A DNA stretch of 32,000 nt from Candidatus Saccharimonadota bacterium (GTDB taxonomy: Bacteria > Pseudomonadota > Gammaproteobacteria > Enterobacterales > Enterobacteriaceae), in NCBI RefSeq assembly GCF_023585745.1, contig NZ_CP097762.1, positions 540,001 through 572,000 of the forward strand. Direction: 5' to 3'. Shown here piece by piece: positions 1 through 32,000 of this stretch. The position numbers and the translations under genes are program-made. Every line of letters starts with the position of its first letter. Position 1 is the first letter of the stretch. The notes under the pieces are model-generated. The model searched no databases. It was not told the DNA's origin and worked only from the letters and a program-made list of their open reading frames with translations.

Positions 1-1043
1 TTAAAAAAGGCATGAGTCATTAAATGTAGCATTGCTGCATACCAATGCCCACCTCCTAATGCCAGAAACATATATCCTATTTGACTTACAGTAGAATACG
101 CTAAAATTTTTTTAATATTACTTTGTAATAATGCTGAAAAACCAAATAACACTATTGTTAATGATCCAATTAAACCGATTAAATATAATATTTTCGGAGT
201 TACCAAAAAAAAATTGCTCATACGAATTATTAAATATACCCCAGCAGTTACCATAGTAGCTGAATGAATTAATGCTGAAACCGGTGTTGGCCCAACCATT
301 GCGCTTATTAACCAATTCTGTAAAGGCAATTGTGCCGATTTACCAAGAGCTCCAATCAATAACATAAAAGATATCCACGCTGTTAAATTTCCAAAATTAT
401 CATGTGATACATACTTTAATTCTAAACCTATTAATTCACTAAAATTTAAAGTGTGATATTGATGATAAATCATGAATAAAGCACATAGCATGCATATATC
501 TGAAAAACGTGTAATAATAAATGCTTTTAAAGCAGCTATGCCATTAATTTTATTTAAATGATAAAACCCAATTAACAGATAACTACATAGTCCTACAACT
601 TCCCAACCAAAATACATTAATAATAAATTCTCTGATAATACTAAAAGCACCATATTTGCTATGAATAAATTAGTATATGCAAAAAATCGAGCATACCCCT
701 CGCTACCACTCATATACCACGCTGAATACACATGAATAATTAACCCAATACCAATAATTATTGATAACATTATTAATGATAATCCATCTAATCTTAACGA
801 TATCGGAATACATACAAAATCCATAGGAATCCAATTCCACATGTTTTTGATAAAAACAAAATTTAAATCATCATAAAAACTATGATACGTATCAAATATT
901 ATATAAATAGTAACAAAACTTGATAGCCCTATAGATCCGACCCCAACTGCTGCAGAAATATTCTCTGACCATTTCCCCTGAGAAATAGCCAAAACAACAA
1001 ATCCCAACAACGGAAACAATATAGTTAATTCAAGAAAATTCAT
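1..1043 (-). CDS. nuoL: NADH-quinone oxidoreductase subunit L, 5' part only (C-terminus lies beyond the window start)
   Basis: My own minus-strand translation from the ATG at 1043 gives [37 protein letters not shown]...[38 protein letters not shown]...[16 protein letters not shown]. This is collinear with E. coli NuoL (MNMLALTIILPLIGFVLLAFSRGRWSENVSA...). The frame stays open to position 1. The ATG overlaps the nuoK stop (ATGA). It is absent from the ORF track because it is truncated. Confidence 0.93.
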
Positions 1044-1342
1044 CCACGCATCTCTCCAATATTGTCGGTATGTAATGTACAATAACGACGATATAATTGA
1101 AGTAATAAAGCTAAAGCAATGGCAGATTCAGAAGCAGCTAAAGTAATTATTAAAATATACATAATCTGACCGTCTGTTTGATTTGTATATGCTCCAACTA
1201 TTACAAAAGCTAAAGCAGCAGAATTAATCATAATTTCTAGGGACAATAAGACAAATAACAAGTCACGCCTTATTATTACTCCTATTAAACCTAAAAAAAA
1301 TAAAATTACAGATAAACTTAAACCATGCGATAAAGGAATCAT
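1040..1342 (-). CDS. nuoK: NADH-quinone oxidoreductase subunit K
   Basis: 100-aa [33 protein letters not shown]...LLLQLYRR, near full-length match to E. coli NuoK (100 aa). ATGA overlaps with both nuoJ and nuoL. Confidence 0.95.
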
Positions 1343-1896
1343 ATCCTATTTTCTTTTGACTTACTAGATACACTATAATTATTAGATAACTTATGTTCTT
1401 GTGCTAAATAAAAAACCGAGATTAAAGCACCTAATAATAAAAAAGATGCCAATTCTACTATAAATATATAAGGACCAAATAATGCTATACCTACTTGTTT
1501 AATGCCCACTGCTTGATTTTGTATACTTATAAAAGAATTTGGAATTTTAAAACATACATATAGTACAATTGCGCATAAAATACTATTTAAAATAATTATA
1601 CCACAGCACCAACTAAGTTTTATAAAATTATTTTTACCTGTATTTTTTATGCTAAATATAATGTTATTAGTATTAAGCATCATGACAGAAAATATAAACA
1701 AAATCATAATAGCTCCAGCATATATAATTACTTCTACAGCGCCAGCGATAGGTGCTCCTACAATAAAAAAAATACAGGATATTGCTAAAAAAGACATTAT
1801 CAAAAATAATAATGCATATACTGGATGACGATTGAGTATGACACATATTGTAGAAATTATTGCTAAAATCCCAAAAAAATAAAATAAAACTACCAT
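1339..1896 (-). CDS. nuoJ: NADH-quinone oxidoreductase subunit J
   Basis: 185-aa hydrophobic ORF in the conserved operon position between nuoI and nuoK. Size matches E. coli NuoJ (184 aa). Confidence 0.9.
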
Positions 1897-1925
1897 TTTA
1901 TATTCACCTACACAATTTTATAAAA

Positions 1926-2471
1926 CTAAGGTAATATATTTTTGACATTTATAGGAACTGATTCATTATGTGCGCTACCTTTCTGTTTGCCTATATATGC
2001 ATGACCAGCAAATTTATAAAAATCATAATTATGTTGTTTACCAGGACCTGATATTAATAAATCAGATTTTTCATATACTAAATCACGTCTTTCAAAGTCA
2101 CTCATCTCAAAATCTGAAGTTAATTGTATAGCTTCTGTGGGACAAGCTTCTGCGCACATTCCACAAAAAATACATCGAGAAAAATTGATTCTAAAAAATT
2201 TAGGATACCATCTTCCATCAGATCTTTCCCCTTTTTGCAAAGCAATACACCCGACTGGACAAGCAGCAGCACACAAATTACAAGCTACACAACGTTCTTC
2301 ACCAGCTGGATCTCTAGTTAACACAATACGTCCTCGATATCTAGATGATGGAATATATGGAATATCTGGATACATTTGAGTTTCACGTTTACTAAACGCT
2401 TGTTTTCCTATCATCCATACACTACGCAAAATAGATACAATATCTAGAACAAATCTTTTTAGGATCATCAT
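1926..2471 (-). CDS. nuoI: NADH-quinone oxidoreductase subunit I (2x[4Fe-4S] ferredoxin-type)
   Basis: 181-aa ORF with two CxxCxxCxxxCP motifs ([24 protein letters not shown]). [25 protein letters not shown] is almost identical to E. coli NuoI. Confidence 0.96.
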
Positions 2472-2496
2472 AATAATATCACCACATTAAAAATAA

Positions 2497-3441
2497 TTAT
2501 ATTAAAACAATAAATGCAGTACTCAATAAATTAATCATTGCGACAGGAAAGAGAACGATCCAACCTATTCGCATAATTTGATCATAACGTGGTCTAGGTA
2601 ATGCTGCACGTATTAATATAAATAATACTAAAAATAAAAACACCTTAGCAGCAAACCAAATAAATGGAGAAAAAAATGGACCCTTCCAACCCCCAAAAAA
2701 TAACACTACAATAAAAGATGCAACCACTATCATAGTAATATATTCAGAAATAAAAAACAAACTAAATTTCATACCCGAATACTCAATATGATAACCATCT
2801 GCTAATTCTTGTTCTGTTTCTGGTTGATCGAACGGGTGTCTATGACATAAAGAAATTCCTGCAATGAAAAATGTAACAAATCCTAAAAATTGGGGTACTA
2901 TATTCCATATATAACATTGATCTTCAACAATTTTTTGTAAATTAAATGATCCAGATTTTGCAACTACACCCATTACAGACAATCCTAAAAACACTTCATA
3001 ACTTAATGTTTGTGCCGCAGCACGTACAGCGCCAATTAAAGCATATTTATTATTACTAGACCAACCAGCTAATAATACTGCATACACCATTAATCCTGAT
3101 GTCATTAAAAAAAATAACACACCAATATCACAATCCCAAATTAACCAAAAAGGAGTAAATGGAATATACAACACATTTATTAATGATAAAATAAACGCAA
3201 CTGTTGGAGCTAAAATAAATATAGTACGATCAGAAAAAGGAGGAATCCAATCCTCTTTAAAGAGGATTTTAATTAAATCAGCTAATAACTGTAATGATCC
3301 ATGCCAACCTACTCGATTAGGACCATAACGATTTTGAAACAACGCTAACAATCGACGTTCTAAAAAACTCATATATGATCCAAAAAACACCATTATAAAT
3401 AAAATTAAAAATGCTTGAATAACTGCATATAAGCATTGCAT
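2497..3441 (-). CDS. nuoH: NADH-quinone oxidoreductase subunit H
   Basis: 314-aa membrane ORF containing [31 protein letters not shown] and [28 protein letters not shown], matching E. coli NuoH. Confidence 0.95.
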
Positions 3442-3464
3442 AATATTTTCTCAACTATACACAA

Positions 3465-6233
3465 TCATAATATAATTCCTGATACATCATAAGCATACAT
3501 ACCAGATAAAAACACTGGAATATCTGGAAAACCTATTGGTAATCCAATATGATGTATAGGCAAATTATGACTTAATTTTATAGGTAAACATAATATTTGC
3601 TCAGAACACGTAAATCGAAGTAACATATTTTCTTTTATTTTTAAATAAGAAGCATCTCGTGGATTAAGCATAGCATAAGGACCAGGCATACAATCTCGGA
3701 TTGCCTGAGACTTCTGAGAAGTTTCTTCGCTACCAAATAAATGCCAATACGGCACAATTGTCCATTGTTTAACATGTTTAACAGACTTATTGATAGATTC
3801 AGGAATTATATTAAACCAATTAAACTCCCTAATATTATTATCATTACAAATTATTCTAACTCCTGGATTACCAGAACATAAATTGCCACCTACTTCATCT
3901 TGAAATTTATTCCAAGCTTGAGGCGAATTCCAACCAGGAGCCCAAGCAAATGCTATTTGCTTATGTAAAGATTTAACATTATGACTGCCTTCCATAGAAA
4001 ATGAAAACATTGTATTCTTATCTTCTACAGTATAAGGTTCATGTACATTACTATTTGCATGAATAGCCGTACGACCACTATAACGATGTGGAGCACGTGC
4101 TAATTTTTGACCATAGACACGGAATGATGCATCCGGCGCAGCTTTTTTAATATTTACTAACTCTGGAAAAATACAAATAACAGAATCTATTACTTGATCA
4201 ATACACAGATTTTCTGTTCTAACATTATTTAAATAATAATCCTGTATCAAATACAACCATCTCCAACTCTCTAATACAGTTGCATTTTTGTTATAATCAC
4301 ACGATTTGAACAAACGAAAAAACCTCTGAGCCCGCCCTTCATAATTAATCACAGTCCCATCACTTTCAGCAAAACTAGATGATGATAAAAATAAATCAGC
4401 TTTTTTATGAATCACATGATATTGATGATCTAACATAATTAAATAATTAATCTTATTTAATATAGCATTAACTTTATTTTTTGAAGCATGACGATATAAA
4501 TCATTTTCCAATACAACTAAACCAATAGACTCAGTATTACTATTACAAATATCTATAACAACATCATCAAGATTTTTTTTACTTAACACCATTGCACCAA
4601 TACTATTCACATCACTTACAATAAAAGTAATACCCACATTACTACCGCGATTTCTTAAAGCATAAGCAATATTCGCGGATGCTGTAATTAATTCCTTACT
4701 ACCAGCGTTACTTCCAGAAATAATTAACGGCTTACGTGCTTGCATCAATATATTTACAGCTACCTCTAATTTTTTATTTAATTCAGTATCAAAATCTTTA
4801 ACTTCAGGCGCATTACCATCTATTGCGTGTGCAATAGCAAAACCAAACCTTGCCTGATTTTGTAGTGAATCATAATAAGTCAATATCGCAATATCATCTA
4901 ATTTAGTTTTATCTATTCCAGTAATTAACAAAAAATTATTTTTAAAATTTTGAGAATTATTTAGAACAGCAGCTGATTGCCAAGAATAAATACCTTGCTT
5001 CTTTGACTGATCAAAAAGATTACTTTTCATTGCTTGACGCACTGATAATGCCATTCGAGCGCCAGTTTGAGTAATATCTTCACCTAATATTAATATAACA
5101 TCATAACTTTCTATTTCATGCAAAGTCGGAATATAAAAATTCTTATTACACAATATTTGATATATTAATAATAACCTTTCGTATTCAAAACCACTAATGC
5201 CAATATAAAAGTTCTCTGAACCCACTAGTTGTGATAAAGCAAAATTACTTTCTATACTAGCACGAGCAGAACCAATACCAATAATTCTACTACAATTATT
5301 TTTTAAATTATCTGCTGCTAATTTTACAGCCTGCATACTATTTAAAATAACCCAGTCATCACCTTGTTTTTTGATAGGATTCTTGGGGTTTTCAGAAAAA
5401 TTTACATAATCACAACCAAATCTTCCACGATCACACAAAAAATAACCATTAATATCGCTATTATATCTATTTTCAACGCGACACAAATTACCATAACGCT
5501 CACCTATAATAATATTACATCCAATACTGCACTGATGACAAATACTAGGAGCAAATAAAGTATCCCATTTACGCGTATAATACTTCGACTGAGTTTTATC
5601 AGTAAAAACGCCTGTGGGACATATCTCTATTAAATTTCCGGAAAACTCACTTTGTAACATACCATCCTTGACTCGTCCAAAATAAATATTATCATGTACC
5701 CCGAACACCCCTAAATCGTCACCACCAGCATAATCTTGATAATAACGAATACAACGATAACATGTAATACATCGATTCATTTCATGTGAAATCAATGGTC
5801 CTAAATATTGATTATAATGCGTGCGTTTAGAAAATCTATACCGACGATATGTTTGACTAACCATGACCGTTACATCCTGAAGATGGCAATTACCACCTTC
5901 TTCACATACAGGGCAATCATGTGGATGATTAATCATTAACAATTCTATTATATTCTTTCTGAACTCTTTTACTTCATCATCAAAAAGTATAAAAAAATTA
6001 CCTGGAGATATTGAGGTCATACAGGACATAACTATATTTCCAGATCCACTATTATATTGCTCAATATTGGCATATTGTTTTACCGCGCATTGTCTACACG
6101 CTCCAATACTTCCTAACACAGGATGCCAACAAAAATAAGGAATATCAAACCCAAGAGATAAACATACCTCTAATATATTTTTAGAATTCTCTACTAAATA
6201 TTTCTGTCCTTCTATATAAATAGAAACCATCAT
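3465..6233 (-). CDS. nuoG: NADH-quinone oxidoreductase subunit G
   Basis: 922-aa ORF. It has the N-terminal 2Fe-2S/4Fe-4S cysteine clusters (CWHP...[34 protein letters not shown]) and a size close to E. coli NuoG (about 908 aa). Confidence 0.95.
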
Positions 6234-6337
6234 TTCAATATACCAATATATATATTATATACATTACAATACTAGTATTAAATATGAATAAATATATCTT
6301 TTAAATATATTAACCACAACCTATCTTCAAAAAAAGA

Positions 6338-7681
6338 TTAATCCAATTGTATAAAATTAATATCATTATTCATTTTTTTACACATATTAAATTCACAAAT
6401 ACCCAATTCAAATTCATGACGAAAATATTTTAATGCGCTTTTCAAAGGACCTACAGCTCCTGGTGCGTGTGCGCAAAAAGTTTTTCCAGGACCTAGTAAA
6501 TAACATAATCTTTCTAATAACTCTATATCCCCATTTTTGGCCTTTTTATGTTCTAAAGCAATTAATAATTTTACTATCCAAGGTAATCCATCTCTGCATG
6601 GAGTACACCATCCGCACGATTCTCTAGAAAAAAACTCTTCCAAATTACGCATGAATGACACTATACTTACAGTATTATCTATTACTATAGCCATACCTGT
6701 CCCAAATCTACTACCAAGATTCTGAATATTTTGAAAATCCATCGGTGTATCTAAATTAGTTTGCAGTAAAAAATCTGTACTAACACCACCTGGTTGCCAG
6801 GCTTTTACAAAAAATCCAACACGCATACCCTGAGCATAATCTTCTAAAATTTCTCTAGCAGTTGTTCCAAAGGGCAATTCCCAAACTCCAGGATTATTAA
6901 CTTTTCCAGAAAAACCCATCAATTTTGTACCAGAATCATTACTGTTTTTGGCAGATAAATTTTTGTACCAAGACACTCCATGCTCAATAATACCTGGAAT
7001 ATTACATAATGTTTCTACGTTATTCACACAAGTCGGTTTACCCCATAAACCCATATCACTCGGAAATGGGGGTTTAGCCCTAGGTATACCACGACGACCC
7101 TCTAATGAATTAATTAATGCTGTTTCTTCTCCACAAATATAACGCCCTGCACCAGTATGCAAATATAAATCTAAATTAAATCCGCTATTTAAAATATTTT
7201 TGCCAAGCAATCCAATTTCGTGAATTTCATTAATAGCGCGTGTTAAATATGCGGCTGCTGTCATATATTCATATCGTAAAAAGATATACGCACAAGTTAC
7301 CTGTAAAGCATAACTTGAAATTAATATTCCTTCTAACAATAAATGAGGTAAATTTTCCATCAAAAATTTATCTTTGTAGGTACCCGGCTCCATTTCATCT
7401 GCATTACATATTAAATAACGAGCATCATTAGATTTATTTTGAAACATTATTGACCATTTTGTCCCAGTAAGAAACCCACCACCACCACGACCCCTTAAAC
7501 CAGACTCCTGAATTAATTTCACTATCTCCTCTGGAGACATATAATTTATCGCTGTATATACTGATTTATACCCATTTTTAGCCTTATACTCACGTAACCA
7601 TACAGGCTTTTTTTTATCAAAATGCATTCTCCAAGTTAACGGATGACTTTCTGGACGAACATTATTATGTATTTTACTCAT
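6338..7681 (-). CDS. nuoF: NADH-quinone oxidoreductase subunit F (NADH/FMN-binding)
   Basis: The ORF track gives 6338..7729, but alignment to E. coli NuoF (MKNIIRTPETHPLTWRL...) supports the internal start [19 protein letters not shown] at 7681. That start forms an ATGA overlap with the nuoE stop. Motifs [22 protein letters not shown] and [11 protein letters not shown] are present. Confidence 0.95.
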
Positions 7682-8208
7682 AAATACTTTCCTAATAATT
7701 TTGAAATTGTCTCCGGTACTACATAACAATAAATATCTTGATTTACCATAATTACAGGAGCTTTATCGCACATCCCTAAACAACAAGTCGGTAATAAAGT
7801 AAAATTATTATCTGCAGTCGTCTCTCCTGCGCATATCCCTCCTAAAATATTAATTAATTTATTTTTAATATTTTCATACCCAGTAAGGTAACACACTGCA
7901 CTATCACAATAACGAATTATATAACGTCCAACAGGCTGACGAAAAATTTGATTATAAAAAGTAGCTACTCCCTCTAAATCAACAGTGGAAATACGCAAAA
8001 TTTTTGCAATAGATACTATCGCATTGTCTGATACCCAACCCCTATTTTTTTGCACAATTTTTAAAGCTTCAATAGAAGCTGCACGATTATTTTTGTAAAA
8101 AGTACACTCCTTTCTAATAGCATTATGTTCTTCTGTGCTTAGCTGAAAATCATGCGTACCACTTGTTTTTCTAACAATTTTCTTATTATAAATATTGATA
8201 TTACTCAT
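7678..8208 (-). CDS. nuoE: NADH-quinone oxidoreductase subunit E (2Fe-2S)
   Basis: 176-aa [53 protein letters not shown] and [14 protein letters not shown] match E. coli NuoE. Confidence 0.95.
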
Positions 8209-8220
8209 ATTACTCCAACA

Positions 8221-10008
8221 TTAACGATCTACATCAGACATAACAAAATCAATACTACCTAAATATACGATTAAATCCGATATTAAGCTACCACGAATTA
8301 CAAAAGGAATCTGCTGTAAATGTGGAAAACTCGGCGTACGAATACGTGTACGATAACTCATAGAACCACCATCACTAATTAAATAATAACTATTAATACC
8401 TTTGGTAGCTTCAATCATTTGTAATGATTCATTGGGAGGTATTATCGGTCCCCAAGCTACTTGAACGAAATGTGTAATAAGTGTTTCAATATGTTTTAAA
8501 GCATATTCTTTTATAGGAGGAGTGGTCAACGGATGATCAACTTTAAAAGTTCCCATAGGCATATTCTGTAAACATTGTTCCAAAATTCGCACACTTTGAT
8601 AAATTTCTTCTACCTTTAACATAACTCTACTATATGAATCACTAATTCCATTGCCTATTGGAATATCAAAGTCAAAATTTTCGTAACCAGAATAAGGACG
8701 TACTTTACGTATATCAAAATCAATACCAGTTGCACGCAATCCAGCTCCAGTTATTCCCCAATCCAAAGCATCTTGTGCCGTATAAGCTCCTACACCACAA
8801 GCACGTTTTTTTAAAATACTATTTTTTAACACCGATTTCACATAAAAATCAACACGACTCGGTATCCAATCTAAACATTTCTTTAATAAAGTACTCCAAT
8901 TTTTAGGTAAATCATTTGCAAGTCCTCCTATTCTAAACCATGCTGGATGCATACGGGCTCCAGTAATTAATTCAATAACATCATAAATTTTCTGCCGATC
9001 AGTAAATGCTAAAAACACCGGCGTCATAGCGCCTACATCCTGTAAGTAAGTACTAATATATAACAAATGACTATTAATTCTAAATAATTCTGACAACATA
9101 ACGCGAATTACTTTTATTCTATCTGATACAGTAATGCCAGCAAGTTTTTCCACAGCTAATATATACGGCATTTCATTGATACAACCGCCTAAATACTCAA
9201 CACGATCAGTATAAGGTATATAACTATGCCAAGTTTGCCTTTCTCCCATTTTTTCCACACCTCTATGGTGATAACCAATATCTGGCACGCAATTTATAAT
9301 TTCTTCTCCGCTTAATTGTAAAATAATACGAAATACTCCATGTACTGACGGGTGATTAGGACCTAAATTGAGAAACATAAAATTTTCATCCTCATTATAT
9401 TTCCGCATTCCCCAATCTTCTGGTTTAAACAATAATGCTTCCATTGCTAATTTTTCTTTTTCTCTATTCAAAGTAAAAGGATAAAATTCTGTAGCGCGAG
9501 CTGGGTACTCTTTACGTAAAGGATGTCCTACCCAATCTTTTGGCATAATAATACGTCTTAAATTAGAACGATACTTAAAATATATTCCAAACATATCCCA
9601 AATTTCTCTCTCATACCAATCTGCGTTCATAAATACAGATACTATTGTAGGAATATGTAAAGATTCTTCAAATAACGGAACTTTTATGATTATATCATTA
9701 TTACGCAATATAGAAATAATATGATAAAATACTGTGAAATCTGATTTAGGTAACCCATCACGATGAGTACGCAATCTCTCATCTATTGCGTGTAAATCGT
9801 ATAACATAACATATGGTTGTGAGATTTTTTTTAAAAATTTTAATACAGCAATTAATATTTCACGTTTAATCCAAATAATCAAAGATTCCTGTATACAAGT
9901 AGTTTGTATAGTAAAAGAACTAGCACCAAACACAGAAAATAAAGCATTTAATACTGATGAATAATGATTCTGAATATAAGACTGTTGTTGTGTATATTTA
10001 TTGCACAT
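8221..10008 (-). CDS. nuoC: NADH-quinone oxidoreductase fused subunit C/D
   Basis: 595-aa ORF collinear with the enterobacterial fused NuoCD (about 596-600 aa), e.g. [19 protein letters not shown]...[26 protein letters not shown]...[13 protein letters not shown]. Confidence 0.96.
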
Positions 10009-10109
10009 TCTATGTATTATAGATTACATAATTTATTTCAAGTGCTGTTAATATTACCAATACTAATTAATACTACATATGACTTTATTAACGACAACAA
10101 TAAAACCAA

Positions 10110-10676
10110 TCATTCATTTTCAGAATCTAATATAGTTTCAGCCATACGTTTAGCACTTTTATTTTGACGTTCTGATTGCATATTTTTTTTATATATACCC
10201 GTATTACCTAAAACCCAAGACAATGGACGTCTTTCTTGGCTAATTGCTTTCTTTAATAATAACAAACCTTGAATATATGCTTCCGGTCTAGGAGGACAAC
10301 CTGGGATATAAACATCCACTGGCAAAAATTTATCTACTCCTTGTACCACTGAATAAATATCATACATACCACCAGAATTAGCGCAAGCTCCCATAGAAAT
10401 CACCCACTTGGGCTCTAACATTTGATCGTACAATCGTTGAATCACCGGAACCATTTTAATAAAAGGAGTACCCGCGATAACCATAAGATCTGCTTGTCTC
10501 GGTGATGCGCGTAATACTTCAGATCCAAATCGAGCTACATCATGAACCGAAGTGAATGCCGTAGTCATTTCAACATAACAACACGACAATCCAAAATTAT
10601 AAGGCCATATAGAATTACTGCGACCCCAATTCACAATTTTATGTAACATTACACTTAATTTTCCAAAAAAAAACAT
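10110..10676 (-). CDS. nuoB: NADH-quinone oxidoreductase subunit B, intact conserved core ORF (188 aa) from an internal ATG
   Basis: [33 protein letters not shown]...[11 protein letters not shown]...PGCPPRPEA matches E. coli NuoB residues about 40-220, including the N2 cluster cysteines. The ancestral N-terminus lies upstream but is frame-disrupted (next feature). Confidence 0.9.
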
Positions 10677-10787
10677 TCCGTTGTACTTTTTCTTCTAAAG
10701 GATCAGAGACAACATAATTTTTTTGTAGAGGATACAAATCATTTTTTTATCATTACTAGTTTTAGCTACTGTTAAAGTATACTTCAT
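10677..10787 (-). other. nuoB: Ancestral 5' end of nuoB, split from the core ORF by two compensating frameshifts in homopolymer runs
   Basis: The ATG at 10787 has AGGA 7 nt upstream and encodes MKYTLTVAKTSNDKK (E. coli MDYTLTRIDPNGEND). After an A7 run (plus-strand T7, 10742-10748) homology continues only in a shifted frame, [25 protein letters not shown] (E. coli [25 protein letters not shown]). After a T9 run (plus-strand A9, 10665-10673) it returns to the original frame. Unshifted reading hits TAG at 10695-10697. Confidence 0.8.
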
Positions 10788-10839
10788 AAATTATTCCTGA
10801 TAAAATGCTCTAAAGCATTAATAATTATACTAAATAATA

Positions 10840-11251
10840 CTAATAATTATTTTTTGATATAGTCACAGGCTTTTTTATCCAATTAAACACATCCATTCTT
10901 ATTAAATACAATAAACCTACCAACAAAACTAACACAAAAACAAACATTTCGATAAATCCTAACCATCCAACATCACGTATAGATATCGACCATATATATA
11001 TATATACCTTCCACATCAAAAATTACAAAAACCATCGCTATCAAATAAAATTTTATAAAAAATTTAACTTTTACGCTCCCTAAAGACTCAACACCAGATT
11101 CAAATGGTACATTTTTAGAATACGCAATAGAACGCCCGCCTAAAAAATGTCCACACAATAACATAAAACCACACAAAATTATAATTCCAAATACAAATGC
11201 TAGAATACCACAGCATTGAGGACTTAAACATATCATACAATCCCACCACAC
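10840..11251 (-). pseudogene. nuoA: NADH-quinone oxidoreductase subunit A, frameshifted inside a (TA)7 repeat (412 nt, not a multiple of 3)
   Basis: The upstream frame (GTG 11251 or ATG 11236, to TGA at 10973) gives ...[51 protein letters not shown], then a nonsense tail. The +1 frame after the repeat gives [42 protein letters not shown], ending at TAG 10840-10842. That matches E. coli NuoA [40 protein letters not shown]. Confidence 0.85.
10992..11006. repeat. (AT)7A dinucleotide microsatellite at the nuoA frameshift site
   Basis: Direct read: the run atatatatatatata, flanked as ccatatatatatatatacctt. One more TA unit would restore GIYIYIWS, which aligns without gaps to E. coli ALYLFAWS. Confidence 0.9.
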
Positions 11252-11754
11252 ACATTGACCAAATAATAATAATAAATTTTATAAAAACTTTTTTGATATT
11301 ATTAATAATTTATTCATACAATGCAAAATTAACTTAATATTCTAACTAATTATTATATCATATAATATTCCTATATTTAATCACACTATCTGAAGTTAAC
11401 ATTATAAAAACCTAATTATAATATTATATTAATAAAATATAATGATATAAACCTATACTATTATAATAATGTTTATCAATATAAAATTCTTAATATTCTA
11501 ATAATGCAATTTTTTAATTATAGAAATAACTGAAAAATTACGATTTTATTGCAATACCATACATAAACAATCTTGATTTATATTAAACATAAATATTAAT
11601 TTACATTACAAAAAATTTTTTATCACATAATCTATGTGCATACAGACAATCATGTTAATTATGACTAATATATTATAATAATATCTTAATATAATTAAGA
11701 ATTATCTTTATAAATAATATTCTTCAGACAATGCTTTAAATAAGTAACTGTTTG

Positions 11755-13032
11755 TCATATATAACAAACATCTATTTGTTTTAAAACTGGACTTACAGCA
11801 TAAAACGATCCAAACACTACTATACAATCTTCACATGATGAATCTAATACTGCTTTGTTTAAAGCATCTAATATACTATCAAATTTTTGAACATTACAAT
11901 TTATTAAATATTTAGAAAAATCTGAACAACTAGCAGAAAACGGTGTATTTAAACTCGCACAATACCAAAAATTTACTACAGAACGTAAATAATAAATAGT
12001 TCCTGAAATATCTTTATGTTTTAGCATGCCTATAACCATTCTTATGGTACCTAATTTTTTTGAAAAAAAAACAACTAATTTTTTAATTAGAAAATTAGCA
12101 GCATGCGGATTATGCCCAACATCTAATATGATAGTCGGTTTTTTCCTAATAATCTGAAAACGCCCAGGCAAAAACGCTGACTCTAACCCTGCGTGTATCT
12201 CCGATTTAGATATCAAAAAACTTGATTGTTTTAACGCGCTTAATGCAACAGCAGCATTTTCTACGGGAATTTTCGGAATCGGTAAATTATCATATATTAA
12301 TTTATAATTATCTGCTTTACTCCACCAAGACCATTGGTTTTTAAAAACTTGAAAATCCCAATCACGTCCTCTTATGAAGAGAGAAGTTTTAAAAAAATTA
12401 GCCCTCTCAATAAGAGAGTATGGACAATCACTATCACCAATTATTGCTGGTTTATTAAATCGAAATATTCCAGATTTTTCTCGTGCAATCATTTCACGAC
12501 TGTTACCTAAAAATTCAGTATGATCTATTCCGATATTTGTAATAACAGAAATATCAGCATTAACAACATTAGCAGCATCTAATCTGCCACCCAATCCAAT
12601 TTCAAGGATGACTACATCTAATGTATATTGTTTAAATATATATAAAGCAGACAAAGTAATAAATTCAAAATAAGTTAATTTGATAAAACCACGAGCCTTT
12701 TCTATAGTTGAAAACGCTTCAACATGAATACTATCTGATAATTCTCTACCACAAACTCGAACTCTTTCGTTATAAGATAATAAATGAGGAGATGTATACA
12801 AACCAACCGTAGTATTATTACGCAATAATATAGTTTCTAGAACACAACACGTAGTTCCTTTTCCATTGGTACCGCCCACTAATATTACATACTCTGCTGG
12901 ATGAATTAAATCAAGAGCTATAGCTAAAGCACGTACTCTATTAAGATTTAAATCAATAGTTGCACTATGCAAATTCTCAATATAAAGCAACCATTCTATT
13001 AAAGACGACTGCGCAGTAACAACTATGTTCAT
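11755..13032 (-). CDS. folC: Bifunctional dihydrofolate synthase / folylpolyglutamate synthase
   Basis: 425-aa ORF. WLLYIENLH, P-loop GGTNGKGTT, LGGRLDA and LPGRFQI are collinear with E. coli FolC (422 aa). It sits next to accD as in E. coli. Confidence 0.93.
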   Translation of the reverse strand: MNIVVTAQSSLIEWLLYIENLHSATIDLNLNRVRALAIALDLIHPAEYVILVGGTNGKGTTCCVLETILLRNNTTVGLYTSPHLLSYNERVRVCGRELSDSIHVEAFSTIEKARGFIKLTYFEFITLSALYIFKQYTLDVVILEIGLGGRLDAANVVNADISVITNIGIDHTEFLGNSREMIAREKSGIFRFNKPAIIGDSDCPYSLIERANFFKTSLFIRGRDWDFQVFKNQWSWWSKADNYKLIYDNLPIPKIPVENAAVALSALKQSSFLISKSEIHAGLESAFLPGRFQIIRKKPTIILDVGHNPHAANFLIKKLVVFFSKKLGTIRMVIGMLKHKDISGTIYYLRSVVNFWYCASLNTPFSASCSDFSKYLINCNVQKFDSILDALNKAVLDSSCEDCIVVFGSFYAVSPVLKQIDVCYI

Positions 13033-13092
13033 TAAAAAATCTCATATATAGTAATTATATAATAATAAGATATAAATAATTAAATAAAAAAA

Positions 13093-13965
13093 TCAATTAA
13101 AAACCTTTGGGACTGGTTGTTGAGTCAACTTCGCTAATAAACTTGCTATTTTATATCTTAAATCCAATCTACGTACAATTAAATCAATCGCGCCTTTTTG
13201 TAATAAAAATTCACTTTTTTGAAATTCTAATGGTAATTTTTCCCGAACAGTCTGAGCAATAACTCTAGGACCAGCAAACCCTATAAGTGCTTTAGGCTCA
13301 GCAATATTTATATCGCCTAACATAGCTAAACTAGCGGACACCCCCCCCATAGTAGGATTAGTTAAAACAGAAATATATGGTAAACACTCTATATATAGAT
13401 TAGCTAACGCTGCGCTAGTTCTAGCCATCTGCATTAAAGATATAAAAGCCTCTTGCATTCTAGCACCCCCGCTAGCAGAAAAACAAACTAAAGGACATCT
13501 TAAAGACAAAGCTCTGTTTACTGCTAGCACAAAACGTGCTCCTACTACTGAAGACATAGATCCGCCTATAAAATCAAATTCAAATGCCGCAACAACAATG
13601 TTCATACCATATAATTTACCTTGCATTACTACTAATGCATCTTTTTCTTTTGTTATTTTTTGTGCTAAGATCAATCGATCTTTATATTTTTTTAAATCTT
13701 TAAATTTTAAAATATCTTTAGGACTTAATTCAATAGCTAATTCCGACGCACTTTTTGGATCTAAAAAGGATAATAAACGAACCCGAGCTGAAATTTTCAT
13801 GTGATTATCACATTTAGGACATACTTCTAAATTACGCTCTAATTCTTTTTTATATAGCAATTGCCCACACAAATCACATTTGGTCCATATACCCTCTGGA
13901 ATTTTTTTTTTGCGAGTCGGTATAATTGTCTTCTTGCTAAGAATACGTTCAATCCAGCTCATCAT
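13093..13965 (-). CDS. accD: Acetyl-CoA carboxylase carboxyltransferase beta subunit
   Basis: MMSWIERI...[35 protein letters not shown] (zinc finger) matches E. coli AccD. The second ATG (13962) has better SD spacing and matches the E. coli start MSWIERI. Confidence 0.95.
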
Positions 13966-14240
13966 AAACCTTATATAAAAGAAATGACATTTTCTTTACT
14001 CTAAATAAAAAATTGCATAATCTTATCTACATAAGATAAAACTATTATACAATAATATATTATCTTATTTTCAATAATCATTGACTTGAATAAATATCCA
14101 CGCCAATAAACTATAAAAATAAAATTAATACAACAAAAAATTATTTATAAAAATTTTTATAAAATATCAATATAATTTTACCATAATTCTATCTAAATAA
14201 TATTACAAAACTCTAACAATAAATATACATAGAGCATTCA

Positions 14241-15032
14241 TTAGTATTCCGGTAATAACTCATCTACACCCGATGAAGGAATAGAAAAATGCATAGGATA
14301 TTTTACTTCTAGAAAATATAACCCACTAGATGGAGCTATAAAACTGACTGCATCCGCCTTGCCACAACTTTTTAATACTTCTAATATCCAGATTTCAGGT
14401 TTTTCTCCGCAACCTACTCTTACTAAACAACTTACAATTTTTCTGACCATATGATACATAAAAGAATTAGCCTTAACATCTATAATAACATATTGTCCTT
14501 TACGTATAACATGTAGATGATACATTCTTCGGTATGTAGAGCGAGATTGACATCCTTCAGAGCGAAAGGCAGAAAAATCATTCTCTCCTAATAAATACTT
14601 AGCAGCATTAATCATTTTATTAATATCTAAGTATTTCTTATAATGCCAAGTCTTCTGAAATAACAATGCAGATCTTATGCAACTATTGTATATAATATAA
14701 CAATAACGACGAGATATTGCACTAAAACGCGCATGAAAATCCTTATCCACTGGTTTTACCCAACGAACACAAATACTTGATGGCAAATAATGATTGACTC
14801 CTAATATCCAAGCAGATTGTTCACGTTGTACATTAGTTTCAAAATGCACCACTTGTCCTAACGCATGAACTCCAGAATCAGTACGACCTGCACAAAAAAT
14901 TGTTATTGATTCAGATGATACTTTTTTTAAAGCTCTTTCTACACAATATTGTACACTAAGAGAATTTTTTTGTTTTTGCCAACCACAATATTCAGTGCCA
15001 TCATATTCAATACCTAAAGCTAGTCGTATCAT
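14241..15032 (-). CDS. truA: tRNA pseudouridine(38-40) synthase
   Basis: 263-aa ORF. LALGIEYDGTEYCGWQKQ and CAGRTDSGVHALGQVVHFET (catalytic Asp motif) match E. coli TruA. Confidence 0.94.
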   Translation of the reverse strand: MIRLALGIEYDGTEYCGWQKQKNSLSVQYCVERALKKVSSESITIFCAGRTDSGVHALGQVVHFETNVQREQSAWILGVNHYLPSSICVRWVKPVDKDFHARFSAISRRYCYIIYNSCIRSALLFQKTWHYKKYLDINKMINAAKYLLGENDFSAFRSEGCQSRSTYRRMYHLHVIRKGQYVIIDVKANSFMYHMVRKIVSCLVRVGCGEKPEIWILEVLKSCGKADAVSFIAPSSGLYFLEVKYPMHFSIPSSGVDELLPEY

Positions 15033-15496
15033 AATGTTTAAATTAAACGCATTTTTAAACTATTATTATAATATTAATTTCCCCATCTAAAAATAAATAG
15101 AATATGTGTAAAATACCACTAGCCAATCATTAAAATAATTATAAAAATTACATTAATTTTTATAAAAATTATTACAATTTGTTTCTTAAACAAACTATGT
15201 GTATTTATCTTAACAATTACTAAAAATTATGATACTTATATAAATGTGAGATATTCCATACACAATATAAAAATAGAATTTTTCACATTACCTAATGTAA
15301 CATAAAATAAAAATCTAATAACAAAATTAATATTAATAAAACTATATTTTAGTTATATGTAATATCTATAATTTCAACAGAAAACCCTTCATTTTAGTAA
15401 TTAATTACATATAAATGATGTATAAAAATTTCTGTAAAAAATTGATATTATCTATAAAATCATAAAACTATGAAATATAATATTTTATATATTTAA

Positions 15497-16621
15497 TTAC
15501 ACAACACTAAAACCTAATTTTATTAACATTTCATAAATACAATCTACACAAGTCTTGACACACAAAGATGACCACTCTCTCCGAGATGCATAACAACTAC
15601 GTATTCTATCAAAACCTCCTAATACATTAGCAAAATTTCTTAACATATTATCGTCATAATTTATATTATAAATTAACTTAATTAATCTATTTAATAAAAT
15701 TTCATCCAATTTTTCTTTTACTTGTATATCATGAATAATAGAACGACCTAACACAGATATATTCTCTGTCTCTAAATCAGAGAATCCAAAAAAATTGCAA
15801 TACTCATTATATACCCGCATTATGCTACGAATTTTGCTCTCAATAGTATAACCAGCTATATGTGGAGTACCAAGATCTACATACGATAATAAAGGAACTG
15901 ATACTATTGGTTCTGATTCCCACACATCTAAAACAACATTTAATTTTTTACCATTTTTTAAAATTTTTAATAATGCGCTGTTGTCTATAACAGCGCCTCT
16001 ACAGGTATTTATTAAAATACTGTTATCAGGTAAAGCATCTAAAACATCAAAATCGACCATATGCCATGTAGGATAATACCCCTCCATAATTAATGGAGTA
16101 TGTAAAGTTAAGATATCCACTTCTGACACTAATTTTTCAAAAGATTTCCAAGATTCGCTGGTATTTAATTTTTCTAATGGAGGATCGCATAATAAAGTCT
16201 GCACACCGAAACTACATAATCTTTTATTCAATAAACTTCCAATATTACCAACCCCTACAATTCCAATCACCTTGTCACGTAAAAAAAAATTATCACGCGA
16301 TGCTAACCAAAATAATGCTGCAAAAACATATTCCACTACTGCTACTGCATTACTTCCAGGAGTATATACAAAATTAATCCCACAATCCTTCAAATAATTA
16401 CAATCAACATGATCGATGCCAGAAGTTACAGTACCTATAAATTTTATAGCACTATTATTTAACAAAATTTCATTAACTTGAGTGATAGAACGTACTATTA
16501 ATATATCTACGTCTTTAACATCTCTATTACTAATAGAACGACCTTCACATAATTTTACTATATTATGCAAACCAAATAACCTATTAATATAGGGTATATG
16601 CTTATCAGCTAAAATCCTCAA
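15497..16621 (-). CDS. pdxB: Erythronate-4-phosphate dehydrogenase
   Basis: 374-aa ORF collinear with E. coli PdxB ([37 protein letters not shown]). The start codon read from the sequence is TTG (16619-16621), preceded by AAGGAG at a 7-nt spacing. Confidence 0.93.
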
Positions 16622-16699
16622 AATAATCTCCTTAACTACTCTCCTCTATATAAAATAAATAATAAGTAATTTTAAATTATTTTTATTTAATATAAAACA

Positions 16700-16751
16700 A
16701 CAACCCCTTCCAATAGGGATACATTATATTGCTATGTTATAGCAATATAAT
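16700..16751 (-). terminator. Possible fabB terminator region: a 13-bp AT-rich hairpin followed by a short CCCT/AGGG hairpin and a T-rich tail (minus sense)
   Basis: 16723-16735 attatattgctat and 16739-16751 atagcaatataat are perfect reverse complements with a 3-nt loop. Downstream in the minus sense is ccctattggaagggg, then ttgttgtttta. The stems are weak and there is no canonical U-run. Confidence 0.3.
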
Positions 16752-16934
16752 TTATTGACGATATCATAAAATTTCCAAATTTTATTTTGACAAAATTCCA
16801 ATATTTATTACTAATAATAAACTATATTTTTCAATAAAATAATCAATGTTTAAATAAAAAATACCAAAATATATTTTTTCACTTATATCAATAAGAACTA
16901 ATTAAATTATTTAACATTACTGATGGTCAATATA

Positions 16935-18152
16935 CTAATTATGTTTTTTCATCACTAAAGTAGCATTAGTTCCTCCAAAACCAAAACTATTACTCATAAC
17001 AGTATTTAATTTACAAAAAATAGATTTATTAACAATAATTTTCATATTATTTATGTATGGGTCCAAATTATTTATATTAATGCTTGGAGCAATAAAATTA
17101 TTTTCTAACATTAATAAAGTAAAAATAATCTCATGTACTCCCGCCGCACCCAATGAATGACCAGTTATTGATTTAGTAGAAGAAAACGCAGGATGTTTAT
17201 TACCAAAGGTTTCACGGATTGCCCAAATTTCTTTAATATCACCTATTTGAGTCGATGTTCCATGTACATTTAAATAATCTATTGGAGTATTTATATCACA
17301 CAAAGCTAATTTCATGCATCGCATCGCCCCTTCTCCAGAAGGCACAACCATGTCACATCCATCTGATGTAGCACCATATCCAATAATTTCTGCATAAATA
17401 TGAGCGCCACGACTTACAGCATGTGTCAATTCCTCAACTACAACAATTCCGCCGCCTCCAGCAATTACAAAACCATCTCGATCAATATCATAAGGACGAG
17501 ATGCCATTGCTGGCGCTATATTGTATTTAGTAGATAATGCACCCATCGCATCAAATTCACATGCCATTTCCCAACATAATTCCTCTCCACCTCCAGCAAA
17601 AATAATATCTTGTTTTCCTAATTGGATTAACTCAAATGCATTGCCAATACAATGTGTAGATGTAGCGCACGCAGAACTTATAGAATAACTGACGCCTCGA
17701 ATTTTAAACGCCGTCGATAAACAAGCAGATACGCCGGACGCCATAGATTTCGTCACCATATAAGGACCAACACCTCTTAACCCGCGCAAACGCATTCCAT
17801 CAGATCCAGATACTTGATTATGCGGTGAACCTCCACCAGAACCTACTATCAATCCTGTTTTATTATTACTAATCATATTTAAAGATAACCCAGAATCTGC
17901 AATTGCTTGCTCCATAGATAAATATGTATAAACAGCTGCATCACTCATAAATCGAGCCACTTTTCTATCAATCAATTTTTCTATATTTAATTGCTTAATA
18001 CAACCCCATACATGACTGCGCATACCAGATTCTTTTAATTCTTGAGAAAAAGTAATGCCAGAACGACCATTTTGTAAAGCTGTTAAAACCTCATGTTTAT
18101 TATTTCCAATACTTGATATAATCCCTAAACCAGTTATAACAACACGTTTCAT
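16935..18152 (-). CDS. fabB: 3-oxoacyl-ACP synthase I
   Basis: 405-aa [21 protein letters not shown]...[22 protein letters not shown]...SISSACATS...[14 protein letters not shown]. It is collinear with E. coli FabB (406 aa) rather than FabF. Confidence 0.95.
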
Positions 18153-18914
18153 TTTTAATACACCTCGCTCTCATTATAGTAACTATTCCATAATAATAAA
18201 ATGACACTTAATCTGACAAAATATCTATTTAAAATGTAATTATAGGGATTATTGATACAGAAAATAAATTTATTATAATATTATAATAAATAACTTAAAA
18301 ATATTTTTATATTAATTAAAACTAATTCTCAACACATAATACACCTTTACTTATATAAAAGTCATAACATAAACCATACTTATGGTTACGATTTTTTTAA
18401 AAAAATCAATAATTTATACACGTGATATACATAGTCTTTAATCAAATAAATAATAAATTTTTAACCATCTATATCTAATGGATTAAATAATAAAAATTAA
18501 ACATGTTATAATATTTACTTATATTATATAATCATATCTAGTACTGTATAACTTATCACTCTTTAAACGCTTATATATAATATACTCGATGAAATATCTA
18601 TCTATACTTATCTAATTCGGATATCAAATATAATATGCCAAATTAGTTTATATATAATATAATAAAATATTTATCACTAGACCACTATAATAGTAGTTAC
18701 ACATAATTTAAAGTTAAAACTAACATTTAAATTTAAATATAGCAATCCTATATATTAAACAATTCATGCATTGCATTAAATTACAAAATTTAATATATAA
18801 ATATTACCTAATTATATTAAAATAATACTTTATTAAATATCTAGAAATAGACATATGTCAAAATATTTTTCACATAAAATATTGAACCTACCATCGTGGT
18901 AAATACTGCAATTT

Positions 18915-19847
18915 ATGAAAAACGTAAAAACAGAAAAATTAACAGAAATAATAACAATATTAGACATATTACGGTGGAGTAGCAGTAAATTTAATTCTGT
19001 CCCTATTTGTTATGGACATGGTACTGACAATTTTTGGGACGAAACGCTACATCTAATTCTCAGTGGTTTAAATTTACCTATAAATATTCCAACTGAAATG
19101 TATCACGCCCGATTAACTACAAAAGAACGCAATAAATTAATACAATTAGTTTTTCGTCGAATTATACAAAGAGTACCAGTCCCATATCTTGTTAATAAAG
19201 CTTGGTTTTGCGGACTAGAATTCTATGTAGATAAAAGAGTATTTATACCGCGTTCTCCAATTAGCGAATTAATTATGTCATGTTTTCATAATATATTACC
19301 TGATAAACCACATCGTATACTAGATATTGGTACCGGCAGCGGATGTATTTCGATCGCTATTGCAATGACTAATCCAAATGCTATAATAGATGCAGTAGAT
19401 ATTTCTATAGATGCACTAAAGATAGCAGAAAAAAACATTAAATACTATAATTTAGAAAATCGTATTACTCCTATACATTCTGATATATTTAGCAATATAC
19501 TAAAACTAAAGTATGATTTAATAATCACTAACCCTCCTTATGTAAATAGTACAGATATATATAAATTACCAAAAGAATTTCTTTATGAACCTATAATAGC
19601 TTTATCCGCAAATAAAAAAGGCCTCAGTATCATTAATAAAATCCTTAAGAATGCGATACACCATTTAAATCAAAATGGTATTTTAATATGTGAAGTAGGT
19701 GTAGCTAAAACGGCATTAATAGAACATTATCCTAATGTACCATTTCAGTGGTTACAATTTACTAATGGCGGAGAAAATGTATTTATGTTGAATTATGAAC
19801 AAATATTATCTTTTCATTACCACACATTTACAATGAGGAATATTTAA
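18915..19847 (+). CDS. prmB: Ribosomal protein L3 glutamine N5-methyltransferase
   Basis: 310-aa [46 protein letters not shown] and TNPPYV (NPPY motif) are collinear with E. coli PrmB (310 aa). It lies immediately upstream of aroC, as in the E. coli operon. Confidence 0.92.
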
Positions 19848-19849
19848 TC

Positions 19850-20923
19850 ATGGCTGGAAACAGTATTGGACAAATTTTTAGAGTTACGACATGCGGAGAA
19901 TCACATGGTCCTGCGTTAAGTGGTATTATTGATGGCATGCCACCTAATTTTCCTTTAACAGAAAAAGACCTACAATATGATCTAAATAGAAGAAGACCAG
20001 GATCTTCCTCGTATACTACTACAAGATCAGAATTAGATATAGTGAAAATTTTATCTGGAGTGTTCAAAGGAAAAACAACTGGTACTAGTATTGGTTTAAT
20101 GATACAAAATACTGATCAAAGATCCCAAGACTATGAAAATCTTAAATACTTATATAGACCTGGTCATGCAGATTACACATATGAAAAAAAATATGGATTA
20201 AGAGATTATCGAGGCGGTGGACGTGCATCAGCTCGTGAAACAGCTATGAGAGTAGCAGCAGGAGCTATAGCTAAAAAATATCTTCTAAATCAACATAATA
20301 TAAAAATTCGAGGATTTTTAGCGCAAATTGGTAATATACACTGTACTCTACAAGATTGGAAACAAGTAAATAAAAATCCATTTTTTTGCCCAAATACTGA
20401 ACAACTAAGTATATTAGATAAATTAATAACAAACTTAAAAAAAACTGGAGATTCTATTGGAGCTAAAATAACAATAGTAGCAGAAAATATACCTATAGGA
20501 TTAGGCGAGCCTGTATTTGATAGACTTGATGCAAGTTTAGCGCATGCAATTATGAGTATTAATGCAGTAAAAGGCATAGAAATTGGAGATGGTTTTTCAG
20601 TAGTCACACAACATGGAAGCGAACACCGAGATCAAATTACATCAAATGGATTTAAAAGTAATCATGCTGGTGGCATATTAGGTGGTATTAGTAATGGACA
20701 ACCTATTATTATGAATATTGCTATAAAACCAACATCTAGTATTAGCATACCAGGAAAAACTATTACAAATACTAATGAAAATGTAGAAATTATTGTAACT
20801 GGTAGACATGATCCTTGTATTGGAATAAGAGTTATTCCAATAGCAGAGGCTATGACATCTATTATTTTAATGGATCATTTATTGAGATACCGAGCGCAAT
20901 GCGGGACACAACATCATATATAA
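19850..20923 (+). CDS. aroC: Chorismate synthase
   Basis: 357-aa [26 protein letters not shown]...[20 protein letters not shown]...TGRHDPC. Classical AroC signatures, with an SD (GAGGA) inside the prmB 3' end. Confidence 0.96.
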
Positions 20924-21090
20924 TTATGAAAAAATTTCAATTTAACATTACTAATAGAAATAAAAATACACCGATTTTAATATATAAAATCAAAATGACT
21001 TACAAAATTTTTTAAAAAATCTAAAAAAATATTAATATTTCAAATAAAAAAACAACTGATAATGCATATTTATTTTAACAATCAAAATAT

Positions 21091-21162
21091 GTCTTCGTAG
21101 TTAAATGGATATAACAAGCCTCTCCTAAAGGCTAATTGCAGGTTCGATTCCTGTCGAAGGCA
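21091..21162 (+). tRNA. argW: tRNA-Arg (anticodon CCT)
   Basis: Hand-folded cloverleaf: acceptor GTCTTCG/CGAAGGC (one G-U pair), D stem GTTA/TAAC, anticodon stem AGCCT/AGGCT with loop CTCCTAA, T arm GCAGG-TTCGATT-CCTGT, discriminator A. 72 nt, CCA not encoded. Its position between aroC and mntH matches E. coli argW as I recall it. Confidence 0.9.
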
Positions 21163-21355
21163 TAATATATTATGAATTATATATCATAATAAACAAACAA
21201 ATTTATCTTCTAAATATAGGAATACTGCGACAAACTATATCATTAACGGAGCAGATACAAAAAATCACAATATAATTAAAAAATTAACACTCTATCCCTA
21301 GAATAACAATTCTATAAATATAGAAAATTCAAAAAAATAAAAAATAAATTTTTAT

Positions 21356-22603
21356 TTATATAAAAATACCGATTAATAAATAAATATTTAATGTAATTAC
21401 TATTATTGTGATTATCCACCCCACCAAATTAACCCATCCAGAATTTACTAATTCTTGCATTAACTTTACATCTCCAGTAAATATCAGCAACGGTATTAAT
21501 GCTAATGCAATACCAAAACTCAACAGCACTTGACTCATTATTAAAATTCTTGTGGAATCTATTCCACAAGAAATTACAATAAACGAAGGCAACATAGTAA
21601 TAATACGACGTAATAATACTGGGATATAAAAATGCACAAAACCTTGCATTACCACTTGACCCGCTAAAGTCCCAACGACTGTTGATGATAAACCTGCTGC
21701 AGTCAAACTTAAACCAAAAATTACCGCGGCGCTATGATTTAATAACGGAGATAATGTTAAATAAGCATCATCTAAATTAGATACACCAATGTGTCCGCTA
21801 TAATGAAATACTGCTGCTGCAGTTGCCATCATAGATAAATTTACAAATCCAGCAATAGTCATTGCAATAGCTACATCTAATTTTGTAGAAGAGTAGCGTT
21901 CCGCTCTACTGGCTGATACTTCATCATATTCCTGAGTTAATGAAGAATGTAAATAAATTACATGCGGCATGATTGTTGCACCTAAAACTCCTGCGGATAA
22001 AAAAACTGCTTCTTTATTAGGAATAACAGGAAATAACATACTCATTCCTAATAACATTAGTTTAGGTTTAGAATAAAATAACTCAATAACATAAGCAAAT
22101 GCTACAAACAATAGTAAACCACCAATAACAAATTCTAATGGTTTTCTTCCATAATTCTGTAAAGTTAAAATTAAAAAAGTAATTAATCCAGTCAAAAATG
22201 CCCCTTGTAACAAGGATATACCAAATAATATTTTAAACCCAATAGAAGCTCCAATAAATTCTGCTAAATCCGTAGCCATAGCAATAATTTCTGCTTGCAC
22301 CCAATACATCCACACTACAGACTTTGGAAATTGATCACGAATATGTTCTGCTAAATTCTTACCGGTAGCAATACCTAATTTTGCAGAAAGCAACTGAATT
22401 AACATAGCCATAATATTTGCCCATACTACAACCCATAATAACTGGTACCCAAAAGTAGCGCCAGCTTGAATATTAGTGGCGAAATTTCCTGGATCAATAT
22501 ATCCAATAGCAGCAATAAACGCAGGACCAAGCAACGCAAATTTAATCTTCCTTTTAGAAACAGAACCACCACGTCCATCGTTTAGATCATGCTTTTTCAG
22601 CAT
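21356..22603 (-). CDS. mntH: Divalent metal cation (Mn2+/Fe2+) transporter, NRAMP family
   Basis: [45 protein letters not shown] is nearly identical to E. coli MntH. The ORF-track start at 22618 is a TTG. The ATG at 22603 (MLKKHDL...) has GAGGG 9 nt upstream and gives 415 aa (E. coli 412). Confidence 0.94.
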
Positions 22604-22898
22604 ATTTATAACCCTCAAAAATTATATTACTTAATTAACTTTACTTATTTTAATACAAATATACTGTGACAATAAATCCAAAATCAATTCAATCAATATT
22701 TGTGAAATTGTCATAAATATGATAATACCTTACTATATAAGTATAGCATAGGCTAATTTTAGAATTACAATTTTTTTAAAATTCATTAAAAATTCTTATA
22801 TAATGAAAAATTCATTTATATTCTAATACTAGATAAACAATTTTTTAATTTATATACAACACCAAAATTTAATTCTCTAATAACGGAAACAAAAAATA

Positions 22899-24101
22899 AT
22901 GTCTCGTGTTATACACTTTCTATTAAGCTTTTCTATAATAATAATCTTATCACTATTAATTAGTAGTAATCCCAAAAATATTCGTATACGTTTTATTGTA
23001 CAAACACTCATGGTAGAAATCATACTAGGATATATCATCCTACATTCACCATCCGGATTAATAACAATTCAAAAAATATGTACTTTATTTCAGACTTTAT
23101 CAATATTTGCAGCAGAAGGCACAAATTTTGTTTTTGGACAAACATCCCGTGTTACACAACAACAAGAAACTACTAATTTCTTCTGTACAATACTATGTCC
23201 TATCATTTTTATGTCTGCAATAATTGGTGTATTAAAACACACTCGTATATTAGAATTTTTTATTAGAATAATCGGAACTATCTTATCTAAAATAAATGGT
23301 ATGGGAAAATTAGAATCCTTCAATGCTATCAGTTCTCTAATATTAGGACAATCTGAAAATTTTATAATTTATAAAGATATAATACAAAATATATCTGCTC
23401 CGCGTATGTACACTATGGCAATAACTGCAATGTCTACGGTTTCTCTCTCTATAACAGGAGTATATATAACAATGTTGAACCCAACATATGTTATTGCTGC
23501 ACTAGTCTTAAATATGTTTAGTACCTTTATTATTGTATCATTAATCAATCCTTATGTAATAAAACCAGATCAAGATTTAAACATACTGAGTATATTTACT
23601 AACGATAAACAAAATATCTTTGAAATTATAGGAGAATATATTTTAATTGGGTTTAAAATAGCTGTCACTGTTGCTGCAATGTTAATAGGATTTATTGCAA
23701 TCATTTCTGCTTGTAATGCAATATTTGAAAATTTATTCCATATATCGTTACAAAAACTATTAGGTTACATATTCTATCCATTAATTTGGGTCATGGGCAT
23801 ACCAAAATGCGAAATATTACAAATTAGTAGTATTATAGCTACCAAACTAATATCTAATGAATTTATTGCTATAATATATCTAAATAAAATCTCTAATACT
23901 TTATCTCCTAATACAATTGCTGCAATATCAGTTTTTCTGGTTTCATTTGCTAACTTTTCATCTATTGGAATTATCATAGGATCTATCAAAGGAATAAATA
24001 CAATGCAAGGCAACCTAATATCCGGCTATAGCTTTAAACTAATATACAGCTCAACATTAATTAATATATTATCAGCAATAATTACGCAACTTATTATATA
24101 A
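22899..24101 (+). CDS. nupC: Nucleoside:H+ symporter (CNT family)
   Basis: 400-aa ORF (E. coli NupC is 400 aa). MSRVIHFLLSF..., GMGKLESFNAISSLILGQSENFIIYKD and FLVSFANFSSIGII are collinear. It is divergent from mntH, as in E. coli. Confidence 0.94.
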   Translation: MSRVIHFLLSFSIIIILSLLISSNPKNIRIRFIVQTLMVEIILGYIILHSPSGLITIQKICTLFQTLSIFAAEGTNFVFGQTSRVTQQQETTNFFCTILCPIIFMSAIIGVLKHTRILEFFIRIIGTILSKINGMGKLESFNAISSLILGQSENFIIYKDIIQNISAPRMYTMAITAMSTVSLSITGVYITMLNPTYVIAALVLNMFSTFIIVSLINPYVIKPDQDLNILSIFTNDKQNIFEIIGEYILIGFKIAVTVAAMLIGFIAIISACNAIFENLFHISLQKLLGYIFYPLIWVMGIPKCEILQISSIIATKLISNEFIAIIYLNKISNTLSPNTIAAISVFLVSFANFSSIGIIIGSIKGINTMQGNLISGYSFKLIYSSTLINILSAIITQLII

Positions 24102-24191
24102 ATTAACTTATATCACATATTCCATTACTCTTAAAATTTAAAATCAATATAAAATATCCATATGTATACATACATGACCATTAAATAAATT

Positions 24192-24264
24192 TGGAGTCAA
24201 GCGGATTCGAACCGCTGGCCTTTTGCATGCCATGCAAACACTCTACCATCTGAGCTATGACCCC
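24192..24264 (-). tRNA. alaW: tRNA-Ala (anticodon GGC)
   Basis: Reverse complement: GGGGTCA TA GCTC AGATGGTA GAGT G TTTGC ATGGCAT GCAAA AGGCC AGCGG TTCGAAT CCGCT TGACTCC A. Anticodon GGC, the G3:U70 alanine identity pair is present, 73 nt, CCA not encoded. One copy, where E. coli has alaX-alaW next to gltX. Confidence 0.92.
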
Positions 24265-24332
24265 AAGAGCGATTTAACACATAAATAATGCACGCGCATC
24301 ACATATTTATTATAATAAATACATCCCAATAC

Positions 24333-24356
24333 AGAAGATATGCATGCATATCTTCT
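24333..24356. repeat. Perfect 24-bp palindrome AGAAGATATGCA|TGCATATCTTCT
   Basis: Direct read. It lies 69-92 nt upstream (minus sense) of tRNA-Ala and about 185 nt downstream of the gltX stop. Its proximal half overlaps the -35 position relative to a TATAAT read on the minus strand (plus-strand coordinates 24310-24315). Confidence 0.85.
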
Positions 24357-24539
24357 TATCACTACTACATGATAGATATATAATTCCAAAAATATTAGCA
24401 ATAATAAGAAAATTTTTCCATTTTATACAATTTTCTGTTTATTATGTTAAATACTATAAAATTAACAAATAACTCCCTTGCTGATCTGTTGCTACGTATT
24501 CAAAATCTAAACATCCTTTTAGATAAGAAACCATTTAAT

Positions 24540-25964
24540 TTAATAATACATACTTATAACATAATTTATTGCGTTATTAAGACGCTCTAAAACACGAGAC
24601 TTCCCTATAGTATATATAGTATCACTAATATTAGGTGATTTATCTGCTCCAATTAACACTACACGCAAAGATATACCTACCGTACTCATACTAATATTTA
24701 ATTCATTTACAATATCTTTAATAAGACATTTTATGGTATTTGGTTTCCAATGTATCAAACTATTAAATTTTTTCTTTAATAACTTTAATAATATTAAAGT
24801 TTCTTTATTTAAAGTACTTCTAGCTATTTTACTTTCAAATATATTAAAATCTTTATAAAAATAAAAACAATTTTCTGCAAGATCTTTTAAAGTATATGAA
24901 CGTTTAGCAAATAATTTTACAATATCTACTAACTTTGGTCCATTACTTATATCTAAATCTTGTTTAGAGATATATGAAAAAAAATTTTCAGCAACATAAT
25001 CGTGTGACAAATGATTCATATAAAAACGATTTAACCACAATAATTTTTTCATATTAAAAATAGCCGGAGATCTATTAATTTTATAAAAATCAAAATATTC
25101 TTGCATTTGTTGAACAGTAAAAATCTCTTGATTTCCATAAGACCATCCCAACCTTACTAAATAATTTAGTATAGCTTCTGGAAAAAAACCATTATTACGT
25201 AGCTCTATAATACTTAACTTCCCTAACCGCTTTGATATCTTTTTTTGATCATTATCTAAAACCCTTGAAACATGAGCATATATAGGTATGGAAGCATTTA
25301 AAGCTTTTAATATATTAATTTGTCTTGGAGTATTATTAATATGCTCTTCACCACGAATTATATGAGTAATATTCATATCCATATCATCTACTACAACACA
25401 AAAATTATATGTAGGAGATCCATCTGCACGACAAATAATTAAATCATCTAATTCTGTATTATTAACTGTAATGGTCCCTCTAATTTTATCATGAAAAGTC
25501 ACTTTCCCGGCGGTAGGATTACAAAAACGTATTACATAAGGATATTGCATGCCAAAAACATTATTCATGGTTTTAGTGCGTACAAAACGGCAATAACCAT
25601 CGTATCTTGGCTTATCTCTATTTTTAATTTGATTTGATCGTAATAATTCTAATCTTTCTGCAGAACAATAACACTTGTACGCAATTCCATGTTTTATCAT
25701 ATAATCTATAACTAATTTATAACGAGCCATACGATTTCTTTGATAATATGGCCCTTCATCCCAATCTAAATTTAACCATTTCATATCTTCCAGAATAGAT
25801 TTAGCAAAATCACTAGATGAACGTTGTTCATCAGAATCTTCTATACGCAATAAAAATTTACCGCCATTCTTACGCGCATATAACCAAGCATATAAAGCAG
25901 TACGAATATTACCAATATGCATAAAACCAGTAGGACTTGGGGCAAATCGAGTTTTAACACACAT
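24540..25964 (-). CDS. gltX: Glutamate--tRNA ligase
   Basis: 474-aa ORF. TRFAPSPTGFMHIGNIRTALY (HIGH motif), DGSPTYNFCVVVDD, HINNTPRQINILKAL and KISKR (KMSKS motif) are collinear with E. coli GluRS (471 aa). Confidence 0.96.
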   Translation of the reverse strand: MCVKTRFAPSPTGFMHIGNIRTALYAWLYARKNGGKFLLRIEDSDEQRSSSDFAKSILEDMKWLNLDWDEGPYYQRNRMARYKLVIDYMIKHGIAYKCYCSAERLELLRSNQIKNRDKPRYDGYCRFVRTKTMNNVFGMQYPYVIRFCNPTAGKVTFHDKIRGTITVNNTELDDLIICRADGSPTYNFCVVVDDMDMNITHIIRGEEHINNTPRQINILKALNASIPIYAHVSRVLDNDQKKISKRLGKLSIIELRNNGFFPEAILNYLVRLGWSYGNQEIFTVQQMQEYFDFYKINRSPAIFNMKKLLWLNRFYMNHLSHDYVAENFFSYISKQDLDISNGPKLVDIVKLFAKRSYTLKDLAENCFYFYKDFNIFESKIARSTLNKETLILLKLLKKKFNSLIHWKPNTIKCLIKDIVNELNISMSTVGISLRVVLIGADKSPNISDTIYTIGKSRVLERLNNAINYVISMYY

Positions 25965-26066
25965 AAATACCTATACCTATCTGTCCATATATATTATTAT
26001 ATAATAAATATTGTTTTAATTAATTATACAAAAATATAACTAAAAATTAATGAAAAAATCTACTTA

Positions 26067-26117
26067 AATTTTATTTTTTTAAAAAACCATTGACTCATGT
26101 TGACGAACAAATATAAT
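26067..26117 (+). promoter_or_regulatory. Candidate sigma70 promoter with an A/T UP-like tract for the tRNA-Val/tRNA-Lys unit
   Basis: TTGACT (26090-26095), a 16-nt spacer, then TATAAT (26112-26117). It is preceded by aaattttatttttttaaaaaa (26067-26087). The predicted start is about 15 nt upstream of tRNA-Val (26140). Divergent from gltX, as with E. coli gltX/valU. Confidence 0.55.
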
Positions 26118-26139
26118 TCAAACCAACAACACAAAAATA

Positions 26140-26214
26140 AGGTGATTAGCTCAGATTGGTTAGAGCATCTCCCTTACAAGGAGAGGGTCGGCGGTTCGAA
26201 TCCGCCATCACCTA
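26140..26214 (+). tRNA. valU: tRNA-Val (anticodon TAC)
   Basis: AGGTGAT TA GCTC AGATTGGTTA GAGC A TCTCC CTTACAA GGAGA GGGTC GGCGG TTCGAAT CCGCC ATCACCT A. 75 nt, CCA not encoded. It resembles E. coli tRNA-Val(UAC) but has an A1:U72 terminal pair where I recall G1:C72. Confidence 0.9.
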
Positions 26215-26258
26215 TATACTATGCTAAAATCAATACAGTCAACATATATAACAACATC

Positions 26259-26331
26259 GGGTCGTTAGCTCAGATGGTAGAGCAGTTGACTTTTAATCAA
26301 TTGGCCGCAGGTTCGAATCCTGCACGACCCA
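26259..26331 (+). tRNA. lysV: tRNA-Lys (anticodon TTT)
   Basis: GGGTCGT TA GCTC AGATGGTA GAGC A GTTGA CTTTTAA TCAAT TGGCC GCAGG TTCGAAT CCTGC ACGACCC A. 73 nt, CCA not encoded. It follows tRNA-Val, as in the E. coli valU-valX-valY-lysV cluster. Confidence 0.93.
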
Positions 26332-26483
26332 AAATTAGTATATACATATTTTATTATATTTATCATAATACAATATTATCACTCAATAATAATATTAAAA
26401 ATATCTAAAACTTAATTCAGTGAAGTTAAATATAAGTATATATAACATCATTAGTACTTATATTTATTTATATAAATATATTT

Positions 26484-28274
26484 TTATATAATAGAGTACA
26501 AATTTATACCAATAGAAGGCTCAAAAAATTTTTTAATATTTTTCATATTATCTGAGTCTCTAAAAAAATAATATATATTTTCAGCAATTATTGGGCCTAT
26601 ATATTCTAAAGACGACAAAGATTCAAAATCAGCAGTAACCAAATTTTCAAATTTTTTATATGAAAGCGCTAAATTAGTAGCAATTGATTCCCCTACGTTA
26701 TAAATACCTAATGCATATATAAATCGCGCTAACGTCACTTTTTTAGAAGATTCAATAGCTGTTAACAAACGTTCAATACTTAACATACTCAATCTATTTA
26801 AAGCGAGTAATTCATGCTTTTTTAGCACGAACAAATCTGAAAGAGTAGATATTAATTTTTTATCAACCAATTGATCTATTATCTTACTCCCTATCCCTGA
26901 AATATTCATAGCCTTTCTAGACACAAAATGTCTAAACATTGCTTTTCTTTGTGCAAGACACGATAATCCAGCATTACAACGTAAAATTGATGTATGATAT
27001 CGAGCTATAATTTTTGTTCCACATTCCGGACATAAATATGGAAACTCTATACTTTTCGCATAATTGGTACGTTTTGACATTACTACATCCAAAATTTTTG
27101 GGATAACATCACCAGATCTTTGAATACGTACCGTATCACCAATCATTAATCCTAATTTTTTTACTGAATTTATATTATGAATATTAACTTTTCTAATGAC
27201 AACACTAGAAATTACAATAGGATCTATATATGCAATGGGAGTAATAATACCAGTCCGACCTACTTGAAATGCTACTCGACGCACTTTAGTCAATCCTATT
27301 ACTGGTGGAAATTTATAAGCAATGGCCCAATTTGGAGCTTTAGATCCACAACCTAATTTATTTTGAAATAAGCAACTATTTACTTTAATCACGACTCCAT
27401 CAATATTAAAATGTAAATCAGATCGAATTATTTTCATATTAGAATAATATGCCAATATTTGATCTATTTTACTATATAAAAATATGTGTTCACTCACAGG
27501 GAATCCCCAAGATCTACATAACTGTAATCTTTTCCAATGACTATCTGGCAAATCCAATTTACCAGAAAAATAACCAATACCATAGCAATAAAAACTTAAG
27601 AAACTTGTAAGTTTAACATCAGAATTTAACTGACGTAATAAACCTGATGCAGCATTTCTAGCATTAGAAAAAATTTTTTCTCCCTTTTGCACTTTAATTT
27701 CATTTAATTTTAAAAAAGATTCTTTAGATATAAACACTTCCCCTCTAATTTCTAATATATTTGGAAAAGTATTATTGAAATTAACACAATTATAATTCTG
27801 TAAACAAATAGGTATTGATGGTATGACACGCGCGGTTTTAGTGATATCTTCTCCTATTATGCCATCACCCCGAGTTGCCGCATACACTAATTTTCCATTT
27901 TTATATAATAAACTAGAAGCCAATCCATCTATTTTTAATTCACAACAATACGTAATATCGCAAGTACTATGCAGATTTTTTTTAATTCTTTTGTCAAAAA
28001 ATATCAACTTTGATTCTTCAATTACACTATTTAAAGATAACATAGGTATCTTATGACGTATTTTTTTAAAACTTTTCTGTGGCATTCCGCCTACACGACA
28101 AGTAGAAGAATCATCTGTCACTAGATATGGATATATCTTCTCTAATCTCTGTAACTCTAATAATACTGCATCATATTGTTCATCAGATACCACAGGCTCA
28201 TTTTTTACGTAGTATAAATATTCCCAATAACGTAATTTTTGCTTTAATTTTTTTGCTTTTTTAAAAAAATTCAT
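26484..28274 (-). CDS. ligA: NAD+-dependent DNA ligase, C-terminally short (no BRCT domain)
   Basis: 596-aa ORF. It has a domain Ia-like N-terminus (YWEYLYYVKNEPVVSDEQYD), the adenylation motif CELKIDGLA, the four-Cys zinc finger CPECG...RCNAGLSCLAQ, and an HhH region. It ends about where the E. coli (671 aa) BRCT domain would begin. Confidence 0.94.
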   Translation of the reverse strand: MNFFKKAKKLKQKLRYWEYLYYVKNEPVVSDEQYDAVLLELQRLEKIYPYLVTDDSSTCRVGGMPQKSFKKIRHKIPMLSLNSVIEESKLIFFDKRIKKNLHSTCDITYCCELKIDGLASSLLYKNGKLVYAATRGDGIIGEDITKTARVIPSIPICLQNYNCVNFNNTFPNILEIRGEVFISKESFLKLNEIKVQKGEKIFSNARNAASGLLRQLNSDVKLTSFLSFYCYGIGYFSGKLDLPDSHWKRLQLCRSWGFPVSEHIFLYSKIDQILAYYSNMKIIRSDLHFNIDGVVIKVNSCLFQNKLGCGSKAPNWAIAYKFPPVIGLTKVRRVAFQVGRTGIITPIAYIDPIVISSVVIRKVNIHNINSVKKLGLMIGDTVRIQRSGDVIPKILDVVMSKRTNYAKSIEFPYLCPECGTKIIARYHTSILRCNAGLSCLAQRKAMFRHFVSRKAMNISGIGSKIIDQLVDKKLISTLSDLFVLKKHELLALNRLSMLSIERLLTAIESSKKVTLARFIYALGIYNVGESIATNLALSYKKFENLVTADFESLSSLEYIGPIIAENIYYFFRDSDNMKNIKKFFEPSIGINLYSII

Positions 28275-28494
28275 AATACTATTAATATTAAATATATTAA
28301 AAATATTATTTTTGCTAAAAAATCATCTAAAATACAAATATTTTATAATATATAATTCTGTAAAAAAACATATTTGATATTATACAAAATAACTTTAAAG
28401 ATTTATCAGCATAAATAATATTTTTATAAATATCATTTAAATTGCATTCTAACACAACACTAAATATCTATTTAACAAAAATAGGAATATTAAT

Positions 28495-29442
28495 ATGAAT
28501 AAAATTTACAAAGACAACTCTTACACTATCGGTAATACACCATTAGTTCGTCTCAATCATATAGGAAATAACTGTATTCTAGTAAAAATAGAAGCCAGAA
28601 ATCCCAGTTTTAGTGTCAAATGTCGTATTGGTGCAAATATGATTTGGGATGCAGAAAAAAGAAACTTAATAACTTCAGATACAACACTTATAGAAGCAAC
28701 TAGCGGTAATACTGGTATTGCCTTAGCCTATGTAGCGGCCGCTCGTCGCTACCAACTCATTTTAACTATGCCAGACACTATGAGTACTGAGCGCCGAAAA
28801 CTTATCACTGCATTAGGAGCTAAAATTATTCTAACGGAGGGAAAATATGGAATGGCAGGAGCTATTGCTAAAGCAGAAGAAGTTGCATATTTGTCTCCCA
28901 AAAAATATTTTTTATTAAAGCAATTCAGTAATCCTGCAAACCCAGAAATTCATGAAAAAACCACAGGACCCGAAATTTGGAATGACTCTAATGGAACAAT
29001 AGATGTATTAGTGGCCGGTGTAGGTACTGGTGGCACAATTACTGGAGTCGGCAGATTTTTAAATAAACATAGCAAAAAAATTGACAAAAAAATTACTATA
29101 GTAGCAGTAGAACCATCAGAATCGCCAGTAATTACTCAAACTCTATCTGGTCAAGATATAACACCAGGTCCACATAAAATCCAAGGTATCGGTGCAGGAT
29201 TTATTCCAAAAAATCTAGACCTAACCTTAATTGATCATGTAGAAACAGTTAGCACAGATGCTGCGATTAAACATGCTCAGCACTTAATGAAACAAGAGGG
29301 TATCTTGGCAGGAATCTCATCAGGAGCTGCGTTGGCAGCAGCAATACAATTACAAAGAAATCCTATATATTCTAATAAAAATATAGTAGTAATATTACCA
29401 TCTTCTGGAGAACGCTACTTAAGTACTATACTATTTTCATAA
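28495..29442 (+). CDS. cysK: Cysteine synthase A (O-acetylserine sulfhydrylase)
   Basis: 315-aa [24 protein letters not shown] (PLP lysine), [30 protein letters not shown] and [12 protein letters not shown] are nearly collinear with E. coli CysK. Confidence 0.96.
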
Positions 29443-29456
29443 AAAAACATAAAAAT

Positions 29457-29531
29457 ATTATTCAAGCAATAAAAACATATTAGTAAAGGCGCATTTGCTC
29501 ATTACTAATATGTTTTTATTGCTTGAATAAT
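29457..29531. repeat. Perfect 30-bp inverted repeat with a 15-nt spacer (possible cysK terminator or other structured element)
   Basis: 29457-29486 attattcaagcaataaaaacatattagtaa is the exact reverse complement of 29502-29531 ttactaatatgtttttattgcttgaataat. The spacer is aggcgcatttgctca. It starts 14 nt after the cysK stop. No canonical U-run follows. Confidence 0.85.
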
Positions 29532-29757
29532 TTACAAAAATATTGAATTAATTACATTATATTAATAGAATGCTATATTTTCTACATATAAATATATTTA
29601 GTCACATTATATTTTGAACACAATATATATTGCATAACATATACTTATATAGAGTGCATAAATTAATTCAATACGTCAATTACTAACGATATTTATTAAT
29701 ATAAATTTATCGACATCATTATATGTATAATATCAATGAATTTTAAAGGAGATCAAA

Positions 29758-30015
29758 ATGTACCAAAAAGAAATTGTTATCACTACCTGTAACGGTTTAC
29801 ATACTCGACCTGCCGCTCAAGTTGTCAAAGAAGCTAAAAAATTTAATTCTGATATTAAAATTATTGCCAATGGAAAAACTGCAAACGCTAAAAGTTTATT
29901 TAAATTACAAACATTAGGATTAGTTAAAGGATTAAAAATTATTATATCAGCCCAAGGAATCGATGAAAAACACGCTGTTCAACACTTATATAAATTTATT
30001 TCTGAACTTAAATAA
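29758..30015 (+). CDS. ptsH: Phosphocarrier protein HPr
   Basis: 85-aa [24 protein letters not shown] (active-site His15 context), the same length as E. coli HPr. Strong SD AAGGAG upstream. Confidence 0.96.
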
Positions 30016-30071
30016 TAAAAAATAATAAAATAAACATAATTAATTATCTACCACTTCAAAAGGGTACAATC

Positions 30072-31784
30072 ATGACTGCCGGCATTCCAGTATCACCTGG
30101 CATCGCCTTCGGAAAAGCGCTGCTACTACAAGAACATAAAGTTATTATTAATTCAAAAAAAATCAGTCACGACATTATTGAACAAGAAATTCAAAAATTC
30201 CTGCATGGATTATATGATACTTCTAAGCAACTAAAAAAAATCAAGAAAAAAGCACAAAAACAGCTAAATGAAAAAAAAGAAGCAATATTAGAAGGACATA
30301 TAATGTTATTAGAAGATGAAGAACTAAAACAAGATATTATTGCTCTAATCAAAGAAGAATTATTCAGCGCTGATGCCGCAGTATATTTTGTTATTGAAAC
30401 TCAAGCTAAAGCTCTAGAAAAACTAGAAGATGAATATTTAAAAGAACGATCCACTGATGTAAGAGATATAGGAAAACGACTATTAAAAAATATATTAAAT
30501 ATACCAATCATAGATTTAAATTCTATTGACGAAGAAGTTATCATTATCGCAGAAGACCTTAGTCCATCAGAAACTGCTCAATTAAATCTAAAAAAAGTAT
30601 TAGGATTTATTACTGATAACGGCAGCAAAACCTCACATACTTCTATAATGGCGTGTTCCTTAGAGTTACCAGCGATTGTCAATACTGGTAATATCACTAA
30701 ACAAGTAACACACGGCGATTTTATAATACTCGACGCAATAAACAATAAAATTTATATCAATCCAAGTCTAGATATTATCCGACATAATACCATTTTAAAA
30801 AAAAAATATTCTGCTGAAAAACATGCGCTCAATAAACTGAAACATCTTCCTACTATTACTCTGGATCAACATCAAGTACGTATATGTGCTAACGTTGGAA
30901 CAATACAAGATATAAAAAAAGCCAAAGAAAATGGCGCAGAAGGAATCGGTCTATATAGAACTGAATTCTTATTTATGAATCGCAACACATTGCCTACAGA
31001 AGAAGAACAATTTCAAGCCTATAAAAATGCCGCAGAACTCACAAAAGATACAGCGATAGTTATACGTATCATAGATATTGGTGGAGATAAAAATTTACCT
31101 TATATGAATCTTCCAAAAGAAGATAATCCATTTCTTGGATGGCGAGCAATACGAATTATATTAAATAGAAAAGATATCTTACATACTCAGCTACGAGCTA
31201 TCTTAAGAGCTTCATTTTTTGGAAAATTACGTATAATGTATCCTATGATTATTTCAGTAGAAGAAATAAAAACTTTAAATACAGAATTAAATTCTTTAAA
31301 AACACAACTCAGAAATGAAGGAAAAAAATTTGATGAAAATATTAAAGTTGGTATAATGATAGAGACTCCAGCAGCAGCGATCATTTCGCACCTTTTAATT
31401 AAAGAAGTAGATTTTTTTAGCATAGGCACAAACGATTTAACTCAATATACTCTTGCAGTAGATCGTGGAAATAAATTTGTATCACACCTATATAATCCTA
31501 TTGCCCCATCAATATTAATTTTAATTAAACGTGTTATTGATGCCGCACATATTGCAGGAAAATGGACTGCTATGTGCGGAGAAATGGCTTGTGATGAACA
31601 CTCTACAATTTTATTGCTAGGTATGGGATTAGACGAATTTAGTATGAGCTCTACATCTATTCCGCGCATAAAAAAAATCATTCGCAACACATATTATAAT
31701 GATGCAAAAATGTTAGCAAAAAAAGTATTAAATTGTTCTACAACAGAATCAATAATGCAATTAATTATAAAAAAAACAACATAA
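30072..31784 (+). CDS. ptsI: PTS Enzyme I (phosphoenolpyruvate-protein phosphotransferase)
   Basis: 570-aa ORF collinear with E. coli PtsI (575 aa): [23 protein letters not shown] (phospho-His), [36 protein letters not shown] (catalytic Cys). Confidence 0.96.
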
Positions 31785-32000
31785 TTATCATTATCGATAT
31801 AATAATGCAAAATATAAACACACTTTCATCAAAAAAAATTTTAACAACATGTAAAAAATACTAATTTTCATTAATTAATACTAATTTATTATTATACTAT
31901 TTTATGTGCTAGTATTGTTATGTTTATACACATAAATCTTAGTCTCTATTTATGGCCACTACACTAGAATAACATATATCACAACACCTAATATTATTAT

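What the first reader, a model, noticed from the sequence alone, without database searches (positions are those of the whole stretch)
10665..10787. nuoB: two mutually compensating frameshifts, each inside a homopolymer run, bracket a still-conserved 23-codon segment
In the minus sense, an ATG at 10787 with a good SD encodes MKYTLTVAKTSNDKK, which resembles the E. coli NuoB N-terminus. At an A7 run (plus-strand T7, 10742-10748) the conserved reading switches frame: [25 protein letters not shown] versus E. coli [25 protein letters not shown]. At a T9 run (plus-strand A9, 10665-10673) it switches back into the frame of the 188-aa core ORF. The 10787 ATG and the 10676 ATG are 111 nt apart, so they share a frame, but literal translation stops at TAG 10695-10697. 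One extra A in the first run and one fewer U in the second would give a 225-aa NuoB (E. coli 220 aa). The out-of-frame segment keeps high amino-acid similarity in a fast-evolving AT-rich genome. That argues either for very recent lesions or for continued decoding. Transcriptional slippage at poly(A)/poly(T) tracts has been reported to rescue frameshifted genes in Buchnera and Blochmannia. Needing two slippage events in one mRNA would be an unusual case. Alternatively the cell makes an N-terminally truncated NuoB from ATG 10676.
Basis: partly seen in the sequence, partly recalled or inferred. Interest (0 to 1): 0.75.

Follow-up and report, generated by a model that had tools for sequence, protein, structure and literature searches.

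The report
Doubly frameshifted nuoB in ant endosymbiont
In a Blochmannia-type ant endosymbiont, the complex I gene nuoB carries two real-looking one-base length changes in A/T runs that cut off its first 37 codons, and the cell most likely makes a shortened but canonical-sized NuoB from an internal ATG rather than repairing the message twice.

Summary
In detail: ATG 10787, A7 (10742-10748), conserved shifted frame (10743-10666), T9 (10665-10673), 188-aa core ORF (10110-10676) and stop TAG 10695-97 are all as described. The shifted-frame similarity to NuoB is real (Y19, P20, D29, P30, invariant in 24 sequences, are kept).

Six Blochmannia relatives have intact nuoB. Four have T8 where the window has T9 (two have interrupted runs), and all are 2 nt shorter at the A7 site.

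The lesions are not random. Of 53-54 coding A/T runs of 7 nt or more in 32 kb, only these two break a frame (P about 0.009 for such proximity). Adjacent nuoA is also frameshifted, at a (TA)7 repeat.

Double transcriptional slippage is quantitatively implausible: E. coli RNAP figures imply about 0.04-0.1% doubly corrected mRNA. No frameshift-stimulating RNA structure is present.

The T8->T9 insertion itself brings the ATG inside AAT-GTT into frame. The resulting 188-aa protein keeps every residue ordered in the E. coli complex I structure and scores like the full-length protein against the NuoB family models.

Best reading (about 0.4): real indels, with truncated NuoB made by reinitiation after a 30-codon remnant ORF. 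Rivals: early pseudogenisation, local assembly error, double recoding. It is a modest variant of known endosymbiont homopolymer frameshifts.

The parts
10795..10798 (-). Shine-Dalgarno-like AGGA, 7 nt upstream of the ancestral nuoB start
   Evidence: Read directly. It is one of the better SD matches among the 24 gene starts in the window.
10695..10787 (-). Remnant 5' ORF of nuoB: ancestral ATG (10787-85), 15 authentic NuoB codons, then 15 out-of-frame codons, then stop TAG 10697-95. Under the favoured model it acts as a 30-codon upstream ORF.
   Evidence: MKYTLT is invariant or nearly invariant in 24 NuoB sequences.
10742..10748 (-). Lesion 1: A7 run (plus-strand T7). The window is 2 nt longer here than all six relatives. 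The frame is restored by A8 (+1) or A5 (-2).
10666..10743 (-). Out-of-frame but still conserved 26-codon NuoB segment, [26 protein letters not shown]
   Evidence: Its divergence to the outgroups is 0.48, against 0.42 for intact relatives.
10677..10694 (-). 18-nt A-rich spacer (AAGAAAAAGTACAACGGA) between the remnant-ORF stop and the internal ATG
   Evidence: The region is not more structured than shuffles (z = +0.2).
10665..10673 (-). Lesion 2: T9 run (plus-strand A9). Four relatives have T8 (GTT TTT TTT GGA) and two have interrupted runs. The +1 T puts the ATG embedded in AAT-GTT into the core frame.
10110..10676 (-). 188-aa NuoB core ORF starting MFFFGKL. It contains the whole NuoB family domain and the four conserved cysteines (C69, C70, C135, C164 in full-length numbering), which from general knowledge ligate cluster N2.
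   Evidence: TIGR01957 scores 226.6 bits against 226.0 for the 225-aa reconstruction, and PRK06411 scores 239.8 against 241.3. Pfam PF01058 is matched.
10992..11006 (-). Lesion 3, in the neighbouring gene nuoA: a pure (TA)7T repeat that is 2 nt shorter than the homologous stretch in the relatives compared
   Evidence: It is the only TA repeat of 6 or more units in the window.
10840..11251 (-). nuoA, split into a 92-aa N-fragment (GTG 11251 to TGA 10975-73; TM1-TM2 with FDVEG) and a 58-aa C-fragment (ATG 11016-14 to TAG 10842-40; TM3)
   Evidence: Pfam PF00507 matches profile positions 3-62 in the N-fragment and 57-99 in the C-fragment.

Best explanation
The window comes from a Blochmannia (Blochmanniella) lineage sister to the B. 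pennsylvanica / B. vicinus clade. Its nuoB has suffered two genuine replication-slippage indels in simple runs: T8->T9, and either A8->A7 or A5->A7. The full-length 225-aa reading frame is closed, because the literal frame stops at TAG 10695-97.

The T insertion moved the ATG hidden in the Asn-Val codons (AAT GTT) into the frame of the core. The gene is therefore now expressed mainly as a 188-aa NuoB lacking the N-terminal extension of about 37 residues that is specific to gammaproteobacteria.

Ribosomes loaded at the original SD and ATG (10787) translate the 30-codon remnant ORF, terminate at TAG, and reinitiate 18 nt downstream at ATG 10676. Full-length NuoB from double transcriptional or ribosomal slippage is at most a trace by-product.

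What is shown: the lesions, their polarity relative to six relatives, the frame geometry, the intact domain, and the clustering. What is inferred: reinitiation, the function of the truncated protein, and the order of the two events.
For: (1) All six relatives have intact nuoB of 222-236 aa. Four have T8 and two have interrupted runs where the window has T9, and all are 2 nt shorter at the A-run site.
(2) The other 22 genes in the window are full length, and 51-52 of 53-54 coding A/T runs of 7 nt or more are in frame, including two 10-mers, so this is not a generally error-ridden assembly.
(3) The clustering is non-random: P = 0.009 for two tract lesions within 80 nt, and 3e-3 to 5e-4 for three lesions within 345 nt. 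That fits lesions surviving only where they are tolerated, and does not fit operon-wide neutral decay.
(4) ATG 10676 is brought into frame by the T insertion itself. The same geometry recurs in nuoA, where the ATG in GAT-GTG is brought in frame by the -2 indel. The chance expectation is 0.12 per site.
(5) The 188-aa product equals the full-length reconstruction against the general NuoB models. Most NCBIfam NuoB models are 166-196 positions long, so 188 aa is the canonical size.
(6) In the E. coli complex I cryo-EM model, NuoB residues 1-42 are not resolved and the model starts at residue 43 (PMC8357420 Table 2). The window ORF starts at the equivalent of residue 37.
(7) All residues invariant across 24 sequences, including the four conserved cysteines, are retained. 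nuoCD, nuoE and nuoF show no meaningful rate acceleration (ratios 1.01-1.11), so complex I still looks selected.
(8) The region around the ATG is unstructured, and many genes in this genome lack a strong SD.
Against: (1) None of the 120 closest NuoB homologues is truncated. All are 210-236 aa, even in Buchnera with genomes of about 420 kb. The N-terminal extension is therefore normally under purifying selection, and its loss may cripple the protein.
(2) There is no SD at a proper distance before ATG 10676, and reinitiation is untested.
(3) The out-of-frame segment shows no extra decay. That is equally expected if the lesions are very recent, or if they are not real.
(4) nuoA is also broken. 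If split NuoA is non-functional, the state of NuoB is moot.
(5) The NuoB core shows a slight excess of substitutions (0.104 against 0.064 to the outgroups, small counts).
(6) No reads, transcripts, peptides or conspecific genomes were available. The source genome is not in the searchable collections.
Confidence: 0.4

Rival explanations
1. Early pseudogenisation. nuoA and nuoB are dead, complex I is being lost in this lineage, and the rest of the operon has not yet had time to decay.
For: There are three independent frame-breaking indels in two core subunits. No truncated NuoB exists among 120 relatives, which suggests the N-terminus matters. Rates in NuoB (ratio 1.30) and NuoA (1.13) are slightly raised. 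Homopolymer indels are the recognised first step of gene erosion in Blochmannia (PMC3017870).
Against: Under neutral decay of a dead 14-kb operon, three of three lesions falling in the first 600 nt or so has P of about 3e-3. nuoCD, E, F, G, H, I, J and K are all full length although they contain homopolymers of 8 nt. There is no rate acceleration in nuoCD, E or F. All catalytic residues of NuoB are intact. All published Blochmannia genomes listed keep nuoA-N (PMC4389277 supplement).
Confidence: 0.22
2. Local sequencing, assembly or polishing artefact. The true genome has T8, A8 (or A5) and (TA)8, and both genes are intact.
For: All three differences are length calls in simple repeats, the classic error class. 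They cluster within 345 nt, as expected for a locally poor consensus such as a closed gap. The out-of-frame segment shows zero extra divergence. Restoring the relatives' T8 gives a perfect NuoB. At least one Blochmannia genome was finished by gap filling of short-read contigs (PMC7365800), though that genome is probably not the source.
Against: The other 51-52 long coding homopolymers, including 9- and 10-mers, are all in frame. The errors would be of mixed sign (+1, then -1 or +2, then -2). A 7-mer is an unlikely error site when 8- to 10-mers elsewhere are correct. The in-frame ATGs at both lesions would be coincidence (about 0.015 jointly).
Confidence: 0.18
3. Double recoding. Full-length NuoB is still made because RNA polymerase adds an A at A7 and drops a U at U9 in the same transcript, and/or ribosomes shift -1 on A-AAA-AAA and +1 on U-UUU-UUU.
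For: Slippage-mediated rescue is documented in Blochmannia and Buchnera at long poly(A) runs, with 12-50% corrected transcripts (Tamas 2008 as summarised in PMC5009743; PMC3017870). U9 is long enough for appreciable deletion slippage (about 10% at T8 with E. coli RNAP). Both runs allow perfect P-site re-pairing. The inter-lesion segment is still conserved.
Against: With E. coli RNAP, A7 gives 0.39% insertion and no reporter rescue below A8, so joint correction is about 0.04-0.1%. No downstream RNA structure exceeds shuffles (z = -0.6, 0.0, +0.2). The lesions are not conserved in any relative, unlike the 'ancient frameshifts'. Published cases involve one lesion per gene. The nuoA lesion, in a dinucleotide repeat, would need yet another mechanism.
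Confidence: 0.1

Closest known systems
Homopolymer-frameshifted genes of Blochmannia and Buchnera rescued by transcriptional slippage (Tamas et al. 2008; Wernegreen et al. 2010; Williams & Wernegreen 2010, PMC3017870)
   Same: Same organism group. Indels lie inside poly(A)/poly(T) tracts of an otherwise intact, conserved gene. The U9 tract is in the slippage-prone length range.
   Different: There are two lesions rather than one, and one is in a 7-mer below the effective slippage length. The lesions are not shared with any sequenced relative. nuoB is not named in the text read from those papers, and 'nuo' does not occur at all in the B. vafer paper. An in-frame internal ATG offers a route that needs no slippage.
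Compensatory indels in Blochmannia protein-coding genes (Williams & Wernegreen 2013, PMC3622351)
   Same: Two non-triplet indels in repeats whose lengths sum to 0 or 3, in one gene.
   Different: The published definition requires the indels to lie within 20 bp, and fewer than 6 bp are read out of frame. Here they are about 70 nt apart and the intervening literal frame is closed by a TAG, so the frame is not restored for translation.
N-terminal truncation by internal restart after an upstream frameshift (bacterial termination-reinitiation / translational coupling; named from general knowledge)
   Same: An upstream ORF ends 18 nt before an in-frame ATG that heads the conserved domain, and the original SD still loads ribosomes.
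   Different: It is not demonstrated here, and there is no SD before the internal ATG. I know of no described case for NuoB.
Mitochondrial ND3 (the NuoA homologue) with an untranslated extra nucleotide in birds and turtles
   Same: A frameshift lesion is tolerated in a complex I membrane subunit of a reduced, vertically inherited genome.
   Different: That case is a single conserved +1 site decoded by ribosomal frameshifting. Here the nuoA lesion is a -2 change in a TA repeat and is not conserved.

Membership tests
NuoB / complex I 20-kDa subunit (PF01058, TIGR01957, PRK06411) | Significant match to the family models above the curated cut-offs | tested here: met
   For the 188-aa ORF, TIGR01957 scores 226.6 bits (cut-off 142.7), PRK06411 scores 239.8 (cut-off 116) and PF01058 scores 89.6 (cut-off 27).
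NuoB / complex I 20-kDa subunit (PF01058, TIGR01957, PRK06411) | Four conserved cysteines (from general knowledge, the ligands of Fe-S cluster N2), in the CCxxE...C...CP motifs | tested here: met
   C69, C70, C135 and C164 are invariant in 24 sequences and present in the window.
NuoB / complex I 20-kDa subunit (PF01058, TIGR01957, PRK06411) | Operon context nuoA-nuoB-nuoCD-nuoE... | tested here: met
   The ORF order in the window matches the Blochmannia gene order (PMC4389277 supplement).
Enterobacterial-type full-length NuoB (about 220 aa, with the MxYTLT...YPLQ...DPL N-terminal extension) | One uninterrupted ORF encoding the extension and the core | tested here: not met
   The frame is broken at A7 and T9, and the literal product is 30 aa. 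All 120 closest homologues are 210-236 aa.
Slippage-rescued homopolymer frameshift genes (Tamas 2008 type) | A single indel inside a long (about 9 nt or more) A/T tract | tested here: not met
   There are two indels. One tract is 9 nt and the other only 7 nt.
Slippage-rescued homopolymer frameshift genes (Tamas 2008 type) | Frameshift maintained across strains or species ('ancient frameshifts') | tested here: not met
   Six relatives at 75-83% protein identity are all intact at both sites. No conspecific genome was available.
Slippage-rescued homopolymer frameshift genes (Tamas 2008 type) | A heterogeneous mRNA pool containing frame-corrected transcripts | not testable with these tools
   This needs cDNA amplicon sequencing.
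Compensatory indel pairs (Williams & Wernegreen 2013) | Indels within 20 bp of each other | tested here: not met
   The runs are at 10742-48 and 10665-73, about 69-77 nt apart (definition in PMC3622351).
Compensatory indel pairs (Williams & Wernegreen 2013) | Each indel is non-triplet and their combined length is 0 or 3 | tested here: met
   The pair is -1/+1 (sum 0) or +2/+1 (sum 3) relative to the intact relatives.
Programmed ribosomal frameshift sites | Slippery sequence plus a downstream stimulatory structure or upstream SD-like stimulator, conserved in relatives | tested here: not met
   The runs permit re-pairing, but downstream folds do not differ from shuffles (z = -0.6 to +0.2), and the relatives need no shift.

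The most novel reading that the evidence does not exclude
Simple-repeat indels have remodelled the 5' end of the nuo operon into a string of small coupled cistrons: NuoA TM1-2, NuoA TM3, a 30-codon leader ORF, and a 188-aa NuoB core. In each gene, an ATG hidden out of frame in conserved codons was brought into frame by the indel itself, and complex I still works. That would show that the NuoB N-terminal extension, conserved throughout gammaproteobacteria, is dispensable and that NuoA can function split. It would also show that 'cryptic restart codons' next to slippery repeats buffer endosymbiont genes against frameshift decay without any recoding.
Probability: 0.25. Interest if true: 0.55.

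Novelty: new variant of a known kind. Interest (0 to 1): 0.35.

Why it matters
Frameshifts in A/T runs are the main entry point to gene loss in reduced endosymbiont genomes, and such genes are often counted as 'intact' on the assumption that slippage rescues them. This locus is a case where that assumption fails on the published numbers, because it needs two lesions corrected and one is a 7-mer. A different, cheaper escape is available: an internal ATG created by the indel, which leaves a canonical-size NuoB. If confirmed, it would give a natural deletion experiment on the function of the conserved enterobacterial NuoB N-terminus, which is unresolved in the E. coli complex I model read here. 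It would also warn annotators against both 'pseudogene' and 'slippage-rescued' labels for such genes. If the lesions are assembly errors, the value is only as a quality flag for that genome.

Tried and rejected
(1) Exact-sequence look-ups of the 188-aa NuoB, NuoCD and NuoE found nothing. The source genome is not in the collection, so no conspecific or read-level check was possible.

I obtained relatives instead through NuoCD homologues and the look-up of encoding contigs.

(3) I suspected that B. pennsylvanica and B. vicinus might share the frameshift, because their NuoB was not named in the first hit list. This was rejected: their loci encode intact 236- and 226-aa NuoB.

(4) I looked for naturally truncated NuoB of about 188 aa among close relatives and found none in the top 120.

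(5) I looked for frameshift-stimulating RNA structure and found none beyond shuffles.

(6) I tried to date the lesions from divergence of the 26-codon segment and from relative rates. There are too few sites and no close relative, so the most that can be said is 'no detectable extra decay'.

(7) The Camponotus nipponensis symbiont genome (29.0% GC) was considered as the source. This is unlikely, because its reads are in SRA and no near-identical Logan NuoCD appeared; the best hit was 81%.

(8) My first nuoA reconstruction inserted the extra TA at the wrong end of the repeat and created an artificial stop. Extending the repeat at its 3' end gives GIYIYIW, which matches the relatives.

(9) Wernegreen et al. 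2010 (PMC2877537) is not held in the library.

Full report
**What is in the sequence**

On the minus strand, AGGA (10798-10795) is followed 7 nt later by ATG 10787. This opens a 30-codon ORF, MKYTLTVAKTSNDKKMICILYKKIMLSLIL, closed by TAG 10697-10695. Inside it lies an A7 run (10748-10742). From that run on, the -1 frame reads [26 protein letters not shown] (10743-10666). A T9 run (10673-10665) follows. ATG 10676-10674, immediately before the run, opens a 188-aa ORF ([19 protein letters not shown]..., ending at 10110).

**Is the shifted-frame similarity real?**

Yes.
- Joining the three pieces (+1 A, -1 T) gives a 225-aa protein. It matches NuoB over 96-100% of its length at 70-83% identity, with E down to 1e-124.
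- The best named relatives are Blochmanniella vafra (80%) and B. floridana (75%).
- In a 24-sequence alignment, the invariant N-terminal columns M1, Y3, L5, T6, Y19, P20, D29, P30, G42, K43 and L44 are all kept by the window. Y19, P20, D29 and P30 lie in the out-of-frame segment.

**Who is it, and what do relatives have?**

NuoCD (595 aa, intact) is 80-81% identical to B. vicinus, B. pennsylvanica and a Camponotus sp. symbiont. It is 75% identical to B. floridana and B. vafra, and 72% to the Colobopsis and Polyrhachis symbionts. The window is therefore a Blochmannia lineage sister to the pennsylvanica/vicinus clade. It is absent from the searchable collections, since exact look-ups of three of its proteins failed.

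I fetched the nuoA-nuoB-nuoCD loci of six relatives (L081, L083, L084, L086, L087, L088). All encode intact NuoA (120-148 aa) and NuoB (222-236 aa).

DNA alignment shows three things:
- **Second run.** B. pennsylvanica, the Logan relative, the Camponotus sp. symbiont and B. vafra have GTT TTT TTT GGA (T8). B. vicinus and B. floridana have interrupted versions. The window has T9, a +1 insertion into an ancestral, mutation-prone T8.
- **First run.** All six relatives are 2 nt shorter than the window. The intact ancestor was either A8 (one extra Lys codon, then -1) or A5 (same length as the relatives, then +2). Both restore a perfect NuoB.
- **The intervening stop.** The TAG that closes the literal frame is embedded in the conserved TTA-GAA (Leu-Glu of DPLE) and is present in all relatives. 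The inter-lesion frame was therefore never open. The two indels 'compensate' arithmetically but never restored a translatable full-length frame.

**Surroundings: nuoA is broken too**

nuoA (10840-11251) switches frame inside a pure (TA)7T repeat (plus strand 10992-11006). The relatives compared have 2 more nt there (ATA TAT NTN TAT NNT TGG), and one more TA unit would give [17 protein letters not shown].

Everything else in the 32 kb gives a full-length ORF: nuoCD, E, F, G, H, I, J, K, folC, accD, truA, pdxB, fabB, prmB, aroC, mntH, nupC, gltX, ligA, cysK, ptsH and ptsI.

A census found 54 coding homopolymers of 7 nt or more (53 of them A/T runs), comprising 32 of 7 nt, 17 of 8, 3 of 9 and 2 of 10. 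Only the two in nuoB break a frame. The nuoA repeat is the only TA repeat of 6 or more units in the window.

Simulation results:
- Two random tract lesions within 80 nt in one gene: P = 0.009 (0.003 if weighted by tract length).
- Three lesions within 345 nt: P = 5e-4 over all coding sequence, or 3e-3 within the nuo genes alone.

The lesions are therefore not independent random events. That argues against scattered assembly error and also against neutral decay of a dead 14-kb operon.

**Can slippage rescue full-length NuoB?**

Rescue at long poly(A) runs is documented for Buchnera and Blochmannia, with 12-50% corrected transcripts (Tamas et al. 2008 as summarised in PMC5009743). Blochmannia annotators routinely treat genes with a single homopolymer lesion as intact (PMC3017870 and PMC4389277).

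This locus, however, needs +1 at an A7 and -1 at a U9 in the same molecule. For E. coli RNAP, insertion at A7 was 0.39% by NGS. No reporter rescue was seen below A8 or below T7. Deletion at T8 gave about 10% (PMC6260861). The product is about 0.04-0.1%. Even allowing for a sloppier endosymbiont polymerase or some P-site ribosomal slippage, well under 1% of normal full-length NuoB is expected.

No RNA structure downstream of any of the three sites exceeds dinucleotide shuffles (z = -0.6, 0.0, +0.2, -0.9). None of the relatives carries the lesions, unlike the 'ancient frameshifts'. The pair also fails the published definition of compensatory indels in Blochmannia, which requires them to lie within 20 bp with less than 6 bp out of frame (PMC3622351).

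**What the geometry suggests instead**

In the ancestral ...CGG AAT GTT TTT TTT GGA..., the ATG is out of frame. A +1 insertion in the T run puts it in frame with the core. The lesion that destroys the long ORF therefore creates the 188-aa ORF.

The first lesion puts ribosomes from the original SD and ATG into a frame that ends at TAG, 18 nt upstream of that ATG. Without the first lesion they would run past the ATG to TAA 10641-39. This is the layout of a short upstream ORF coupled to a downstream start. Termination-reinitiation over such distances is established bacterial behaviour (general knowledge, not tested here).

Strikingly, nuoA has the same geometry. The ATG embedded in GAT-GTG (Asp-Val of FDVEG) is brought into frame with the TM3 part by the -2 indel. 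That gives a 92-aa N-fragment and a 58-aa C-fragment, which together cover the Pfam model (positions 3-62 and 57-99 of 99). By chance such an ATG lies within 4 codons of a site with P = 0.12, so two out of two is suggestive (about 0.015, post hoc).

**Would the truncated NuoB be plausible as a protein?**

- It scores the same as the full-length reconstruction against the general NuoB models: TIGR01957 226.6 vs 226.0 bits, and PRK06411 239.8 vs 241.3. Most NCBIfam NuoB models are 166-196 positions long, so 188 aa is the canonical NuoB size.
- In the E. coli complex I cryo-EM model, the NuoB residues built are 43-76, 86-179 and 190-220, so residues 1-42 are unresolved (PMC8357420 Table 2). The window ORF begins at the equivalent of E. 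coli residue 37.
- The four conserved cysteines and all other invariant residues are intact.
- Relative-rate comparison against B. floridana and B. vafra gives ratios of 1.11 (NuoCD), 1.01 (NuoE) and 1.11 (NuoF). The rest of complex I therefore still looks constrained. The out-of-frame segment is not detectably accelerated (0.48 vs 0.42).

**Evidence against a functional truncation**

All 120 closest homologues of the 188-aa ORF are 210-236 aa long, including Buchnera with tiny genomes. The extension is therefore normally kept by selection, and a truncated NuoB may be a hypomorph. The NuoB core also shows a few extra substitutions (0.104 vs 0.064, small counts).

**Verdict**

My ranking is:
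1. Real indels, with the main product a truncated NuoB made by internal (re)initiation: about 0.40.
2. Incipient loss of complex I: about 0.22.
3. A local assembly artefact covering about 350 nt: about 0.18.
4. Functional double recoding: about 0.10.
5. Other explanations make up the remainder.

Homopolymer frameshifts in Blochmannia are well known. The double lesion with an indel-created restart codon, mirrored in nuoA, is a modest new variant. Nothing here can be settled without reads, cDNA or peptides.

Noticed in passing
window 10840-11251 (-), repeat at 10992-11006: nuoA is also frameshifted. A pure (TA)7T repeat is 2 nt shorter than in the relatives compared, splitting the gene into a 92-aa TM1-TM2 fragment and a 58-aa TM3 fragment. 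The fragment's ATG (11016-11014, embedded in GAT-GTG) is in frame only because of the indel, which is the same geometry as in nuoB.
   Followed up: partly
window 10788-10842 (-): The NuoA C-terminal tail is about 18 aa shorter than in relatives, and a 52-nt spacer separates the nuoA stop from the nuoB ATG. Relatives have a 2-5 nt spacer or a 4-nt overlap, so ancestral nuoA-nuoB translational coupling is probably lost.
   Followed up: partly
window 10695-10697 (-) and the homologous positions in L081, L083, L084, L086, L087, L088: The TAG that terminates the literal nuoB frame is built into the conserved Leu-Glu codons (TTA/TTG GAA) of the DPLE motif and exists in every relative. Any -1 lesion upstream of it would always be terminated there.
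   Followed up: yes
window 13341-13348 (accD): A C8 homopolymer lies inside accD, which is unusual for a 29% G+C genome. It is in frame.
   Followed up: no
window 11252-11754: There is a gap of about 500 bp without an ORF between folC and nuoA. B. turneri has a hypothetical gene (BTURN675_488) at this position, and B. pennsylvanica and B. vicinus also have 660-690-bp gaps. It may hold the nuo promoter or a decayed gene.
   Followed up: no
window 7678-7729: The longest nuoF ORF starts at TTG 7729 and overlaps nuoE by 52 nt, giving 463 aa against 443-445 aa in relatives. The real start is probably further downstream.
   Followed up: no
protein P0121 (NCBI, 8.5-kb contig): A 729-aa protein matches NuoCD at 73% identity over 86% of the query, about 130 aa longer than normal NuoCD. 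It may be a fused or mis-called NuoB-CD.
   Followed up: no
window, all gene starts: Many genes (nuoCD, ligA, truA, mntH and others) have no recognisable Shine-Dalgarno sequence, so absence of an SD before an internal ATG is weak evidence against its use in this genome.
   Followed up: partly

What the first reader, a model, noticed from the sequence alone, without database searches (positions are those of the whole stretch)
10840..11251. nuoA is frameshifted inside a (TA)7 microsatellite, with a conserved C-terminal half in the +1 frame
The annotated 92-aa ORF follows NuoA up to ...[19 protein letters not shown], then terminates after a nonsense tail. Directly after the (TA)7T run (10992-11006) the +1 frame reads [42 protein letters not shown], collinear with E. 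coli [40 protein letters not shown]. Adding one TA unit restores a gap-free alignment (GIYIYIWS versus ALYLFAWS). The lesion therefore looks like loss of one repeat unit by slippage. Homopolymer frameshifts are well known in endosymbionts. A dinucleotide-repeat frameshift that splits the third transmembrane helix of an otherwise conserved complex I subunit is less usual. It could represent on/off heterogeneity within the polyploid symbiont population.
Basis: partly seen in the sequence, partly recalled or inferred. Interest (0 to 1): 0.7.

Follow-up and report, generated by a model that had tools for sequence, protein, structure and literature searches.

The report
Slippery TA repeat breaks symbiont nuoA
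In this carpenter-ant symbiont genome, a respiratory-chain gene (nuoA) is thrown out of frame because a short TA repeat has one unit too few. The same break occurs independently in a second symbiont lineage, so the repeat is a recurrent weak spot, but only the raw reads can show whether the break is fixed, mixed with intact copies, or an assembly error.

Summary
The window comes from 'Candidatus Blochmannia ocreatus', a single-ant Illumina/MinYS assembly. On the minus strand, nuoA (11251..10840) is split at a (TA)7T run (10992-11006). ORF1 matches Pfam NuoA profile positions 3-62 and ORF2, in the +1 frame, matches positions 57-99. Adding one TA gives a protein that aligns without gaps to E. 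coli NuoA residues 18-126.

Four related Blochmannia carry the intact version at this codon position: (AT)8 in three and (TA)8T in one. A fifth lineage (L086), sister to an intact one, shows the same one-unit loss independently. The repeat is therefore a recurrent slippage hotspot created by AT-biased I-Y-I-Y-I codons.

The downstream half is as conserved as in intact orthologues, so the lesion is young, mixed with intact copies, rescued, or not real.

The break lies at the end of TM2, not inside TM3. The adjacent nuoB carries two further repeat frameshifts (A7 and T9). GenBank appears to list both genes as pseudogenes. Three lesions within 450 nt of poorly conserved, probably gap-filled sequence keep an assembly artefact a live possibility.

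Verdict: a new member of a known kind (repeat-slippage frameshifts in endosymbionts), of moderate interest.

The parts
10840..11251 (-). nuoA (NADH-quinone oxidoreductase subunit A), whole gene span. It is frameshifted. The probable start is the ATG at 11234-11236 (codon 6 of the longest ORF), and the ancestral stop is at 10840-10842.
   Evidence: Pfam PF00507 matches both halves. NCBIfam NuoA NF005839 matches the repaired protein. The repair aligns gap-free to E. coli NuoA. Synteny is folC-nuoA-nuoB-nuoCD, as in related Blochmannia.
10973..11251 (-). ORF1: TM1, the TM1-TM2 loop and TM2 (including the FDVE motif), followed by the 6-residue nonsense tail MVDIYT and a TGA stop.
   Evidence: PF00507 profile positions 3-62.
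10992..11006 (-). (TA)7T microsatellite, the site of the frameshift. In intact form it encodes I83-Y84-I85-Y86-I87. It is one TA unit shorter than the in-frame (TA)8T or (AT)8 found in relatives.
   Evidence: The same contraction is seen in L086.
10840..10993 (-). C-terminal half of NuoA (W88 to the end: the TM2-TM3 loop, TM3 and the tail), preserved in the +1 frame. An incidental in-frame ATG at 11014-11016 lies inside the FDVE codons, with no Shine-Dalgarno-like sequence upstream.
   Evidence: PF00507 profile positions 57-99. All 10 invariant C-terminal columns of the alignment are retained. The C/N identity ratio is 0.88, within the 0.71-1.02 range of intact orthologues. P(open by chance)=0.008.
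10110..10787 (-). nuoB, the adjacent downstream gene, interrupted by two repeat-length frameshifts. The N-terminus MKYTLT... and the core are in one frame. The 25 codons between them ([23 protein letters not shown]) are in another.
   Evidence: The repaired protein and the 188-aa core both match NCBIfam NuoB models.
10742..10748 (-). A7 run on the coding strand of nuoB: the first nuoB frameshift. A8 would give NDKKNDLYPLQ.
   Evidence: The ancestral tract length is uncertain because relatives have no A run here.
10665..10673 (-). T9 run on the coding strand of nuoB: the second nuoB frameshift. T8 gives QRNVFFGKLSV. The extra T also puts an ATG (ATG TTT TTT TTT GGA) in frame with the core.
   Evidence: L085 carries the intact CAA CGG AAT GTT TTT TTT GGA AAA TTA AGT (T8).

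Best explanation
In several Blochmannia lineages, AT-biased codon choice turns the conserved I-Y-I-Y-I segment at the end of NuoA helix 2 into an uninterrupted coding (TA)8 microsatellite. This tract is a slipped-strand hotspot. In the DNA sampled from Camponotus ocreatus ant C-006, genome copies that lost one TA unit by replication slippage were abundant enough to become the assembled sequence. Reading then shifts after Y86 and stops six codons later. The product keeps TM1, the loop and TM2 but lacks TM3. From such a copy, full-length NuoA can arise only by reversion to (TA)8, from co-resident intact genome copies, or from rare slippage during expression.

Shown: the one-unit deficit relative to intact relatives, its independent recurrence in a second lineage, and an undecayed downstream frame. 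Inferred: that the lesion is in the DNA rather than the assembly, that it is evolutionarily young or coexists with intact copies, and that it reduces or abolishes NuoA function.

The two extra repeat frameshifts in the adjacent nuoB either belong to the same early decay of the operon's 5' end or flag a poorly assembled stretch.
For: - Relatives L082, L083 and L087 have (AT)8 and L084 has (TA)8T, all in frame at the same codons. The window has exactly one unit fewer.
- L086 (Logan assembly of SRR32934679) comes from a different project, pipeline and lineage. It has (AT)7, the same IYIYMV... read-out and an intact +1 frame. Its sister L083 is intact. That makes 2 of 6 lineages with an ancestrally uninterrupted run contracted.
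- The run is unique in the window (0.01 expected).
- Fifty of the 53 homopolymers of 7 nt or more inside coding regions are in frame, including A9-T10 tracts. The assembly pipeline therefore does not mis-call repeats wholesale.
- In Blochmannia, indels occur almost exclusively in homopolymers and multimeric SSRs, including a 2-bp (AT)5 indel in def (PMC3622351).
- The GenBank accession numbers leave no protein between NuoCD (URJ24981) and FolC (URJ24982). This suggests the PGAP annotation pipeline also treated nuoA and nuoB as disrupted.
Against: - No reads and no second assembly of B. ocreatus could be examined.
- The genome is an unpolished Illumina assembly of one ant, made with MinYS. MinYS gap-fills at a lower k-mer abundance threshold and collapses gap-fills that are more than 95% identical.
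- The three frameshifts lie within about 450 nt (P about 0.001 among at-risk tracts). They sit in or at the edge of the longest stretch (10684-12433) with no DNA similarity to a relative of the recruiting reference, next to a 13.5% GC spacer.
- Every other nuo ORF in the window is full length, and NuoA's C-terminal half shows no extra divergence. An artefact would look exactly like this.
- Both contracted cases are -1 unit, which is also the direction of PCR stutter.
Confidence: 0.5

Rival explanations
1. The frameshift is an assembly or consensus artefact. The true majority sequence is (TA)8, with intact nuoB tracts. Stutter or indel-error k-mers, or a rare variant path, were taken during MindTheGap gap-filling or manual path merging, so nuoA and nuoB are really intact.
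For: [quoted passage not shown]
- Gap-filling uses a lower k-mer abundance threshold, and near-identical alternative gap-fills are collapsed.
- All three lesions cluster in 450 nt (P about 0.001), in or beside the largest block with no similarity to the reference proxy and next to a 13.5% GC spacer.
- Nothing else is degraded.
- A Logan contig of a relative ends in a 19-nt TA run, which hints that TA runs trouble short-read assembly.
Against: - Fifty other long homopolymers are in frame, including an A9 in folC inside the same no-similarity block.
- A 15-17-nt run is much shorter than the k-mer size. An error allele would have to outnumber the true one at three separate sites.
- The same contraction appears in an unrelated assembly made with a different pipeline.
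Confidence: 0.3
2. The frameshift is real and fixed but functionally rescued. RNA polymerase realigns by one UA unit on the 15-nt all-A/U hybrid, or the ribosome makes a tandem -2 slip on AUA-UAU. Either yields enough full-length NuoA to keep the gene under purifying selection, as with poly(A)-tract frameshifts in Blochmannia and Buchnera.
For: - The downstream frame is fully conserved in two independent contracted lineages.
- Poly(A) frameshifts in these symbionts yield 12-50% corrected transcripts (Tamas et al. 2008, as summarised in PMC5009743). Curators treat such genes as intact (PMC4389277).
- Transcriptional slippage depends on RNA:DNA hybrid complementarity after realignment, and insertions of whole tri- or tetranucleotide units have been observed (PMC5574713).
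- A 2-nt shift within (UA)7U keeps every base pair of a 9-bp hybrid, and of both tRNAs. This step is inference.
Against: - Neither the recoding review nor the transcript-error survey reports dinucleotide-repeat rescue.
- There is no stimulatory RNA structure near the repeat (z=+0.55).
- The frameshift is not shared by descent: sister lineages are in frame.
- nuoB would additionally need two slips, one at a short A7 tract.
Confidence: 0.12
3. The lesions are real and fixed, and they mark the first stage of loss of respiratory complex I in this lineage. nuoA and nuoB are dead, and the rest of the operon has not yet had time to decay.
For: - There are three independent inactivating lesions in the first two genes.
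- B. ocreatus has a reduced genome (about 746 kb) on a long branch.
- The record appears to lack proteins for both genes.
Against: - Nine further nuo reading frames in the window (nuoCD, E-K, and the first 350 codons of nuoL), carrying 15 at-risk tracts, are perfectly intact.
- Clustering of all three hits in 450 nt is unlikely under operon-wide relaxation of selection (P about 0.005).
- No amino-acid decay is seen.
- nuo is retained in all Blochmannia listed in PMC4389277.
Confidence: 0.05
4. nuoA is a split gene. ORF1 (TM1-loop-TM2) and ORF2 (TM3, started at the +1-frame ATG at 11014-11016) are made as two polypeptides that assemble into complex I.
For: An in-frame ATG precedes the TM3 coding part ([12 protein letters not shown]...), and the break falls between helices rather than inside TM3.
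Against: - The ATG is an automatic by-product of the GAT GTG (D-V) codons.
- No Shine-Dalgarno-like sequence lies upstream (TTTGTAATTTTTG).
- Relatives have a single ORF.
- No split ND3/NuoA appeared among the PDB homologues retrieved.
Confidence: 0.03

Closest known systems
Frameshifts in homopolymeric poly(A)/poly(T) tracts of Blochmannia and Buchnera genes, rescued in part by transcriptional slippage (Tamas et al. 2008 PNAS; Wernegreen et al. 2010 MBE; Williams & Wernegreen 2010 and 2015)
   Same: The setting matches: an AT-rich obligate insect endosymbiont, with a single repeat-unit indel inside a simple repeat of an otherwise intact, conserved gene. The nuoB T9 lesion in this window is a textbook member.
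   Different: The nuoA lesion is in a dinucleotide repeat, so rescue would need a 2-nt realignment. The frameshift is not conserved by descent but recurs independently. No transcript data exist.
Indel hotspots at multimeric simple sequence repeats (mSSRs) in Blochmannia (Williams & Wernegreen 2012 and 2013; PMC3268670, PMC3622351)
   Same: It is the same genus and the same mutational class. Those authors list a 2-bp indel in an (AT)5 mSSR of def and a 1-bp A8 indel at the 3' end of nuoA.
   Different: Those frameshifting indels sit at gene ends or are compensated within 20 bp. This one is in mid-gene, removes a whole transmembrane helix and is uncompensated.
Phase-variable contingency loci with coding dinucleotide repeats (for example CT repeats in Helicobacter pylori outer-membrane protein genes; recalled from general knowledge, not checked here)
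   Same: A short tandem dinucleotide repeat inside an ORF toggles the reading frame by one-unit changes. Repeat number differs between related lineages (7 versus 8 units).
   Different: The gene is a core respiratory subunit, not a surface or host-interaction gene. The repeat is explained by conserved residues plus AT bias. There is no evidence for adaptive switching.
Programmed ribosomal frameshifting (dnaX -1, prfB +1, arterivirus -2)
   Same: The reading frame changes at a repetitive 'slippery' sequence, on which both tRNAs could re-pair perfectly after a 2-nt shift.
   Different: There is no stimulatory structure, no conservation of the shifted arrangement (relatives are in frame), and no alternative product with a plausible function.

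Membership tests
NuoA / ND3 (Pfam PF00507 Oxidored_q4; NCBIfam NF005839) | Sequence match to the family profile over its full length | tested here: met
   ORF1 matches profile positions 3-62 and ORF2 matches 57-99. The +TA repair matches 3-99 with E=2e-26. NF005839 is matched at positions 14-122 of 122. The alignment to E. coli NuoA 3rko_A is gap-free.
NuoA / ND3 (Pfam PF00507 Oxidored_q4; NCBIfam NF005839) | First gene of the nuo operon, directly upstream of nuoB | tested here: met
   The order is folC-nuoA-nuoB-nuoCD-E-F-G-H-I-J-K-L on the minus strand, as in related Blochmannia.
NuoA / ND3 (Pfam PF00507 Oxidored_q4; NCBIfam NF005839) | One uninterrupted reading frame encoding three transmembrane helices | tested here: not met
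   The frame breaks after Y86 inside (TA)7T, with a stop six codons later. The repaired model has helices at 11-38, 66-95 and 97-119.
Endosymbiont 'frameshifted but expressed' genes (transcriptional slippage rescue) | Frameshift lies in a long homopolymeric A/T tract (about 9 nt or more) | tested here: not met
   The nuoA lesion is in a dinucleotide repeat. The feature is met for the nuoB T9 tract but not for the nuoB A7 tract.
Endosymbiont 'frameshifted but expressed' genes (transcriptional slippage rescue) | Gene otherwise intact and conserved downstream of the frameshift | tested here: met
   All invariant C-terminal residues are kept. The C/N identity ratio is 0.88, within the range of intact orthologues. 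The 49 downstream codons are open, P=0.008.
Endosymbiont 'frameshifted but expressed' genes (transcriptional slippage rescue) | Frameshift conserved across populations or species | tested here: not met
   It is not shared by descent. L086 has it, but its sister L083 and also L084, L082 and L087 are in frame. No second B. ocreatus sample is available.
Endosymbiont 'frameshifted but expressed' genes (transcriptional slippage rescue) | Mixed mRNA pool containing frame-corrected transcripts | not testable with these tools
   This needs cDNA sequencing of the repeat.
Phase-variable contingency locus | Simple sequence repeat within the ORF whose unit number sets the frame | tested here: met
   (TA)7T is out of frame. 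(TA)8T or (AT)8 in relatives is in frame.
Phase-variable contingency locus | Repeat-number polymorphism within one population | not testable with these tools
   No reads were reachable. Only variation between lineages was seen.
Phase-variable contingency locus | The repeat cannot be explained by protein sequence and base composition alone, that is, it is maintained for switching | tested here: not met
   The run simply encodes the conserved hydrophobic I-Y-I-Y-I using AT-rich codons. Other lineages encode IYLYI or IYVYI, or use ATT, which interrupts the run.
Programmed ribosomal frameshift site | Slippery sequence plus a stimulatory element, conserved among relatives | tested here: not met
   No structure is stronger than in shuffled sequence (z=+0.55). 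Relatives read straight through in frame.

The most novel reading that the evidence does not exclude
The coding (TA)8 tract of nuoA acts as a reversible on/off element in Blochmannia. Polyploid symbiont populations would carry mixtures of (TA)7 and (TA)8 genome copies, and/or RNA polymerase would restore the frame by slipping one UA unit. A complex I subunit could then persist in an out-of-frame state without decaying. This would be the first dinucleotide-repeat counterpart of the poly(A)-tract rescue known from these symbionts.
Probability: 0.15. Interest if true: 0.65.

Novelty: new member of a known kind. Interest (0 to 1): 0.4.

Why it matters
If the lesion is real, AT mutational pressure has turned conserved membrane-helix residues into a self-destabilising microsatellite inside an essential respiratory gene, and the tract fails repeatedly in separate symbiont lineages. 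That would give a concrete, countable system for three questions. How often do endosymbiont genes break? Are breaks purged, reverted or buffered by polyploidy? Does expression-level slippage extend beyond homopolymers? If the lesion is an artefact, the result still matters in practice. nuoA and nuoB of B. ocreatus would then be wrongly counted as lost in gene presence/absence analyses, and TA runs should be checked in short-read symbiont assemblies.

Tried and rejected
- **Looking for the genome or an independent assembly.** Exact-protein contig look-ups failed because this genome is not indexed. The NuoA homologue search found nothing above 66% identity, so no second B. ocreatus sample exists in the protein collection. 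The organism was finally identified through FolC.
- **A -1 nt repair instead of +TA.** This gives GYIYIW, one residue short. It was rejected because relatives have IYIYI.
- **Programmed frameshifting.** No RNA structure is present, and relatives are in frame.
- **Split gene.** The ATG is incidental and has no Shine-Dalgarno sequence upstream.
- **Operon-wide decay.** NCBIfam coverage shows nuoF to nuoK are full length, and the first 350 codons of nuoL are open.
- **A gap in GenBank accession numbers between NuoK and NuoE.** This first suggested more nuo pseudogenes. It was explained by a second accession block that holds NuoI, NuoG and AccD.
- **Gene-loss table of the source paper.** No supplementary files are held.
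- **dN/dS on the C-terminal half.** Not attempted. The nearest relatives are only 55-66% identical in NuoA, so synonymous sites are saturated. Identity ratios were used instead.
- **Rfam and tRNA scans.** These showed only the four expected tRNAs.

Full report
**What is in the sequence**

The window has 29% G+C. Its minus strand carries fabB-pdxB-truA-accD-folC-nuoA-nuoB-nuoCD-E-F-G-H-I-J-K and the start of nuoL. The nuoA span (11251..10840) reads ...TTT GAT GTG GAA GGT ATA TAT ATA TAT ATG GTC GAT ATC TAT ACG TGA.

The longest ORF has 92 codons and ends ...FDVEGIYIY plus the tail MVDIYT. Directly after the (TA)7T run (10992-11006), the +1 frame reads [17 protein letters not shown]...NWIKKP through to a stop at 10840. 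The two ORFs match consecutive parts of the NuoA profile PF00507, positions 3-62 and 57-99. Inserting one TA gives a single match to 3-99 with E=2e-26, and a gap-free alignment of residues 18-126 to E. coli NuoA.

The run is the only 15-nt TA run in the window, against 0.01 expected. A 49-codon open off-frame stretch has a probability of 0.008 in this genome.

One detail is wrong. The repeat encodes residues 83-87, the last residues of the hydrophobic second helix, ahead of the polar SISIRDVG loop. The AlphaFold2 model places helices at 11-38, 66-95 and 97-119 (low confidence). TM3 is lost whole, not split.

**Where the window comes from**

FolC, NuoCD, NuoE-K, AccD and TruA are identical to proteins of 'Candidatus Blochmannia ocreatus', a 746,321-bp contig. 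That genome was assembled from NovaSeq shotgun reads of a single Camponotus ocreatus worker. The pipeline was MinYS: reads were recruited to B. pennsylvanicus, assembled with Minia and gap-filled with MindTheGap, and alternative paths were merged by coverage. Annotation was by PGAP, and no polishing is described (PMC9251289).

The GenBank protein accessions run NuoCD URJ24981 then FolC URJ24982. The second accession block runs NuoG URJ25428 then AccD URJ25429. Neither nuoA nor nuoB therefore seems to have a protein, so both are probably annotated as pseudogenes. This is my inference.

**Comparative evidence**

The closest NuoA proteins (55-66% identity) are from Blochmannia, many of them from Logan assemblies of ant sequencing runs. 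I read the DNA of eight such loci.
- L082, L083 and L087 have GGx ATA TAT ATA TAT ATA TGG, an uninterrupted (AT)8.
- L084 has AGT ATA TAT ATA TAT ATA TGG, which is (TA)8T.
- L088 has the last Ile as ATT.
- L081 and L085 have IYVY, which interrupts the run.

The window has exactly one unit fewer than the intact state.

Among the weaker hits I also found P0108. Its C-terminus (...[15 protein letters not shown]...) has the same signature. Its contig (L086, run SRR32934679) has GGG (AT)7 GG, one unit short. The +1 frame encodes an intact WSISVREIGW...NW, and nuoB, CD, E and F are intact.

In a NuoCD+E+F neighbour-joining tree, L086 is sister to the intact L083 (82.6% identity), and the window sits on a separate branch. 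The contraction has therefore been recorded twice independently, by two different assembly pipelines. That is 2 of the 6 lineages whose ancestral run was uninterrupted.

**State of the downstream half**

The window's C-terminal part keeps every invariant column of the alignment: W88, G96, W97, G99, F106, L110, L111, L114, Y116 and W125. Its ratio of C-part to N-part identity is 0.88, inside the 0.71-1.02 range of intact orthologues. L086 likewise shows no extra divergence. Each lesion is therefore young, not fixed, rescued, or not real.

**The neighbourhood**

nuoB, 50 nt downstream, has two further frameshifts.
- The start MKYTLT... and the 188-codon core share one frame. The 25 codons between them ([23 protein letters not shown], 14 of 23 identical to my recalled E. 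coli NuoB sequence) are in another frame.
- One shift is at an A7 run (10742-10748). The other is at a T9 run (10665-10673).
- L085 has the intact CAA CGG AAT GTT TTT TTT GGA, which is T8.
- The extra T also places an ATG in frame with the core, so an N-terminally truncated NuoB is conceivable.

All other nuo ORFs are full length against NCBIfam profiles, and the first 350 codons of nuoL are open. Of 53 homopolymers of 7 nt or more inside coding regions, 50 are in frame, including A9-T10 tracts. The three lesions fall within about 450 nt, with P about 0.001 over the window and 0.005 within the nuo part.

That stretch coincides with the longest block (10684-12433) lacking local DNA similarity to a Camponotus-subgenus Blochmannia, used here as a proxy for the recruiting reference. 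It also adjoins a 13.5% G+C spacer. MinYS would rebuild such a region by gap-filling, with a lower k-mer abundance threshold and collapse of gap-fills more than 95% identical (PMC7671366).

**Weighing the explanations**

The mutation type is ordinary for this genus. [quoted passage not shown] They include a 2-bp (AT)5 indel in def and an A8 indel at the 3' end of nuoA (PMC3622351). Frameshifted but otherwise intact genes number 4-8 per Blochmannia genome and are treated as rescued by transcriptional slippage (PMC4389277, PMC3017870).

My best reading (confidence 0.5) is a real slipped-strand contraction at a recurrent hotspot. It would be present at high frequency in the sampled symbionts and would be recent or coexisting with intact copies.

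An assembly artefact remains strong (0.3) because of the clustering and the pipeline. It is weakened by the 50 correct tracts and by the independent L086 case.

Efficient rescue by a 2-nt transcriptional or ribosomal slip (0.12) is mechanistically possible. After realignment the RNA:DNA hybrid and both tRNAs would stay fully paired. Traverse & Ochman show that slippage depends on exactly that complementarity (PMC5574713). No dinucleotide case is reported, however, and no stimulatory structure exists. Incipient loss of complex I (0.05) and a split gene (0.03) fit the data poorly.

**Novelty and verdict**

This is a new member of a known kind: repeat-slippage frameshifts in AT-rich endosymbiont genes. 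Three things lift it above a routine pseudogene.
- The lesion sits in a dinucleotide repeat in the middle of a conserved gene.
- The tract is generated by conserved residues combined with AT bias.
- It has failed independently at least twice while the rest of the gene stays pristine.

Whether that reflects reversible mixtures of genome copies, rescue during expression, or sequencing chemistry can be settled by counting reads across the tract in two public read sets. Interest 0.4.

Noticed in passing
window 10110-10787 (minus strand); tracts at 10742-10748 and 10665-10673: nuoB carries two repeat-length frameshifts, at A7 and T9 on the coding strand. These put 25 conserved codons out of frame with the conserved start and the core. 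The T9 tract also creates an in-frame ATG that could give a 188-aa N-terminally truncated NuoB.
   Followed up: yes
L086 1810-2300 (Logan SRR32934679): A different Blochmannia lineage shows the same one-unit contraction of the nuoA TA run: (AT)7 against (AT)8 in its sister L083. Its +1 frame and its neighbouring nuo genes are intact.
   Followed up: yes
window 10684-12433: This is the longest stretch of the nuo-accD region with no local DNA similarity to a Camponotus-subgenus Blochmannia (L085). It covers the nuoB 5' end, nuoA, the spacer and the folC 3' part. It was probably reconstructed by gap-filling in the MinYS assembly.
   Followed up: partly
window 11252-11754: A 500-bp spacer between folC and nuoA falls to 13.5% G+C. 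It presumably holds the nuo promoter. The Polyrhachis symbiont genome lists a hypothetical gene (BTURN675_488) at this position (PMC4389277 supplement).
   Followed up: no
L085 1-19: The Logan contig of a related Blochmannia ends in a 19-nt TA run. This hints that long TA runs break or trouble short-read assemblies.
   Followed up: no
GenBank accessions of window proteins: Most proteins are numbered consecutively (URJ24976-24983). NuoI, NuoG and AccD sit in a separate later block (URJ25427-25429). For each of these three, the deposited protein starts at the second of two adjacent ATG codons.
   Followed up: partly
window 11237-11251: The longest nuoA ORF starts at a GTG five codons upstream of an ATG (MICLSPQCC...). 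The ATG aligns better with the N-termini of related NuoA proteins, so the true start is probably the ATG.
   Followed up: partly
window 26097-26408 (+): A 103-codon ORF overlaps the tRNA-Val and tRNA-Lys genes (26140-26331), so it is almost certainly spurious.
   Followed up: no
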